A stretch of DNA of 64,000 bases from Spirochaetia bacterium (GTDB taxonomy: Bacteria; Spirochaetota; Spirochaetia; WTKD01; G963693115): positions 81,499-145,498 of the forward strand of contig CBDDCA010000002.1 of assembly GCA_965226055.1 (NCBI GenBank), given 5' to 3'. Of the stretch, positions 1 to 64,000 are shown piece by piece. Below the pieces are notes generated by a model that was given only the letters and a program-made list of their open reading frames with translations, was not told the origin of the DNA and searched no databases. The translations under genes were made by a program, and so were the position numbers. Positions within the stretch are counted from its first letter, which is position 1; every line of letters starts with the position of its first letter.

Positions 1-2
1 CC

Positions 3-1727
3 TATTCTATAAAAAAAGTATATCGTTGTGTGGATACATGTGCAGCTGAATTTAAGGCGAGTACCCCTTACTATTATGGAAGCTATATTGGAAGCACAGA
101 ACATGTTCCTGATAGTGATAAAAATATAGTGATACTTGGCAGTGGTCCTAATAGAATTGGGCAAGGCTTAGAGTTTGATGCTTGTTGTACTTTAGCTGCT
201 TTTGCGTTTCAGAGAAGAGGTTTTTTGGTAACCATTATAAATAGTAATCCTGAGACAGTCTCTACAGATTATAATGTATCTAATAGTTTGTTTTTTGAGC
301 CTCTTTCTGCTGAAGATGTATACGATGTGTTACAAGAGAAAAACACAAGAGATATGGTAGTACAGTTGGGAGGGCAAACTCCTATTACTATTATTAAAAA
401 ATTACAATCAAAGGGTATTAAGCCTATTGGTACGAGTATTGATTCTATAGATATTGTTGAAAGCAGGAAACGCTTTCTTGATTTATTGTATGAAATACAA
501 AAGGATGTTGATATAGATGTTATCCCAGGTGCTATAGTACATACTATTACAGAGGTAGCAGGTACTGCAGATACTATTGGATTTCCTATACTTATTCGTC
601 CCTCATATGTTTTAGGAGGGCAATCTATGGTAGTTGTATATTCTCAAGAAGAGCTACAACGATATATTTCTGATAATAGTACTCATTTACAAGAAAATGA
701 TTTGCTTGTTGATAAATACTTAGAGAATGCAATAGAGTATGATGTGGACATTGTTAGTGATAGTGAATCTGTGTACATTGCAGGAATACTACGACATGTT
801 GAACATGCTGGAGTGCATTCTGGCGATTCTGCATGTGTCTTTGAGCCGAAGGTATTGCAAGATGAGATAGCTCATAAAATCTATGCTGCAAGTATTGCAA
901 TAGTCAAAAAACTATCAATTAAGGGATTATTGAACATTCAATTTGCAAGTGTAGGTGATAAGCTATATGTGTTAGAGGCTAACCCACGTTCTTCACGTAC
1001 TGTCCCTTTTATTTCAAAAACATCAGGAGTAGATATTATTGATATGGCAGTTGCAATATGGACAGGAGAGAAATTGGATGAACAGCCAGTATTTAAGGAA
1101 CGAGTAATGGAAGGGTATGAAAATCTTGCGGTTGGATATAGTGTAGAAGGGTATGCTATAAAAGAATCAGTCTTTAGTTTTGATAGATTTGATAATATTG
1201 ATCCTGCATTAGGGCCTGAGATGAGATCCACAGGAGAAGCAATAGGATTGGGGGATAGTTTTGGAGAAGCCTTTGCAAAGGCAAGTATGGTAGCTTCTAC
1301 TCATTTGCCACGAACAGGTACTGTGTGTATGTCTATTGCAGGGAAGTACAAATATAGTGTATTAGAGCAAGCACGGCAATGTATTGATTTAGGATTTGAT
1401 ATTATTGCTACTCCCGGTACAGCAAAAGTATTTCTTGAAAATAATATACCATGTAAGGTAATATCTCGTGTATTTGAGGCAAAACGCAATGAATCAACTA
1501 TTATTGATGAATTACAAAAAGGAAATGTAGATCTCATCATAAACATCTTAAAAAGTGTTGATGCCCACTCTTTCTTAGATGATAAAGATATACGTAATGC
1601 TGCTTTACGTTATAGAATACCGTATATTTCAACTATCCCTGCATTAAATGCAGCCATTGAAGGTATAGAATTTCTTAAGAAAAACAAAGTGAGTGCAAGA
1701 AAACTACATTATGATAGTAGTCTATAG
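3..1727 (+). CDS. carB: Carbamoyl-phosphate synthase large subunit, C-terminal half (5' end lies before the window)
   Basis: VDTCAAEF...TPYYY, LGSGPNRIGQGLEFD, NSNPETVSTDY, RPSYVLGG, EANPRSSRTVPF and a C-terminal MGS-like domain; frame is open to the window edge. Confidence 0.97.
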   Translation, partial: YSIKKVYRCVDTCAAEFKASTPYYYGSYIGSTEHVPDSDKNIVILGSGPNRIGQGLEFDACCTLAAFAFQRRGFLVTIINSNPETVSTDYNVSNSLFFEPLSAEDVYDVLQEKNTRDMVVQLGGQTPITIIKKLQSKGIKPIGTSIDSIDIVESRKRFLDLLYEIQKDVDIDVIPGAIVHTITEVAGTADTIGFPILIRPSYVLGGQSMVVVYSQEELQRYISDNSTHLQENDLLVDKYLENAIEYDVDIVSDSESVYIAGILRHVEHAGVHSGDSACVFEPKVLQDEIAHKIYAASIAIVKKLSIKGLLNIQFASVGDKLYVLEANPRSSRTVPFISKTSGVDIIDMAVAIWTGEKLDEQPVFKERVMEGYENLAVGYSVEGYAIKESVFSFDRFDNIDPALGPEMRSTGEAIGLGDSFGEAFAKASMVASTHLPRTGTVCMSIAGKYKYSVLEQARQCIDLGFDIIATPGTAKVFLENNIPCKVISRVFEAKRNESTIIDELQKGNVDLIINILKSVDAHSFLDDKDIRNAALRYRIPYISTIPALNAAIEGIEFLKKNKVSARKLHYDSSL

Positions 1728-1758
1728 GAGTAGATGCTTTTATCGTTTTTTACTTGTT

Positions 1759-3351
1759 TTATTGTATGGTATTTTGTAGAGCATTAAAGTAGTATTCTAC
1801 TCCATCCATAATAGCACCCCATGATGCTTCAATGATATTTTCGTTTACTCCAATGGTTTCCCAGCTATGTGTTCCATCCGAAAAAGATATAAACACACGA
1901 ACTTTTGCAGAAGTGTTATTTTCAGGATCAATCACTCGTACTCTATAATCAATAAGTTTTATATTGTTAATGGTAGGTAAATCATGACCCAAAGAATGTC
2001 TTAACGCAGTATCAAGTGCTTCAACAGGGCCATTTCCTGTAGCGGCCCCCATAAGTTCTTTTCCTTTATATTGTACAAAAATTCTGCATACTGTCTGGGC
2101 AGGATTAGTAAAGCTCTTAAACTGTTCAATGTGGTAGTTTTTTAATTGTATGATTGATTTCATTTTTCCCAACGCTCTTAGGATGATAAGCTCAAATGAT
2201 GCCTCTGCTGTTTCATATTCATATCCATCTTGTTCGCGCTGCTTTAATTCCTGTATAATACCTTGTACAATAGGATCCTTTTTTGAAAACTCACCGTGTT
2301 TTTGTAAATATGCTACTATAGTGGATTTTCCTGCAAGTTCAGAAAGTAAGATACGGCGCTCATTTCCTACTTTTTTAGGCGAAATATGTTCCATAAGCTC
2401 TTTGTTTTTTAATATTACATCTGCATGTTGTCCTGCTTTATGGCTAAATGAAGCACGTCCTACAAATGGATCGCGAGGATTAGAGATAATATTTGCTTGT
2501 TCTGCTACAAAGCGTGATAATGAAGTGAGATGAGTTATTTCGCTTGCACAATGAGCAGTGTAGCGAGTATCTTTTAGTACTAAATTAGGTATTATAGTGC
2601 AGAGGTTTGCGTTGCCTGATCTTTCTCCCCAACCATTGATAGTTCCTTGTATATGTATTGCTCCTTCTTCAAGACATACGAGGCTATTTGCAGTAGCAAC
2701 ACCGCAATCGTCATGAAAATGCCCACCAAGTGGTGCAATCGTTTGTTTTGGAAGATTGCTCATAATGTACTGTACTTCATGAGGAAGCGTTCCTCCATTG
2801 GTATCACAGAGTACCAGTAAATCAGCGCCTGCTTCAGTTCCTACTTTGAGTACTTCAATAGAGTACTCACTATCCAGTTTAGAGCCATCAAAAAAATGCT
2901 CTAAATCAAGAATTACCGTTCTCCCATTCTCTTTGAGTATTCGTACTGATTCAAATGTTGCTTCAAGATAGGCTTCCTTTGATGCACGAATAACATCGTT
3001 CACATGTGCAATTGATGATTTTGCCACTATAGTAACTATTTCTGTTTCAGCATTCAGAAGAGCATTTATATGATTATCATATTTGATGTCAGATGATATA
3101 TTCGTACTTGGTTTTGCTGTAGAACCAAATGCAGCAATTTTTGCGTGTTGTAAATGGAGTTTTTTTACTTGGATAAAAAACTCATTTTCTTTTTCACTGG
3201 AAAGAGGAAACCCTCCTTCAATGTAATCTACTTGAAACTCATCAAGTTTTTGGGCTATTTTGAGTTTATTTTCTAAAGTATAATTGATTTGCATGCCTTG
3301 CATACCATCACGTAAGCTGGTGTCATATATTTCTATATTTTTACTCTGCAT
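1759..3351 (-). CDS. cimA: Citramalate synthase (LeuA paralogue)
   Basis: YDTSLRDGMQG, YIEGGFP, DLEHFFDG, LCDTNGG, HFHDD, HKAGQH and a C-terminal LeuA-type regulatory domain (GNGPVEALD). Confidence 0.9.
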   Translation of the reverse strand: MQSKNIEIYDTSLRDGMQGMQINYTLENKLKIAQKLDEFQVDYIEGGFPLSSEKENEFFIQVKKLHLQHAKIAAFGSTAKPSTNISSDIKYDNHINALLNAETEIVTIVAKSSIAHVNDVIRASKEAYLEATFESVRILKENGRTVILDLEHFFDGSKLDSEYSIEVLKVGTEAGADLLVLCDTNGGTLPHEVQYIMSNLPKQTIAPLGGHFHDDCGVATANSLVCLEEGAIHIQGTINGWGERSGNANLCTIIPNLVLKDTRYTAHCASEITHLTSLSRFVAEQANIISNPRDPFVGRASFSHKAGQHADVILKNKELMEHISPKKVGNERRILLSELAGKSTIVAYLQKHGEFSKKDPIVQGIIQELKQREQDGYEYETAEASFELIILRALGKMKSIIQLKNYHIEQFKSFTNPAQTVCRIFVQYKGKELMGAATGNGPVEALDTALRHSLGHDLPTINNIKLIDYRVRVIDPENNTSAKVRVFISFSDGTHSWETIGVNENIIEASWGAIMDGVEYYFNALQNTIQ

Positions 3352-3380
3352 ATAGTATCCTCGTATGTTAAAAAGGTATG

Positions 3381-4892
3381 TTACTCTTGTTGTAATTCAT
3401 AATGGTTTATTGCATGTATAAATGCTTGGACACTTGCTTCTAATATATTAGTAGAAGAAGCTCGTCCTATGCATTCACGATTATTTATGCTTGTCACGGC
3501 TACTGCTTCACCTAGTGCATTTGTTCCAGGGCTGATTGCTGTAACATGATATTCTTCAAGAACGATATTATACTCCACTAAAGAAGATATAGCACTGAAG
3601 ATAGCATCAATAGGACCATCTCCTGAGGCTTCTGCTTTTTTTATGTTTCCTTTGTAGCTAATACTCACCACTGCTTTAGGATCTGTTCCAGGTTTAAGAA
3701 ACATAGAAAAGTCTTCAATTTTGAAAAATTGACTCTGATTATTTTCTATAAAGCTACTTGCTATTACAATAAGGTCGGTATCATAAATTTCTTTTTTCTT
3801 ATCAGCTATTTCAAGAAATTTTTGATATATTTCTTGTATCTGCTGTTCTTCTACATGAATATTAAGATATTGTAATCTATTGCGTAACCCATGTAATCCT
3901 GAATGTCTTCCTAGTACAATATTTTTGCTTGTGCGTCCAACATAGTCAGGAGTAAGAATTTCATATGTACTTCTATGTTTGAGTATTCCATCTTGGTGGA
4001 TGCCTGCTTCGTGAGCGAAAGCATTTTCTCCTATAATTGCTTTATTTCGAGGAATAGGAAACCCAATAGTAGAACTTACTAGTTTTGATATAGAGAAGAT
4101 TTTTTTATGATCAACATGTGTTTCTACTCCCCAATAGTCTTTTCTAATACCTAATCCAGTTATCACTTCTTCCATAGCAGCGTTTCCTGCACGTTCTCCA
4201 ATTCCGTTTACGGTAACTTCTGCTTGACGAGCTCCAGCCTTAATAGCACTAAGAGTATTTGCTGTTGCTAATCCTAAGTCATCATGACAGTGTATAGAAA
4301 TAGTGATAGCATCTATATTTTTTACATGCTCTTTTAAGTAACGTATATAATCATACACTTCTGTTGGGGTAGCATAGCCTACTGTATCAGGAATATTTAC
4401 TACATCTGCACCAGCTTCAATTACTGCTTGCACTATTTGTGCTAAAAAATCTTTTTCTGTACGTAATGCATCTTCGGGTGAAAACTCTACTTCTGCACAG
4501 CGTTTTTTTGCATATGCTACTGCCCATGTTGCAATATCAATTATTTCTTCTTTTGATTTTTTGAGTTTATATTGTCGATGAATAGGAGAGCTAGCAAGGA
4601 AAGTATGAATACGAGGTTTTTCTGCTGGTTCTAATGCCTTTGCTGCTTGATCAATGTCTTTTTGTACCGCTCTTGCAAGACCAGTGATAGTAGCATTTCT
4701 CACTTGTTGAGAAATAAGCTGTGTAGCATTGAACTGTTTTGGTGAAGATATAGGAAAACCAGCTTCTATAACATCAATGCCCATATCAGCAAGAGAATGA
4801 GCAATTTTTACTTTTTGTTCAATATCCATTGAGGCTCCGGGAGATTGTTCTCCGTCTCTCAAGGTTGTGTCAAATACTTTTACTTTTTCCAT
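3381..4892 (-). CDS. leuA: 2-isopropylmalate synthase
   Basis: FDTTLRDGEQSPG, IEAGFP, NIPDTVG, HCHDDLG, GIGERAGNA, AHEAGIHQDG; GGAGG RBS. Confidence 0.97.
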   Translation of the reverse strand: MEKVKVFDTTLRDGEQSPGASMDIEQKVKIAHSLADMGIDVIEAGFPISSPKQFNATQLISQQVRNATITGLARAVQKDIDQAAKALEPAEKPRIHTFLASSPIHRQYKLKKSKEEIIDIATWAVAYAKKRCAEVEFSPEDALRTEKDFLAQIVQAVIEAGADVVNIPDTVGYATPTEVYDYIRYLKEHVKNIDAITISIHCHDDLGLATANTLSAIKAGARQAEVTVNGIGERAGNAAMEEVITGLGIRKDYWGVETHVDHKKIFSISKLVSSTIGFPIPRNKAIIGENAFAHEAGIHQDGILKHRSTYEILTPDYVGRTSKNIVLGRHSGLHGLRNRLQYLNIHVEEQQIQEIYQKFLEIADKKKEIYDTDLIVIASSFIENNQSQFFKIEDFSMFLKPGTDPKAVVSISYKGNIKKAEASGDGPIDAIFSAISSLVEYNIVLEEYHVTAISPGTNALGEAVAVTSINNRECIGRASSTNILEASVQAFIHAINHYELQQE

Positions 4893-4938
4893 ACTACCTC
4901 CTTAGATTGTATGTGTCATTAACAATACAGTGAATAAT

Positions 4939-4969
4939 AAAAAAGCCGTCCATGAAGGACGGCTTTTTT
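4939..4969 (-). terminator. Intrinsic terminator of the leuA-cimA attenuator
   Basis: aaaaaagccgtcc-atgaa-ggacggctttttt: perfect GC-rich stem with a T-tract, between the leader peptide and leuA. Confidence 0.9.
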
Positions 4970-4988
4970 ATCCTTCTTCCTTCTATCT

Positions 4989-5039
4989 TTATGAGATAAG
5001 AAGAAGAATTATTGACTGTATTGTTATATTTCTTTCCAT
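4989..5039 (-). CDS. Attenuator leader peptide MERNITIQSIILLLIS (16 aa)
   Basis: Short ORF with 5 Ile and 3 tandem Leu (CTT) codons directly upstream of the terminator hairpin and leuA. Confidence 0.85.
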   Translation of the reverse strand: MERNITIQSIILLLIS

Positions 5040-5067
5040 AAAAATACCATAGTGTATCTTTCTTTCT

Positions 5068-5096
5068 ATTATAAGTAGAAGAAACAAATATGTCAA
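5068..5096 (-). promoter_or_regulatory. Sigma70 promoter of leader-leuA-cimA
   Basis: Perfect TTGACA-N17-TATAAT on the minus strand. Confidence 0.85.
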
Positions 5097-5172
5097 GTGT
5101 AACGGAAACTCATGGTGCCACTACAAATTATTTTGTGCAAGAAACAATAAAATATATTACAATAAAGTACAT

Positions 5173-5772
5173 ATGGCAAACTCAAACAGTTGGGAAAAAA
5201 TATTTGAAGATTACAATATATTATCTCACAATTTTGACAAATCTCCTTTTGAGATTACCAGTGAAATGATAAAAAAAAGCTGCCAAGATTTTGAAAAAAC
5301 AGGTGAGAAAGAAGTAAGAATACTTTGTAAGCAAGATTCAAGAGAAGACAGACCTGATATAATGATAGAGCATGGTTTGTTTTTGCTTCCAATTAAAAAT
5401 GGAACATATATCATCTTAAAAGGTGAAGGGTATACTGATATTCCAGATATTACTTTGGAAAGTGAAACATATATTTCTAAATTATCATTTACTCCTGATA
5501 GTGTTAAGGTAGGAAATTCTGAAATGCAACATCTGGATTATGCCTATGCATGTAGTATTGTTCGCACCTTTATGGATGATGAAGATCTCATGCTAACGAT
5601 ACGAGGAAGAAAATATACTCCTCAATTTTCATTTAATATAAAAAATCACAAAATTATGGTAGAAAGTGTACAAACAGAAGTAGATGCAGGTTACGAAAGT
5701 AAGGATAAAATAGTCCTTATTGAAGCAAAAAATTCACATACTAAAAATGTAATAAATAGTATTAATGAGTAA
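5173..5772 (+). pseudogene. Putative type II restriction endonuclease, apparently C-terminally truncated
   Basis: PD-(D/E)xK-like motif QTEVDAGYE...IVLIEAKN, after which the ORF stops within 12 residues; overlaps a DNA methyltransferase gene. Confidence 0.6.
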
Positions 5773-6613
5773 TACATATACCCTTATTGAAGGTGATTGC
5801 CTTGAAAAATTAGAACATATAGAAAAAAAATCAATCGATATGATATTTGCTGATCCTCCCTATTTTCTTTCTAATGATGGGTTTACTTGCAAAGGAGGAA
5901 AAGCTGTTAGTGTAAATAAGGGCGATTGGGATAAAAGCATGGGCTTTGAAAACAATATCATGTTTACTGAAAAATGGATTGCCAAGTGTAAAGAATTACT
6001 TACTGATAATGGTACTATATGGATATCTGGAACAATGCATAATATTTATGCTGTAGGATATATTTTACAAAAATTACATTTTTCAATTATGAATGATATT
6101 TCTTGGTACAAACCCAATGCTCCGCCACATATAGCCTGTAGATATTTCGCTCATGCCCACGAAACACTTTTATGGGCTAAAAAAACAAAAAAAGCAAAGC
6201 ATACATTTCATTATGAGTACATGAAAAACTGGGATAATACAAAAGATATGATAAAAAATGCTGGAAAACAAATGAGAAGTGTATGGAGCATCCCTTTAAC
6301 TCCACAAAAAGAAAAAAAAGAAGGCAAACATCCTACTCAAAAGCCTGAAGAACTTTTACGAAGGATAATTCTATCATCTACCAATGAAGGAGATATGGTG
6401 CTTGATCCTTTTATGGGAAGTGGTACTACAGGTAAGGTTGCTCTAGAATGTAATAGAAATTTTATTGGTATAGAATCTCATAAAGAATATATTGCTATTG
6501 CAAAAAAAAGAATAGAGAACATGTCACAACAGGAAAAGTATTATACACTACAATTTCTTGAAAATGAAAAACTGATAGAGCCTGACTTAGATACAAAAGT
6601 TACACTAAACTAA
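5765..6613 (+). CDS. Beta-class N4/N6 DNA methyltransferase, DpnA/MboIB-like
   Basis: DMIFADPPYFLSN, SVNKGDWD, HPTQKP, VLDPFMGSGTT (motif IV precedes motif I). Confidence 0.92.
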   Translation: MSNTYTLIEGDCLEKLEHIEKKSIDMIFADPPYFLSNDGFTCKGGKAVSVNKGDWDKSMGFENNIMFTEKWIAKCKELLTDNGTIWISGTMHNIYAVGYILQKLHFSIMNDISWYKPNAPPHIACRYFAHAHETLLWAKKTKKAKHTFHYEYMKNWDNTKDMIKNAGKQMRSVWSIPLTPQKEKKEGKHPTQKPEELLRRIILSSTNEGDMVLDPFMGSGTTGKVALECNRNFIGIESHKEYIAIAKKRIENMSQQEKYYTLQFLENEKLIEPDLDTKVTLN

Positions 6614-6681
6614 TATCTTTTGCCTGCTGCGATCTCAAAGACTCAGTGCAGTATTTTTGCATTTGTTTTATACTATGAGTA

Positions 6682-8265
6682 ATGTCTATGTTTTATTCTC
6701 AAGAGGAGACAAAACAATTTCTTAGTACTCATACTATTGTGCCAGTAGTTTCTCTTATACCGATGAACTTTGATAGTTCTCTTTCTATTTTTCTTAAGGT
6801 AAAAGGAAATTTTTTGCTTGAATCGGCTGAAAGTGCCGAATCGATGGGACGATATTCTTTTATTGCAATAGAAGCTCAAAGAAAATTTATACTACAAGAA
6901 ACAAGCGTGGAAGATTGGAAGAAAAATAGCATAAATGGGGAATTTGATCGTATAGCAATAAAACATATGAGAAATCCTCTTGATTACATAAGTGAACAAA
7001 TGAAGTTATTTCATGTTGATTCTGATAGTTACTATACATTACCTCCTTTTTGGGGAGGGCTTTTAGGTTATTTTGGATATGAAGGCATTCAATACTTTGA
7101 AACAATAGAGAATTTACAAAAGAAAAGTTTATTAGATATGCCGCTAGGAATTTTTATTATTCCGCAACAATTACTTGTAGTAGATCATCTTAAAAGACAG
7201 CTCTGGATTATTTCTTATATTGAAAAGCAGGAGCTTGAACAAAGTGGTATATCTTTTGAAAATACTTTTACTGCTATTACGAAAAAACATGAAGAGATTA
7301 TTGAAAAAGTAACAGCACCATTACCCTATATTGCGTGGGAATATGAAAAAAGTATTCGAGAACGATCAGCACGTGTACATACTATAAAAAAATTAAATAC
7401 GCTAGAAAGACTGAGTGTATTAGAGGATATGTTAGAACCACAATATCATACAAGTGAAGATGAATTTAAAGAAAATGTTCGATATTGTGTAGAAAGAATT
7501 TATGCAGGAGATATTATTCAAGTAGTGCCTTCTCGTCAAATTTCTATTCATTTTCAACATAAGGATGAAGTCTTATTTTATTTGAGGTTGCGTAATGTAA
7601 ACCCGTCTCCTTATATGTTTTTTCTCCGTTTTGATGATTTTACCATTATAGGAAGTTCCCCTGAAAGTATGGTGTCTCTTGATGAAAATAGAACTATGAG
7701 CATTAAGCCAATTGCAGGTACTATTCAAAGAGGGAATACAAAAAAAGAAGAGGCTTTGTTACGTACTACTCTTATTTCTGATGAAAAAGAACGTGCTGAA
7801 CATCTTATGCTGGTTGATCTTGCAAGAAATGATCTGCATCGTATTGCGGTTCCCGGTACAGTGACTGTTCCTGATTTTATGCAGATACAGGCTTTTTCTC
7901 ATGTGTTTCATATTGTGTCAAATGTGAAAGGAGAGTTACTTCCTGAATGTAATGGCTTTGATTTGATTAAAGCAAGTTTTCCTGCTGGAACTTTGAGTGG
8001 AGCTCCTAAGATAGAAGCTATGAATATTATTGGAAGAAGAGAATCGTATATGCGAAATATATATGGTGGTATGATAATGGTAATGGGCTTTAATGAGTAC
8101 ATAGATTCTTGTATTGCTATACGTACCACTGTAGTCCATAAAAATCGCGCATATTTGCAAGCAGGGGCAGGTATTGTAGCTGATTCAAACGAAGAGAAGG
8201 AATGGCAGGAAACAGAGCTAAAACTTGGTGCTTTGCTTCAGAGTTTTGTGGATATACGCGAATAA
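6682..8265 (+). CDS. trpE: Anthranilate synthase component I
   Basis: LLESAE...GRYSF, NPSPYM, GSSPE, PIAGT, KERAEHLMLVDLARND, FPAGTLSGAPK. Confidence 0.95.
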   Translation: MSMFYSQEETKQFLSTHTIVPVVSLIPMNFDSSLSIFLKVKGNFLLESAESAESMGRYSFIAIEAQRKFILQETSVEDWKKNSINGEFDRIAIKHMRNPLDYISEQMKLFHVDSDSYYTLPPFWGGLLGYFGYEGIQYFETIENLQKKSLLDMPLGIFIIPQQLLVVDHLKRQLWIISYIEKQELEQSGISFENTFTAITKKHEEIIEKVTAPLPYIAWEYEKSIRERSARVHTIKKLNTLERLSVLEDMLEPQYHTSEDEFKENVRYCVERIYAGDIIQVVPSRQISIHFQHKDEVLFYLRLRNVNPSPYMFFLRFDDFTIIGSSPESMVSLDENRTMSIKPIAGTIQRGNTKKEEALLRTTLISDEKERAEHLMLVDLARNDLHRIAVPGTVTVPDFMQIQAFSHVFHIVSNVKGELLPECNGFDLIKASFPAGTLSGAPKIEAMNIIGRRESYMRNIYGGMIMVMGFNEYIDSCIAIRTTVVHKNRAYLQAGAGIVADSNEEKEWQETELKLGALLQSFVDIRE

Positions 8266-8297
8266 ATAGAGTATAATAATGCATATAGCGAGGTTGT

Positions 8298-8882
8298 ATG
8301 ATAATAGTAATAGATAATTATGATTCGTTTACCTATAATATTGTAAGTTATTATCAAGGCAAAAAGAAAGATATACGAGTCATACGTAATGATGAGCAGA
8401 GTATTGAGCAAATAGTATCACAGAATCCAGAATGTATTATTCTTTCCCCTGGACCTAAATCTCCTACAGAAGCAGGAATATGTCTTCGTTTAATACAGCA
8501 TAGTGCTGCTATGAAATCACCAATACCTTTGTTTGGGGTATGTTTAGGATGTCAAGCCTTAGCACAAGCCTACGATGCACATATCATTACTGCAAAAAAA
8601 ATGTATCATGGCAAAGTATCGCATATAGAACATGATGGAAAAGGAGTGTTTAGTGGTATAGAAAATCCTATTGTACAAACACGTTACCACTCTCTTGTTA
8701 TTGATAAAGCTACATTGTCTCCTGAGTATGAAATAAGTGCTATAAGCGAAGATGGTGAGATTATGGGAATTCGGCATACACGGTTGCCTTTTGAGGGAGT
8801 GCAGTTTCATCCTGAATCTATTTCGTCAGTGCATGGGACTACTATACTTGATAATGCTTTGTCATATATGAAGCGTACATGA
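8298..8882 (+). CDS. trpG: Anthranilate synthase component II (glutamine amidotransferase)
   Basis: IDNYDSFTYN, SPGP, GVCLG, RYHSL, GVQFHPES. Confidence 0.95.
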   Translation: MIIVIDNYDSFTYNIVSYYQGKKKDIRVIRNDEQSIEQIVSQNPECIILSPGPKSPTEAGICLRLIQHSAAMKSPIPLFGVCLGCQALAQAYDAHIITAKKMYHGKVSHIEHDGKGVFSGIENPIVQTRYHSLVIDKATLSPEYEISAISEDGEIMGIRHTRLPFEGVQFHPESISSVHGTTILDNALSYMKRT

Positions 8883-8914
8883 ATATATAAAAGAGAATAG
8901 GGAGTACTATTACT

Positions 8915-9976
8915 ATGTTGAGAGATTGTATTGAAAGTATACTTGAACAAAAGAATATAAGTCTCGTTCAAGCAAAGGCTATTATGGATCAGATAGCAAG
9001 CGGTGCATTATCGCCTGAAGAAATAGCTATGTTTCTTACTGCTATGAGAATGAAGCAGGAAAGTGCAGATGAGATTGCAGGGGTAGTAATGAGTGCAAAA
9101 GAGCATGCTATCTCTTTGCCACTGCTAGCAAAATACGATACATTATGTGATATTGTAGGTACAGGTGGAGATGGAAGTAATACTATCAATATTTCTACTC
9201 TTAGTGGTTTTATTGCAGCAGGGGCAGGAGCGAAGGTTGCAAAGCATGGAAACAGAGCAGTATCTTCAAAATGTGGAAGTGCAGATGTACTTGAAGCTCT
9301 TGATGTAAATATTCAGGCATCAAAAGAAACAGTAGCACATATGATTGATAAGGCAGGTATGGGGTTTATGTTTGCTCCTCTGTATCATCCAGCAATGAAA
9401 TATGTTGCTCCTGTTCGTAAAGCATTAAAGATACGTACTTTGTTTAATATATTAGGGCCACTTATCAACCCTGCATCTGTTCCAAATATACTTTTAGGAG
9501 TATACAGTCGTGAAAAAATGGAGCTTATGGCACATGCTCTCCTCCGTTTACATACTGTTCATGCAATGGTGGTATGGTCTCATGACAATACCGATGAAAT
9601 AAGTGTGAGTGCAGACACAGAAATCATGGAAGTAAAAAATCTTGAAATAAAACGCTATACTATTCAGCCAAAAGAGTATGGATTTCATTATCAAAAAGAA
9701 AGTGATATACAAAAAGTACAGCAGGAAATACAAGGAGGAAGTGCTACCGATAATGCACAAAAAATAGTACAGGTACTGCAACAAAAGAGTACAGGTGTAG
9801 TAAGAGATATTGGTATAATGAATGCAGCAGCACTGTTGTATGTCTCAGGGCTGTGTTCTTCTATTGAAGAAGGCATTGACAAAGCAAGCGAATCTATTGA
9901 TAGCGGAAAAGCCTTGCAATGTTTAGAGAGCATGCGGATGGTGAGTAAAAGCGATATGCAAAGTAATGCTATTTGA
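8915..9976 (+). CDS. trpD: Anthranilate phosphoribosyltransferase
   Basis: DIVGTGGDG, NIST, KHGNRAVSSKCGSAD, RTLFNILGPLINP. Confidence 0.97.
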   Translation: MLRDCIESILEQKNISLVQAKAIMDQIASGALSPEEIAMFLTAMRMKQESADEIAGVVMSAKEHAISLPLLAKYDTLCDIVGTGGDGSNTINISTLSGFIAAGAGAKVAKHGNRAVSSKCGSADVLEALDVNIQASKETVAHMIDKAGMGFMFAPLYHPAMKYVAPVRKALKIRTLFNILGPLINPASVPNILLGVYSREKMELMAHALLRLHTVHAMVVWSHDNTDEISVSADTEIMEVKNLEIKRYTIQPKEYGFHYQKESDIQKVQQEIQGGSATDNAQKIVQVLQQKSTGVVRDIGIMNAAALLYVSGLCSSIEEGIDKASESIDSGKALQCLESMRMVSKSDMQSNAI

Positions 9977-10028
9977 AAAAATACTATTTTTGTACTGTTA
10001 ATACTACAATATCCTGTATACTTAAATA

Positions 10029-10763
10029 ATGAATACTACTGTTTCTCCAATAAGCATTTCAACATTACTTTTATTGTTTATTCCTATAAGTATATCACTT
10101 GCTATTCTCTTTCGTAAAAAAGTTGCATTTGGTAATACGCTCTATGCGTTTTTACGTATGATAGTACAGCTTATCATTGTTGGGTTTACATTAAACTTTA
10201 TTTTTGCTTCAAATAATGGGTTTTTTGTGATAATAGTACTATTAGTCATGATATTGGTTTCTAGTTGGATATCCATCAGAACTCTTCATAAAGGGAAAAA
10301 GCATATATTTCCCTCTGCTTTTTTAGCTATTCTTATTGGTGGTGGGTTTCACGTATTTTTTATGACTCAGGTAATTATACGCATTCGTCCTTGGTTTTAT
10401 CCTACCTCAATGATACCCTTATCAGGAATGATATTTTCAAGTTCATTAAATGGTATCAGTCTTTTTATTGAAAGATACCAAAGAGAGAGAAATAATGGTG
10501 TTTTTGTACATCAAGCTGAAAAATTTGCATTTCATGCTGCGCTTATTCCTGCAATAAATAATTTTTTTGCGGTGGGGCTAGTATCATTTCCTGGACTTAT
10601 GACAGGACAAATATTGTCAGGCATATCTCCTTTTGTTGCAGTAAGGTATCAGATTGTAATACTTACAATGATTGTAAGCTCACAGATTCTTGTCATATAC
10701 TTATTTTCACGGTTTATTAGAAAAAAACATGAACTATGTTTGTACACAGAGGATAGAGTGTAG
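10029..10763 (+). CDS. UPF0014 / FetB-like ABC-type membrane permease
   Basis: Multi-TM protein with RMIVQL, IPLSGMI and VGLVSFPGLMTGQILSG.SP..AVRYQI. Confidence 0.85.
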   Translation: MNTTVSPISISTLLLLFIPISISLAILFRKKVAFGNTLYAFLRMIVQLIIVGFTLNFIFASNNGFFVIIVLLVMILVSSWISIRTLHKGKKHIFPSAFLAILIGGGFHVFFMTQVIIRIRPWFYPTSMIPLSGMIFSSSLNGISLFIERYQRERNNGVFVHQAEKFAFHAALIPAINNFFAVGLVSFPGLMTGQILSGISPFVAVRYQIVILTMIVSSQILVIYLFSRFIRKKHELCLYTEDRV

Positions 10764-10780
10764 TATACTATACTCATAGT

Positions 10781-12265
10781 ATGATGAGTAAGATTAAATA
10801 TAAAGCATATACATTTGATGATGTTCTTCTGCTTCCATCATATAGCGATGTTGTTCCTTCCGAAATTTCCCTTAAAACACAGATAACAAGAAATATTTCC
10901 TTAGAAATTCCCTTAATATCTGCAGCTATGGACACAGTTACAGAAACTAAAATGGCAATCGCTCTTGCCGAACAAGGAGGAATTGGTATTATTCATAAAA
11001 ATAATACCATACAAGAACAATCTGCAATGGTGTCTGCAGTAAAAAAGTATATCTCAGGAGTAGTAAGAAACCCAGTTACTATACCATCGTATAAAAAAGT
11101 GTCAGATCTTATGGATACAATACAGAGGAATCATTTTACTGGTATGCCTGTTGTTGATGAGGGAGTACTAAAAGGCATTGTAACGAGCAGAGATATTCGT
11201 TATGCTCAAGATCTTTCAGTTTCTATCTCTTCAATTATGACAAAAAGAGAAAGGCTTATTACTGCTACAGAATCTACTTCTTTGGATGATATAAAGCATT
11301 TAATGTATAAACATAGATTGGAAAAAATTATACTTATTGATAACAATTCTCAGGATACTTTGTTAGGGCTGGTTACCATGAAAGATATTGAAAAATCTAT
11401 TTATTTTCCTTTTGCCACTAAAGATAAAGCAGGAAAATTAAGGGTAGGAGCTGCTCTTGGGACATCACCTGATACAGAGGAACGAGCGGAAGCCTTAGTT
11501 GAGGCAGGAGTTGATATTTTAGTAGTAGATAGTGCTCATGGACATTCAAAAGGAGTGTTGGAAACTGTTCAATATTTGCGTAATCGATTTAGTTCTGTAG
11601 ATATTATTGGAGGAAATGTTTCTACTCCTGAAGCTGCTATGGCGTTACAGAAAGTAGGGGTTGATGCTATAAAAATTGGTATGGGACCTGGCTCCATATG
11701 CTCAACAAGAATTATTGCAGGAATAGGAGTGCCTCAGATTACTGCTCTGCTTACTATTTATGAGAAAATGAAAGATTCAAATATTCCACTGATTGCTGAT
11801 GGAGGAATCCGTTATTCTGGGGATATTGCAAAAGCATTTGCAGCAGGAGCAGATACTGTGATGCTAGGAAGTATGTTTGCTGGCACAGAAGAATCTGCAG
11901 GAGAAATTGAAATATTTAATGGAAGAAATTTTAAGGTATATCGAGGTATGGGATCTTTAGGAGCTATGAATAAGCTAGGTGATAGAAATCGTTATTTTCA
12001 AGATAAAATTGTAAATGCTAAAACAGTACCCGAAGGAGTAGAAGGAAGAGTACCATATAAAGGGAACATTTCATCGGTTATACAACAGCTTGTAGGGGGA
12101 GTACGACAAAGTTTAGGGTATACAGGATGTAAGTCTATTTATGAAATGAAAGAAAAGGCTGAGTTTGTAGAAATAACAAATGCAGGCATGCGTGAAAGCC
12201 ATGTTCATGATATACAGATAACAAAGGAAGCACCAAACTATGTGCGTGATTCTTTTTGCTCATAA
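10781..12265 (+). CDS. guaB: IMP dehydrogenase
   Basis: TFDDVLLLP, SAAMDTVTE, CBS pair, GMGPGSICSTR, IADGGI, YRGMGS. Confidence 0.98.
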   Translation: MMSKIKYKAYTFDDVLLLPSYSDVVPSEISLKTQITRNISLEIPLISAAMDTVTETKMAIALAEQGGIGIIHKNNTIQEQSAMVSAVKKYISGVVRNPVTIPSYKKVSDLMDTIQRNHFTGMPVVDEGVLKGIVTSRDIRYAQDLSVSISSIMTKRERLITATESTSLDDIKHLMYKHRLEKIILIDNNSQDTLLGLVTMKDIEKSIYFPFATKDKAGKLRVGAALGTSPDTEERAEALVEAGVDILVVDSAHGHSKGVLETVQYLRNRFSSVDIIGGNVSTPEAAMALQKVGVDAIKIGMGPGSICSTRIIAGIGVPQITALLTIYEKMKDSNIPLIADGGIRYSGDIAKAFAAGADTVMLGSMFAGTEESAGEIEIFNGRNFKVYRGMGSLGAMNKLGDRNRYFQDKIVNAKTVPEGVEGRVPYKGNISSVIQQLVGGVRQSLGYTGCKSIYEMKEKAEFVEITNAGMRESHVHDIQITKEAPNYVRDSFCS

Positions 12266-12322
12266 TGAGTATAGTGATATTTCTATTTTCTATAATGTAT
12301 ATACTAAGATAGTATAAAGAGT

Positions 12323-13942
12323 ATGCAAACAAAACAGGATAGTATTCTTATTATTGATTTTGGTTCTCAATATACTCAGCTTATTGCAAGACGAGTGCGT
12401 GAACAAAATATATTCTCTATTGTTGTTCCTTATACATATACCAAAGAGCAGATACATTCGCTTGTTATCAAGGAACATATGGTGATAAGAGGGATTATTT
12501 TATCAGGAGGACCTGGCTCTGTTATTGAACATGATCATCCTACTATACCACAGTATGTATTTGAATACGAACTTCCACTGCTTGGTATTTGTTATGGTAT
12601 GCAAGCCTTAGTGTTACATGAGAATGGCACTGTCCAATCTTCTGTATCAACACAGTCGTCTCATACATCAAATGGAAACAATGGAGAATATGGAAAAACC
12701 GATATTTTCTTTGATACGAAAAGCGAGATTTTTTCAAGCATTGTTCAGAAACACAATCATGTTTCTAAATCGATTACTGTATGGATGAGTCATGGAGATA
12801 GCGTTGATACACTTCCTAGTGGGTATACTATACTAGCTCGTACAGAGAACGGTGTTATTGCAGCAATACATCATAAGACAAAAGCAATTCTTGCGTTACA
12901 GTTTCATCCCGAGCTTAGCCATACACAGTATGGTGAAACTATATTAGCGTATTTCTTGTTTGATATGTGTCATTGTTCAAAGACATGGAATATCGCAACA
13001 TTGATTGATGATTACATTACTGATATTCAACGCACAGTACAGGATAAGCAGGTGCTTTTAGCTATTTCTGGTGGAGTAGATTCTGCTGTACTAGCATTAT
13101 TACTCCATAAAGCATTGGGCAATAAACTGCATTGCTTTTTTGTTGATAACGGCTTGCTCCGCAAGAATGAAGCTCATATGGTACTACATACTCTTTCTGA
13201 TACTATGGGCTTGACTGTCAAAAAGATAGAAGCACAGCATCTGTTTTTACAAGCACTAGAACACAGTAGTGATCCAGAAGAAAAAAGAAAAATAATTGGG
13301 AGAATGTTTATACAGGTGTTTGAGCAAGAAGCGAAAAGTATTCCTTCTTTAGATTTTCTTGCACAAGGGACAATATATCCTGATTGTATAGAGTCTGCCC
13401 GTTCTCAAGCAAACACAGCACACGTAATAAAATCTCATCATAATGTAGGAGGGCTTCCAGAGAGACTTTCTCTACGATTGTTGGAGCCACTTAGTAATCT
13501 GTTTAAGGATGAAGTAAAAAAGCTAGGAAAAGCGTTAGGACTGGATGACAGTATTTTATACAGGCATCCTTTTCCTGGTCCAGGGTTAGCTGTACGAATT
13601 CTTGGAAAAATAGATGCACATAAAATTCAGAAATTGCAAGCTGCTGATTCTATTTTTATTGAGGAGCTTCATGCGTATAATTTATACCACTCAGTAAGTC
13701 AAGCATTTGCTGTATATATCCCCGTAAAAAGTGTCGGGGTAGTAGGAGACAGAAGATCGTATGAAGATATCATTGCATTGCGAGCAGTTGAGACAGTGGA
13801 TTTTATGTCAGCACGATGGGCTGCATTACCACAGAAATTTCTTGCTCATGTTTCTAATAAAATAGTAAATTCAGTACAGGGCATAAGCAGAGTGGTATAT
13901 GATATATCAGATAAACCACCAGCTACTATAGAATGGGAATAG
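12323..13942 (+). CDS. guaA: GMP synthase (glutamine-hydrolysing)
   Basis: DFGSQYTQLIARR, GICYGMQ, SGGVDS, IKSHHNVGG, KPPATIEWE. Confidence 0.98.
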   Translation: MQTKQDSILIIDFGSQYTQLIARRVREQNIFSIVVPYTYTKEQIHSLVIKEHMVIRGIILSGGPGSVIEHDHPTIPQYVFEYELPLLGICYGMQALVLHENGTVQSSVSTQSSHTSNGNNGEYGKTDIFFDTKSEIFSSIVQKHNHVSKSITVWMSHGDSVDTLPSGYTILARTENGVIAAIHHKTKAILALQFHPELSHTQYGETILAYFLFDMCHCSKTWNIATLIDDYITDIQRTVQDKQVLLAISGGVDSAVLALLLHKALGNKLHCFFVDNGLLRKNEAHMVLHTLSDTMGLTVKKIEAQHLFLQALEHSSDPEEKRKIIGRMFIQVFEQEAKSIPSLDFLAQGTIYPDCIESARSQANTAHVIKSHHNVGGLPERLSLRLLEPLSNLFKDEVKKLGKALGLDDSILYRHPFPGPGLAVRILGKIDAHKIQKLQAADSIFIEELHAYNLYHSVSQAFAVYIPVKSVGVVGDRRSYEDIIALRAVETVDFMSARWAALPQKFLAHVSNKIVNSVQGISRVVYDISDKPPATIEWE

Positions 13943-13944
13943 AG

Positions 13945-14991
13945 TTATTCAGCTTCAATAAAATCTGCAGGGATAAGATAATCTAAATTTGCATGACGAG
14001 GATCTTTTTTTTGGAGTGATGTTATTCTCTCTATACCAATGTTAGTAATATCTATATTGATAATTTTCCAGCTTTTTGCTTTTTTTTCTAAAAAAAATGT
14101 ATAATTTCGTATTTCTTTTCTTTGATTATCATATACTTTTGATACTAATGCTGCTACTGTTGCTTTTGTGCTTGTTCGTTGTACCTCATCAATAGAAAAG
14201 GCTGTATCTATGAGAAACATATAATCTTCTTGATATGATATATTTTTGATAAATGAAAGAAGTTCCTTGCGTTGCTGATGGTACGCAAGTGTATTGAATT
14301 GCCTTGTATCTTGTACTATATTGAGATAAAATGAATACAGGTCTACAGTACTAAAAAACTCATCCCAGTTGGTGTTTATAGCAGATTGCAATGCTTTTTT
14401 TACTGCATCTTCAGGATAATAGAATGTTTGTGATATTCTCCCTTCATTTGTATTCTCATTTCCAAATTCAGTTTGAGTAGTGTTTTCAAAGAATGTGGTA
14501 TCTTTTACTATTGAAATGAGTATCGGATCAGATGCTGCTTGTATGCTTTTATTATTGAAAGGATAAGGAAAAAAACGTACTGTAATGGTAAATGTTCCCG
14601 TAGAACGAAACTCTAGGTAATTATCAAGCATAATATCAAAAGAATATTTTTTTTCTTGGCTAAGGGATACTGTAGTATGTCCTGTATCTCCATTTGTATA
14701 AGGAGGGGTAGTATTGTTTAACTGTAAGTAATAAAATTGTGTACTAAAAGGGACAGGGAGTTTTAAGTTATCATATGCTTCCACTTTGATATTGTACATT
14801 CTATTATGTGCCATTTCTATATCTGATGGAAATGGTGAATGCAATGTTACTGTAATTTTTTTAGATTCATTTTCTAAGAATACTACTTTTTCAGGCTCTA
14901 TTTGTATGGATATATTATTTGTGTTTTGTTGAGAATGCACGACTATAGGGAATAATATTACAAAAAATAGCATGAGAATAGTATATTTCAT
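13945..14991 (-). CDS. Exported hypothetical protein
   Basis: 348-aa ORF with an N-terminal signal-peptide-like segment; no family recognised. Confidence 0.75.
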   Translation of the reverse strand: MKYTILMLFFVILFPIVVHSQQNTNNISIQIEPEKVVFLENESKKITVTLHSPFPSDIEMAHNRMYNIKVEAYDNLKLPVPFSTQFYYLQLNNTTPPYTNGDTGHTTVSLSQEKKYSFDIMLDNYLEFRSTGTFTITVRFFPYPFNNKSIQAASDPILISIVKDTTFFENTTQTEFGNENTNEGRISQTFYYPEDAVKKALQSAINTNWDEFFSTVDLYSFYLNIVQDTRQFNTLAYHQQRKELLSFIKNISYQEDYMFLIDTAFSIDEVQRTSTKATVAALVSKVYDNQRKEIRNYTFFLEKKAKSWKIINIDITNIGIERITSLQKKDPRHANLDYLIPADFIEAE

Positions 14992-15069
14992 ACAGTTATA
15001 TATATCGGTATATTTATGTCGTAGCTTAAGATAAGCTTAAAAAATATCTTTGTATTACAATAAAGTTAG

Positions 15070-18000
15070 ATGGACTTTTCTCACTTTATAGCAGAACTCA
15101 ATAAGCAAGCACAAGAGACACTTGAACATATTAGGCAGGCTTTTCCTTCTTTTACAAAAGAAGAGAAAAGTATTACTCTGCACAGTGCTCATAGTAGTTA
15201 TTTTTCTTATTGGCTACAACAAGCACAGCAGTTTTTTAATAAGAATATGCTTATAGTAACACCTACCGATGAACAAGCATATTTAATGGCACAAGACTTT
15301 CATCTGTTTGGAAAAGAGGTGTCTGTTTTACCGTCATGGAAAGGAGCTATAGGCAGTGGCATAGCTCAGTACTCCTCAATTTGGGCAGAACGTGCAACAA
15401 GCTTGCATGCTATTGCTCATAATAATCCATCTATAGTACTATGCAGTGTACGATCTTTTTTCCAAATGCTCCCTTCAAAAGAAAATATAAAGAGCATGTC
15501 GCTTTTTGTACAAAAGGAGCAATCTTTAGATAGTACTGAACTTATTGATACATTGAATGCATGGGGATATACAAGAGTTTCGCAAGTTGAAAGTTTTGGG
15601 GAGTTTGCGGTGCGAGGAGAAGTGATAGATATTTGTAGTGACATGTATAACAAAAAAGGGGTAGGTATTCGTATAAACATAGCATATGATGTTGTAGAGC
15701 AAATTCGAGAATTTTCACTGAATAGTCAGTTAAGCACTCATAGCAAAACGAGTATTCATCTGCACCCTCAAAGGGAGTTTTCGTGGCAACGCGATATGCC
15801 ACATATACAACAAGATGAAAATGTAAATATGTACAAGCAATGCATAAAACAGGCGTTTCCAGAGATAAACACAAAGTCGCTTATTACGCTTGTGGAAAAG
15901 ATTGAAACTACAGGATATGAAGATAGGCAGTATCTCTATTATCCTTTTTTGCAAGGTACTTATTCGCACATCACTCAATATTTTGAAGAAACTCCATTGG
16001 TGGTATACACACAGTATGAAATGTACCAGAGAGAACAACAACGGTTTTGGGACGAGCTTGAACAAGCGTTTCTTTCTTTTGGGCGTGTCTATCCTATTCC
16101 ACGTGCTTCACGTTTGCGTTCTCTCTTAGATGATGTATGTACTATAGATAGCTCAATTATGGTGTACGCCACAGCAAAGCAAAAAGATAGCATACGTATT
16201 GCAGATGCACCAAATAAGCATTTTGCTTCAAACATGACATATTTTATAAAGCATTGTCAAAAAATGTGTAATAAAGATACAAATAAAGTGTTTGTGTGTG
16301 CCGAAAACGAAGATAGATTAAAGCAGTTGGGTTATTTATGCACAGAAAAACTCACTAATTTAGAAAACTTCTCAATCATCTGTGCAGATTTTTCTCATGG
16401 ATTTTCTCTTACTCATACTACTACAGAACATGAGCTGCAAGTATTTACTGAAATTGATATTTTTGGAAGACGGATGGTAAATGTTGATTCTCAGGCAACT
16501 CAAGCAATTTTCTCTATGGATCAAATGCAGGTGGGTGAGTATGTAGTGCATATTCTCTATGGCATAGGTGCATTTAATGGGATAGTGCGCCGTACTATTA
16601 GGGGAATAGAGCGAGATTATATACATCTTGAATATGCAAAAAAAGAAAAATTGTTTGTTCCGATAGAACAGATGAATATGGTGCAACGGTATATTGGGCA
16701 AAATGCTGAGCAAGTACAGCTTGATAGTCTGGGTTCGGATAGCTGGCAAAAGAGAAAGAAAGCAGTACAAAAGAAAATCGAAGATATGTCTCATGAGCTG
16801 TTAGAGTTATATGCAAAGCGCAGTAGTTCACAGGGAATAGGATTTTCAAAGATTGATTGGGAGGAACAATTTTTACAAGATTTTGTACACGAAGATACAA
16901 AAGATCAAGCGAGTGCATGGGAAGAAATTAAAGAGGATATGCAAAAATCTGTGCCTATGGATAGATTGCTTGTAGGGGATGTAGGGTTTGGTAAAACAGA
17001 AATTGCTTTTCGTGCAGCGTTTAGAGCAATAAGCAATGGCATGCAAGTAGTCATGTTAGTGCCAACAACGATTTTAGCAGAACAGCATTACGAAACAGCC
17101 TTAGAGCGCTTTAAGAATTTTCCTGTAACAATAGAAATGCTTTCTCGTTTTGTCTCTAAACAAAAGCAACAGCAAGTGATACAGAAAGTAAAAAATGCTG
17201 ATATTGAATTTCTTATTGGAACGCATAGAGTGATACAGAAAGACATAGTGTTTGCAAAATTAGGCTTAGTGATTGTGGATGAGGAGCATCGCTTTGGTGT
17301 GAAAGATAAAGAGCGTATTAAACAACTAAAGTACAATGTAGACTGTTTAAGTATGAGTGCCACTCCCATTCCTCGTACTCTCTATCAGTCGCTTGTGCAA
17401 CTAAGAGATTTGTCTTCATTACATGTAGCTCCAAAACTAAGAAAGCCAATTCAAACTCACATAGAAAAATTTAATGAAGACACAATAAAACAAGCTATTT
17501 ATAAGGAGCTTGAAAGGGATGGGCAAGTGTTTGTGCTTCATAATAGAGTAAAAACACTTGATAAAATGAAGCTGTTACTTGAAAGGCTTGTGCCTGAAGC
17601 AACGGTGCTGACTGCAAGCGGACAGATGAACCCTCTTGCCTTAGAAGAAACAATGTATCAGTTTACGCATGGGGCAGCCAATATACTGGTATCAACTACT
17701 ATCATTGAAAATGGTATTGATATACCACGAGTGAATACAATTATTATTGATAGGGCAGATTTTTATGGAATTTCTCAGCTGTATCAGCTAAGAGGAAGAG
17801 TGGGGCGTAGCGACAGACAATCGTATGCGTATCTGTTATATCCCGATGATCTCACTCTGTCAGATCTTGCTCTAAAACGCTTAACTGTGATAAGTGATAA
17901 CACAGAGCTAGGCTCAGGCTTCAATATTGCCATGAGAGATTTAGAGGTGCGAGGAGCTGGTAATCTTTTAGGGAAAGAACAGAGTGGGAGTATCCATGCT

Positions 18001-18501
18001 ATTGGGTATGAGTATTACATGCAGTTGCTTGATAAAACTATGAAAAAGATGAAGCATCAGGATAGCGAAGAAGAAATTGAACCAGTGCTGGAAATAGAAT
18101 TTGGAGGCTTTATCCCCGATACCTATATCGCTGAACCCTCGCTAAAAATGTCTTTGTATAAGCAAATTATAAGTACCAATACGATAGAAGAGCATCAGCA
18201 GTTACTGTCTGATATTATCGATAAATATGGAGCTATCCCCCTTGAAATGCAAGGATTACTTTCTTTGTCAACATTACGTATTATATGTAAAAAACTTAAA
18301 ATTACTCAGTTGCGTGAACGTTCTCACAACATTGAGTTACATTTTCAAAAATTATCCCTGCTTCCTGCTGCTAAAATACAACAGTATGTGCAAGATAAAA
18401 AAATGAAAATACATCCTACGCTTCCTAATGTATTGTTGCTCCCTTGCGATGGATTAACGAAAGAGCAAATATATCAGCATATATGTAGCTATTTTTTATA
18501 G
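15070..18501 (+). CDS. mfd: Transcription-repair coupling factor
   Basis: GEFAVRGEVID, CarD/TRCF-like domain, GDVGFGKTE, DEEHRFGV, SATPIPRTL, QLRGRVGRS, C-terminal TRCF domain. Confidence 0.97.
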   Translation: MDFSHFIAELNKQAQETLEHIRQAFPSFTKEEKSITLHSAHSSYFSYWLQQAQQFFNKNMLIVTPTDEQAYLMAQDFHLFGKEVSVLPSWKGAIGSGIAQYSSIWAERATSLHAIAHNNPSIVLCSVRSFFQMLPSKENIKSMSLFVQKEQSLDSTELIDTLNAWGYTRVSQVESFGEFAVRGEVIDICSDMYNKKGVGIRINIAYDVVEQIREFSLNSQLSTHSKTSIHLHPQREFSWQRDMPHIQQDENVNMYKQCIKQAFPEINTKSLITLVEKIETTGYEDRQYLYYPFLQGTYSHITQYFEETPLVVYTQYEMYQREQQRFWDELEQAFLSFGRVYPIPRASRLRSLLDDVCTIDSSIMVYATAKQKDSIRIADAPNKHFASNMTYFIKHCQKMCNKDTNKVFVCAENEDRLKQLGYLCTEKLTNLENFSIICADFSHGFSLTHTTTEHELQVFTEIDIFGRRMVNVDSQATQAIFSMDQMQVGEYVVHILYGIGAFNGIVRRTIRGIERDYIHLEYAKKEKLFVPIEQMNMVQRYIGQNAEQVQLDSLGSDSWQKRKKAVQKKIEDMSHELLELYAKRSSSQGIGFSKIDWEEQFLQDFVHEDTKDQASAWEEIKEDMQKSVPMDRLLVGDVGFGKTEIAFRAAFRAISNGMQVVMLVPTTILAEQHYETALERFKNFPVTIEMLSRFVSKQKQQQVIQKVKNADIEFLIGTHRVIQKDIVFAKLGLVIVDEEHRFGVKDKERIKQLKYNVDCLSMSATPIPRTLYQSLVQLRDLSSLHVAPKLRKPIQTHIEKFNEDTIKQAIYKELERDGQVFVLHNRVKTLDKMKLLLERLVPEATVLTASGQMNPLALEETMYQFTHGAANILVSTTIIENGIDIPRVNTIIIDRADFYGISQLYQLRGRVGRSDRQSYAYLLYPDDLTLSDLALKRLTVISDNTELGSGFNIAMRDLEVRGAGNLLGKEQSGSIHAIGYEYYMQLLDKTMKKMKHQDSEEEIEPVLEIEFGGFIPDTYIAEPSLKMSLYKQIISTNTIEEHQQLLSDIIDKYGAIPLEMQGLLSLSTLRIICKKLKITQLRERSHNIELHFQKLSLLPAAKIQQYVQDKKMKIHPTLPNVLLLPCDGLTKEQIYQHICSYFL

Positions 18502-18531
18502 AATACAAAAACCTATATAATAGGAAAAAGA

Positions 18532-19326
18532 ATGCGAAAGAATATCCCTGAGAGCTACAGCTATGTGTATCCTGCTCTTTCTGAAAGAAAAGAATTATCT
18601 CACTATGCAATACAATCAAATAAAACCTATGCAGTACGTGCAAGCCGAACAACAGATGCACAGAAAAAAGCATACAATAGAGGAATGCAAGAATATGGCA
18701 TGTCCTCGCCATTTCTTGAAGCTGACAGTTTACAGAAAAAAATTAGCATGCGAAAGAAACAGTCTTACACAACATGTGTTCTTGACATTGGCTTTGGGAA
18801 TGGGAGTACACTCTACAATGCAAGCACTACTTTTTTGGATACCTTGTTTATCGGTATTGAAGTATATGCTGCAGGCATAGGAGCTTTATTAAAAGAGGTA
18901 TTGACGCATAATGTAGAAAATATTCTTATATATCATGATGACGCTGTTAAAGTATTATATAACGAAGTGGAAAATGAAAGTATTGATGCTATACATGTAT
19001 TCTTTCCTGATCCTTGGCATAAAACAAAGCACAATAAACGAAGAATGGTAAACAAGCAGTTTATGTTGCTTGTATATCAGTTATTACTTCCTTGTAATGG
19101 AATATTTTGGTTTATAAGTGATAATCCAGAGTATGTACAAGAAGTGCGTACGATAGCACACTCTATTAACACAGCATATGCGCAAACACATGGAATACAG
19201 TGGACTATGCTTGATTATGATGCAAACAAGGAGAGGCTTTACAGTGGGGAAGAACAAACTAAATTTGAACAAAGAGCCCACAGGCTAGGCAATCCAGTAC
19301 AATCTCTTGTGTTGCAAAGAGCATAA
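18532..19326 (+). CDS. trmB: tRNA (guanine-N7)-methyltransferase
   Basis: LDIGFGNG, FIGIEV, FFPDPWHKTKHNKRR, TKFEQR. Confidence 0.93.
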   Translation: MRKNIPESYSYVYPALSERKELSHYAIQSNKTYAVRASRTTDAQKKAYNRGMQEYGMSSPFLEADSLQKKISMRKKQSYTTCVLDIGFGNGSTLYNASTTFLDTLFIGIEVYAAGIGALLKEVLTHNVENILIYHDDAVKVLYNEVENESIDAIHVFFPDPWHKTKHNKRRMVNKQFMLLVYQLLLPCNGIFWFISDNPEYVQEVRTIAHSINTAYAQTHGIQWTMLDYDANKERLYSGEEQTKFEQRAHRLGNPVQSLVLQRA

Positions 19327-19374
19327 TAAAGATGTATAATAAAGATATATGGTAGAGTATAGCAAACTGTGTTG

Positions 19375-21405
19375 CTACTTCTCTTTCTGTGCATACCGTA
19401 AAAATTCCATGCTATATCTCCCTCTTCCTTCTGTGCTATTTCTTAGTACTGTTGAAAAGCCAAACAATGTACTAAGAGCAGACTCTGCATGAATAATACT
19501 TATGTTTCCCTTTGTGTCAACATTGTGAATAATGCTATTTCGTACATTTAGAGGTTGCATTGCATCTCCTACAAAATCAGTAGGAACAGTAATAATTACT
19601 TTCATAATAGGTTCCATACATACTACGGTAGCTTTGTGAGCAATAGTATAAAAAGCCTGTGCAGCAGAATAACGAAGTGACATTTCGGCTATACTTTCAT
19701 TTCCTTCATAGGATATATCAAGAATATGTACATGGGTGTTTACCATAGGATACCCAAAAGCCACACCGCTTTTCATTGAATCTTCAATGCTGTTTTCGAC
19801 ATATCGTAGCCAAATATCAGCAACAGAGCTGGATACTGCATTACTTATGATATTGCCCTCTTGTTCTGCTGCTCCTACTTGGAGTTCTATGCTTAGCTTA
19901 ATGGCAAGATCGGTTTGTCCGGGAATATGATCTAGTGTATACACTTCACTGTATTGAGAAGTAACCGCTTCTTTATAATTGACAGTGGGATGTCCCTGAC
20001 GAACAGGGAGTTTATAATCATTTTGTATTTTTGTGGCTAATACTTCTAAATGGAGTTCTCCCATGCCAGAAATAAGTATTTGTCCCGTATTTTCATCTTC
20101 TTTATGATGAAAACTTGGATCTTCAATCTCTAATTTTTGTAACACTTCTAATAGTTGTTCTCTATCTGAGAGAGTTTGAACTTCAAGCGTGGTAGAAATG
20201 ACAGGGGCTATGTTCTGAATGCCTTCTAGCATATATGCATCATGAGTAGAGTCGCTAAAGCTCTGTCCTGTAATAAACGATTTAGGGCCAATAAGCACTG
20301 CAATTTCTCCTGCATGTAACTCTTCGCATTGTGTTGATTTATTGGCATGCATCTTTAAGATACGCAAGACACGTTCTTTTTTTTGTGTATTAGTATTGAT
20401 GACAGTGCTTCCTTTCTTAAGTGTCCCTTTGTATATGCGAACATAATGCATAAGCCCATAATCTTTGTCGACAACAGACTTAAACACAAAGCCAAGAAGG
20501 GCATTTTTATGCTCTTGCAACGATTTGGTAACATTTCCGCTGGGAGACATTGCATGTAAAAGAGGGGGCGGTGTCTCTTGTGGATAAGGCAAGTACTGGA
20601 CAACAGCATCAAGGAGCGGTTGAACACCAATATTTTGCAAGCTGGAACCACAAAGCACTGGTAGCAGAGCATGCTCTTGCACTGCTTTGCGTAAGGTTTG
20701 AGTTAACTCTTGTTTGCTAATAGCCTCCTCGTTAAGAAATTTTTCGGTAAGCACATCCGAGTATTCTATAATTTTCTCTCTTAAGTGATTGTGCCATGTT
20801 TCTGCTTGTTCTTTATAGCTGTCTCTAATATCTTGTGTGGTATAGATGACTCCGTCACTGTTTTTTTTCCAGAGTATTTCTTTCATCTCCAGTAAGTCTA
20901 TAATGCCCTCAAAATCCTTTTCGCTCCCAATAGGAATGTATAAAGGAAGAGCCTCACTGCTGAGTTTCTCTTGAATATCCTTAAGGACTGCGTAAAAATC
21001 TGCCCCAAGCCTGTCTATTTTATTGATATATGCAATTCGTGCTACATGGTAATGTTCTGCCTGATGCCATACCGTTTCTGATTGTGGCTCAACTCCCGAG
21101 ACAGCACAAAATATGCCAATAGCTCCATCAAGCACACGAAGTGAACGCTCTACCTCAATAGTAAAGTCTACATGACCAGGAGTATCAATAATATTGATAC
21201 TATGCTCGTGCCAATCAATAGTAGTACATGCAGAACTGATGGTAATACCACGATTCTGCTCCTGCTCCATCCAGTCCATCTGAGCCGTCCCCGTATCGAC
21301 CTCGCCAATTTTATGCGTCTTTCCTGCAAAAAATAACATGCGTTCGGTAGTGGTAGTCTTTCCCGCATCAATATGAGCAATAATGCCAATGTTGTGAATA
21401 TTCAT
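19375..21405 (-). CDS. fusA: Elongation factor G paralogue (EF-G2-like, outside the str operon)
   Basis: AHIDAGKTTTTER, RGITI, DTPGHVDF, NKID, GMGELHLE; divergent domains IV-V; no rpsL/rpsG/tuf neighbours. Confidence 0.9.
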   Translation of the reverse strand: MNIHNIGIIAHIDAGKTTTTERMLFFAGKTHKIGEVDTGTAQMDWMEQEQNRGITISSACTTIDWHEHSINIIDTPGHVDFTIEVERSLRVLDGAIGIFCAVSGVEPQSETVWHQAEHYHVARIAYINKIDRLGADFYAVLKDIQEKLSSEALPLYIPIGSEKDFEGIIDLLEMKEILWKKNSDGVIYTTQDIRDSYKEQAETWHNHLREKIIEYSDVLTEKFLNEEAISKQELTQTLRKAVQEHALLPVLCGSSLQNIGVQPLLDAVVQYLPYPQETPPPLLHAMSPSGNVTKSLQEHKNALLGFVFKSVVDKDYGLMHYVRIYKGTLKKGSTVINTNTQKKERVLRILKMHANKSTQCEELHAGEIAVLIGPKSFITGQSFSDSTHDAYMLEGIQNIAPVISTTLEVQTLSDREQLLEVLQKLEIEDPSFHHKEDENTGQILISGMGELHLEVLATKIQNDYKLPVRQGHPTVNYKEAVTSQYSEVYTLDHIPGQTDLAIKLSIELQVGAAEQEGNIISNAVSSSVADIWLRYVENSIEDSMKSGVAFGYPMVNTHVHILDISYEGNESIAEMSLRYSAAQAFYTIAHKATVVCMEPIMKVIITVPTDFVGDAMQPLNVRNSIIHNVDTKGNISIIHAESALSTLFGFSTVLRNSTEGRGRYSMEFLRYAQKEK

Positions 21406-21505
21406 ATATTATAAGTGTAGTATAATACCAGTTTGGAGTGTTGGGGGGAGGCTTTTGTTATTAAATGATTGTGTAAATAATTTAATAATGTGGTATAATG
21501 AGAAT

Positions 21506-22879
21506 ATGGAAGAAGAAAAATTTGATTATAAAGTTGAAAATATTCTTGAATATATTACAGCAGTGAGTGAAATTTATGATGATCTTGCTACTGATGATGA
21601 TGAAAAGAATGATAAATATAAAAAAATGCTATTTTTCAGAGGGCATGGAAGTTCAGAATATAAACTCTTACCAAGTCTTTTTAGAGAAAAGAGTAAGTCA
21701 AGAGGTGAGAAAAGAATTCTTGAGGATTATAAGCATCATTTACCAAGAAATATAAACATTAAAGGTTTAGATTTTGATAAAAATAGAGCAGAAATTTTAG
21801 CAGAGATGCAACATTATGGTATTCCTACACGGTTGTTAGATTGGTCACTATCTCCTATCATAGCTCTTTATTTCGCTTTAAAAGGCAGTCATGAAAAAAA
21901 AGAAAAAGGAAAAGATGCTTGTGTGTGGATATTTAATCCTTGGAAGTATTATGATAAAACTATAGGTGAGCAAATTAGGATTATGCAAGTTAGTTTAAAA
22001 GAAGAACTTTTTCGTATAATATATACAAAAAGACTTTATTCTGATTATAGAAGTGATATAGAGGAATGGAAGAAGGCATCTGATCATATAAAAAAAGCAT
22101 TAATTGATAAGCTGAAGGATAAAGATAAACAGGAAATAAAAAAAATTCAACAGAAGATAGAATCTGCTTGTAAAAAATTAATCAAAGAAAAAGAAATAGG
22201 TAAAAAAACATTTTTTAAGAATATAGATAAAAACAAGAAAAGAGAAGATGATGTTAAGAAGTTTATACAAGATGGAATGGATAAAAAAAGGGAGGGTAAT
22301 AAAAAAGAATTAAAACATATTAAAGAATATGTAAAATCCCTTGGTATTAAAGAACAAATAATAAATGATGTATTTACTAAATTAGAAGGAGAAATAGAAA
22401 AGAATTATGAACAGATGGACATTGATGTAAATAATATTCTAACTGCTTACTTACATTCTTATTCTTATTCTATATCTTCATTTTCATTAGGACATGCTCT
22501 ATTATCTAGTAACAGCAGGTTCAATGTTTATTACACCTTATTATCAATGCGAGGAGCAATAGAAAGAATTCCTGAAGAAAAAGTATTTCTTAAGATCCTT
22601 GAATACCCAATAGGATATATTCCATCATACCAAAATGATAGATTAATACATCAGGCATCAGTATTTACAATACACGGAACAGAAATAGATCTTCAGTTGA
22701 ATAAACAAAAAGAGAACTATCAATATTTGCGGAAGATAACTATTCCTGGAGCATTAAAAACAGAGATATTAAAAACATTGCATATGCTCTTTATAAATGA
22801 TTATACTATTTTTCCTGATTTTGAAGGGATGAGTAATCAATTTGAAATAACAAATGGCTTATTCCGTTATCGTGTATGA
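21506..22879 (+). CDS. FRG-domain protein with a long charged helical insertion
   Basis: FFRGH, LLPSLFR, MQHYGIPTRLLDWS.SP..ALYFA, NDRLIHQASVFTIHG, IFPDFEG; ATG 21506 preferred over TTG 21455. Confidence 0.88.
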   Translation: MEEEKFDYKVENILEYITAVSEIYDDLATDDDEKNDKYKKMLFFRGHGSSEYKLLPSLFREKSKSRGEKRILEDYKHHLPRNINIKGLDFDKNRAEILAEMQHYGIPTRLLDWSLSPIIALYFALKGSHEKKEKGKDACVWIFNPWKYYDKTIGEQIRIMQVSLKEELFRIIYTKRLYSDYRSDIEEWKKASDHIKKALIDKLKDKDKQEIKKIQQKIESACKKLIKEKEIGKKTFFKNIDKNKKREDDVKKFIQDGMDKKREGNKKELKHIKEYVKSLGIKEQIINDVFTKLEGEIEKNYEQMDIDVNNILTAYLHSYSYSISSFSLGHALLSSNSRFNVYYTLLSMRGAIERIPEEKVFLKILEYPIGYIPSYQNDRLIHQASVFTIHGTEIDLQLNKQKENYQYLRKITIPGALKTEILKTLHMLFINDYTIFPDFEGMSNQFEITNGLFRYRV

Positions 22880-22982
22880 ATGCAAAGAAGGAGCGGAAGA
22901 TATAAAAAAATCATTTATTTTTTCTTTATATTTAGATATTAATTAGAATTTTATACTATAATTTTCTTTTATTTAGTATCTC

Positions 22983-23024
22983 CTATCATGGATTTTTGAG
23001 GGCACACGAGATGGTAAAACTCCA
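22983..23024. mobile_element. Orphan terminal fragment of an IS related to the IS481-family element at 38364-39577
   Basis: ctatcatggatttttgagggcacacgagatggtaaaactcca aligns with 39535-39577 and its last 14 nt are the reverse complement of 38364-38377. Confidence 0.8.
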
Positions 23025-23042
23025 TTCCCGTGAAATATTCAC

Positions 23043-23071
23043 TTGACATATATAGTGTATATTGATACTAT
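23043..23071 (+). promoter_or_regulatory. Sigma70 promoter of the peptide-ThiF-ThiF-UvrA operon
   Basis: TTGACA-N17-TACTAT with extended -10 TG; TAAGGAG RBS before ATG 23106. Confidence 0.8.
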
Positions 23072-23105
23072 ATATAATATAACAAATATAATTAAGGAGT
23101 AATAA

Positions 23106-23309
23106 ATGATAAAGCATAAAAATACCATAGATTTTAATTTTGAAATTCTATCAAAGGCAAAGGAACATGATGCAAGATATTCTTATACTTGTAGCGGAGG
23201 TGTCAGCTATTGTTGTACAAGAACTTGTAGGGGTAATGATCATGTGAGTAATAGCGAAGATAAGTGGGCGACTTACTATAACTTAAATGCAGGAGTTGTA
23301 CAATATTAA
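23106..23309 (+). CDS. Cys-rich 67-aa peptide, putative RiPP precursor
   Basis: Strong promoter and RBS; central YSYTCSGGVSYCCTRTCRG; overlaps the first ThiF gene. Confidence 0.8.
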   Translation: MIKHKNTIDFNFEILSKAKEHDARYSYTCSGGVSYCCTRTCRGNDHVSNSEDKWATYYNLNAGVVQY

Positions 23310-24423
23310 CCTAGATAAAATATATCATCTACGTAATAGCGTAGATGTTTATATTTTTAATAAAAGTATACTTCACTTTTATTTTATCAATACAAGAAAG
23401 GAAGTAAGAATTCAGGTATCTCATGATATAATATCTTTTATTTCCCAATTAGATGGAAAGAAGACAGTAAGAGAGTGCTTATCACAGTTTTCATTAACTG
23501 ATGTTGATGAAAAAAATATAAGTGATTTTTTGCTATTTTTAGAAAAAGAAAATATTATAGCATGTGAATATGAGGATATTTTATTACCTGACCAGATTGA
23601 TAGATATACAAGACAAATTACATACATTGAAGATAGTATTTTAGGCAGTAAAGGACAAGCATTACAACAACAGCTTATTAGTAAAAAAGTTTTAATCTTT
23701 GGAGTAGGTTCGGTTGGTAGTGCTATTGCTATTTTTCTTGCTCGTATAGGAATAAAAAATTTTGTTTTAATTGATAAAGATACTCTTGAGTATGGGGATA
23801 GAGTAAGACATCTCTTTTATGAAGAAAAATATGTTCATTCATCAAAATGCAACAGTGTAAAAAAATATTTACAACAGATAGATAGTGATATACAAGTTAC
23901 TCCTCATCAGACATTGATACAACCTGATACAGATATAGAAAATTTTTTTGATGGCGTAGATTTTGTTATAAACACTATGTCTACCCCGTATATTCTTTAT
24001 ACTAGTTTGAAAATAGAAAAAGAATGCTTAAAAAGAAAAATTCCTCTGTATGTAGCTGGTGGTTTTGATGGGCACTTAGGATCGACAGGTGAATTAATTT
24101 TTCCTCCCCTTACTCCTTGTGTCTCATGTTATATGAATTATTTTTCATCAGCACTTAAAGATTGGAAGCCTAAATATAATGTTGAAGCCATTGATACAAG
24201 AAACATGAAAAATGCAAATTATGAAACTGGTGGGCTTGCTGGATTATCAATGTTATCTGCTTCGCTAGCAAGTGTAACTATTGTAAATTTTATGGTAGGT
24301 AACTATCAAAGTATTTTTCGAGGTGAATATGATTTTGAGAATATAAAAATTGATTATATTCAAATGAAAAAAAATAAAGATTGTAAAATATGCAACAAAT
24401 ATATAAACTCAGAAGTTCAATAG
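23287..24423 (+). CDS. ThiF/E1-like protein 1 with N-terminal RRE-like (winged-helix) domain
   Basis: DRYTRQI, GVGSVG, LIDKD, Zn motifs PCVSC and CKIC; N-terminal LDGKKTV.E pattern typical of PqqD-like extensions. Confidence 0.88.
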   Translation: MQELYNINLDKIYHLRNSVDVYIFNKSILHFYFINTRKEVRIQVSHDIISFISQLDGKKTVRECLSQFSLTDVDEKNISDFLLFLEKENIIACEYEDILLPDQIDRYTRQITYIEDSILGSKGQALQQQLISKKVLIFGVGSVGSAIAIFLARIGIKNFVLIDKDTLEYGDRVRHLFYEEKYVHSSKCNSVKKYLQQIDSDIQVTPHQTLIQPDTDIENFFDGVDFVINTMSTPYILYTSLKIEKECLKRKIPLYVAGGFDGHLGSTGELIFPPLTPCVSCYMNYFSSALKDWKPKYNVEAIDTRNMKNANYETGGLAGLSMLSASLASVTIVNFMVGNYQSIFRGEYDFENIKIDYIQMKKNKDCKICNKYINSEVQ

Positions 24424-25484
24424 CGCTTACCTATAGAAATATTGATCTTGATAAAATAGTCATTGATTTCTTTTTTACTGATATAAGAAAGAATATTTCC
24501 ATAGAGTTTTCTAGTAAAAAAATTTATGATATATTGTTTTTGTTTGATGGAAAAACAACTATTCAAGATATAATTCAGAAAATATCTATAACTAATATAG
24601 AAGCCTTTTTAAAGGTAATTAAAATGCTCAATGAGCAATGTATATTATTAGAAGTAGATACAGAATATAATGAATATTTTAGAGATAACTTTAAAGTATT
24701 TCATTTTTTAGAAAATTATTATTCAAAGATTAGTAGAGTAAACGAAGTATTTTTAAAAATTAAAAATAGCACAGTGATGATTATTGGGTTAGGAGCAGTT
24801 GGATCATTTGTTGCTGATATTCTTCTTGCTAATGGCGTAGAGAATTTCATATTAGTTGATAATGATACTGTTGCTATTTCTAATCTCCCAAGACAGTCAT
24901 TTTTTGAAAAAGATATTGGTAAGTATAAAATAGATTGTATAGCAGAAAAATTTATGAGTATCAACAGTAATGTAAAAATAGAAAAAATACATGCTTTTTT
25001 AGATAAAGATTTTTTTACACAGCATAATTTTAACAAGATAGACTTAATTATTAATTGTGCAGATAAGCCATCTGTTGATACTAACTCTCTTATAATAGGA
25101 GAGTATGGAATAAAAAATAATATACCTCATATTATTGGAGGAGGATATAATTTTCATATTTCCCTCATTGCTCAAACCGTAATTCCTTTTAAGACAGCTT
25201 GTGCTAAATGTCTTGATACTCAGCTAAAAGAGATAAATAGTTTTAAGGACACTGATATGAAAAGATTGATAAGAGAAGAACGTAAAATAGGAAGTTTTTT
25301 GCCATTATGTAATATTGCCTCTAGTATTATTTCAATGGAAAGTATAAAAATATTATCTGATTTAGATAAGTATCTTGGGACAGTAAATACACGGAAAGAG
25401 TTTAATGCTGAAACATTACAGATAATTGATAGGATGAAATTTAAAAAGGATCCTAATTGTTCATGGTGTTCAAATAATGGATAA
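24390..25484 (+). CDS. ThiF/E1-like adenylyltransferase 2 with N-terminal RRE-like domain
   Basis: GLGAVG, VDNDTVAISNLPRQ, INCADKP, Zn motifs CAKC and CSWC; FDGKTTIQDI in the N-domain. Confidence 0.9.
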   Translation: MQQIYKLRSSIALTYRNIDLDKIVIDFFFTDIRKNISIEFSSKKIYDILFLFDGKTTIQDIIQKISITNIEAFLKVIKMLNEQCILLEVDTEYNEYFRDNFKVFHFLENYYSKISRVNEVFLKIKNSTVMIIGLGAVGSFVADILLANGVENFILVDNDTVAISNLPRQSFFEKDIGKYKIDCIAEKFMSINSNVKIEKIHAFLDKDFFTQHNFNKIDLIINCADKPSVDTNSLIIGEYGIKNNIPHIIGGGYNFHISLIAQTVIPFKTACAKCLDTQLKEINSFKDTDMKRLIREERKIGSFLPLCNIASSIISMESIKILSDLDKYLGTVNTRKEFNAETLQIIDRMKFKKDPNCSWCSNNG

Positions 25485-27699
25485 TACAAATATTACATAT
25501 TCTAATATACTTACTAATAATCTTAAAGGAATAGATGTAACTATTGCCAAGAATAAAATAACTTGTTTTTATGGAAAGAGTGGTTCAGGAAAGAGTTCAA
25601 TAGCATTTAATACAATTAATGCTATTTCAGAGTATGAATATGATAAGCTTCATAATAAAGAAGGGAGTAATTATTCTTTTGTCGTTTCGGATTACAATAA
25701 TATTATTCCATCGGTAGCAATTAGACAAATTAATAAAAATAATAATAGTCTTTCAACTATATATAGTTTTACATATATATCATCTTGCTTAAAAAAAATT
25801 TTCTCATATTACTCTAATATGAAATCTACAAATTTTTCACTCAATAATCTCTATAACTTATGTATTCACTGTAAAGGAATTGGGCATACATACACCCCTA
25901 ATATTGAATACATCCTTGATAGGAAAAAGCCATTGGTACATCAGCCTATTAAGTATCATAATAAGTCTCGTCAGGATATATTTGATCAAAAATTGTTAAA
26001 GTTTTGTGCATTAAAAAATATTGATATACACAGTACTTTTGATGAATTAAGTACTGCAGAGAAAGATATGATTCTATATGGTGCTTCTGATCAAAAAATT
26101 GAATTATCCTATCAGGTATATACTAAAGCACATAAAAAAAGAACAAGAAAGGTAAAAGAGCATTATATAGGAATACTACAAGAAATTGAGCAAATACTTG
26201 CTAGTAAGAAAGATATAAAAGAAGAATTTTTGAAACAACAGCCTTGTATGTATTGTAAAGGAGCATTATTTAAAGAAAAAATAAGAGATATTCCTATTTT
26301 GAATAGTACAATAGGAGAGATTATGCTTCTTGATATTACTGGGTTATTGTCTTTTATTACGAGTAATAAGAGTGGTATTAAAGGGAGTGAGATAAGTACT
26401 AGTTTTAATTCATTGATGAATTTTTTACAAATTATGGTGAACAATAGCTTAGGACATTTATATTTAACTAGGAATATACCTTCTTTATCTGGGGGAGAGT
26501 TTCAAAAAATTCATTTTTGCTCAATACTCAACTCCTCGCTTTCAGGAATTTTGTTTGTAGGAGATGAAATTTCTTCTAATTTACATGTGAGTGAGTATGA
26601 AAATATATGGAATCAGATTCAAAACATAAAATCAAAAGGGAATACTATCATTTTAGTAGAACACGAAGATTACTTTATTCAAAGAAGTGATATTAAAGTA
26701 GAAGTTGGTCCAAAGGGAGGGGTAGATGGAGGAAGAATAGTTTCAATAAATTCATACAAGAAAAGTCTTGATAGCAGTTTTAGAAATAAGATTACGGCTG
26801 AAACATTTATAAAAATAGAAGATATCAATATCAATAACATTACCCACATGACAGTCAATATTGCAAAAAATTGTCTAAATTGTATTTGTGGAATATCTGG
26901 TTCTGGAAAAAGCTCTATTTCAAGATACTTACATGATAGGTATCCAAATTTTATTTATATAAATCAAAAACCAATTAATTCAATAAGCAAATCTATCATT
27001 GCAAGTTTTTCAGGTATCTTTACCGATATTAGAGAGTTATATTCTCAAGAGAATAATATTGATATGAGTTATTTTACATTTAATTCAGAAAATGGGCAAT
27101 GTCATACTTGTAAAGGGAAAGGGCTTATTGAGGAAAAAATTAGTTTTTCAAATGATGTCATATCATATATGTGTCCTAGTTGTAATGGTGTGAGATTTAA
27201 TAATGATATTTTGCAGTATACATTTAAGGATCATAGTATATATGAGTTATTAAATTTGACAATAGATGAAATAATTTATAGTAATCTTTTTGAAGAGAGT
27301 ACCTCTTTAACAAATAAACTAGCATTGTTTGCTACTTTAGGATTAGGATATTTAACATTATTTCGCTCTGTAAAAAGTATTTCAGGCGGTGAATCACAGC
27401 GGCTTAAAATGATTAAGTATATCAATACCAATATTGAAAATAAATATTTTATCTTTGATGAGCCATTTACGGGAGTAGATAAAAGTAATTTTAGAAATAT
27501 ATTACAGCTGTTTGATGAGTTGATTAGAAAATCAGCAACAATTATTATTGTAGAACATAAATTAGAAGCAATTAAGAATAGTGATCACATAATAGAACTT
27601 GACAGAAATAAAAAAAATGAAGGAAATATAGTATTTGAGGGAAATATAGAACAGATGAAAAAGAGTAAAAAATCTATTATTAAAAATTATTTATTGTAA
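25477..27699 (+). CDS. UvrA-like twin-ABC ATPase, short class II (UvrA2/DrrC-like) form
   Basis: NNLKGIDV, two Walker A (GKSGSGKSS, GISGSGKSS), LSGGE/ISGGESQR, DE and VEH motifs, four CxxCxG pairs; only 740 aa. Confidence 0.88.
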   Translation: MDNTNITYSNILTNNLKGIDVTIAKNKITCFYGKSGSGKSSIAFNTINAISEYEYDKLHNKEGSNYSFVVSDYNNIIPSVAIRQINKNNNSLSTIYSFTYISSCLKKIFSYYSNMKSTNFSLNNLYNLCIHCKGIGHTYTPNIEYILDRKKPLVHQPIKYHNKSRQDIFDQKLLKFCALKNIDIHSTFDELSTAEKDMILYGASDQKIELSYQVYTKAHKKRTRKVKEHYIGILQEIEQILASKKDIKEEFLKQQPCMYCKGALFKEKIRDIPILNSTIGEIMLLDITGLLSFITSNKSGIKGSEISTSFNSLMNFLQIMVNNSLGHLYLTRNIPSLSGGEFQKIHFCSILNSSLSGILFVGDEISSNLHVSEYENIWNQIQNIKSKGNTIILVEHEDYFIQRSDIKVEVGPKGGVDGGRIVSINSYKKSLDSSFRNKITAETFIKIEDININNITHMTVNIAKNCLNCICGISGSGKSSISRYLHDRYPNFIYINQKPINSISKSIIASFSGIFTDIRELYSQENNIDMSYFTFNSENGQCHTCKGKGLIEEKISFSNDVISYMCPSCNGVRFNNDILQYTFKDHSIYELLNLTIDEIIYSNLFEESTSLTNKLALFATLGLGYLTLFRSVKSISGGESQRLKMIKYINTNIENKYFIFDEPFTGVDKSNFRNILQLFDELIRKSATIIIVEHKLEAIKNSDHIIELDRNKKNEGNIVFEGNIEQMKKSKKSIIKNYLL

Positions 27700-27786
27700 T
27701 ATAATAGAAAATATAGATGCTTATATAACTTTATTCCCCCACCCAAACTAAACAATAACGCCATAATACACTATAATATAAAATAA

Positions 27787-29715
27787 ATGGTATTTCACTC
27801 TCTCGCAATACATATACTAGAGCAATCTATACAGGCACTCTATGCTCCCATGCTAAAGGAAAGCAATGCCACTGTAGATAATGCTACACTCTCTACTATT
27901 ATGGGTATTCCCCCTAGCATAGACAAAGGAGACGTGGCTTTTCCCATGTTCTTTCTTGCAAAGATTGCAAAGAAAAGCCCGAAAGATATAGCTGTTCAGC
28001 TTGTTGAGTATATTATGAGCCAAAAAGACACACAAAATAGCAATGGTTATAATAATTCTCCAAAAAACTCCCTGCATCTATTACAGAAAGTGCAAGCTGA
28101 TGGGGCATATGTGAATGTATTTTTTCAAAGGATAGCCATTACTAAACTGGTACTACAGGATATTGAACAACAAGGACAGCAGTACGGAGCGACACTCCAT
28201 TCGATAGCACATGCCTATATTGATGCACAGTATAGCACCGAACCTACGCTAAAAGGCAAACGCATAATGATAGAATATTCTGCCCCCAATACCAATAAGC
28301 CCTTGCACATAGGGCATCTGCGTAACAATGTACTAGGAGAATCTATAAGTCGTATACTAGCCTTTTCTGGAGCAGAAGTGCAGCGAGTCAATCTTATCAA
28401 CGACAGAGGCGTGCATATTTGTAAATCCATGCTTTCGTATCAGATGTTTGCACATGGGGAAACCCCTGCACAAGCACAGCAAAAGCCAGATCATTTTGTA
28501 GGAAGCTACTATGTAAAATACAGTAAGTGGGCAGAACAGCATCCTGAGAAAGCAGAGCAAGCAATAAACACCATGCTACAGCAGTGGGAACAAAACGATC
28601 CTGAAACCCGAGCATTGTGGAAACAGATGAATACATGGGCGTTGGCAGGCATATTTGAAACCTACAAAGTTACTGATATTCATTTTGATACAATTTACTA
28701 TGAAAGTGAAACCTACCAGCGAGGAAAAGAAGAAATTCTTAAAGGGTACAAAAAAGGACTTTTCTATAAAGATGAGAAAGGAGCTATACGCCTCTCGTTA
28801 AAGGAAATAGGCCTTGATGAAAAAGTGCTATTACGCTCCGATGGTACGAGTGTGTACATTACCCAAGATGTAGGCACTGCACTGCAACGATATGAAGATT
28901 GGAACTTTGACACACACATGTATGTTGTTGCAAATGAACAAACATATCATTTTCAAGTATTATTTTATTTGCTTAGCACACTAGGCTTTGCTCCTGCCTG
29001 TAATAACGCCATGCAGCATCTCCACTATGGTATGGTACATCTTCCCGAAGGAAAAATGAAATCAAGAGAAGGGAAGGTTGTCGATGCCGATGATCTTATT
29101 GCTACTGTGTCCTCACTTATCAAAGAAGAAGTATATGAACGCAACAGACACGATGAGTTTGAAGATGTAGAGTCGGTGGTACATAACATAGCATTAGGAG
29201 CTATCCATTATTATTTGCTTCATGTAAATGCCAAAAAAGATTTATTGTTTAACCCTGCATCTTCTATATCGTTTCAAGGAAACACAGGCCCCTATCTACA
29301 ATATACCTGTGCAAGAATCACCTCACTCTTACGAGAGTATAATCGCAAGCACAACCTAAAGCACAGTCAAAAGTACAGCACAGACACAGAGACTGCTGAA
29401 GCTCCCGCCCCCCAAGATATGCAAAGCCTCTCCCAAAACTATAGCATGCAAGATGAAGAGTGGAAGCTCATCATAAAGATGGATAATTTTGCCTCCATCA
29501 TTACGCAAGTAATAGAAAAACACGATCCTTCACTCCTAGCGAAATATGTGTACGAGCTTGCAAGCGATTTTGCACGATATTACCATAGTGTTCCCATTGT
29601 GAAAGAACAGAACCCTGCCATACAGTCATTGAGATTGAGAATATGCACAGCACTTTTACAGGTAATGAAAAATGCACTGCATTTGCTGGTCATTCCCTAT
29701 GTAGATAAAATGTAA
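27787..29715 (+). CDS. argS: Arginine--tRNA ligase
   Basis: EYSAPNTNKPLHIGHLRN, RSDGTSVYITQD, KMKSREG, GNTGPYLQY. Confidence 0.97.
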   Translation: MVFHSLAIHILEQSIQALYAPMLKESNATVDNATLSTIMGIPPSIDKGDVAFPMFFLAKIAKKSPKDIAVQLVEYIMSQKDTQNSNGYNNSPKNSLHLLQKVQADGAYVNVFFQRIAITKLVLQDIEQQGQQYGATLHSIAHAYIDAQYSTEPTLKGKRIMIEYSAPNTNKPLHIGHLRNNVLGESISRILAFSGAEVQRVNLINDRGVHICKSMLSYQMFAHGETPAQAQQKPDHFVGSYYVKYSKWAEQHPEKAEQAINTMLQQWEQNDPETRALWKQMNTWALAGIFETYKVTDIHFDTIYYESETYQRGKEEILKGYKKGLFYKDEKGAIRLSLKEIGLDEKVLLRSDGTSVYITQDVGTALQRYEDWNFDTHMYVVANEQTYHFQVLFYLLSTLGFAPACNNAMQHLHYGMVHLPEGKMKSREGKVVDADDLIATVSSLIKEEVYERNRHDEFEDVESVVHNIALGAIHYYLLHVNAKKDLLFNPASSISFQGNTGPYLQYTCARITSLLREYNRKHNLKHSQKYSTDTETAEAPAPQDMQSLSQNYSMQDEEWKLIIKMDNFASIITQVIEKHDPSLLAKYVYELASDFARYYHSVPIVKEQNPAIQSLRLRICTALLQVMKNALHLLVIPYVDKM

Positions 29716-29873
29716 TCTTTCTTGCTTTGACACACTTTTATATAAGACATTTGTGTATTTTTACTATAAATTACTACATAATCGTATTTTTTATTATTTT
29801 GTAGTGTAATAATTACATCTATGTAATATTTAATGGTATAATAAAAATGCTTATAACTCTAGGAGTATACAAT

Positions 29874-32800
29874 ATGAATAGTAGCACAAAACAAAAAAAG
29901 AAACAACCAGAACCTCGATATGCATATCCACAAGATAAGGACTTGCACAATGTTAGTCTTGAAAAAGACAGTTGTGGAACAGGATTTATTGTTCATCTAA
30001 AAAAACAAGCCTCGCATACATTAGTACATGATGCTCTTACTATGCTCAAGCGTATGGATCATAGAGGAGCAAGAGGAGCCGAAGTCAACTCTGGGGATGG
30101 AGTTGGCATTATGATTTCTATCCCGCACGAGCTCTTGCAGGAAAAAACAAAAGCACTAGGAATGACCCTGCCAACTGAGGCAGGGAGTTATGCCACAGGC
30201 AATATTTTTCTTCCAAAAGATAAGGAGCATAGGCAGGAGTGTAAAAAGCATTTTTCAATGCTTGCCGATATGTATGGAGTTGCTATCATTGGATGGAGAA
30301 CACTGGAAGTAGACAATAGCTCGTTAGGAAAATCAGCAAAAGCCTGTGAACCTGTTGTTGAACAAGTCTATCTTGTTGCTAAAAAGGAAGTGTCTTCTCA
30401 GTTACAAAAGCTCAATTTTCAACAGAAAGTATATCTTTTGCAGAAAAAGGCAAGCAATAGCATTCGTGGTTCTCACTATGATCCATATAAATTATTCTAT
30501 ATTTGTTCATTATCTTCTGAGACTATTGTATACAAAGGAATGCTTACTACAGAACAATTACAAGAATACTATCTTGATTTACAACATGAAAACTGTAAGT
30601 CATATCTTGCTCTTGTACATTCCCGTTTTTCTACTAATACCTTTCCTAGCTGGGATAGAGCACAGCCTTTTCGTATGATGAGCCATAATGGAGAAATAAA
30701 TACTCTGCTTGGCAATCAAAACAAAATGAATGCACGTCAGCAGATAATGGAAAGTGCATCCTATGGTGAGCTGTTGTCTGATATATATCCTATTATAGCA
30801 CAGGACACTTCTGATAGTGGCGCGCTTGATAATACTATGGAATTTCTCTATAATAATGGATGTTCTCTTGATAAAATCGTATGTATGATGATACCCGAAG
30901 CATGGCAGCATGATGATCTTATGACAGAAGAAAGAAAGGCAATGTATCAAGCATATAGCTGTATTATGGAACCATGGGATGGCCCTGCTTGTATTACATT
31001 TACTGATGGTCGTTATGTTGGAGCAGTCATTGACAGAAACGGATTGCGTCCAAGCAGATATTATGTTACCAATCAAGATACTGTTATTATGGCAAGTGAG
31101 TTTGGAGTTGTCGAAGTAGATCAAAACACAGTCATAAAAAAAGATAGACTGCAGCCAGGCAAAGTATTTCTCATTGATACTCATACTCATACAATAGTGA
31201 GTGATGAAGATATTAAAAAGCATTTAGAAACGCAACAACCATATAGTTCATGGCTACAGAATCAGCAAATAAGAATGCAAGACTTAGAAGAGCAGAACAT
31301 TGAGACAATTTCAGAAGCAGAGATAGAGCGAAGAACACTGAGTTATGGATACACAAAAGAAGATGCTTTGTTTTTACTAAAACCAATGGTAGAGCTTGCA
31401 AAAGAGCCTATAGGTTCTATGGGAAATGATGTTGCTCTTGCTTGTTTATCAGAACAACCCCGATTACTCTATGATTATTTTAAGCAGTGGTTTGCCCAAG
31501 TGACCAACCCTCCTATTGATTCAATACGAGAGAGAGTTATTATGAGTATAGGATCGTATATAGGAAGAGAGAGTAATATACTGAACATGGATGAGCATCA
31601 ATGTAATAGGATTTGGATAGATCATCCAGTGCTTACTCATAAAGAATTTTTTAAGTTACAACATTTGAACTATAAAGGATGGAAATCGCGTACTATTGAT
31701 ATAAGTTATCCTATTGCTGACGGAGAAGAGGGATTACAAAAAGCAGTAGAAGCAGTAAAAAAGAAAGCCGAAGAAGTGGCAGCAGACGATGTGCAAGTTA
31801 TTATTTTAAGTGACAGGCGTATAAGCAAAGATCGAGTTGCCATGAGTGCTCTTATGGCAGTAAGTGCAGTACACCATCATCTTATTGAGAAAAAATTACG
31901 TTCAAATGTTGCTATTGTCATAGATTCTGGCGAGCCACGTGAGGTACATCATTTTTGTACTCTTATAGGCTATGGGGGAGATGCTATCTTTCCTTATCTT
32001 GCATTTGAATTACTGTATAAAATGCATGGTGAACACGTTATTGATACCAGCATAGCAAAAGAAGATATTGATAGCCGTTTTTTGAAAGCCATTGAATACG
32101 GTATATGCAAAGTAATAGCAAAGATGGGAATATCTACCATTGATAGCTATCGAGGTTCACAAATTTTTGAAGCAGTTGGATTAGGAAAGGATGTTATAGA
32201 CTCTTGTTTTCAAGGTACTGTATCTCGCCTTGAAGGTATTAGCTTTAAGGAAATTGCAAAAGAATATATGCAACTACATCAAAAAGGCTACAGTGGTACT
32301 ATTGATACTACTGTAGTAGGGGCAAATATTATCAATTTAGGAAACTTTCAGTGGAGAGAAGAAGGATTGCAGCATATGTGGGATCCCGAATCAGTTGCTC
32401 TTTTTCAACACGCTTTACGTGCAAACGATAAAACGCTTTTTGATGCATTTGCAGAAAGACAAAATACACGTTCAGCATCACAGGCTACCATACGAGGCTT
32501 ATTTCGTTTTTCAAAGCAAGAGCCTGTGCCTATTGAAAAAGTAGAACCTGTAAGTGAAATTGTAAAACGTTTTGCCACAGGAGCAATGAGTTATGGCTCA
32601 ATCTCACAAAAGGCACATGAAGCAATAGCGATTGGGATGAACAGAATAGGAGCAAAATCTAACACAGGGGAAGGAGGAGAACTTTCTGAACGATTTATTC
32701 CTATGGCAAATGGAGATAGTAAGCGTTCTGCAATAAAACAAGTAGCTTCGGGGCGTTTTGGGGTTACCATAGAATATCTTGCAAATTCTGATGAAATACA

Positions 32801-34466
32801 GATAAAGATGGCACAGGGAGCAAAGCCTGGTGAAGGAGGTGAGCTTCCGGGAAAGAAAGTTCTCACTAAAATAGCACAAACACGACATTCTATACCTGGT
32901 ATTGGGCTTATTAGTCCGCCACCTCATCATGATATATATTCTATTGAAGATTTAGCACAGTTAATTTATGACTTAAAAAATGCTAATCCAGATGCACGTA
33001 TTAGTGTAAAACTTGTATCAAAAGCAGGAGTAGGAGTCATTGCAGCAGGGGTAGCAAAAGGAAAAGCAGATCATATTCTCATATCTGGGCATGATGGAGG
33101 CACAGGGGCATCGCCTCTTACGAGTATTAAACACGCAGGGCTTCCTTGGGAATTAGGGATAGCAGAAACACATCAGGTGCTTGTACGCAATGGCTTACGT
33201 TCAAGAGTTATATTACAGACAGATGGACAACTAAAAACAGGCCGTGACCTTGCGATAGCAGCGATACTTGGAGCAGAAGAGTTTGGGTTTGCTACTTCTG
33301 CACTTATTGCGTTAGGCTGTATTATGATGAGAAAATGTGAACTAAATACATGCCCAGTCGGTGTTGCTACCCACGATGAAAAGCTAGTAGATAAATTTAC
33401 AGGGAAACCAGAATATATTGAACGAATGATGCACTTTATTGCAGAAAATTTACGAGAAGTCATGGCTTCCATTGGCATTACAAAAGTGGAGGATCTTATA
33501 GGAAGAACAGATTTACTTGAAATAGATGAAACTGTCTTAAATTGGAAATCTCGTACCTTAAATCTCAACCCTTTATTAGGAAAAGAAATTGGAGAAGAGG
33601 CAAGTTTGCAGCAGTATTGTAGTATAAGTCAAGATCATGGACTAGATTCTGTACTGGATAGACAAATTTTAGCTGATTTTCAAGAAAGTATTGATACAAA
33701 AGCAGTTCAGAAAAAAGAATATCGTATTAAAAATACTGATAGAGCAGTAGGGACTATTGTGAGTAATGCTATTGCAAAAAAATATGGCTTGAAAGGGTTG
33801 CACGAAGATAGTATTCAAGTACATGTAGATGGTCATGCAGGGCAAAGTTTTGGGGCTTTTCTTGCACATGGTGTTACATTGCGACTAAGTGGCGATGCAA
33901 ACGATTATGTAGGAAAAGGCTTATCAGGAGGAGTTTTAGAAATAGTACCTCAAGAAAAAAGAGCCTTTGTTCCTGAAGATAATATTATTGTAGGAAATGT
34001 AGTACTCTACGGAGCAGTGTTAGGAAAAGCATTTATTAACGGAAAGGCAGCGGAACGTTTTTGTATACGAAATAGTGGAGCACATGCAGTAGTAGAGGGA
34101 GCAGGAGCACATGCATGTGAATACATGACTGGTGGCCGTGTTCTTATTCTTGGAGAAGTAGGAAGAAATTTTTGTTCAGGTATGAGTGGTGGATTAGTGT
34201 ATGTGTGGGATATAGAAAAAACTGTATCACCTAATTTACATAACCCTCTTGCAAAAATATATAAAATAAATGCGTATGATGTAGATGAGATACAATCAAT
34301 GTTGCAAGAACACTATAAAAGAACAGCTTCTTCACGAGCCGAGTATTTATTACATAACTGGGATATTGAAATACGAAACTTTGTGAAAGTAGGCACAGAA
34401 GAATTTGTTTCGATAATTGATAATCAGAGAGACATGTTACTTGAATCAAAAAAAGGAGCTATATAA
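29874..34466 (+). CDS. gltB: Glutamate synthase large subunit
   Basis: EKDSCGTGF, HSRFSTNT, EPWDGPA, GAMSYGSIS, IKQVASGRFGV, QGAKPGEGG, GXGXG domain; AGGAG RBS favours ATG 29874. Confidence 0.98.
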   Translation: MNSSTKQKKKQPEPRYAYPQDKDLHNVSLEKDSCGTGFIVHLKKQASHTLVHDALTMLKRMDHRGARGAEVNSGDGVGIMISIPHELLQEKTKALGMTLPTEAGSYATGNIFLPKDKEHRQECKKHFSMLADMYGVAIIGWRTLEVDNSSLGKSAKACEPVVEQVYLVAKKEVSSQLQKLNFQQKVYLLQKKASNSIRGSHYDPYKLFYICSLSSETIVYKGMLTTEQLQEYYLDLQHENCKSYLALVHSRFSTNTFPSWDRAQPFRMMSHNGEINTLLGNQNKMNARQQIMESASYGELLSDIYPIIAQDTSDSGALDNTMEFLYNNGCSLDKIVCMMIPEAWQHDDLMTEERKAMYQAYSCIMEPWDGPACITFTDGRYVGAVIDRNGLRPSRYYVTNQDTVIMASEFGVVEVDQNTVIKKDRLQPGKVFLIDTHTHTIVSDEDIKKHLETQQPYSSWLQNQQIRMQDLEEQNIETISEAEIERRTLSYGYTKEDALFLLKPMVELAKEPIGSMGNDVALACLSEQPRLLYDYFKQWFAQVTNPPIDSIRERVIMSIGSYIGRESNILNMDEHQCNRIWIDHPVLTHKEFFKLQHLNYKGWKSRTIDISYPIADGEEGLQKAVEAVKKKAEEVAADDVQVIILSDRRISKDRVAMSALMAVSAVHHHLIEKKLRSNVAIVIDSGEPREVHHFCTLIGYGGDAIFPYLAFELLYKMHGEHVIDTSIAKEDIDSRFLKAIEYGICKVIAKMGISTIDSYRGSQIFEAVGLGKDVIDSCFQGTVSRLEGISFKEIAKEYMQLHQKGYSGTIDTTVVGANIINLGNFQWREEGLQHMWDPESVALFQHALRANDKTLFDAFAERQNTRSASQATIRGLFRFSKQEPVPIEKVEPVSEIVKRFATGAMSYGSISQKAHEAIAIGMNRIGAKSNTGEGGELSERFIPMANGDSKRSAIKQVASGRFGVTIEYLANSDEIQIKMAQGAKPGEGGELPGKKVLTKIAQTRHSIPGIGLISPPPHHDIYSIEDLAQLIYDLKNANPDARISVKLVSKAGVGVIAAGVAKGKADHILISGHDGGTGASPLTSIKHAGLPWELGIAETHQVLVRNGLRSRVILQTDGQLKTGRDLAIAAILGAEEFGFATSALIALGCIMMRKCELNTCPVGVATHDEKLVDKFTGKPEYIERMMHFIAENLREVMASIGITKVEDLIGRTDLLEIDETVLNWKSRTLNLNPLLGKEIGEEASLQQYCSISQDHGLDSVLDRQILADFQESIDTKAVQKKEYRIKNTDRAVGTIVSNAIAKKYGLKGLHEDSIQVHVDGHAGQSFGAFLAHGVTLRLSGDANDYVGKGLSGGVLEIVPQEKRAFVPEDNIIVGNVVLYGAVLGKAFINGKAAERFCIRNSGAHAVVEGAGAHACEYMTGGRVLILGEVGRNFCSGMSGGLVYVWDIEKTVSPNLHNPLAKIYKINAYDVDEIQSMLQEHYKRTASSRAEYLLHNWDIEIRNFVKVGTEEFVSIIDNQRDMLLESKKGAI

Positions 34467-35920
34467 TGGGAAAAACAACAGGCTTTATGGAATATGAAAA
34501 AGAATCTATCCAATATCGCGATCCAAAGGAACGCATAAAAGATTTTGATGAATACTTATTATCTTTTCCTGAAGATGAGCGGAAACTACAAGGGGCGCGT
34601 TGTATGGATTGTGGTATTCCTTTTTGTCATTCTTCGTACGGATGCCCTGTAGATAATTTGATACCTGAGTGGAATCATCTTATATATAAAGGGCAATGGA
34701 AAGAAGCATATGTTAGATTGCGAAAAACAAATAATTTTCCAGAATTTACTGGACGTGTGTGTCCTGCCCCTTGTCAAACAGCATGTGTGTTAGGCATTAA
34801 CGAAGAGCCAGTTACCATTAAAGATAACGAATATACCATTATCGAAAAAGCCTATGAAGAAGGATGGGTACAGCCTGATCCTCCAAAATTTCGCAATAAT
34901 AAAAAAATTGCTATAGTAGGCAGTGGCCCTGCAGGATTAGCTGCAGCAGATCAGCTTAATCATCTTGGGTATACTGTTACCCTATATGAAAGAGATGATA
35001 GAATTGGCGGCTTACTTATGTATGGTATTCCTAATATGAAGCTCAACAAAGAATTAGTAGAAAAAAGAAATAATATTATGCAAGAAGAAGGCGTTATTTT
35101 TTCATTAAATACGGATATAGGAAAAGATATTAAAGTTCAACAAGTATTAGAAAACAATGATGCTCTATTGCTTACCTGTGGAGCAACAAAGCCGAGAGAT
35201 CTTGCTATTCCTGGTCGTGATTTAGAAGGCATACATTTCGCTATGGATTTTCTAAAACTAAATACAAAAAGTCTTTTGGATAGCAATTTATCGGACGGAA
35301 AGTTTATTAGTGCAAAAGGAAAAAAGGTGCTTGTTATAGGCGGGGGAGATACAGGGAATGATTGTATAGGTACTTCTATGCGTCATGGGTGTACTTCTCT
35401 ATTCAATTTTGAGCTTCTCTCTAAGCCTCATCCGCAAAGAAGTGCCCAAGATCCATGGCCTTTGTATCCTCGAGTACTCAAAAATGATTATGGACATGTG
35501 GAAGTACAAGCAAAATTTGGGAAAGATCCAAGAGAATTTTCTATACTCACAAAAGAATTTCTTAGTAAAGATGGAAAAACTGTCTCAGGGGTGCGTACAG
35601 TAAAAGTTGTGTGGGAGAAAAAAGATTCAGCATCACGTCCTGTACCAGTAGAAGTTCCTCACTCAGAAGAAATATGGGATGTTGATCTTGTATTGCTTGC
35701 ACTAGGATTTTTAGGTCCTGAAGATTATCTCATTGACACATTATCGCTTGAACGTGATACAAGAACGAATGTAAAAACATCACTCAATAAGTATGCCACT
35801 TCTTTTGATAAAGTATTTTCTGCAGGAGATATGCGCAGAGGACAATCTTTAGTAGTATGGGCTATACATGAAGGACGCAAGGCAGCAGAAGAAATACATC
35901 AGTATCTTACTCATTCATGA
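34466..35920 (+). CDS. gltD: Glutamate synthase small subunit
   Basis: RCMDCGIPFC, NNFPEFTGRVCPAPC, GSGPAG, IGGGDTG.DC, GDMRRGQSLVVWAI. Confidence 0.98.
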   Translation: MGKTTGFMEYEKESIQYRDPKERIKDFDEYLLSFPEDERKLQGARCMDCGIPFCHSSYGCPVDNLIPEWNHLIYKGQWKEAYVRLRKTNNFPEFTGRVCPAPCQTACVLGINEEPVTIKDNEYTIIEKAYEEGWVQPDPPKFRNNKKIAIVGSGPAGLAAADQLNHLGYTVTLYERDDRIGGLLMYGIPNMKLNKELVEKRNNIMQEEGVIFSLNTDIGKDIKVQQVLENNDALLLTCGATKPRDLAIPGRDLEGIHFAMDFLKLNTKSLLDSNLSDGKFISAKGKKVLVIGGGDTGNDCIGTSMRHGCTSLFNFELLSKPHPQRSAQDPWPLYPRVLKNDYGHVEVQAKFGKDPREFSILTKEFLSKDGKTVSGVRTVKVVWEKKDSASRPVPVEVPHSEEIWDVDLVLLALGFLGPEDYLIDTLSLERDTRTNVKTSLNKYATSFDKVFSAGDMRRGQSLVVWAIHEGRKAAEEIHQYLTHS

Positions 35921-35978
35921 TCATATATACTAAAAGTAAGTATTAGTATATTGTAGTATACTATATCTTATATAGCAT

Positions 35979-36791
35979 ATGTCAACAATTTTAGATACCA
36001 TTATACAGAAGAAAATACAAGAAGAAGCTCATAAATGGAATATTTTTGATAGAGAGAAAGCTCTTTACCAACATCAGTTACATACAGAGTATAGAATACC
36101 ATCTTGCCTTACTATTGATACTCATAGGAATGCTCCACTCAAACTCATTGCTGAAATAAAACAAGCGTCTCCTTCGCAAGGCATAATCTGTGAAGACTTT
36201 GATCCTGTAAACATTGCTAGGCAATATGTTACTTCAAAAGCTCATGCAATATCGATATTAACAGAAAAGCATTACTTTAAGGGCAGTCTCGAAGATTTAT
36301 ATTCGGTACGAAAAGAAGTTTCGCTTCCTTTGCTCTGTAAAGATTTTATAGTAGATTGTTACCAAGTGTACCAAGCGTATATATATGGGGCAGATATAAT
36401 GTTACTTATTGTAGCAGCATTGGATGATTCTATGCTGAGAATGTTATTTGATTATATACGAGGCTTTGGTATGCAAAGTTTAATTGAAGTACACACAAAG
36501 CAAGAGTTAGAAAGAGTGTTTTCTGTATTTTCAAATGAAGAGCTAATACAAGCGCATGCTCTCGTAGGAATCAATAATAGAAACTTACATAATTTTTCTG
36601 TAGATTTATATACAACAGAAAGCATTGCACCATACATTCCTTCCAACATAGCTATTGTTGCAGAATCAGGAATATTTAGTAAGCAAGACGCTATGTTTGT
36701 AAAAAATGCAGGAGCTCATGCAATTCTTGTAGGGCAAGGCATATTACAGCATGGCTCTATATCTACTGTCATTCGGGAGTTGATATCCTAA
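35979..36791 (+). CDS. trpC: Indole-3-glycerol phosphate synthase
   Basis: IAEIKQASPSQG, ISILTE, LCKDF, GINNRNL, VAESGI. Confidence 0.95.
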   Translation: MSTILDTIIQKKIQEEAHKWNIFDREKALYQHQLHTEYRIPSCLTIDTHRNAPLKLIAEIKQASPSQGIICEDFDPVNIARQYVTSKAHAISILTEKHYFKGSLEDLYSVRKEVSLPLLCKDFIVDCYQVYQAYIYGADIMLLIVAALDDSMLRMLFDYIRGFGMQSLIEVHTKQELERVFSVFSNEELIQAHALVGINNRNLHNFSVDLYTTESIAPYIPSNIAIVAESGIFSKQDAMFVKNAGAHAILVGQGILQHGSISTVIRELIS

Positions 36792-36798
36792 CTTTGTT

Positions 36799-37572
36799 AT
36801 GAATAAAAAAAGTGATAATACATCATTGCATAAGGTACATGTAAAATACTGTGGCTTAAAGACAGTCGATGATATTTTGTGTGCATCAGAATGTAATATA
36901 GATTATATAGGACTTATGTTTTATAAAAAATCATCACGTTTTCTCTCTATACAACAGGCAAAATCTGTACTGGAGCAAGCAAAAAAACAGAGGAAAGGAA
37001 TATTTTTTCCAAAAGTTGTTGGGGTATTTGTTGATAGCCATTTTGATGAAATTCAAACAGCTATAGCGTATCTTAATTTAGATATAGTTCAGCTGTATTC
37101 TGGATATATAGAATATGCACAATATACATGTCCGTATTGGTCTTCAATACGAGTGAAAGAACATAACGATATTGTTGCTTTAGAAACTATACTTTATGAG
37201 AAAGATAAAGAAGAAAACAGAGGTGTCAATACGGTATCGGATATACAACATAATAAAGGGAGTCTCACCGCTATGAGTGCTCAACAAATATTGCATTCAA
37301 ATGCACTTATTATTGATTCCTATTCTGCTACTGCGTATGGAGGAACAGGGGAAGCATTTAACTGGGATGTACTTAAAAATACAGCTATCTCAATACCCTA
37401 TTTTATTGCTGGAGGTATTAGGGAGGAAAATGTCAAAGAGGTACTCATGCATGCTCCATATGGTATTGACATAAGCTCAGGAATAGAAAAAACTCCAGGA
37501 GTAAAAGATCATACGCTTATGAGAAACATAGCAAATATTGTACAACAGTATAATATTTCTGTTATGAAATAA
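36799..37572 (+). CDS. trpF: Phosphoribosylanthranilate isomerase
   Basis: VKYCGL, VGVFV, GGTGEAFNW, IAGGI, GIDISSGIE.TPGVKD. Confidence 0.92.
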   Translation: MNKKSDNTSLHKVHVKYCGLKTVDDILCASECNIDYIGLMFYKKSSRFLSIQQAKSVLEQAKKQRKGIFFPKVVGVFVDSHFDEIQTAIAYLNLDIVQLYSGYIEYAQYTCPYWSSIRVKEHNDIVALETILYEKDKEENRGVNTVSDIQHNKGSLTAMSAQQILHSNALIIDSYSATAYGGTGEAFNWDVLKNTAISIPYFIAGGIREENVKEVLMHAPYGIDISSGIEKTPGVKDHTLMRNIANIVQQYNISVMK

Positions 37573-38363
37573 CAACACAAAGAAAGTTTTTTATACTACA
37601 ATAACTATTGTATATGATACTATTATGCAATAAAACAAACAGTAAGGAGTATTTGTATGAAAGATAGCTACAAAAGTAAAGGGCTACAGAGCCTGAAAAT
37701 TGAGGGGGTACACTCTTGATATAAGAAAAACCTACCTATAGTATTTGCACTATTTTTAGTGCTAGCAATAGCTACCTTCGTACTCGTAGGATGTTCGGAG
37801 GGCAGTAGCAGTTCCTCAGGCAGAGAGGGAACACCAATAACACCGACACTCGCATCAGTGTCCAATGTGCAGATACAAGCAGCAGGCAATGACGTGACAC
37901 TCTCGTTACGCTGGGAAGCTCCCAGTGATGCTACACATGTAGTTATAACGACAACATCTATAACGCCATCTATAGTATCAGCACAATCAATACAAGCGTG
38001 TACTCCTTCAATAGAATACCTTACATTATTTCAACAAGACAGATCCTACACCCTCAGAGGCTTGCATTCTACCACTGATTATACAGTAGAGATAGAAGCC
38101 CAAAAATCAGACGCAGGCTCAGACACAGAAGTATCACCAAAAACAACACGCTCTGTGACAACACTGACCGATGAAACTGCACCGCAGGACACCTTTACAC
38201 GGGTAGCAGTAGAGAAAGCATAAAACGATAGTATAAAGCTAACATGGGACAAAGCACTATTATCGTCAGGCAAGACAGACATAGCAGAAGCCACATACAA
38301 GTGATAAAGACAGAAGTATCGGTACAAGATGTAACACAAGGAGAAGTGAGCATTGCTGTCCCC

Positions 38364-39577
38364 TGGAGTTTTACCATTTCGTGTGAACCCTTTTGATAAA
38401 ATCAGTGTACCACAAAATTTCTATTATGCCAAGTGTGTAGAGTTCGTGTTGTAAGGAAAGTATCAACAATAAGAGGGCGCAGAGTAAGCACACAAGGATC
38501 CAGAGAAGGACTTTTTTCTTTGAGTAATATAGCAGGAGAGCCGTGTTTATAAGAGTTATGGCGTTGATGATTAAAGCTATATTGATACTCACTACTTAAG
38601 TGTAAAAAAGTACTGAGAGTAGGATTCTGCATTTTTGCATAGCATTCAGTTTCAATAAGTTTATGAGAAGCCTCGACATCAGAATTGTAAGGAGGAGAAG
38701 CATATGGGATAGTAGTATGCTGTGCCTCATATGCCGCAAGAGAAGCAACAAAAGCAGACTGTTTTGTACTAAAAGCCCCTGAGATAAACTCAGAGCCATT
38801 ATCAGTTTGAATAGTAATAGAGGAAGTATCAACGTGAAAAGAAGCAAGATGAGTAAGCAGATATTCAATAAACAAAGCGGTGTGAGAAGAGCTTTTTTGA
38901 GTGGCAAAGCATATCCATAAAGCCCCTGTAGCAACATCGCGTGCGGTAATTTGATACTTTGGGAGGCAAAATTTGCGTAATGAGAAGTATAATTCGGGGA
39001 TATCAGTAAGATATTTAATGTCTACTTGTATTTTGTGACAAAATTGAAGTAGTGTTTTCCATAGGCGTGCTTCTTGGTTTCTTTGTGCTTTTTGCTTTTT
39101 ACTTGTCTTATAATACCCCATCTTTCTCAGATACTTAATAATAGTTTTTATGGAATAAGGAATATGATACTCTCGTTTTATATGAGAGGCAATACATCGT
39201 TGATGATAATGCTGTAATGTTTCGCATATCTCTTTGAGTTTTAACTGATAGTAAAGTATCATAGTATCTGGATGCTCTACTGAAGCAGGACGTCTATCAT
39301 AGAGCATAGCTTTAGGCTTCTCTTTGTATCTTTGCAACCACTTGCGTACGGTATTAGGAGATACATGAAAGATACGAGCAGTACTTTTGATACCGTGTTC
39401 TTTTGCAGAAAGTGCTATAGCTAAGCGTACTTTATGCAGTTCTTTTTGATTTCTTGTATTATAAAGTGTAGAGTATATCATGTACTCACCCCCTTTTTTT
39501 GTTTTTGTTTGTTATTTCCATGATAGTATAATTACTATCATGGATTTTGGGGGTTCACACAAGATGGTAAAAGTACA
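38364..39577 (-). mobile_element. IS481-family insertion sequence, 1214 bp
   Basis: 27-bp terminal inverted repeats (23/27 match; 38364-38390 and 39551-39577) and a 14-bp target duplication gcattgctgtcccc (38350-38363, 39578-39591). Confidence 0.92.
38402..39481 (-). CDS. DDE (rve-type) transposase
   Basis: N-terminal HTH (TARIFHVSPNTVRKW); D-D-E in IQVDIKY, IQTDNGSEF and NSDVEASH. Confidence 0.92.
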   Translation of the reverse strand: MIYSTLYNTRNQKELHKVRLAIALSAKEHGIKSTARIFHVSPNTVRKWLQRYKEKPKAMLYDRRPASVEHPDTMILYYQLKLKEICETLQHYHQRCIASHIKREYHIPYSIKTIIKYLRKMGYYKTSKKQKAQRNQEARLWKTLLQFCHKIQVDIKYLTDIPELYFSLRKFCLPKYQITARDVATGALWICFATQKSSSHTALFIEYLLTHLASFHVDTSSITIQTDNGSEFISGAFSTKQSAFVASLAAYEAQHTTIPYASPPYNSDVEASHKLIETECYAKMQNPTLSTFLHLSSEYQYSFNHQRHNSYKHGSPAILLKEKSPSLDPCVLTLRPLIVDTFLTTRTLHTWHNRNFVVH

Positions 39578-41135
39578 GCATTGCTGTCCCCACCATAGAC
39601 GGCATAAGCTATGATATAGTAGTATTATACAAAGATAGCAACGGTAACAAAAGTACCGCAAAGCAAGCACTCAGAGGTATAGTACCCTCAGCACTCTCAC
39701 AAACAGTAGCAGCGCTCCCAGAGGCAGATCTTACAGTAACAGCAAACGATAAAAGCAATAGCCCAGCAGATGAAAGCTTGCTTATTAAGTGAGGAAATGT
39801 TATCTTTACAGATAAAAGCCTCTAAGTACGAGTAACAGCAACAAATATTCTCATAGCATACGAAACAGTGAGCAATAGCAGTACTGCCAAACTCAGATCT
39901 GCAAGTGCAGACAACTAAGAGTACGCCACTGTATATGTAGCAAAGGACGGCATAGCCCTCACAAAACTCTATGGCACGCTTACCTACAAAGTAGAAGTAC
40001 ATGTCTCTAAAAATGGAAAGTACTCCACTGCAGTGTCAAAAGAACAAGCAACAACAGACAAAAGCACAGAGCCTGTAAGCAATGTGAGTGCCATAGGAGG
40101 ATCAACAAGCATAGTAGTAGGCTGGCAAGCCCCCGATGTACGAGATTATGCAGGAGTAACTATAACAGCAACAGAAAAGGACAGCACCCGATGCAGTAAC
40201 AAGCATACAAGCAAGCTATCCCTTTGTATCAAATACAAAAGTAGGCACACAGATAACATGGACAGCCCCGATACAATAAAAGCCAACAACAAAGACATAA
40301 AAGAATATAGCATAAGCATACAATAGAAAGGCACAAGTACTGCAGTACTGAGTGAGAATAAAATACCCTATTCCACAACAGCACTCTCTGTAGAAGAACT
40401 CACGCAAAGCAAAACATATACAATAACAATACTCAGCTATGATTACTCAGAAAACAAAAGTAGCAAAGCTATACAAGACATAACCACACCTCACTCACTC
40501 ACAGCTCCCTCAGAAGATCTCTTTCAAAGCAAGCCTACACTTGACACAAGTACAGGAGCAATACAAATAAAAGCAACTTTTAAGAATGCTCCTGGCATAG
40601 GAAGATACTACATCCTGCGTATGAAAGATGGCACTACACTGGTAGCAGAAAAAAGCATAACAGGAATAGCAACCATCACTAGCTTTGGGATAGCAGACGG
40701 CTTAGAGGTACCCAAGAAACAAGCAAATGCCAATAATTATCGCTTTGATTTTTTGCAAATAGCAAATAATAGAGTAAGCCATGTAACCACTCTTGCTGAT
40801 GCAGTAGCAGTATACGACAGTACCTCAAAGCCACTGCCAGCTCCCAAAGATGCAAAGCTCTCCATAGTGTCAGTAACCCAAACAACCGCAACAGCAGTCT
40901 ATACATTTAGTGCAGGAGACAGTACTGATACTAACAAAGCACCCAGTGGAAGCAAACTCATGCAAGCACAAATACAATACAAAGTATACATAGCAGCAGG
41001 AGACCATAGCACAAAGACACTAGACGAAATAAAAGTCCTTGCAGGAGTACAAACACGGGAGCTAGCAGGAAACAGTGCAGAATTAAAAGCAATATTTATA
41101 AGAAAGAAAGATGCAACATATACTGCAGGAATAGA

Positions 41136-41897
41136 AGAGTAAGCCATGTAGCGATGCATAACAAAGCCTATGCGGTGCATGACAGCTTTTGGGAGGAATA
41201 CTATCCTCCCAATGGCTGGGGATGTCAGTGTTATGTGGTGAGCATGGACGAAGAAGAGCTACAAGAGTATAGCATTGTAAAAGCTGATGCACTTGATACA
41301 CAGCGATTAGCAAGTACTACTCCACAAGAATGGAAGCAAAACAGTGCTTTAGAGACACTTGTACCCCGCTTTGGAGAGATGAAGTATTTGCAAAGCCGTC
41401 CTGATGTGATGAAACAGATACAAAGTGCCTATGCAAAGGATATGAGAGGGAGTGCCTTGACCAGTGGTGAATTGGCATCCCTTGCAAAGAAGATAGCAAA
41501 CTATGGCAAAGGCAATCAAGTACCCAATGTACCAGTGCTATTGGGAGCAATGAGTGATGAAGTGTGGGATGCAGTAAAAACAAAACTGCCTGAAGTAGAT
41601 GTACGACTGCAGGGCACCACAGAAGATGTTGCGCATGCAATGCGAGAGAAGAAGGTGCATAAAGTGCCTGATGAGGCACTAAAGCATGTAAGTAGTGTGA
41701 TGAGTGAGCCTGATGTGGTGTATGAAGAAGACAACGAGCTTATTTTTTGGAAAGAAGTAGAGAAAGAGAAGTATATACGAGTAGCGTTTGGCTATAAGAA
41801 TAAGAAGTTATTGCGTATGAGGAGTTTTGATTATTTAGAAGGATCGTTAAAGAAAGATGATGTATTAAAAAATAAGGTGAAAGTGTATGAAAAATAA
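41136..41897 (+). pseudogene. 5'-truncated MuF/SPP1 gp7-family minor head protein with a C-terminal BECR-like (PBECR) nuclease domain
   Basis: RVSHVAMHNK...DSFW...YPPNGWGCQCYV is the end of the MuF domain; C-terminus H...SEPDVVYE..LIFWK..YIRVAF resembles the PBECR fold. Confidence 0.8.
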
Positions 41898-41899
41898 AA

Positions 41900-41973
41900 T
41901 GATTGCATGGGGGGGCTCGAACCCACCTTTTGAGGACACGCCTCTAAGCCATCCTGTTGCCATCATGCAATCA
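41900..41973 (-). ncRNA. tRNA-like small RNA (non-canonical cloverleaf)
   Basis: 10-bp closing stem UGAUUGCAUG/CAUGCAAUCA, D-like loop AACAGGAUG, GAGG/CCUC arm, T-arm GUGGG-UUCGAGC-CCCCC; own promoter. Confidence 0.7.
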
Positions 41974-41984
41974 CTCTATATAAG

Positions 41985-42013
41985 AGTATGAAAGAAACTG
42001 ACAATAAAGTCAA
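41985..42013 (-). promoter_or_regulatory. Sigma70 promoter driving the tRNA-like RNA
   Basis: TTGACT-N17-CATACT on the minus strand, ending 11 nt before the closing stem. Confidence 0.7.
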
Positions 42014-42031
42014 GTAAAAAAGGAGAGTAAA

Positions 42032-42469
42032 ATGAAAAGAATGTTTTTAGTCTTTTTGATTTTATCGAGTGTGCTGTTTTCTGTATTTGCAGAAGACATT
42101 GAAAATGTAAAGTTTAAGAGAGTGTACGATGGGGATACTTTTTTCGTAGACATTGATGGTGTGCCTGATGTCTTTGGGGAGGGGGTAGGAGTGCGATTAC
42201 GGGGAGTAGATACTCCCGAAATACGTGGCGATTGTCCTACTGAGAAAGCACTGGCGTATCAAGCAAAAGAATATGTGGCAGCGGTGCTTGAGAGTGCTGA
42301 GCGCATTGATTTACTAAACGTAACGAGAGGGAAATACTTTAGAATTGTGGCGTCTGTTGTGGTTGATGAGAAAATACATATAAGTGAAGAGCTCATCCGC
42401 AAGAGGCTTGGAGTAAGATACTACGGGGGAAAGAAAACAAAGAGCTGGTGTAATGGAGGGAGCGGGTAA
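42032..42469 (+). CDS. Thermonuclease (SNase)-family protein with signal peptide
   Basis: RVYDGDT, VRLRGVDTPE, GKYFRIVA; hydrophobic N-terminus; AAGGAG RBS. Confidence 0.92.
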   Translation: MKRMFLVFLILSSVLFSVFAEDIENVKFKRVYDGDTFFVDIDGVPDVFGEGVGVRLRGVDTPEIRGDCPTEKALAYQAKEYVAAVLESAERIDLLNVTRGKYFRIVASVVVDEKIHISEELIRKRLGVRYYGGKKTKSWCNGGSG

Positions 42470-42612
42470 TGTTTTGGATTGGGGTTTTTGTTGGCATAGG
42501 GATCGTTGTAATAGCAGCGGTGGCATGTGTGATCGTAGCAAAAGGACTTACATACAAGTACAAGCACTCTAAAAATGGCTCTCGCATTCCATCAGGAAAG
42601 TACAATGATTAG
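42469..42612 (+). CDS. 47-aa single-TM phage protein (not in the ORF track)
   Basis: MFWIGVFVGIGIVVIAAVACVIVAKGLTYKYKH...; TAATG overlap with the nuclease stop, GGAG upstream. Confidence 0.6.
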   Translation: MFWIGVFVGIGIVVIAAVACVIVAKGLTYKYKHSKNGSRIPSGKYND

Positions 42613-42645
42613 CATTGTTCGAAAGAGGTTTCAAGGGAGGAAACA

Positions 42646-42864
42646 ATGAAAGTATTGTTGATTATTTTAGGATTGGTATGTATTCCTTTTGCGGTTTACT
42701 ATTTATGCAACCTAATAAAGTGGTGTGTAGGATTTTTGGTTACAGTGCTGGTAGTAATGGCATTGTTTCTTGCTTGGATATTCCAGCATTGCACCAAGAA
42801 AGTACTGTTATGGGTACTCTTTGGCATAACGATAGCGGTGTTGTTATTGCTCTTTGCATGGTAA
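42646..42864 (+). CDS. 72-aa protein with three hydrophobic segments
   Basis: GGAGG RBS; three predicted TM helices. Confidence 0.7.
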   Translation: MKVLLIILGLVCIPFAVYYLCNLIKWCVGFLVTVLVVMALFLAWIFQHCTKKVLLWVLFGITIAVLLLLFAW

Positions 42865-42882
42865 AGAGAAGGAGTTGTGAGT

Positions 42883-43821
42883 ATGAAGATATTGATATTT
42901 AGGCCTGGCAAATGGAACGGGATACAGTTTAGTAAAGAGTTTTGTATAGCACTTGCAAAGCGGTATAATGCACAAAAAGGGGCAGTAAAAGCACCGCTGG
43001 TAATAGGGCATCAATGGCAGACGAAGATTGAAAATGAACTTGCAGAAGGCTGGGTAACGGAGCTAGAATATACTGATTCGGGTATTGTATATGCTCTGTG
43101 TAATGAGGTGAGCGAGAACTTGAAGGGGTATATAGAAGACAAGCGATTACGCTATGCGTCTATAGAGTTTAAGTATAGTGTTGGGAAAGATGAAGCGATA
43201 GAAAATCCTGATTTATTGCGGGTAGCATTGTTAGGGCGTCATGCCCCTGCAGTGAAAGGAGCGAGAATAGTAAAGTTTTCAGAAGAGAAAGAAGACGATA
43301 CGTATCGTACCAGTGTAAATTTTGATATGAGTGAGCAAGGGGGAGTAGTATCCTCTTTCGAAGAACATACAAATATTCCAGAAACAAAGGAGGAAGATAT
43401 GAATGAAGTGCAACAAATGCAAGAAACACTTGCAAAAAACGAGGTAGCGCTTGCAGAGAAAGACAAGCGAATAGCAGAGCTTGAAGCAAAGGAGAAGCTC
43501 CGCGAAAGTGAAGCGTTTGCTGATAGTTTGGTAAAAGAAGGCCGTCTTACGCCATCGCAAAAGGATGCAGTAGCAAGTTTACATGCAAGCCTCAGCGGTG
43601 AGCAGCAAAAGCAGTATGGGCAGACGCTCAAAGCAAGTCCTGTGCTTACGCAGTTGAGTAAACAAGAGACAGTATCAGATACTACAGGATCACTGTCGCT
43701 CTCTGACAAAGTAAAAGCATATCAAGCAAAGCATGGGATAGGAAGCTATGCTGATGCACTACAACGGCTTTCGTTAGAAGATGCTGAGTTTGCAAAACAG
43801 CTTAAAGCAGAGCAGGGCTAG
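42883..43821 (+). CDS. Mu gpI-like prohead protease/scaffold
   Basis: IFRPGKW, PLVIGH, AEGWV, RYASIEF, VALLG..PAVKG, then a coiled-coil C-terminal half. Confidence 0.85.
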   Translation: MKILIFRPGKWNGIQFSKEFCIALAKRYNAQKGAVKAPLVIGHQWQTKIENELAEGWVTELEYTDSGIVYALCNEVSENLKGYIEDKRLRYASIEFKYSVGKDEAIENPDLLRVALLGRHAPAVKGARIVKFSEEKEDDTYRTSVNFDMSEQGGVVSSFEEHTNIPETKEEDMNEVQQMQETLAKNEVALAEKDKRIAELEAKEKLRESEAFADSLVKEGRLTPSQKDAVASLHASLSGEQQKQYGQTLKASPVLTQLSKQETVSDTTGSLSLSDKVKAYQAKHGIGSYADALQRLSLEDAEFAKQLKAEQG

Positions 43822-43876
43822 AGTGCTATATTGCTATGCAATATATGAATACTACACAAAAGATAAGGAGTAATAT

Positions 43877-44827
43877 ATGACAGGAGAAATGTCACCAGAG
43901 ATTTTAGCAAACATCTCATCAGATTATACAAAGGAAGCAAGAAAAGGGCTGGTTTCCCCTATACTGTTTCCAAGAACAGAAGTACAAGAAGCGACAGGGA
44001 AATTTCCACTCTTTGACAGGGCTGATTTGCTGTATGTACCCGATGCGAAACTTGCCAAGAAGAAAGATAAGGCAGTAGAGGTAGAACAAACACATTCATT
44101 TCAAGCGTTTGCGTGTGAGCAATATGCCTTAAAAGAATCTATTGCAAACAGCCAGATAGAAAAAGCAAAAGGTCCCTTTCCTCGCGTTATCGGAAGAACG
44201 GTAGAGCAACTGGTGGTAAAATTAGAGCTTGCGCAAGAGAATAGAGTGGCGACTACTGTAAAGGCACTCTCAGGTAATAACGCTACCACGCTTGCAGGCA
44301 CTGGGAATGCAGAAGCAAACAAATGGGACAACGCAGGCTCTCCTGGAGGAAAACCTGTTTCGGTAATCATGGAAACCTTAGACAATATGACCATACGAGG
44401 CAATACTCTTGTGATTCCTCGTTCGGTATGGCAAAAATTGCAATACCACACTGATGTTACGGGCAAGCTACCAGGGACCATGTACCAAACGCTCACGGTA
44501 GAAGCGTTAAAGGCGATATTTACTGTTGAGAATGTTGTGATTGCTAGTGGGCAAATCAAGACAACAAAGAATGGGAACATTGATGTGATTTGGGGCAACA
44601 ATGTTGTTTGTGCCTATGTTGATAACACAGGAGACCCTGATCAGCCTACGGCAGGACACACTCTCATCAATGAGTATGCAGAAGGCGGGGTAGATGGCTG
44701 GATAGCACGCTCGTGGCAAGATGAAGCCATCGGTGTTACTGGGGGGACTTGGTTTCAAGTAGGACATGAAGTAGATGAGTTGTTAGTAGCAAAAGATTTA
44801 ATTCATGTTATCAAGGATGTAATATAG
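43877..44827 (+). CDS. Major capsid protein
   Basis: 316 aa directly after the protease/scaffold gene; ILFP, E.RVA, NKW..., NTLVI...VWQKL.YH pattern of capsid-E-like proteins. Confidence 0.8.
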   Translation: MTGEMSPEILANISSDYTKEARKGLVSPILFPRTEVQEATGKFPLFDRADLLYVPDAKLAKKKDKAVEVEQTHSFQAFACEQYALKESIANSQIEKAKGPFPRVIGRTVEQLVVKLELAQENRVATTVKALSGNNATTLAGTGNAEANKWDNAGSPGGKPVSVIMETLDNMTIRGNTLVIPRSVWQKLQYHTDVTGKLPGTMYQTLTVEALKAIFTVENVVIASGQIKTTKNGNIDVIWGNNVVCAYVDNTGDPDQPTAGHTLINEYAEGGVDGWIARSWQDEAIGVTGGTWFQVGHEVDELLVAKDLIHVIKDVI

Positions 44828-44835
44828 AGGATACT

Positions 44836-45255
44836 ATGGCCTATTGTAGCAGTGCAGATTTGAAAGAGCGGTACACCTCAGAAAGAATAGACGCATGGTC
44901 AAACAGCGATGCTACAATAGTGTCAAAAGTGTGTGAGGATACGAGTGCTGAGATTGATGGCTATATTGTAGGGGGAGGGTATCCTCTGCCTCTCTCTGAT
45001 GTGCCTGCACTGGTAAAGACACATGCAATAAGCATGGCAGTATATCGGTTATTGTCTCGTTATGGGTTTATGGGCCAAGACGATCCAGGCGAAGAGGGAA
45101 TAAAAGACGGGTATGCTCAGGCAATACGGTATTTTGAGCAAGTAGCAAAAGGCACATTACCACTGCCTGTTGCAACAGTCAATACGGATGAGGACAAGAG
45201 AGTATCGGTAGCAGTGAAAAGTTATACCAAACTTGATTTAGGGGGCTATGTATGA
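44836..45255 (+). CDS. Mu gp36-like (DUF1320) head-completion protein
   Basis: MAYCS.ADL, SAEIDGY...YPLPL..VP, AVYRL, Y..AI..FEQVAKG. Confidence 0.88.
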   Translation: MAYCSSADLKERYTSERIDAWSNSDATIVSKVCEDTSAEIDGYIVGGGYPLPLSDVPALVKTHAISMAVYRLLSRYGFMGQDDPGEEGIKDGYAQAIRYFEQVAKGTLPLPVATVNTDEDKRVSVAVKSYTKLDLGGYV

Positions 45256-45680
45256 GAGTGCTACAGATACAAGGAATAGACAAGGCAGTTGCGCTTATTT
45301 CGTCTCTGAAGAGAAGCCAGACAATAGAGAAGGTGCTTGAGAGTGTAGGGCAAAGCGTACGTACTGTAAGTAAGCATGCTATTGAAAGTCAATCAAGTCC
45401 TGATACAAAACAGCAATGGCAGGCAGTAAAAGAGAAGACAAAACGACAGAAGGGATGGAAAAGCCCTTTGTATAGAAGTGGTGATTTGTGGCGAGAGGCA
45501 GGAGAGTATGAGACAGACAATACTACCTTAGCAGTGTTGTATGGCATAGAATACGCAAAGTATCACCAAGAAGGGACGAAGCATATACCACAACGGAGAT
45601 TTTTACCAACACAGGAGTTGTGGTATACAAAGAACATAGAAAAAGCGTTGAGTACTGTAGTGAGGAAGATGCAATTATGA
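45252..45680 (+). CDS. Phage virion morphogenesis protein (Mu gpG-like)
   Basis: SPD...WQ, PLYRSGDL, EYAKYHQEG..IPQRRFL. Confidence 0.85.
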   Translation: MRVLQIQGIDKAVALISSLKRSQTIEKVLESVGQSVRTVSKHAIESQSSPDTKQQWQAVKEKTKRQKGWKSPLYRSGDLWREAGEYETDNTTLAVLYGIEYAKYHQEGTKHIPQRRFLPTQELWYTKNIEKALSTVVRKMQL

Positions 45681-46099
45681 ATATGATAGAGACAATAAAG
45701 AATGATGTACAATCATTCTTACGCACGAGATGCAATATAACGGCTACTCATATACACCAGCATGCAAAAGATGAGAAGCAAGCATTATATAAGAGAGCGT
45801 ATCCTGTAGTGAGTATTATTACAGGAGATGAACGATTTGAGAATAACAATAGTTATGAAGTGCGGGGCACTCGCACCATTCCCATAGAGATACGAATATG
45901 GGAAACAACAGAAAAGAAAGCAATGGATATAGCAGAGAAGGTACTGTCAAAGCTCCCTACGAGCTGGCGGTATGAGGGAAACGATGGAAGCATTGATATT
46001 ATAGGGGTTACCCACAGCGACCATATCGCAAATATGACAGAATACTATGCGTGTTTTATCACGATTGACTTTAGTATGCAAGTAATACAAAAGACATAA
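45677..46099 (+). CDS. Putative tail-completion/terminator protein
   Basis: Position between the G-like and tail tube genes, ATGA overlap, YPVVSI motif. Confidence 0.55.
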   Translation: MNMIETIKNDVQSFLRTRCNITATHIHQHAKDEKQALYKRAYPVVSIITGDERFENNNSYEVRGTRTIPIEIRIWETTEKKAMDIAEKVLSKLPTSWRYEGNDGSIDIIGVTHSDHIANMTEYYACFITIDFSMQVIQKT

Positions 46100-46109
46100 G
46101 GAGGAAAAT

Positions 46110-46778
46110 ATGTCACTTAATTATACAACAGCTGATAGCAACACTGGGCGAACGATTGGATCCAGTGGCAAAATCTATTTAATGGATTTTGAAAAAAATG
46201 CTACCAATAATGGTAATATTGAAATTGGTACATGGTTTCAAGTAAAAGCAAAGAAAGCACAAGCTTCTGTGCTTTCAGACTTAGAAATAGGGCAAATTGT
46301 GCGTGCAGGAAAACAGCTTGCGTTATCGGGAGGGGATGAAGTGTTAGAGTTTACGCCTGTTGAGTCGGGGGTTGCACAGGGCATTACAGGAGACTTAACG
46401 AAAGAAAAGTACGATGTTACTACGCAAACAGACACCACCACTACTTACGAAATGTCTCGTATTGTAGAAGGCTCAGGCAGTATGGATATTGTACTGCAAA
46501 CAAGCGACCCTTTGTATTTGGATATGAACAAAGAGTTTTCACAAGCAGTTGAGGTTGCTGCTGATGGGACAATGAGTAATAGTGATATTCAAAACAAAGT
46601 GTTTCATTTGCTTATCTCACACGATGAGCATGCAAATCCTGAAATATGGAGATATGCTCCTATTAAGGTGAGTAAATTACCTATCAACAAACCCTTAAAG
46701 GGCGAAGTGATATTAAGCATAGAATATAGTTTAGATGGGAAATCAAACCCTCATACTATAGTAATACATAAAGCATAA
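46110..46778 (+). CDS. Putative major tail (tube) protein
   Basis: AAGGAGG RBS; beta-rich with a YDVTT motif; precedes the chaperone and tape-measure genes. Confidence 0.65.
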   Translation: MSLNYTTADSNTGRTIGSSGKIYLMDFEKNATNNGNIEIGTWFQVKAKKAQASVLSDLEIGQIVRAGKQLALSGGDEVLEFTPVESGVAQGITGDLTKEKYDVTTQTDTTTTYEMSRIVEGSGSMDIVLQTSDPLYLDMNKEFSQAVEVAADGTMSNSDIQNKVFHLLISHDEHANPEIWRYAPIKVSKLPINKPLKGEVILSIEYSLDGKSNPHTIVIHKA

Positions 46779-46788
46779 GGAGTGATGT

Positions 46789-47172
46789 ATGATAATTACA
46801 GAACAAACACAAGTGAGGTATGTGCCTCGTATCAATGGCAATGCCGATGCAAAGAAAGAAGAGCGTGTTGTAGTGGTGCTACAATTACCTACGGCATTAG
46901 AGAGAAATACATGGCGTAGGTTTATTGCACGTCCATCGCTTTCTACTACGGTAGGAGTAGAAATTGAACAGGACACCGAGAAGGTAATACAAAGTTGTGT
47001 GCTTTCTATTGAAGGCTTGAGGATAGCTCAGCCAAAAGGCACCGCAAAGCAAATACGTACTGCAAGTGAACTGTTAGCATCGCGCAGTGTTATGGCAGGC
47101 GAGCTGGTCCAAGAGCTAGCGACAGTGTTGTTGCAAGCGGACTCTGTGCCAGAGGAAGAGGAAAAAAAGTAA
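46789..47172 (+). CDS. Tail assembly chaperone (gpG-like)
   Basis: Position; ends GAA AAA AAG TAA, containing the slippery heptamer A AAA AAG. Confidence 0.8.
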   Translation: MIITEQTQVRYVPRINGNADAKKEERVVVVLQLPTALERNTWRRFIARPSLSTTVGVEIEQDTEKVIQSCVLSIEGLRIAQPKGTAKQIRTASELLASRSVMAGELVQELATVLLQADSVPEEEEKK

Positions 47173-47483
47173 GAAAGGCTGCACAGCTTGTGCTGTGTGG
47201 TCGTGTAAGTACCCTAAAAAAAGGCGATAAGTGGGATGATGGTGCGTTTGCTATTATCCCACTAGGCAAAATTACAGGCAAAGAAGCACGAGAGTATATG
47301 CACAGTGATATATTTGTGTGGACTTTAGAGGTATGGAGCATGTGGAAAGAATTGAAAGTATTACCGCATGGAGCAGGGAGTAATAACGAACGATCTATTA
47401 CCCTTTGGGCAATACGAGTGTGGGAACAAGAAAGAAAGGAATGCCAACGGTATCAAGAGGCAAAGTATAAGAGGATTACATGA
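47169..47483 (+). CDS. -1 frameshift extension of the tail chaperone (gpGT-like)
   Basis: The -1 frame is open from the slippery site to TGA 47483; no RBS for the GTG at 47190; LPHGAG...E motif. Confidence 0.75.
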   Translation, partial: VRKAAQLVLCGRVSTLKKGDKWDDGAFAIIPLGKITGKEAREYMHSDIFVWTLEVWSMWKELKVLPHGAGSNNERSITLWAIRVWEQERKECQRYQEAKYKRIT

Positions 47484-47637
47484 ACAAAGAAGCAGCAAAC
47501 AGAGTAATTACTCCTGCTAATGCAAGAGCAGCAGAGCCGAGTACGATACAGAGTGAGGTAACCGCTGCTTTGGTAGCAATACGCTCAAAAAGGCAGGGGG
47601 TGTCTTGTTGTTCTTGTATATGTATTTCAATATTCAT
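47476..47637 (-). CDS. 53-aa membrane peptide, antisense to the tail operon and flanked by inverted repeats
   Basis: MNIEIHIQEQ...AAVTSLCIVLGSAALALAGVITLFAASLFM; a 53-aa plus-strand ORF (47480-47641) covers the same segment. Confidence 0.45.
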   Translation of the reverse strand: MNIEIHIQEQQDTPCLFERIATKAAVTSLCIVLGSAALALAGVITLFAASLFM

Positions 47638-47656
47638 GTAATAAGGATAGTATACT

Positions 47657-49279
47657 ATGCAAAACATATCAATAAAATTAGTACTTGAAAACGCTCAGTT
47701 TCTTGCACAGGCAACAAAGTCGTCTGCTGCGATACAAACCTTTGGGGTATCGACAAAACAATCAAGTGCTTTTTTATCTCATTTTGCTGCGTATTTTACT
47801 GGTGGGGCATTGTTAGGAGGAGTATCAGCATTAGGGTCGATACTCAAAACAGTAGCAAAAACAAGTATTGCTACTGCAGCAAGCTATGAATTACAAAAAA
47901 AGAAGTTTGCAAACTTATTAGGGGATGTAAAAAAAGGCACTCGATTATTTGAGGAATTAAAGCAGTTTGCGGCAACTACCCCCTTACGATTAGATGATAT
48001 TACCAGTGGTACGGAGAAGCTCTTAGCGTTTGGGGTAGCCAACGAAGATGTCATTGACACGATGCGAAGGCTTGGCGATATATCCTTAGGGCAAGCCGAT
48101 AAGCTATCGTCTCTTACCAATGCCTATGGCAAGCTCAAGGCAAAAGGCAAAGCGACTCTTGAGGAGCTAAATCTGTTTACTGAGAATGGAGTGCCTCTAA
48201 TGGATGCGCTTGCTGATACATTAGGCGTGAGCACGCAAGAAGTATTCAAATTAGTATCGGCAGGCAAGGTAGGCTTTAGTGATGTTGATAGAGCCATACG
48301 ATCGCTTACTGATGAAGGAGGCAAGTTTGCGGGGCTTATGGACGATGCAAGCACTACCTTAACAGGCAAGTGGTCAACCTTTAATGATGTTATGACACAG
48401 GTAGGGGCTGAGTTAGCAACGGGTACTATCCCATTATTAAAGTCTGCAGTAGATTGGGTAACGAATATTGGAAGCGCTTTTTTAGAAAGCAACAAAGTAG
48501 ATGCGATATTAAGTGAGGATGCCTTGCCTACTGAGAATGATGTGGATGCATTAAGAAAAAGGATGCAGAGCATCAAGCAAGAAGTAGAGCGGTTTAAGGA
48601 CGAGCTAGTATTTTCAGGGTACTATACCAACGAAGATGGTATAGTAGATGAACAAGCAATAGAGAAAATAGCACAAACAACAAGTCTGTATACTGATTTA
48701 GTGGCAGTACAAACAAAATATAATCAGGCAGTGGATGCAGCAAGAGGCAAGGCACGCAATGAAGGCTATCAAGCAAGCCAGCAAGGAGCAAAACAACTTG
48801 AAGAAACTATCAATGCTCTTACCCTTGCTACTAATAATTATTATGCCACTACCGACAAAGGAAAATTAGAAGCACAATTAGATGCATTGAACAAAGAGAA
48901 ATCTCTTGCGCAAGAGCTTATTGACTTAAAACATGAGGGAAAAGATGTTGATACAGAAGCATATAATAAAGCCATAGCAAACAGAACATTATTGAATCAG
49001 AGAATAGAAGGAACACAAAAAGCATTACAGGAAGTAGGAGCAGTACAAACGCAAGAGGCAGGAACACAAGTATCATCAACTTACTTGACTACCCAAAGAA
49101 AAGCAAGAGAGCAAGTGATTGTTGAATGGAGCAATATGCACGCAACAGAAATACAGCTGTTACAAGAGAAAGCACAAAAGTTTAGAGAATCAGGCATAGA
49201 AGAGGTAGAAGTAGCACAGTGGGTAGCAGAGCAAACAAAGCAGGAATTATATACATTGAAGCCATTGATAAATAATTGA
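47657..49279 (+). CDS. Tail tape-measure protein, probably 3'-truncated
   Basis: FANLLG...LFEELKQFAATTP, KLLAFG, EELN...ENGVP, GGKFAGLM..STTLTGKWSTF.D; abrupt end next to IS1595 debris. Confidence 0.88.
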   Translation: MQNISIKLVLENAQFLAQATKSSAAIQTFGVSTKQSSAFLSHFAAYFTGGALLGGVSALGSILKTVAKTSIATAASYELQKKKFANLLGDVKKGTRLFEELKQFAATTPLRLDDITSGTEKLLAFGVANEDVIDTMRRLGDISLGQADKLSSLTNAYGKLKAKGKATLEELNLFTENGVPLMDALADTLGVSTQEVFKLVSAGKVGFSDVDRAIRSLTDEGGKFAGLMDDASTTLTGKWSTFNDVMTQVGAELATGTIPLLKSAVDWVTNIGSAFLESNKVDAILSEDALPTENDVDALRKRMQSIKQEVERFKDELVFSGYYTNEDGIVDEQAIEKIAQTTSLYTDLVAVQTKYNQAVDAARGKARNEGYQASQQGAKQLEETINALTLATNNYYATTDKGKLEAQLDALNKEKSLAQELIDLKHEGKDVDTEAYNKAIANRTLLNQRIEGTQKALQEVGAVQTQEAGTQVSSTYLTTQRKAREQVIVEWSNMHATEIQLLQEKAQKFRESGIEEVEVAQWVAEQTKQELYTLKPLINN

Positions 49280-49366
49280 GAATAAACATCAAATAATACA
49301 TTGTATAGCAATATCCTATTTTTAGTCTCTCTATACGAATGAGATTATCCATTATTAAAAAGCTAC

Positions 49367-49525
49367 TTATACTTTCTGTCGCTGTTTAGAATTATCAGAT
49401 TTATTTTTTTCTTTCTGTTGCTTTTTATATTCCTCTAACTCCTTAGGATGAGTAGTAGCGACCATCTTTACCAATTCTTCAAAACTTACAGATAGAGGAA
49501 GAGGCGGCATTATATTTTCCTTCAT
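49367..49525 (-). CDS. 52-aa basic hypothetical protein following the IS1595 transposase fragment
   Basis: MKENIMPPLPLSVSFEELVKMVATTHPKELEEYKK...; starts 7 nt after the transposase stop. Confidence 0.5.
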   Translation of the reverse strand: MKENIMPPLPLSVSFEELVKMVATTHPKELEEYKKQQKEKNKSDNSKQRQKV

Positions 49526-49532
49526 ATACTTA

Positions 49533-49725
49533 TTATACCTTTTTTATATCTTGGAATGTTCTTATTTTGTCTAAGCCATGTTTATAAGTAAAAGTGATAA
49601 ATTGCTTTACGGGAGCCTTTGTCATATTGAGCCGAAAACTAAATTCATTGACATAGCGTTGTAAGCGCTTTTTACTTATACTATGGAATATCCCATACAC
49701 TCCTCTTTTCAATAACGCCCTGAAA
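49533..49725 (-). mobile_element. IS1595-family transposase C-terminal fragment
   Basis: ALLKRGVYGIFHSISKKRLQRYVNEFSFRLN is the typical IS1595 DDE C-terminal motif. Confidence 0.85.
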
Positions 49726-49927
49726 ATCCTTTTCAGGGTTCTGCTATGGCTAGCAAAAAAGCACGGTGGCCAAAAGACAGTACTGATAAAACAGTATGTC
49801 CTTAATCGTAGCATAGTATAGAAATAGATCTTATAGCAAGAAAGGAACTGCTTCTTTAGACATTCAAAAGAGAAAGCAACAGAAGTACTAAAAAATTTAT
49901 AAGGGTTTTTGTATTCTAGTATCTTCT

Positions 49928-49965
49928 AAAAAAAGAGCAAAGATATAAAAATATCTTTGCTCTTT
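49928..49965 (-). terminator. Intrinsic terminator after the DUF285 lipoprotein gene
   Basis: aaagagcaaagatat-aaaa-atatctttgctcttt 15-bp stem with a T-tract on the minus strand. Confidence 0.8.
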
Positions 49966-49988
49966 CCATTACTAAAAATAAAGTACAC

Positions 49989-52900
49989 CTAATACCAACT
50001 AGGAGTACCTCCAGCACCCTTAAACATGTTAGCCTTAGAAGTAACTGCTTTCACAGGAGTTTCCCAACTTCCTAATGTTTGATTAAATGCACTAGCATTT
50101 TCAAACATACTTGTAAAATTTGTTACTTTAGCAAGACCATTATTTTTACCCCAATTATCAATATCTTGATTAAATTTGCTTGCTTCTTCAAACATCTCAT
50201 CCATACGAATAACTTTACTTGTATCCCAATCAGCTATATCTTTATTAAAAACAGCTGCATCCTGAAACATCCGAAACATAGTAGTAACTTTACTTGTATC
50301 CCAGCCTCCTATATCTTGATTAAATGAACTTGCCTCATTAAACATATTATCCATAATAGTAACACCTGAAGTATCCCAACTACCAATATCCTTATTAAAT
50401 GCTTTTGTATTCTTAAACATCCCTGACATACTAACTACACTACTAGTATCCCAATTACCAATATCCTGATTAAAATTAGTGGCTCCCGAAAACATCTGAC
50501 CCATATTTTTTACTGCACTTACATTCCAATTACCTATATCTTGATTAAATGAACTTGCATCACTAAACATACTTAACATATTGGTAACCTTATTTACATT
50601 CCAATACGAAATATCCCCATTAAATTTTGTCAAACCTTTAAACACTGCTTTCATATCAGTAACATTACTTGTGTCCCATCCACTAATATCCCCATTAAAA
50701 TCTGTATGAGCAGAAAAGATACCATTAAACAAATCACCCATATCAGTAACTCCACTTACATCAATAACATTCAAATCTGCATTATTTCCTTGTGTAGTAA
50801 TTTCAGTATTTATAGCAGCTTTTAATTCATTAATAGTAGTAGGGCGATGTTTTACAACAGAAACAACCACTAAAACAGTATGTGATCTTTTATCATCAGT
50901 ATAAGTATGTATATTATTCTTACTTGAATCTTGACTTGTAAACTGTACTGTATATTTTTGTTTTACTTTCTTTGTAGGAGTGCCTGATATTTTTCCTGTT
51001 GCAGAATCAAAAGTAAGTCCTGTATCAGAAGCAAAAGTAGTAGGATTGATAGCAAAAGTACCTGTAATACTAGGACTTTTAGTAAAAGTAAGAGCAGTAA
51101 TAGAACTATTTTTTTCTGCAGAAACAAGAGTCCTATTAGGAGTAATACTAAAATACCAAGAAGGAAGTACTGTCATTGTTATCCCTTTGAATATATCCGT
51201 AGTATCCGTAGAACGCATAACACTCCAATTCTCAAGATTTTGATCAAACGCAGTAGCACCATTAAACATATTATGCATAGTAGTAACTTTCTTTACATCC
51301 CAACTTGATATATCTTGATTAAACTTTGTAGCACCTTTGAACATACGAGATATAGTAGTAGCATTTCCTGTTTTCCAATTTGATATGTCTTGATTAAACG
51401 CAGTAGCTCCTTCAAATATCTGGTTCATTCTAACACCGCTAGAAACATCCCAATTACTCACATCCTGATTAAAAGCAGAAGCATTTTGAAATACCCCTGT
51501 CATAAGAGATACTTTACTGGTATTCCATCCACTAACATCACCGTTAAAACTGGTAGCATCCCTAAACAGTAAAAACATATTAGTAACCTTACTGGTATCC
51601 CATTTAGACACATCACCATTAAAAGTAGCATTATCCTTAAACAACTCACTCATATCAGTAATTCTACTGGTATCTATCACATTAAGATTAGCAGTGTTTC
51701 CTTGTGCAGTAATCTCAGTAGCAATAGCAGTTTGTAATTCTGATTTATTAGCAGGCTTATGTTTATAATCACTCGAAACAGAAATAGTTATTGTTCTATC
51801 AGAATCAGTATACTCATGGATAACATTCCCATCAGCATCTTTACTAGTAAAGGTTATAGTATAAGAAGTACTGGTTGTTACATTAACAGCAGTACCTGAA
51901 ATAGTACCAGTAGTAGTATCAAAAGACAATCCTGTATTAGTTATATCTGGTGTAATACTAAAACTTCCTGCTATAGTAGGTTTTTTAGTCAGTAATACTC
52001 TCTCATTACTTACAAGAGGAAAGTGCATATACGCAGTAAGAGTAGTTTTGTTAGTAGTGACACTAAAATACCAAGTAGGAAGTGTTACTACCCCAGAATC
52101 ACTAAACATATCAATTTTTGCAACACTCTTTTTCACATTCCAAGTCTCAAGATTTTGATTAAATGCAGTAGCTCCCTTAAACATATTTGTCATAGCAGTA
52201 ACTTTACTTACGCTCCAACTTGAAATATCCTGATTAAAAGCAACCGCATCCTCAAACATACCTCTCATAACAGTAACATTTGCGGTGTTCCAGCTCCCTA
52301 TATTTTGATTAAAGTTTGTAGCACCCGCAAACATACTGCCCATAAAAGTAACAGAACCTATACTCCAATTCCCTATATTCTGATTAAATGCAGTAGCTTC
52401 ATTAAACATTTTTGACATAGCAGTAACTTCACTTGTATCCCAATTCCCTATATCCTGATTAAATGCAGTAGCTCCCTTAAACATTTTTAACATATCAGTA
52501 ACTTCACTTGTGTCCCAATTCCCTATATCTTGATTAAAAGCAACAGCATCCTCAAACATACTGCTCATAGTAGATACTGCACTTGTGTCCCAATTCCCTA
52601 TATCCTGATTAAATACACTTGCTCCTTTGAACATAGATTCCATAGTAATAAGAACATTAAATCCTGGAGTACTCCCTAAGTTCTCACCTATTTTCCAAGT
52701 GGTAATATCCCCATCAAACGCTACCGCATCAGTAAACATCTCATTAAATCGTGAAACTTTAGAGACATCCCAGTTACTTAAAGATTGATTAAAAGCAGAA
52801 GCACCACTAAACATTTTACTCATATTTTGGACATTCCCTGTTTTCCAACTCCCAATATTTTGATTAAAAGCAGTAGCTCCATAAAACATACTGCTCATAT

Positions 52901-55900
52901 TAGTTACTGCGCTCACATCCCAATTACGTATATCCCCATTAAATACAGTATTATTATGAAACATATTTTTCATAGAAGTAACCGCAGAAGTGTCCCATTG
53001 AGATATATCCCCATTAAAAGCATTCAGACCCGTAATAGATACAAACAAAAGATTCATATCAGTAATAGCACTTGTATCAATGCCATTTAAGTTTGCATTT
53101 AACACATTATTGCTACTATCTTTATCATTTGTTTTAGTTATTTCCTTGATTGCCTCAATCAATTTTAATCGTGTAGTAGGTTTATGACTATAATCAATAG
53201 TAATAGTAACTGTGTTACTTCTATCACTATCTACATAGGTATGAGCAGGCGAAGTACTCGAAAATTGTACTGTATAAGCCTTATTAGATACTATTTTATT
53301 CGGAGTTCCTGATATTTTCCCTGTTGCAGTATCAAACTGTAAACCCGTATCAGTAGTAAAAGTAGTAGGAGTTATCTTAAATGTACCAGCTATATCAGGT
53401 GATGTAGTAAAAGTAATTTCTTTTGATTTAGGCAATGTACTAAAAACAGTATGGGTAATACTATGAGTACTTGTAGTAATACTAAAATACCATGTAGGAA
53501 GTGTCACTACTTTCGTGTTAGCAAACATATCAGTTTTTGTGATACTACTACTGCCTAGATGATCTTTCCAATCTTCTAAATCTTGAGCAAACTTAGTAGC
53601 TCCCTTAAACATATTACTCATAACTGTAACACTATCAACAGCCCATCCTGAAATATCCTGATTGAATGCAGTAGCTCCTTCAAACATAGATGACATACCG
53701 ACAACATTACTCACATTCCATTGTGACAAATTACCATTAAACGCAGTAGTACCCTTAAACATACCTCGCATATCACGAACTGCAGAAGTGTCCCAACTTG
53801 AAACATCACCATTAAACCCAGATAATTTATGATCAGAAATAAATAAATTATTCATATCATCAACACCACTGGTATCAATACTATTTAAGTCTGCATCAAG
53901 AACATCATTACTATTATCATTGTCATTTGTTTTTGTAAGTTCTTGTACCGCCAATATGAGACTCCTTCGTGAAGTAGGAGTATGAGTATACCCACTTATA
54001 ATGGTAAGATAAAACTCTTTTGTAACTGTCTTAGTGCCAGTAAAAGTAAGCGTATATTTCTTTTTAGACAACACTTTAGTAATAGTACCTGATATTCCTC
54101 CTGTAGAGCTATCAAAGGTCATACCTGTATCAGTAGTTATATTAGGTGATATTTGATATGTACCTTTCATACTATATGTTTTTACTGCTTCATTTTCTAC
54201 TACAAACGTGGCAGATTTTGTTGTAAGTTTATTCAATACAAAAGGGCCATCAACAACAGTAATATCTTTACTTTTTTGATACACTACTGAAATATCATAT
54301 TTCCAAGAGGGTAAATTAGCACTGGTTATCTTAGTAGCATTCTTAAATATATCAGTAGTAACAATAGCTTTATCACCAAAATGATCCTTCCAATCTTCTA
54401 AGTCTACAGAAAATGCCACTGCATCCAAAAACATACGTGACACATTCTCTACTCTATCTACCGCCCAAGTCGATATATTTTGATTAAATGCATCCGCACT
54501 CTCAAACAGAGACTGCATATAACGAGCATTACTTACATTCCATGAGGATATATCTTGATTAAAACTACCTGCTCCCTTAAACATACTACTAAAATTAGTT
54601 ACTTTTCCTACTTTCCAACTTGATATATCGCCATTAAACTTTGTTGCGCCTGAGAACATAGCTGACATATCAGTGACATTGCTTACATCCCAATTTGATA
54701 TATCACCATTAAAATTACTAAAAAGGCTATCTGAAAAAAGATCGCTCATATCCGTAATATTACTGGTATCAATACCAGTTAAATCAGGATCGTTTACATC
54801 AGCATTGCCATCACCATCAGTATCTACCAATGATCGTATCAATTTCAACAATCCTGATTTTGATTTAGGAGCAGTAGTGGAATCTATGAGAGTAATTGAA
54901 AATTTTACAACTCTGTTTCTATTAGCAGAATTATTAAAATCACCTGTACCTGTAAAAGTAGCAGTAATCTCTACTGCACCAGAAGTTACTGATTTTGTAG
55001 CTCCTTTTTGTGCTGATATTGTTCCTGTAGCATCATCAAATGTTATTCCTACAGGCAAAGTACTTTTACTAGAATCTATTGTGTAAGTACCAGTAATAAA
55101 CGAAGGATATTTTTTTATAGCTACACTAAATGCTTCTCCTACTAGCTTTGTGATAACAGTAGTACCAAAAGAAACAGTACCTGTGTACCATCCTGGCAAA
55201 GATTGTTTGTTAGCACATACTTGAGTAACAGTAGAATCTAAACAAGATCCAGCAAACATAGTTTCTTTATCTGTTTTTTCCATTTCTAATAGTTTCTTTA
55301 CAGAATTGAGAGACATATCCCACGTATCTAAAGACTGATTGAAACTTTTAGCATTTTTGAACATATTCTTAAACGCTACTGACTGTACTTTTTTTACATT
55401 CCATTTAGAAATATTCTGATTAAATATACTCGCCCCTTCAAACATACTCGTCATATCAGTGACTTTTTCTGTCTTCCAGTTTGATATATCGCTATTAAAC
55501 TTTGCTGCACTCTTAAACATAGAAGACATATCAGTGACTTTCTCTGTCTTCCACTTTGATATATCGCTATTAAACTTTGCTGCACTCTTAAACATAGAGG
55601 ACATATCAGTGACTTTCTCTGTTTTCCAGTTTGATATATCGCTATTAAAATTTGTTGCACTCGTAAACATAGAAGACATATCAGTGACTTTCTCTGTATT
55701 CCACTTTGATATATCACCATTAAACTTTGTTGCTCCTTCAAACATACCTGACATATCAGTAACTTTACTGGTATTCCACTTTGATATATCATAATCGGAA
55801 TTAGGATATTTCTTAAATAAATCACTCATATCAGTAATGTTACTTGTATCTATATCATTAAGATTTACTTTCTCTTTTGAATTCTTAAACCTACTAGCAA

Positions 55901-56063
55901 GTAAGCTGTCTAACTCCGATCGTGTAGAAGGGACAGTATTAACACTAGGCAGTACAGTGTTTTCATCATTGCTTGACGGAATATCTTCTGCACAACTAAA
56001 TACTAACAATGTAGTAAACATAACTAAAAAATAAAACATAAAATATGAATTTTTTGTTTTCAT
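49989..56063 (-). CDS. 2024-aa surface lipoprotein: six DUF285 (BspA-like) repeat blocks alternating with five He_PIG/Ig-like domains
   Basis: Lipobox LVFSC; 25-aa repeats FN.DIS.W.TS.VTDM..MF; spacer motif G(L/I/M).FD..TG.IS occurs five times; AGGAG RBS. Confidence 0.92.
55452..55790. repeat. Near-identical 75-bp tandem repeats encoding DUF285 units
   Basis: catatcagt(g/a)acttt...tttgatatatc recurs at 75-nt spacing about 4.5 times. Confidence 0.85.
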
Positions 56064-56441
56064 ATAAAAGCTCCTTATGTATAAAAATAAAATGTATATT
56101 GTATAAAAGAAAGATTCACTTCCAAATATACAATAATGTATGAGAATAATTACAAAAAAATAATTAAATTATACAAATAATATTATAGCCAAATTCAAAC
56201 AGTTTTCAATAGTTAATTTAAAAAATTTTTATTCAAGCATTTATTATAATAAAAAATATGTAACGAAAAGCTGAAAATGTCACTGATAAGCATAATAAGA
56301 ATGAGCATTGAGAGATACCAAGCCACTTACAAGAGTAGGAGCAGAAACAGAGAAGGAAAACTGATGTTTGAGTACAGCTTTCCGATACATCCCGTGCTTA
56401 ACATACTTGATTTTTATTTTAAAAAAGCATATAATAAACAT

Positions 56442-56978
56442 ATGTCTAAGAGCATGCGGTTAAGTAAAAATTCAGCGTTATATTTTCGTTGGGATCAATC
56501 TAATTATATTTATCTTATTAGTGAAGGTACCGTTCTTTTATCAAGCGAACTCAATAATTCTAAAATACAACAAAAACATCAGAAAGGTGAATTTGTAGGG
56601 CTATACGCAGCATTAGGGAATTTTCCTTATCAAGAAGATGCTATTACCGAAACTGATGTAGAGGTCATGCTGTTTACTGTGGAAGAATTTGAAAAACTTA
56701 TATCAACAAAATCGAGTTTATCATTGCAGTTACTACAGCTCCTGTCAAAAGAGCTACGAAAATCTCATAAGCAAGCAAAAGAAATTCTTACAGAAAAAAA
56801 AGGAAAAGTAAATGAAGTAGAAGGATTACTGTCTTATGCACAGGTATATACGCGTAATTATGAGTATGCGAAAGCGAAACATGTTATCGATACTTTTTTA
56901 AGGATGTACCCTAATCATTCTGAGGCAATGGCAAAGGAAATTGAAGATATGAAAAATAAAATTGAGGCGGCAGTATAA
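56442..56978 (+). CDS. Cyclic-nucleotide-binding domain protein with a TPR-like C-terminus
   Basis: YIYLISEGTV, GEFVG, AITETDVEV; start 56442 chosen because TTGATT-N17-TATAAT lies at 56407-56435. Confidence 0.8.
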   Translation: MSKSMRLSKNSALYFRWDQSNYIYLISEGTVLLSSELNNSKIQQKHQKGEFVGLYAALGNFPYQEDAITETDVEVMLFTVEEFEKLISTKSSLSLQLLQLLSKELRKSHKQAKEILTEKKGKVNEVEGLLSYAQVYTRNYEYAKAKHVIDTFLRMYPNHSEAMAKEIEDMKNKIEAAV

Positions 56979-56997
56979 AGAGAATATAGGGATAGTT

Positions 56998-57630
56998 ATG
57001 GCAGACAAAATAGATAGATTTGAAGAACAATACAGTGATGGCTCAATAATATTTTGTGAATTTGAACCTGGCGATTCATTTTATTATATTAAATCTGGAA
57101 GTGTAAAATTAGTAAAAGTTATTGAAAAAAAAGAATCTATTATAGATATACTGAAGCCTGGAACTTTTGTTGGTGAAATGTCCGTGATAGAATCTAATCC
57201 TCGTTCTGCTACCGCTATTGCTGTAGGAGAACTTTCCTTGATAAAATTTCCTGCTGAAAATTTTCAAGAAATTATTTTACAGAACTCTCATTTTTTAATT
57301 CGTTTGATAAAAACATTTGCAAACAGAATATTTATCCAGCAGCAAAGAATAAAAATTTTCTCATATAAAGCTCCTATAGTGCGTATTCTAGCGTTCTTAA
57401 ACTCATTAAAAGTACCTGGAAAAACAAACGAAGGAAAGTCGTGCTTTATAATCAATTCAAGTTCTGCTGATGTATCTAAATGGGTAGGTTTATCTGTTGA
57501 AGAGTGTAATACAGTACTGAAAGGACTTGTACAGCGAAAAGTTATCAATGTATTAAAAGATAGTATCATTATTTATGATGATGCACTGATAAAAAGAGAA
57601 TTTTCTTTGTATTCATCAGGTGATAAGTAG
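56998..57630 (+). CDS. Crp/Fnr-family regulator
   Basis: IFCEFEPGDSFYYIKSGSVK, GEMS, PRSATA and a C-terminal HTH-like segment. Confidence 0.88.
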   Translation: MADKIDRFEEQYSDGSIIFCEFEPGDSFYYIKSGSVKLVKVIEKKESIIDILKPGTFVGEMSVIESNPRSATAIAVGELSLIKFPAENFQEIILQNSHFLIRLIKTFANRIFIQQQRIKIFSYKAPIVRILAFLNSLKVPGKTNEGKSCFIINSSSADVSKWVGLSVEECNTVLKGLVQRKVINVLKDSIIIYDDALIKREFSLYSSGDK

Positions 57631-57929
57631 CCATAATGACATAGGAGTATAGCTCATAGAGGCTCCTCAATGATTTTTTTAAATTATTAGGATGTTGCCT
57701 ATACGTTTTTTTATATTTTTGTTTTCTTTTCGTATTTTTACATTGAGGTATTTTGTGGTACTTCTGTTCGGCTTCTAAATTGAATTTCCAACTTCAATGG
57801 AAAGCATACTTTGATACTTGTTATTCATAAAAAGATAATTTGTAAGTTGAAATTCTAGTAAATTTTGGGTATTTTTTTGCTCCTTTGTCGCATTTAGTCC
57901 TTGAAACCGCAATTTTTGTTACACAAACA

Positions 57930-57958
57930 TTGCACAATTTTTTATATAATTGTATAAT
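57930..57958 (+). promoter_or_regulatory. Candidate sigma70 promoter of grpE-dnaK-dnaJ
   Basis: TTGCAC-N17-TATAAT. Confidence 0.55.
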
Positions 57959-58042
57959 AAGATAAACACAGAAATATAAAAATGATATGAAAAAAATTAA
58001 TATAGTATCTCCATTCTATAAAGAAAAACAAAGGGAGGGTTT

Positions 58043-58789
58043 ATGAAGCATGTTTCACCGCAAAAATCTTCTGATAATCATGTAGGAGATGAAAATACAC
58101 ACAATAACAGTACACACTCTAAAAATAAAGCAACAAATAAAGAAAATACAGTACATGTTGCCAGAGATGCTGATGCCACTAAAACAACAAAAACAAAAGA
58201 GGTACATAAAGATACTACCGCTACTGTGAGTGATATTCCAAACACTCCTGATATTAAAGAAGAAACAGCACATGAAATACAGCAAAAAGAATCTGTCTTA
58301 GATAAAGCAGATGAAAACGCTCGCTTAAAAGAAGAGTTACTTCGTCTTCATGCTGATATGGAGAACACAAAGAAGCGATTAACACGTCTTTTTGAAGATA
58401 GAGTAAGAGATAAAACGGTAGCTATTTTAATGGATATTATTGAGCATATTGATAATTTTGAACGTGCATTTGATTCGCATAAACAAATGATAAGTAGTAG
58501 TGATAACAATGAAGTAAAGAAAGGCACAGATACAAACGCTATTTTTGATGGGTTTGGAATGATAAAAAATCATTTAGTGTCCACTTTAAAAAATAATTGG
58601 GGACTTAATACCATAGATGCATTACATAAAGAATTTAACCCCGATGAGCATGAAGCTGTTATGCAAGAAAATTCCGAAAAAATAGACCATCCTACAGTGG
58701 TGCAAGAGTTTATGAAAGGTTACACATATTTAGGTAAGGTTATCCGACCCGCTAAGGTCAAAGTTGCATTGCCAAAAGATAATAAATAA
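58043..58789 (+). CDS. grpE: Nucleotide exchange factor GrpE
   Basis: RLHADMENTKKR, DNFERA, FNPDEHEA, KGY...KVIRPAKVKV. Confidence 0.95.
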   Translation: MKHVSPQKSSDNHVGDENTHNNSTHSKNKATNKENTVHVARDADATKTTKTKEVHKDTTATVSDIPNTPDIKEETAHEIQQKESVLDKADENARLKEELLRLHADMENTKKRLTRLFEDRVRDKTVAILMDIIEHIDNFERAFDSHKQMISSSDNNEVKKGTDTNAIFDGFGMIKNHLVSTLKNNWGLNTIDALHKEFNPDEHEAVMQENSEKIDHPTVVQEFMKGYTYLGKVIRPAKVKVALPKDNK

Positions 58790-58824
58790 AAAAAATAAAA
58801 TAATAAGTAAAAAGGAGAGAGAAA

Positions 58825-60747
58825 ATGGGAAAGATAATAGGGATTGATTTAGGTACTACAAATAGTTGTGTTGCAGTAATAGAAGGAGGAGATCCTATTG
58901 TAATACAAAATTCAGAAGGACAGCGAACTACGCCTTCTATTGTTTCTTTTGCAAAAAAAGGAGATACACTTGAACGTTCTGTTGGGCAATCAGCAAAAAA
59001 TCAATTAGTTACAAACCCTGAAAAAACAATATATTCTATTAAACGTTTTATGGGTAGGAGCTTTGATGAAGTTTCTGAAGAAATGAAGCGTATTTCATAC
59101 AAGATAGCAAAAGATAAAAATGGTGTGATTATTGAATGTGATGATAAACGCTATACTCCCCCTGAAATTTCTTCTGCCATTTTGCAAAAAATGAAAAAAA
59201 CAGCAGAAGATTATCTTGGAGAAACAGTAACAGAAGCAGTTATTACTGTACCAGCATATTTTAATGATGCTCAGAGACAAGCAACAAAAGATGCAGGTAA
59301 AATTGCTGGGCTAGATGTAAAGCGAATAGTAAATGAACCAACAGCGGCAGCCTTAGCGTATGGCTTAGATAAAAAATCAAATGATGAGAAAATAGCCGTA
59401 TACGACTTAGGAGGAGGAACTTTTGATATATCTATCCTTGAACTAGGGGATGGCGTATTTGAAGTATGCTCTACAAATGGGGATACCCATCTTGGAGGAG
59501 ATAATTTTGATGATGCAGTAGTAAGCTGGCTTATTGCTGAATTTAAGTCTCAATCTGCGATAGATCTCAGTCAGGATAAAATAGCCTTACAGCGTCTTCG
59601 TGAAGCTGCAGAAAAAGCAAAACAAGAGCTTTCAAGCACTCAATCGGTAGATATTAATTTGCCGTTTATTACTGCTGATGCAAATGGGCCAAAGCACTTA
59701 CAGCTAACGCTCAGTCGTGCAAAGTTTGAACAGCTGATTATAGATTTAGTAGAAAAATCAAAACAGCCTTGTATTCAAGCGCTAAAAGATGCAGGGCTAA
59801 ATGCAAATGATATAAATGAAGTAATATTAGTAGGAGGTTCGACACGTATACCGCTTGTTCAAAAAGCAGTAGAAGAAGTATTTCAAAAGAAATCTAACAA
59901 AAGTGTAAATCCTGATGAAGTTGTTGCTATGGGAGCTGCTATACAAGGAGGCATTTTAGCAGGAGATGTAAAAGATGTGTTGTTACTTGATGTTACCCCT
60001 TTGTCTTTAGGGATAGAAACATTAGGTGGAGCATTTACTAAGCTCATTGAAAGAAATACTACTATTCCTACAAAAAAATCTCAAATATTTTCTACTGCTG
60101 CAGATAATCAAACAGCAGTTACAGTACATGTATTACAAGGAGAAAGACAAGTAGCATCGCATAATAGAACCTTAGGGCGATTTGAGCTTGTTGGTATAGC
60201 TCCTGCACCACGAGGAGTACCACAGATAGAAGTTACTTTTGATATTGATGCAAATGGTATTGTACATGTATCTGCAAAGGATCTTGGAACAGGCAAAGAA
60301 CAAAAAATTCGTATTGAAACTTCTTCTGGTTTATCGGATGATGAAATAGAAAAAATGGTAAAAGATGCAGAAACACATGCTGAAGAGGATAAAAAACAAA
60401 AAGAAGCCATTGAAGTAATAAATAATGCTGAGCAGCTTCTTTATTCTACTGAGAAATCTTTGAAAGATTTTGGCAATAAAATAGGAGCTGATGATAAGCA
60501 GAAAATAGAAGTAGCACTGGAAGATCTAAAAAAAGCATTAGAAAATAAAGATAACAGTGATGAAATTAAAGAAAAAACAGAAGCCTTAGCAAAAGTATCT
60601 CATGTTCTTGCAGAAAAAATGTATCAAGATGCACAAGGACAACAGCAAGCATCAGGAGCATCAGATACCACAAATGCTAATACTACTACTGATGCAAATG
60701 GCAAGAATGCTGATTATGAAGTGGTTGATGAAGAAGAAAGTAAATAA
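58825..60747 (+). CDS. dnaK: Chaperone DnaK
   Basis: [40 protein letters not shown]. Confidence 0.99.
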
Positions 60748-60801
60748 AGGTTTTTGTAATTTCATAATAGATTATGTAAATGAATAGTATGTGGGGGGAT
60801 C

Positions 60802-61935
60802 ATGTCTCAAAAAAGAGATTACTATGAAGTATTAGGAGTCGATCGTGATGCTTCAGAATCAGATATTAAGAAAGCATATAGGAAGCTGGCTATTAAATAT
60901 CATCCTGATAAAAATCAGGGAAATGCGGAAGCCGAAGCAGCTTTTAAGGAAGCAACAGAAGCCTATGAAATTCTCTCAGATCAAGAGAAAAGAAGCATTT
61001 ATAATCAATACGGACACGAAGGAGTAAATGCATCTTTTCAGGGTGGAGAGCATGATTTTTCAAGCATTTTTCGGGAATTTGGTGATATATTTTCAGGAAG
61101 TAGCTTTGAAAGTATTTTTGGTAACTTTGGGGGATTTGGGAGCTTTTTTTCGGGAGGACGGAGATCATCTCGCTCTTCGCAAAGCCAGCTTGATATTCAT
61201 TTTATTCTTGAATTACATTTAGAAGACTCTATACGCGGTGTGGAGAAAAAGATAGCATATGAACGTAGCGTATCATGTTCTCAATGTAAAGGGACAGGAG
61301 CGGACGGAAATCCAGAGTATCAACAATGTCCTGCTTGTAGAGGACGAGGTACTACACAAAGTTCCTTAGGATCTTTTTTCTCTTTTAGCTCAGTATGTAC
61401 TCAATGTAATGGAGAAGGGAAAATATTAAAAAATCCATGTTCTTCTTGTCGAGGGAAAAAATTAGTGACAAAGAAGACTACTGTAAAAATACGTATTCCA
61501 AAAGGAGTAGCAGAAAATCATACTTTACAAATGGATGATCTAGGGCATGAAAGGCAAGGGAGAACAGGCAAAATACTCATGACAATAAAGATTGTTCCTC
61601 ATAGTTATTATGTTCGTGATCATAATAATTTGATTGTTCAAGTTCCTATTGATTTTATCACTGCTACACTAGGAGGAGAAGTATATCTTGATTGTATTAC
61701 TGGAAAAAAAGTGACAATCACTGTTCCTGCAGGAACAAAGGATAAGTCACATATTACGCTTTCGAGACAAGGAGTAGAACCAGAGTCAGGGTATACAGGA
61801 GATTTAATAGTAGTATTTCGTATTATGCCACTAAAAAAAGTCAACAAAAAAGCTATTGAGTTGTTAAAAGAGGTAAAAAATGAGCTTTCTTTAAGCTCTG
61901 ATACCGTAAAGCCATTGCATAGAAATGATGACTAA
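60802..61935 (+). CDS. dnaJ: Chaperone DnaJ
   Basis: J domain with HPD, G/F region, four CxxCxGx(G/K) repeats. Confidence 0.97.
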
Positions 61936-62007
61936 TAGTATACATGATATGTATACATAGTATGTAAAATAGCTTTTTATATTGCGTAATAGGGCGAAAT
62001 TAAGAAT

Positions 62008-62502
62008 ATGAGAGTAACATTTTTTAGTAACATAGCTATGTTATTGATAGTTTTTATTTTTCCTTTGTTTTCTCAGAGTAATACAAAAAAAGATGCTCCA
62101 AAATATATTAAAGGCCCCAATGTCGGAAGCAAAGCGTTTGTCCCAAAAGAATATGCAGGAGAATATAACAAGAATATTGAGGAATATTCGTTACCTTGGA
62201 TAGTGACTGATAGAAACTTAGATGGGAAATCTGATTTTGCTACCCTCGTATATCCAGGAAGTTATGTAAAGAAAATGGAAGTATTAGACTTAGACTATGA
62301 TGGTATCATTGATGATTATACGTTTTATGATGAGGAAGGAAAAGTGAATTTTCAGATTATTGATCATAATAAAGATGGAAATGCAGATTTATGGATACAG
62401 GTAAAACAAGGAAAGTTTGTACAACGTTTTCAGCGAGATAAAAATGGAGATGGGGTAGTAGACATAGACAGAGTGTTTGATAGTACTGTGTTGTTTCAAT
62501 AA
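62008..62502 (+). CDS. Exported protein with Dx(D/N)xDG calcium-binding-type motifs
   Basis: Signal peptide; DRNLDG, DLDYDG, DHNKDG, DKNGDG. Confidence 0.75.
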   Translation: MRVTFFSNIAMLLIVFIFPLFSQSNTKKDAPKYIKGPNVGSKAFVPKEYAGEYNKNIEEYSLPWIVTDRNLDGKSDFATLVYPGSYVKKMEVLDLDYDGIIDDYTFYDEEGKVNFQIIDHNKDGNADLWIQVKQGKFVQRFQRDKNGDGVVDIDRVFDSTVLFQ

Positions 62503-62504
62503 TA

Positions 62505-63230
62505 ATGAAAATTTCAGGAAATAATGCGATACTTTCTGCTATTCAAAATGGTAATTTTGGTACCGTATATGTTAGCCCACAGCATAGTTTGCTCCCTAAA
62601 CTAAAGGAACTTGAAAGGAAAAAAAAATGTCGTATTTCCATTAAGCCTATTGTATTTTTTAAGCAAGATAATATACGACAGAATATATTACTACAAGTAC
62701 AGACTTCTATTACTCATTCAGTGGAGAGTGTAAAAAGCTGGCTTGATACTAACACACATCATAGAAATATGCTGGTACTAATTTTGGATCATATTCAAGA
62801 TGCACAAAATTTTGGAGCTATATTTCGTTCAGCTGCTCTTTTTTCGGTTAATTTGATTGTTGTTCCTAACCGAAGATCTGCTCCGATAAATGAATATACT
62901 GTCCGTAGTGCTGCAGGTACTATTTCTTCAGTGCCAATATGTTCTGTGCCTAATCTTACCGCAAGTGTAGATATGCTAAAAAAACATGGGTTTTGGATAT
63001 ATGCCCTCGATATAGAAGGGCAAGCGGTACATCATACTTTGTTTTCTGATAGGAGTGCTTTTATACTTGGAGCAGAAGGGAGTGGGGTATCTCGCTTACT
63101 AAAACAGCATAGTGACTGTACTGTACATATACCAACAACAAATGTTATCGATTCCTTAAATGTGAGTGTCAGCAATGGTATTATTTGCTATGAGTACAGA
63201 AAACAGTTTCCTCTCGTAGCTACAGAGTAA
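62505..63230 (+). CDS. rlmB: TrmH/SpoU-family rRNA methyltransferase (RlmB-like)
   Basis: LDHIQDAQNFGAIFRSA, LGAEGSG, IDSLNVSV. Confidence 0.88.
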   Translation: MKISGNNAILSAIQNGNFGTVYVSPQHSLLPKLKELERKKKCRISIKPIVFFKQDNIRQNILLQVQTSITHSVESVKSWLDTNTHHRNMLVLILDHIQDAQNFGAIFRSAALFSVNLIVVPNRRSAPINEYTVRSAAGTISSVPICSVPNLTASVDMLKKHGFWIYALDIEGQAVHHTLFSDRSAFILGAEGSGVSRLLKQHSDCTVHIPTTNVIDSLNVSVSNGIICYEYRKQFPLVATE

Positions 63231-63242
63231 TAGAGAGAGAAA

Positions 63243-63999
63243 TCATACTACTGTTATGCGGTAGGGATCTACTTTGAATACATTGCATGCGTTTGTGTAT
63301 AGAATGTCAGCCATAGCTTCAACTTCTTGTTCTCGTAAAGTAGCTATTTGTTGTACAGTGTAATGTATGTAGCTAGGCTTGTTACGTTTTCCTTTTAGTT
63401 CAGCTGGAATCATAAAGGGACTTTCACTCTCTACAAGAATATTTTTATCAGGAATATTAGCGGCTGTTTCGCGTAGTTGTTTTGCTGTGCGGTATGTTAC
63501 ACTTCCTGTAAAAGAAAAATATGCATTAGGCAAGATAGACAATATCTCTTGAGCGTACTCCCCAATTTTCAGAATAACAATGAAGTATGACGGGAATATT
63601 TGGCTTGATTTGTCGTAGCACATCAATAATTTCTTTTCCTACTTCTCTGTTATGAATGATAACAGGATATTGAATTTTTTCCGCTATTTCTAAATGCCGT
63701 ATAAAAAATTCTATCTGTTGATTTTTATTTCCGTATTTTCTATCTAAGCCTGTTTCTCCAATAGCCACTACTTTGTCTAACATGGCAAGTTTTTCCACTT
63801 CTTCTTCCCACTTAAAATGGGTGTGGGTTACTTCTGATGGAGATATGCCAACACTAAAATAAACATTCTGAGCAAGAATAAGGTTGTCATAGAGAGGTTT
63901 GAAATCTTGCAAATATTTACATATGTTTATAATACCAACAACATGTTTCGATTTTGCTTCTTGTGCAATGATAACTTGAGAGATAGGGTCATCGTTAAT
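63243..63999 (-). pseudogene. tatD: TatD-family hydrolase with a single frameshift (5' end beyond the window)
   Basis: AIGETGLD, IIHNRE and LHCYS in one frame; FSFTG.VTY, LVESESPF and NKPSY in another; removing one base of the C4 run at 63560-63563 joins them. Confidence 0.85.
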
Positions 64000-64000
64000 G

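Follow-up and report, generated by a model that had tools for sequence, protein, structure and literature searches.

A conserved cysteine-rich peptide encoded beside two MccB/PaaA-like ThiF enzymes, often with a UvrA-like ATPase, may form a new kind of modified peptide or defense system

New peptide chemistry is increasingly emerging from ThiF-like enzymes; to our knowledge the few characterized cases each form a different linkage. In MccB, of the microcin C pathway, a peptide clamp is joined to a ThiF adenylation domain that has two zinc sites of the CxxC type, and the target is the C-terminal carboxylate of a ribosomal peptide. MccB is a single homodimeric enzyme, its substrate is a 7-aa peptide ending in Asn, and export and immunity genes lie alongside. 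PaaA, of the pantocin A pathway, activates the Glu side chains of a Glu-Glu-Asn core. Class II UvrA proteins, such as D. radiodurans UvrA2 and the drug-resistance UvrA-like proteins, have a UvrA fold without the UvrB-binding domain and act as self-resistance factors for DNA-binding drugs (DrrC, Ecm16). We know of no such protein that is associated with both ThiF enzymes and a ribosomal peptide, and no published case was found. The streptococcal ThiF-like enzymes GrcB, which forms a thiolactone, and IndF, which joins a Trp indole to the C-terminus as an indolylamide, share ATP-dependent activation of a carboxylate and its capture within the peptide (PMC12150305; PMC12250964). As described there, the GrcB and IndF clusters hold one ThiF enzyme with a protease and a transporter, and their cores are short and variable.

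The window analyzed here, a stretch of 64,000 nucleotides from a Spirochaetia bacterium, encodes a cassette of four ORFs on the plus strand: a 67-aa precursor-like peptide (23106..23309), the 378-aa enzyme T1 (23287..24423), the 364-aa enzyme T2 (24390..25484) and U, a 740-aa UvrA-like double ABC ATPase (25477..27699). ORF calling bore out the original prediction of four genes overlapping by 23 nt (peptide/T1), 34 nt (T1/T2) and 8 nt (T2/U). The peptide likewise has the sequence and the three segments first described, namely a leader strand IDFNFEIL, a core CSGGVSYCCTRTC and, beyond Trp54, a tail NLNAG-VVQY; it ends in QY and contains no EEN. The near-consensus promoter and ribosome-binding site claimed upstream fared unevenly. 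Both sites are present, with TTGACA (23043-23048), a 17-nt interval, TG and TACTAT on the plus strand (23043..23071, 10/12 matches) and a Shine-Dalgarno AAGGAG, as read from the sequence, 6 nt before the peptide ATG (23094..23099, plus strand). The promoter is plausible, but chance could account for it, since promoter-like sites are as common in shuffles of this AT-rich stretch (42 observed, 40.4 expected). A plus-strand hairpin (23326..23357) lies 17 nt downstream of the peptide stop codon, within the 5′ end of T1; it has a stem of 9 bp and then a run of T, and is a candidate attenuator. Similar hairpins recur behind the peptide gene at 39 of 52 loci (z < -2), with a median z of -4.2.

The peptide family comprises 489 clusters, none of them named, and its constants are a Cx6CCx3C core, one invariant Trp and a C-terminal G-x-[VIL]-Q-Y. 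Conservation across 133 peptides is complete or at least 90% at F12, Y25, C29, S30, G31, S34, C36, C37, T38, R39, C41, W54, G63, Q66 and Y67. A divergent subtype from Cedecea, Pantoea and Brenneria, found at 5 further loci with the same gene order, has neither the core Asp nor the tail Glu and keeps G-x-x-Q-Y; the subfamilies have no conserved acidic side chain in common. As a small ORF conserved beside its enzymes at 55 loci, with a conserved leader Phe, core and tail, the peptide has the properties of a RiPP precursor. Its core is conserved across phyla far more strongly than is usual for antibiotic peptide cores, a pattern equally compatible with a cofactor-like or protein-like role.

T1 and T2 both belong to the ThiF/E1-like superfamily, as had been proposed, with Pfam ThiF (PF00899) scores of 113.1 and 134.1 bits against a curated cut-off of 28.1; the same profile matches 49/49 T1 relatives. 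Neither reaches any of the NCBIfam equivalogs for ThiF, MoeB, TcdA, SAMP E1, Cap2_3 and others. The best scores, 84.6 and 91.6 bits, fall well under the 275 of TIGR02356, and the remaining ones are likewise far below their cut-offs (TIGR03603, 27.6 bits against 187.65). The best solved relative of both is MccB (1.4e-17 and 2.2e-26), and PaaA is also matched (6e-9). In Foldseek, a model of T1 (pLDDT 87) aligns with MccB over 368-373 columns and with PaaA, which has the same RRE-ThiF architecture, over 360, compared with about 278 for MoeB/ThiF. T2 aligns with T1 over 364 columns, its N-domain included. On these alignments, T1 and T2 are both MccB/PaaA-type enzymes with an N-terminal RRE-like peptide clamp. 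The RRE assignment made at the outset thus stands on full-length structural similarity; support from sequence is weak, with PqqD matched in 4/49 T1 relatives. Because T1 and T2 are homologous over those 364 columns at only 21% identity, they are an old, fixed pair.

Catalytic motifs are conserved in both enzyme families. T2 of the window keeps the canonical set intact, with GxGxxG (G133, G135, G138), SNLxRQ as SNLPRQ, the NCAD Asp225 and two CxxC, and departs from conserved columns at only two positions, both conservatively. T1 of the window retains the nucleotide-binding glycines and has an Arg-His variant of the Arg finger motif. At the position aligned with the Asp of the MccB SADHP motif it has Ser232, followed by Thr233, where 48/48 aligned relatives have Asp-Glu; the Asp of these motifs we take, from MoeB, ThiF and MccB, to be Mg-binding or catalytic. 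It is the most deviant of the 49 aligned proteins, differing at 5 of 47 conserved columns, among them D232S, E233T and G237L in a DEPYIG motif kept by 48/48 relatives. As its T1 has lost the active-site Asp, the window copy may perform only part of the chemistry. A co-loss scheme in which T1 acts on the core Asp of the peptide was rejected, as five loci without that Asp keep DEPYIG in T1. Complex prediction for T1, T2 and the peptide from three alignments scored 0.00 and is neutral for and against a complex.

U matches NF001503 at 3.6e-121, under the equivalog cut-off, and shows a gap of about 150 residues opposite the UvrA_inter (UvrB-binding) domain of the canonical 947-aa UvrA encoded elsewhere in the same genome. 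PF17760 is absent from U and from three relatives scanned and present in the genome's own UvrA, and PF17755 occurs in all of them. U retains the DNA-binding insertion domain along with the zinc modules and both ABC modules, and therefore has the class II architecture originally assigned to it. Its structure-database matches include the UvrA2-type 2vf7 and 7sh1. By sequence it is no closer to class II proteins (5e-68, 7.5e-68) than to canonical UvrA (1.3e-82).

We found the peptide at 55 distinct loci in at least nine bacterial phyla, followed by T1 in 54 and by T2 in 52; every case of a missing enzyme gene lies at a contig end, and one locus has a divergent gene arrangement. Conservation of the peptide ORF beside homologous ThiF pairs, on which the original prediction had staked its case, is thus observed in 52/55 loci. 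Its treatment of the UvrA-like gene as a fixed operon member applies to the window and part of the family: 33 loci carry the gene, 12 clearly do not and 10 are not assessable. In the 45 assessable loci the 33 occurrences fall into three different gene arrangements. The core unit is the peptide with two ThiF genes, and the UvrA-like gene is a frequent accessory. Likewise, the reported absence of a YcaO, dehydrogenase, protease or exporter is correct for the window cassette, but 12 related loci carry a RadC/JAB peptidase gene that the window lacks. Among 499 neighboring ORFs, JAB and a TPR protein are the only recurrent families besides the core genes, and no conserved exporter was found; nor was a conserved leader peptidase or immunity membrane protein found in the roughly 55 loci.

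In the window, the cassette occupies an insert of about 4.9 kb (22878..27739, plus strand) with 26-29% GC, between an FRG-domain gene (PADLOC PDC-S15; 21455..22879, plus strand) and argS. The sister genome G001 lacks the cassette at the same site, where its flanks are 88-96% identical up to the insert borders and an unrelated 224-aa membrane ORF stands instead. T1 occurs in 0/40 relatives of the window genome. Given this absence, the empty site in the sister genome and the low GC, the cassette was horizontally acquired. No direct or inverted flanking repeats or att-like sites stood out around it. The cassette also occurs on mobilizable plasmids. Many metagenome contigs with the peptide are only 5-6 kb long, and 13 such short contigs showed no circular overlap or terminal inverted repeats. 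No cassette match was found in 50,697 phage records, and an IMG/VR scan returned two loci, so phage carriage is rare.

Elsewhere, the cassette neighbors are often defense or mobility genes, and a descriptive listing includes BREX, RADAR-like pairs, CBASS, GmrSD and type I R-M, together with AbiEii, AbiH, FRG, integrases and transposases. The FRG gene of the window had been taken as a pointer to defense, a reading that did not hold: it is a neighbor in the same variable spot, outside the cassette, and G001 conserves it without the cassette. The defense alternative rests instead on the general defense-island context. The components do not match any one PADLOC-DB 2.0 system over their full length. 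In that database, the matches of T1 and T2 are confined to the E1 portion of CBASS E1-E2 profiles (down to 5.6e-19), U matches mad3 at 1.7e-40 and the peptide has no profile match.

How does the cassette compare with the systems described above? Like MccB, T1 and T2 combine a clamp with a two-CxxC adenylation domain, and the C-terminal carboxylate of a ribosomal peptide would be a shared target; the cassette differs in having two diverged enzymes with about 20% identity to MccB, a Cys-rich peptide of about 65 aa ending in Gln-Tyr, and no exporter. No MccC-F type genes occur in the cassette or its relatives. The pantocin A pathway is equally distant, as the peptide has no such Glu-Glu-Asn motif and neither an oxygenase (PaaB) nor an exporter (PaaC) is linked. 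With no YcaO in the window cassette and none recurrent among neighbors, the locus is also unlike the TOMM/thiopeptide ‘ocin-ThiF-like’ pathways. For capture by a Cys thiol or a Trp indole, as with GrcB and IndF, the peptide has four invariant Cys and one invariant Trp. In the ThiF reviews and papers searched, the cluster is distinct from characterized ThiF peptide pathways, as anticipated; the reviews and a lactic-acid-bacteria paper describe no UvrA/excinuclease, JAB or tandem ThiF. Searches for the peptide motifs in literature text, and for work joining ThiF, UvrA and a RiPP or precursor peptide, returned nothing related. In the literature searched, no published description of the cassette was found.

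A further resemblance concerns ubiquitin-like and sulfur-carrier systems. QbsE/D/C, CysO/Mec+, Bil and CBASS Cap2 share with the cassette the E1-like domain, with profile matches to Cap2 and E1-E2, a JAB (here in 12 loci) and, close to the C-terminus, a small-Gly pair. G63 is invariant, always preceded by A, G or S and always followed by four residues. In the 12 JAB loci, the peptides terminate in GG-VIQY or SG-VIQY, and a RadC-like gene (PF04002, 1.5e-30) lies between the peptide and T1. These JAB genes, together with the invariant small-Gly pair that precedes the last four residues, fit maturation of a ubiquitin-like or sulfur-carrier kind, with the tail cut off as the first step. The peptide itself, however, ends in QY, with the pair inside, and AF2 on 133 sequences yields two short helices and no confident fold, β-grasp included (pLDDT 61.7, pTM 0.25). 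Other differences from JAB-processed carriers and bacterial ubiquitin-like proteins are the RadC type of the JAB, its absence from most loci, the invariant tail (Q66, Y67), unlike disposable ubiquitin-like tails, and the lack of a linked E2, sulfurtransferase or rhodanese.

Our preferred reading, to which we give about an even chance, is that the cassette is a self-contained maturation unit for a ribosomal peptide, working by carboxylate adenylation and yielding an intracellular, DNA-linked and possibly defensive product. The leader strand (hydrophobic-x-F-x-hydrophobic) would dock on the clamp of a T1-T2 heterodimer, and ATP-dependent adenylation would activate a peptide carboxylate. This is most likely the α-carboxylate of the C-terminal Tyr, the sole carboxylate kept in every peptide subfamily. 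A residue of the invariant core or tail would then capture the acyl-adenylate intramolecularly, either a Cys thiol, giving a macrothiolactone as with GrcB, or the invariant Trp, giving an indolylamide as with IndF, and the second ThiF enzyme would perform a second activation. Because the genes are accompanied by neither an exporter nor a leader peptidase, the mature product probably remains in the cell, and the earlier suggestion of an intracellular product fits the absence of exporters across the relatives. U would clear the product from host DNA or act jointly with it. That a UvrA-like protein is so often the partner points to action at DNA, and the defense-island and mobile-element setting suggests a role in conflict with phages or mobile elements. 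Since twelve loci are clearly without U, DNA may not be central. The scheme leaves unexplained why there are two active-looking enzymes and one universal carboxylate.

A bolder proposal, which we consider possible though rather unlikely, is a new intracellular conflict system. The E1-like pair would charge the peptide C-terminus, which one of the peptide's own invariant Cys would capture as an energy-storing thioester; the reactive peptide would be discharged onto, or clamp around, foreign DNA or a DNA-bound protein, and the UvrA-like ATPase would guide it there or strip it from host DNA. If true, such a system would in effect be a defensive analogue of ubiquitin tagging, of peptide size and without an E2.

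Alternatively, and in our judgment improbably, the product may be a secreted antibiotic or bacteriocin that leaves through unlinked transporters or lysis and damages or binds the DNA of competitors, with the UvrA-like protein as producer self-resistance. The class II architecture of U and its UvrA2-type matches agree with this idea, as do the occurrence on mobilizable plasmids and the peptide-hairpin-enzymes layout, which is typical of bacteriocin loci. In a protein-atlas feature search the peptide also lies nearest to bacteriocin precursor clusters, with weak scores of 0.84-0.86. Against it stand the lack of any conserved exporter, leader peptidase or immunity membrane protein, the twelve loci without U and the failure of U to fall closer to known class II proteins; moreover, a core almost invariant over nine phyla is unlike arms-race antibiotics.

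For the window genome only, a still less probable explanation is that the transferred cassette is now a decaying passenger, partly inactive and without consequence to its host. The deviant T1 is matched by a peptide core that is off-consensus at four mostly kept positions (Arg to Val, Asp to Tyr, Thr to Arg, Arg to Gly) and by a U that departs from the GP..GG motif near its C-terminus, and no relative was found to carry the cassette; on these sequence features, the window copy may be partly inactive. Decay is harder to reconcile with four intact reading frames, preserved overlaps and the nearly unaltered T2. It is also at odds with the recurrence of the same DNA in several runs of one study, and the departures from consensus could instead stem from a shift in function or from adaptation to 27% GC.

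Least probable of all, the peptide would serve as a ubiquitin-like tag in miniature or as a sulfur carrier, analogous to QbsE/QbsD/QbsC or CysO/Mec+/MoeZ, cut after the invariant Gly (by JAB where present), adenylated at its new C-terminal Gly by the E1-like pair and transferred to protein or nucleic acid or made a thiocarboxylate: although E1-superfamily enzymes, an intracellular product and defense-island loci suit such a role, the enzymes bear MccB/PaaA-like leader-binding clamps, not ubiquitin-like-binding surfaces, and the peptide's fold, tail and partners differ as set out above.

The cassette may thus be a new kind of modified peptide or defense system. The family stands out as a large one, spanning nine phyla, with an unusually conserved substrate and an obligate enzyme pair, and for having a DNA-repair-type ATPase as companion instead of a transporter and sitting among defense genes. 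The conserved C-terminal motif could also be of use for tagging proteins whose C-terminus is to be activated by enzymes. Both outcomes would be new, a macrocyclic DNA-directed peptide as much as a peptide-based defense or tagging system.

The Cys-rich peptide and its two ThiF enzymes form one conserved unit. In the window, the four open reading frames of the original prediction, encoding the 67-aa peptide, the two enzymes (T1 and T2) and a UvrA-like ATPase (U), were recovered on the + strand (23106-27699) with overlaps of 23, 34 and 8 nt as described, and the peptide sequence quoted there is the one read here. T1 and T2 were assigned to ThiF by Pfam (1.5e-32 and 5.9e-39), and U carries ABC and UvrA DNA-binding domains. 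None of the four proteins reaches an NCBIfam equivalog cut-off.

A single-sequence search with the window peptide matched nothing but itself. Three loci reached through T1 encode a homologous peptide at the same position, and a profile built from four peptides retrieved 489 clusters at 90% identity, every one labeled hypothetical and lacking a Pfam domain. An exhaustive HMMER scan with the peptide profile returned 47 representatives at 50% identity, almost all of them short. Homologues were also observed in two contigs of the IMG/VR viral collection (L092 and L093).

A pattern scan restricted to one genome per species yielded 55 loci, three of which are the T1-derived loci again, giving 55 distinct loci in total. 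These are distributed across Pseudomonadota, Bacteroidota, Bacillota, Fusobacteriota, Cyanobacteriota, Spirochaetota, Desulfobacterota, Patescibacteria and Actinomycetota. The expected synteny of the peptide with a ThiF pair was borne out, T1 adjoining the peptide in 54 of the 55 loci and T2 in 52, with every miss at a contig end; in one locus the enzymes lie on the strand opposite to the peptide. The proposed four-gene unit therefore stands for peptide-T1-T2 but not for U as a constant member. U occurs in 33 loci. In most of these it comes after T2; six Pseudomonas loci have it upstream in divergent orientation, and in one locus a TPR gene precedes it. Twelve loci, each with 2.3 kb or more of sequence downstream, clearly lack U, and the other ten were not assessable. 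A RadC-like JAB gene separates the peptide from T1 in 12 loci of Bacillota and Actinomycetota, and no other family among the 499 neighbouring ORFs recurs in more than four loci.

Two further arrangements were observed. In a Nostoc locus (L041), T2 was matched as two overlapping pieces (9333-9815 and 9791-10357), which points to a frameshift or a misassembly. A membrane protein of ~360 aa with TPR repeats follows T2 in L025 (4376-5476), L044 (10432-11508) and L038, where it lies between T2 and U. These three loci belong to a peptide subtype that usually has no UvrA-like gene, and the protein may be an alternative accessory of the cassette.

Across 133 aligned peptides, invariance or conservation of at least 90% holds for a leader Phe, the core segments Tyr-Ser/Thr-x-x-Cys-Ser-Gly and Ser-x-Cys-Cys-Thr-Arg-x-Cys, one Trp, and a C-terminal Gly-x-[Val/Ile/Leu]-Gln-Tyr. 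AF2 modeling with the same 133-member alignment yielded no fold (pLDDT 61.7, pTM 0.25). Peptide subtypes follow the accessory genes: tails of the form NAG-V-x-QY accompany U, GG/SG-VIQY tails accompany U together with JAB, and GG-[Q/E]-[V/I]-QY tails with a CS[A/R]D core occur without U. A fourth subtype, seen among others in Cedecea, Pantoea and Brenneria, lacks Asp in its core and retains the tail, both enzymes and U.

T1 and T2 are adenylating enzymes of the peptide-clamp kind. Of the solved relatives, MccB matches both enzymes best, and PaaA matches too. The T1 model (pLDDT 87.1) aligns over its full length with MccB and PaaA, whereas its alignment with MoeB and ThiF covers the adenylation domain only; the N-terminal ~100 residues are therefore predicted to be a peptide clamp, in agreement with the suggestion that these ThiF enzymes bear an RRE. 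Profiles of T1 and T2 can be aligned over 364 columns with 21% identity, marking an old duplication retained as a pair. The canonical motifs are intact in T2. Members of the T1 family carry Arg-His instead of the canonical Arg-Gln and have invariant motifs of their own (DEPYIG, GGFDAHL and LKDWKP).

When U is aligned with the 947-aa UvrA of the same genome, a gap of ~150 residues falls where that protein has its UvrA_inter domain, and the rest aligns; the two ATPase modules, the zinc motifs and the insertion domain are all retained. Solved class II proteins are no nearer to U than canonical UvrA is, and the first half of U is related to mad3 of PADLOC.

Upstream of the peptide, the promoter and ribosome-binding site originally proposed are present as TTGACA-17-TG-TACTAT and an AAGGAG box, but the promoter is only plausible, since such sites are equally frequent in shuffled sequence (42 observed versus 40.4). 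The peptide stop is followed, 17 nt on, by a hairpin with a T-run. When the 100 nt around the peptide stop of each locus were compared with 30 mononucleotide shuffles, the hairpin z fell below -2 in 39 of 52 loci (median -4.2). Such a hairpin after a precursor gene is the usual means of making more precursor than enzyme.

GC content drops from 36-40% outside to 26-29% within ~21.5-27.7 kb of the window. The two flanking genes share 97-98% protein identity with those of a congeneric sister genome, in which the 2.5 kb from the EF-G-like gene to argS enclose an FRG homologue followed by an unrelated 224-aa membrane ORF. Between the two genomes, similarity at the nucleotide level ends at window 22877 and restarts at 27740, and T1 was found in none of 40 relatives. 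On the strength of this comparison and the 0/40 count, the FRG gene is part of the site, and the four cassette genes arrived as one unit; a search for repeats flanking the cassette found none. What lies between the EF-G-like gene and argS thus varies: window 21455-22879 and the sister-genome site (L077, 640-2825) each keep an FRG-domain gene (PADLOC PDC-S15), and the gene after it differs, being the membrane ORF, without a Pfam match, in the sister genome and the cassette in the window. The longest ORF of the window encodes 2024 aa (49989-56063, - strand).

The outlier of the family is the window copy. The N-x-x-DEPYIG found in 48 of 48 aligned relatives is replaced in its T1 by NTMSTPYIL, and this T1 departs from the alignment at 5 of the 47 conserved columns, more than any other of the 49 sequences. 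In its peptide, Val, Tyr, Arg and Gly stand at core positions that are Arg, Asp, Thr and Arg in most members. A linked loss of the T1 Asp and the peptide Asp was tested and rejected. The C-terminal ~40 residues of the window U read ELDRNKKN-EGN, versus a G-P-x-x-G ... G-G motif in relatives and in the genome's own UvrA, a further sign of a divergent copy.

Recognisable defence genes lie within ~6 kb of the cassette in many loci, as a descriptive association. They include BREX (L013 and plasmid pXBB1-8), RADAR-like deaminase-ATPase pairs (L010 and L012), CBASS (L026), GmrSD (L013, L021 and L044), type I R-M (L044 and L048), AbiEii (L008), AbiH (L033) and FRG (L024 and the window). Other common neighbours are integrases, transposases, relaxases and toxin-antitoxin pairs. 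Plasmid copies of the cassette are labeled hypothetical, ThiF, ThiF and ABC in RefSeq. In Cetobacterium (L010, 2872-7922) and Pectobacterium (L012, 2727-7609), the RADAR-like pair, a ~800-aa protein and a ~870-aa protein with an adenosine-deaminase domain, stands directly upstream of the cassette.

The C-terminal carboxylate is the sole one found in every peptide subtype, and the first adenylation would for this reason take place there. On the model of GrcB and IndF, the invariant Cys or Trp would supply the internal nucleophile. The missing exporter and peptidase argue for an intracellular product, no exporter recurring in more than four loci among the 499 neighbouring ORFs, and U argues for DNA as the arena of action. 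A Ubl-like or sulfur-carrier scheme is a main rival to this reading, suggested by the small-Gly pair in the peptide and by the JAB gene. The other main rival is a secreted, DNA-directed antibiotic with U as its immunity protein. Within the open literature that could be read, no description of the cassette was found. By class, the cassette falls within ThiF-dependent peptide modification, and there is a real chance of a new kind of biology, a peptide-based defence linked to DNA.

Follow-up and report, generated by a model that had tools for sequence, protein, structure and literature searches.

Among the peptide-modifying ThiF-like enzymes, MccB (the microcin C7 synthetase) and PaaA (pantocin A) are described in reviews as homodimers of solved structure that activate a peptide carboxylate with ATP, and the characterised enzymes covered by these reviews are single-gene. 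In MoeB and ThiF, Arg14 and Arg11, respectively, are supplied by the neighbouring subunit, Arg11 of ThiF being an arginine finger, and Arg73 of MoeB and Arg70 of ThiF coordinate ATP; the finger is reported to be catalytically non-essential in both (PMC13139853). The yeast Tcd1-Tcd2 pair is a ThiF-like heterodimer for ct6A in which Tcd1, without the ATP-site Arg, lends its Arg59 finger to Tcd2 (PMC13139853), and Uba1 is reviewed as pseudo-symmetric, one of its two adenylation domains being active and the other inactive. Two distinct ThiF-like adenylyltransferases, together with a precursor ending in GxxQY, define the GxxQY type of cluster, which Wang et al. 2024 (ACS Omega, PMC11256085) describe as the sole type with two ThiF-like enzymes and as widely spread among phyla, including Spirochaetota. 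The main text of that study treats the type as a bioinformatic listing, gives neither a product nor an activity of the enzymes, describes neither their subunit arrangement nor their motifs, and contains neither 'UvrA' nor 'excinuclease'.

Here we analyse a cassette of this type in a stretch of 64,000 nucleotides (the window) from a Spirochaetia bacterium (contig CBDDCA010000002.1, positions 81,499 to 145,498 of the forward strand). The explanation that we put forward, and to which we assign slightly better than an even chance, is that its two ThiF proteins are paired paralogues of the MccB type which form a pseudo-symmetric heterodimer with an arginine finger acting in trans, with two sites in most members of the family and one in the lineage of the window.

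The cassette and its precursor peptide

The window contains a compact four-gene cassette of low GC content that encodes a Cys-rich precursor of 67 residues, ThiF-1, ThiF-2 and a UvrA-like ATPase (Table 1), without an exporter gene. The precursor end, NAGVVQY, and the two ThiF-like enzymes in separate clades assign it to the GxxQY type of Wang et al. (2024), within which the window ThiF pair and precursor are derived outliers. The cassette is spread over 77 species genomes from many phyla and is also found on plasmids and viral contigs; a RadC-like JAB peptidase is an occasional extra gene. No orthologue was found in 40 relatives of the host, from genus to class level, where the best match (E 2.8e-16, about 250 aa) resembles a housekeeping ThiF/MoeB, and the cassette looks horizontally acquired. 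The search for repeats or attachment sites flanking the island gave no convincing candidates. Promoter-like sites showed no excess in the region (42, compared to 40.4 in shuffled sequence), and terminator-like sites numbered 5, with 0.8 expected from shuffles. PADLOC returned generic E1-E2 matches only and no model for the ThiF pair.

Table 1. Features of the cassette, with positions in the window.
Feature	Position	Strand	Basis or remark
Precursor gene, 67 aa	23106..23309	+	ORF with AAGGAG ahead
ThiF-1, 378 aa, MccB-like N-terminal domain and adenylation domain	23287..24423	+	PF00899 match, motifs checked by translation
Terminator-like hairpin and T run	23326..23347	+	9-pair stem; just 3' of the precursor stop codon, inside the ThiF-1 5' end
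ThiF-1 DRYTRQ, arginine-finger motif (finger R109)	residues 105-110, 23599..23616	+	R109-Q110 invariant in 71/71 pairs
ThiF-1 GDRVRH, at the SNLxRQ position	residues 170-175, 23794..23811	+	MccB has NTNLTRQ here
ThiF-1 INTMS	residues 228-232, 23968..23982	+	Mg-binding Asp position; MccB has vvsaDhP
ThiF-2, 364 aa, MccB-like N-terminal domain and canonical adenylation site	24390..25484	+	PF00899 match, motifs checked by translation
ThiF-2 K102, finger position	24693..24695	+	Lys where the family has Arg
ThiF-2 SNLPRQ	residues 164-169, 24879..24896	+	N165, R168 invariant in 71/71 pairs
ThiF-2 INCAD, catalytic Asp225 by sequence	residues 221-225, 25050..25064	+	Asp in 70/71 pairs
UvrA-like ATPase, 740 aa, fourth cassette gene	25477..27699	+	UvrA models E 3.6e-121, 405.9 bits, far under the equivalog cut-off of 1147

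The precursor comprises a leader-like segment (IDFNFEIL), a Cys core (CSGGVSYCCTRTC) and a C-terminus of the form W...NLNAGVVQY; the C-terminal Asn and the EEN core of the MccB and PaaA substrates are absent from it. A profile search found a homologue in 75 of the 77 related loci. In an alignment of 76 peptides, from these 75 loci and the window, conservation reaches at least 90% at each of the following positions: the leader Phe, the four Cys, Trp(-14), Gly(-5), Gln(-2) and Tyr(-1). The window precursor deviates at conserved positions, with VSY for RSD and YYNL for [F/Y]LE[V/I], and these deviations would fit the loss of one modification. A tie between the Asp of RSD, or the Glu of LEV, and the ThiF-1 Asp discussed below was considered and dropped, as the peptide Asp is absent and the ThiF-1 Asp nevertheless kept in several loci (e.g. 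L028, L039, L050, L056 and L072).

Domains and active-site residues of ThiF-1 and ThiF-2

Both proteins match PF00899 (ThiF-1, E 1.5e-32 and 113.1 bits; ThiF-2, E 5.9e-39 and 134.1 bits; cut-off 28.1) and have MccB as best solved relative (E 1.4e-17 and 2.2e-26, respectively). They are not ThiF/MoeB proper, their best scores of 84.6 and 91.6 bits falling under the TIGR02356 cut-off of 275.25. With MccB and PaaA they share a putative N-terminal peptide-binding domain, an adenylation domain and the CxxC...CxxC pattern: in profile comparisons, about 95 conserved N-terminal residues of ThiF-1 and ThiF-2 align mutually and, from about residue 46-66 on, with the corresponding domains of PaaA and MccB. 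Beyond the N-terminal domain and PF00899, no catalytic-Cys or ubiquitin-fold domain was detected in either protein. In a phylogeny, the ThiF-1 family (T1, 193 sequences) and the ThiF-2 family (T2, 194 sequences) are reciprocally monophyletic with support 1.0, and 362 columns of their profiles align, in a stretch that takes in the N-terminal domains. On this evidence the T1/T2 split is one old duplication, and the two are ancient paralogues of the MccB type. Whereas MccB and PaaA are single-gene homodimers with two identical sites, the enzymes here are diverged paralogues that always occur as a pair.

The sequence-only reading of this DNA had picked out five strings, DRYTRQ, GDRVRH and INTMS in ThiF-1 and SNLPRQ and INCAD in ThiF-2, and translation places all five in the genes to which it assigned them. 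When scored for the ATP-site set (Gly-rich loop, ribose Asp, Arg, Lys and Mg-binding Asp, with R73, K86 and D130 of MoeB as the reference residues given in published papers), ThiF-2 carries all elements and the window ThiF-1 all but the Asp, which is replaced by Ser232 as that reading had observed. ThiF-1 otherwise retains the finger, the Gly-rich loop, D163, R174, K187 and four Zn-type Cys. Its residues 106-264 align to residues 8-158 of ThiF, which puts R109 opposite the finger Arg11. At the SNLxRQ position the T1 family reads [S/D][D/S/N]xxR[H/N/T], with Arg in 67/71 genome pairs and His in 57/71, and the canonical form, with Asn together with Gln, is found in none of the 71. R174 aligns with the ATP-coordinating Arg (MoeB Arg73, ThiF Arg70), and the supposed loss of this motif in ThiF-1 thus extends to the Asn and the Gln and spares the Arg. 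At the Mg-binding position Ser232-Thr233 replace the Asp-Glu of the family, and Ser occurs, among 120 database hits, only in the window protein (P0001) and in one metagenomic relative, P0002.

ThiF-2 was also correctly read as having no RYxRQ at the equivalent place, where it has FRDNFKVFH with a Lys at the finger position. The assignment of this Lys to K102 comes from a joint MAFFT alignment, hhalign and the family profile against MccB; phmmer, aligning the single sequence to MccB, is off by one residue at this point. In the T2 family the finger position holds Arg in 70/71 genome pairs and 118/120 database hits, and Lys is found only in the window (P0121) and in P0122. A lesion of the T2 site itself was seen in 1/71 pairs; the UvrA-like gene of that operon is fragmented.

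Probable pairing of the subunits and probable loss of one site

The organisation of the genes speaks for a heterodimer. ThiF-1 is followed directly by ThiF-2 in 76 of the 77 related genome loci, and the same order was found in all five loci recovered by the T2 search (2 plasmids and 3 viral contigs); neither gene was found without its partner in these 76 + 5 loci. The two genes lie on the same strand in 71/71 pairs and overlap in 68, the remaining 3 having gaps of 2, 3 and 15 nt; in the window, the ThiF-2 gene shares 34 nt with ThiF-1 and 8 nt with the gene that follows it. The predicted ThiF-1/ThiF-2 complex obtained an ipSAE of 0.91 (0.91, 0.91 and 0.90 in the individual runs), with 0.00 for the best of 3 controls, and the mark used for this score is reached by 116/157 solved complexes and 2/215 mismatched pairs. 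Between runs, 93% or more of the contacts agree, with a partner pLDDT of at least 87. The score may only reflect likeness to, or memory of, the solved homodimers of the ThiF family. In the model, T1 105-110 contacts T2 163-168 and T2 98-106 contacts T1 169-176. Asymmetry of charge or shape at the interface was tried as a pointer to a mixed dimer and gave no discrimination, the core helix being near-identical in both families (F323/S326 in T1, I309/S312 in T2). Taking sequences and model together, it is likely that ThiF-1 and ThiF-2 form a heterodimer.

According to the most likely mechanism, the two overlapping genes would provide one pseudo-symmetric heterodimer of the MoeB/MccB kind, in which each subunit joins an N-terminal domain, presumably for peptide binding, to an E1-like adenylation domain and sends the Arg of its N-terminal helix into the ATP site of its partner. 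In most members a canonical site, formed by SNLxR[Q/S] and NCAD of ThiF-2, would be completed by RYxRQ of ThiF-1, and a variant site, formed by [S/D]DxxRH and NT[L/A]DE of ThiF-1, by the xxxR[V/L/I] finger of ThiF-2. In the lineage of the window the T1 site is without its Asp-Glu and the T2 Arg that would serve this site is now Lys; ThiF-1 would here be a pseudo-enzyme that persists as dimer partner, as donor of the finger and as carrier of a peptide-binding domain. If it acts like MccB, EnfB and IndF, ThiF-2 would adenylate the precursor at the carboxylate of its invariant C-terminal Tyr, and an intramolecular attack would come next; in other members ThiF-1 would carry out a second modification, which would be absent in this lineage.

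The main competing explanation is that the proteins form two separate homodimers, as in the case of MccB and PaaA, that act in turn on one precursor, the motif differences being family signatures and the window ThiF-1 a decaying or leader-binding relic. Each ThiF could act alone in this manner because both hold every scored catalytic residue in 70/71 pairs, and the likeness of the interface helix in T1 and T2 would suit homodimers as well. Nor was a T1-T2 fusion found: a word-index search for longer forms gave one weak match (P0241, 48 bits), and the one long protein among the best 150 of the representatives, P0316 (775 aa), joins a ThiF-like part to an unrelated C-terminal domain. It is difficult, however, to see why the finger would persist in a dead ThiF-1 homodimer, which does not need it, yet R109-Q110 is kept even in the five pairs in which the T1 site is lesioned (D232S in the window, R174K in L016, R174C in L032, R174L in L041 and R174S in L042). 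Under this explanation the window ThiF-2 would have weakened its own finger and kept its own site. The coincidence of both rare changes in this lineage only, as well as the constant pairing of the genes, also speaks against it. A relic is also at odds with the window ThiF-1 itself, which is still under constraint because it is full length and its stretch INTMSTPYILYTSLK is identical to that of P0002 despite 46% overall identity. The dispensability of the finger in MoeB and ThiF (PMC13139853) agrees with separate homodimers, and for the same reason the term 'obligate', which the sequence-only reading had attached to the heterodimer, does not follow from the motifs. We consider two separate homodimers unlikely, although a serious candidate.

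A heterodimer with a finger acting across subunits predicts that the T1 Asp and the T2 Arg decay together, and this is the pattern in the sequences. The other 70 genome pairs keep the ThiF-1 Asp and the ThiF-2 Arg at the finger position and were scored as having the full catalytic set in both subunits, the R174 changes listed above aside. The change of the T1 Asp to Ser together with that of the T2 Arg to Lys occurs, among 120 hits for each protein, only in the window and in the metagenomic relative represented by P0002 and P0122 (46% and 54% identical to the window ThiF-1 and ThiF-2); both of these come from a contig of 13287 bases, presumably the same one given the equal size. The joint decay amounts to one evolutionary event recorded in two sequences. 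There are also counter-cases, L032, L041 and L042, in which the T1 site Arg is lost and T2 retains its finger Arg. A scan of metagenome contigs with a P0001+P0002 alignment for further members of the sub-lineage gave one locus, L086, without T1 or T2 by profiles.

By these comparisons the possession of only one catalytic site is derived within the window lineage and is not a trait of the family, and the window pair is probably now a one-site enzyme. The sequence-only reading had proposed an asymmetric heterodimer with one catalytic site, built from complementary half sites that should recur in homologues, and had suggested that its two N-terminal domains might separately bind leader and follower of the precursor. 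Its heterodimer is borne out as likely by gene adjacency and overlap, reciprocal monophyly, the invariant R109-Q110, the model and the joint changes; its one site applies to this lineage and not to the family because the loss of the Asp and that of the T2 finger Arg are each confined to 1/71 pairs. Half sites as a family trait cannot be maintained, the asymmetry being present in 1/71 genome pairs and 2/120 hits, so that its expected conservation in homologues fails in part.

Two further explanations concern ThiF-1 itself. The window ThiF-1 could still be working within a two-site heterodimer, with Ser232, Thr233 or another residue binding the metal and Lys102 of ThiF-2 in place of Arg. Ser232 might indeed still permit some activity, Lys for Arg is a conservative change, the Gly-rich loop, D163, R174, K187 and the four Cys are kept, and P0002 shares the changed stretch with the window. 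Nonetheless, none of the other 70 genome pairs deviates from the Asp, which is found in 118/120 hits and aligns with MoeB Asp130, which a review describes as a conserved active-site residue, and an outlier precursor accords with one lost modification; we regard continued catalysis as quite improbable. Even less probable in our view is that ThiF-1 serves throughout the family mainly as a peptide-presenting scaffold, in the manner of the ThiF-like protein that partners YcaO cyclodehydratases, with its 'catalytic' residues used for nucleotide-dependent regulation. The conservation of R174 (67/71), K187 (71/71) and Asp-Glu (70/71), about as high as that of the ThiF-2 residues, is that of a working site, despite the absence of a canonical SNLxRQ from T1 (0/71), the greater frequency of site lesions in ThiF-1 (5/71) than in ThiF-2 (1/71) and the existence, noted in a review, of ThiF-like proteins recruited only for peptide binding.

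The UvrA-like ATPase and the significance of the pair

A UvrA-like gene lies 3' of T2 or adjoins the pair in 49 of the 76 loci. In the window protein, Pfam lists the UvrA DNA-binding domain and does not list the UvrA interaction domain, and in the alignment to UvrA about 167 N-proximal residues are absent; the protein fits a UvrA-type tandem ABC ATPase without the UvrB-binding domain (class II resistance type by sequence). In actinobacterial clusters, UvrA-like genes mark DNA-binding products (PMC10413001). DrrC, Ecm16 and similar proteins described there, which confer self-resistance in clusters for DNA intercalators, are likewise UvrA paralogues without a UvrB-binding domain encoded in biosynthetic cassettes, but they accompany polyketide or non-ribosomal products of actinobacteria, whereas here the product would be a ribosomal peptide and the cassette occurs in many phyla. 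Instead of making a secreted antibiotic, the cassette could function inside the cell, as a module on mobile DNA that serves in conflict or against phages. A Cys-rich mini-protein would be activated by the E1-like heterodimer at its invariant C-terminal Tyr and would act on DNA in this activated form or as a conjugate; the UvrA-like ATPase would be its DNA-directed partner or immunity factor, and the RadC-like JAB peptidase of some members would process or de-conjugate it, comparably to the pairing of E1 and JAB proteins in bacterial ubiquitin-like defence. We consider this proposal rather doubtful at present. If it were true, the window lineage would represent an E1-like pair drifting from two active sites to one. 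Such a drift is the step thought to have given the heterodimeric E1s of eukaryotes.

The likeness of the window pair to the E1s is restricted to its lineage: ThiF-1 is a defective subunit with an intact finger (S232/T233 with R109-Q110), and the other 70 pairs do not show this trait. In the E1s SAE1-SAE2 and NAE1(APPBP1)-UBA3, the inactive subunits SAE1 and NAE1 donate an Arg to the active partner. These canonical E1s have catalytic-Cys and ubiquitin-fold domains and an E2, all absent from the window pair; their substrate is a beta-grasp protein ending in GG, in contrast to the candidate substrate here, a Cys-rich peptide of 67 residues ending in QY, and only one of their domains is catalytic, whereas most pairs of the GxxQY family look active at both sites. 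In Tcd1-Tcd2, too, a defective ThiF-like paralogue keeps a finger for its active partner, but that pair is eukaryotic, acts on a tRNA, has no peptide-binding domains and has lost the ATP-site Arg in Tcd1, not the Asp (PMC13139853).

With regard to the enzymes treated in the reviews, a conserved version with two paralogues would be the first heteromeric enzyme among the peptide-modifying ThiF-like enzymes. The pair would also model in bacteria the origin of E1s in which only one of the two adenylation domains is active, with the two-site state in 70/71 pairs and the one-site state in the lineage of the window. The cassette itself is a concrete target in the search for a new defence module or for a ribosomal peptide directed at DNA.

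Motifs of the window pair and its low-GC island

Translation of the exact coordinates of the two adjoining MccB-like genes confirmed the motifs named in the sequence-only reading, DRYTRQ, GDRVRH and INTMS in ThiF-1 and SNLPRQ and INCAD in ThiF-2, and gave FKV at the finger position (the arginine of RYxRQ) of ThiF-2. When aligned to MccB, ThiF-1 places GDRVRH opposite NTNLTRQ and the Ser of INTMS opposite the MccB Asp. The proposed loss of SNLxRQ from ThiF-1 was partly right, given that GDRVRH replaces it, but the arginine of the motif is kept as R174, the equivalent of the ATP-coordinating Arg of MoeB (Arg73) and ThiF (Arg70) (PMC13139853). Since residues 106-264 of ThiF-1 align to residues 8-158 of ThiF, R109 lies opposite ThiF Arg11, which, like MoeB Arg14, is a finger supplied by the neighbouring subunit (PMC13139853). 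The finger position of ThiF-2 is a lysine (K102) according to a joint MAFFT alignment, a profile-profile alignment and the family profile against MccB; one pairwise ThiF-2/MccB alignment runs off by one residue at this point.

Both proteins score far under the cut-offs for true ThiF or MoeB, and among solved relatives MccB, the microcin C7 synthetase, ranks first for both, ahead of E1 enzymes, MoeB, ThiF and PaaA. Their N-terminal domains align with each other and, from about residue 46-66, also with those of PaaA and MccB, which suggests that they are peptide-recognition domains.

The genes lie in a 6.2-kb island of 27% G+C (37.5-38% in the flanks), where all genes share one strand. Terminator-like hairpins occur at 5 sites in 22700-27900, against 0.8 expected from shuffles, and the one following the precursor stop codon could produce a high precursor-to-enzyme transcript ratio. 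The FRG-domain protein matches the PADLOC candidate defence family PDC-S15 (E 1.3e-44); an FRG gene is likewise present in a related locus, L009, after the cassette (12840-14093).

Features of the low-GC island in the window
Feature	Position	Strand	Details
Low-GC island	21455-27699		
FRG-domain gene	21455-22879	+	474 aa; PF08867, E 3.4e-21
Precursor, 67-codon ORF	23106-23309	+	good ribosome-binding site
ThiF-1	23287-24423	+	PF00899, E 1.5e-32
Terminator-like hairpin and T run	23326-23347	+	17 nt past precursor stop codon, within ThiF-1 start
ThiF-2	24390-25484	+	PF00899, E 5.9e-39; 34-nt overlap with ThiF-1
UvrA-like ATPase	25477-27699	+	740 aa; 8-nt overlap with ThiF-2

The cassette and its catalytic residues across genomes

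Scanning one genome per species yielded 77 loci from many phyla, with ThiF-2 directly after ThiF-1 in 76 of them; the remaining one is a 1469-base contig end. Precursor homologues were detected in 75 of the 77 with a profile of the small ORF, the two misses starting inside enzyme genes. The precursor conserves a leader Phe, the core CSGxRSDCCTRxC, a Trp at -14 and the C-terminus GxxQY, and the cassette is the "GxxQY type" already listed, uncharacterised, by Wang et al. (2024; PMC11256085), whose section on it describes no experiments and singles it out as the one type with two ThiF-like enzymes. In searches covering few subscription journals, the term was not met in further literature, and ThiF-like proteins combined with a heterodimer and a precursor peptide gave no match; the words "heterodimer", "two ThiF" and "UvrA" are absent from two 2025 reviews on ThiF-like peptide enzymes.

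A UvrA-like gene adjoins the pair in 49 of 76 loci. A RadC-like JAB peptidase gene (PF04002, E about 1e-30; HNHPSG motif), absent from the window cassette, lies between precursor and ThiF-1 in 19 (L005, L007, L009-L015, L018, L022, L025, L026, L037, L038, L049, L055, L065, L066; e.g. L009:7534-7986). The pairing of an E1-like enzyme with a JAB peptidase recalls bacterial ubiquitin-like systems. Beyond these two, no gene family occurred in the flanks of more than five loci, and neither a transporter nor a protease was recurrent there. The four-gene cassette is also carried by two mobilisable plasmids, pXBB1-8 of Acinetobacter johnsonii (L088) and pNP7-2 of Moraxella osloensis (L087), and by three predicted viral contigs from IMG/VR (L089-L091).

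Several variants were observed. A subgroup devoid of the UvrA-like gene (L047-L054, L056, L058-L064, L068, L070 and others), from alpha- and beta-proteobacteria, cyanobacteria and others, shows SNLNRS in ThiF-2, xDxxR[N/T] in ThiF-1 and ...CSAD...GG[Q/E][I/V]QY in the precursor. In decaying cassettes (L015; L073, Helicobacter muridarum; L076, Helicobacter labacensis), ThiF-1, ThiF-2 and/or the UvrA-like gene is broken up into several ORF pieces. A Spirochaetales locus (L037:611-1155) has two tandem precursor genes with another Cys core, CKTNG...CCTTYC, and L039 a second, truncated precursor-like ORF. In the wider family, the database protein P0316 (775 aa) joins a ThiF-like peptide enzyme to a C-terminal domain of ~400 aa, arginase/agmatinase-like by eye.

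Residue counts in 71 aligned pairs (70 genome pairs and the window)
Residue	ThiF-1	ThiF-2
Finger Arg	R109, 71/71	R at position 102, 70/71; window K
Residue after finger	Q110, 71/71	V, L or I
First Arg of RYxRQ	R106, 65/71	not conserved
Asn of SNLxRQ	replaced: D 46, S 13, N 10	N165, 71/71
ATP-site Arg	R174, 67/71	R168, 71/71
Residue after ATP-site Arg	H 57, N 9, T 3	Q 50, S 21
Lys	K187, 71/71	K180, 71/71
Mg-binding Asp	D232, 70/71 (E233 also 70)	D225, 70/71

Every scored catalytic residue is present in both proteins in 70 of the 71 pairs. Complementary half sites, which had been proposed as a property of the system, are therefore not conserved. From these counts, the family-wide asymmetry is one of flavour: in ThiF-1 the finger is canonical and the phosphate motif variant, in ThiF-2 the finger is variant and the phosphate motif canonical. 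Loss of the ThiF-1 Asp together with the ThiF-2 finger Arg is restricted to the window among genomes and, among 120 + 120 database matches, to the window and one metagenomic pair, P0002/P0122.

Probable association of ThiF-1 and ThiF-2

Considering the evidence below, we regard it as fairly probable that the two proteins work as a heterodimer. Neither gene was found alone, either in the 76 loci of the ThiF-1 search or in the 5 of 5 loci of the ThiF-2 search (two plasmids, three viral contigs). The genes are co-oriented in 71/71 pairs and overlap in 68, the other three having gaps of 2, 3 and 15 nt. Both families are reciprocally monophyletic (support 1.0), which suggests a single ancient duplication and strict co-inheritance thereafter.

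Lesions in the protein's own site occur in ThiF-1 of five of the 71 pairs (window D232S, L016 R174K, L032 R174C, L041 R174L, L042 R174S), yet none of the 71 has lost the finger R109-Q110. Persistence of a finger beyond its own site would be easier to explain if the finger served the partner's site. The sole ThiF-2 site lesion among these pairs is D225G of L015, an operon with a fragmented UvrA-like gene.

Within the 120 + 120 matches, Ser for the Asp occurs in just two ThiF-1 and Lys for the finger Arg in just two ThiF-2 proteins, all from the same lineage. P0002 and P0122, both on contigs of 13287 bases, join the window proteins with support of 0.999 and 0.998, and these groups fall within their respective families; this placement has weak support for ThiF-1 (0.29, 0.24) and good support for ThiF-2 (0.97, 1.0). 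In this lineage the dead site (ThiF-1) accompanies the relaxed finger (ThiF-2), and the surviving site (ThiF-2) the surviving finger (ThiF-1). Such joint decay, albeit a single event, would be expected of fingers acting across a mixed dimer and not of two homodimers.

A heterodimer model from paired alignments reached an ipSAE of 0.91 (runs 0.91, 0.91 and 0.90) against 0.00 for the best of three controls, passing a mark that 116 of 157 solved complexes and 2 of 215 mismatched pairs attained; the comparison covers the heterodimer and these controls, and because ThiF-family dimers are solved, the pass may show likeness to these only. At least 93% of contacts were common to the runs, with a partner pLDDT of at least 87. 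The predicted interface brings ThiF-1 105-110 against ThiF-2 163-168 and, in mirror image, ThiF-2 98-106 against ThiF-1 169-176.

Homodimers are the form reported in reviews for MccB and PaaA, and the helix at the core of the interface differs little between the two families, which counts against a heterodimer. Furthermore, three lineages lacking ThiF-1 R174 still retain the ThiF-2 finger, and no fused ThiF-1/ThiF-2 form was found among database proteins. The arginine finger is reported to be dispensable for catalysis in MoeB and ThiF (PMC13139853), so ThiF-2 might work without ThiF-1. Of the asymmetric heterodimer first envisaged, then, the heterodimer itself remains likely and a one-site enzyme is likely in the window lineage only, while the half sites do not extend to the family.

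Proposed mechanism, possible role and relation to known systems

The two MccB-like paralogues are always paired, and in the window lineage ThiF-1 lacks Asp-Glu and ThiF-2 has Lys at the finger position. We propose that they would assemble into a heterodimer of the MoeB/MccB type in which fingers reach across to the other subunit. Both composite sites would act in typical members, giving two ATP-dependent carboxylate activations on one precursor; in the window lineage the ThiF-2 site alone would act, with ThiF-1 retained to donate its finger, bind the peptide and form the dimer. According to reviews, the group activated by known ThiF-like peptide enzymes is either the C-terminal carboxylate (MccB, EnfB) or a Glu side chain (PaaA, GrcB); given these targets and the invariant C-terminal QY, the canonical ThiF-2 site probably acts on the precursor C-terminus. 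At conserved acidic positions the window precursor departs from the family (VSY for RSD, YYNL for [F/Y]LE[V/I]). This would fit the loss of one modification, but we did not use it as evidence, since other loci without the same Asp have no ThiF-1 lesion.

In DNA-intercalator clusters, UvrA-like proteins that lack the UvrB-binding domain serve self-resistance (PMC10413001), and this domain is missing from the window UvrA-like protein (Pfam and alignment), which by analogy suggests a DNA-directed product. A function in intracellular conflict or against phages is a realistic alternative to a secreted antibiotic because the cassette has no exporter and its setting is mobile or defence-rich: it comes after the PDC-S15-like FRG gene in the window, directly follows BREX pglZ-brxL on pXBB1-8 and lies between insertion sequences on pNP7-2. 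Among the 125 nearest flanking ORFs of genome loci, raw counts by our reading give 16 of transposase, integrase, relaxase, primase or terminase type and at least 11 of restriction, Abi, BREX, Dnd or antitoxin type. The cassette was absent in 40 of 40 relatives of the host genome.

Among eukaryotic E1s, SAE1 and NAE1 lend the finger arginine to their partners. The nearest described case is the ThiF-like heterodimer Tcd1-Tcd2 of yeast, where Tcd1 lacks an ATP-site Arg and gives its Arg59 finger to the active Tcd2 site (PMC13139853); of the two adenylation domains of Uba1, too, one is inactive and the other active, according to a review. The window pair has no Cys domain, ubiquitin-fold domain or GG substrate, and its likeness to these enzymes lies in subunit logic only. 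The pair is a variant of MccB-like peptide enzymes and asymmetric ThiF/E1 heterodimers, and nature offers both its two-site and its one-site state.
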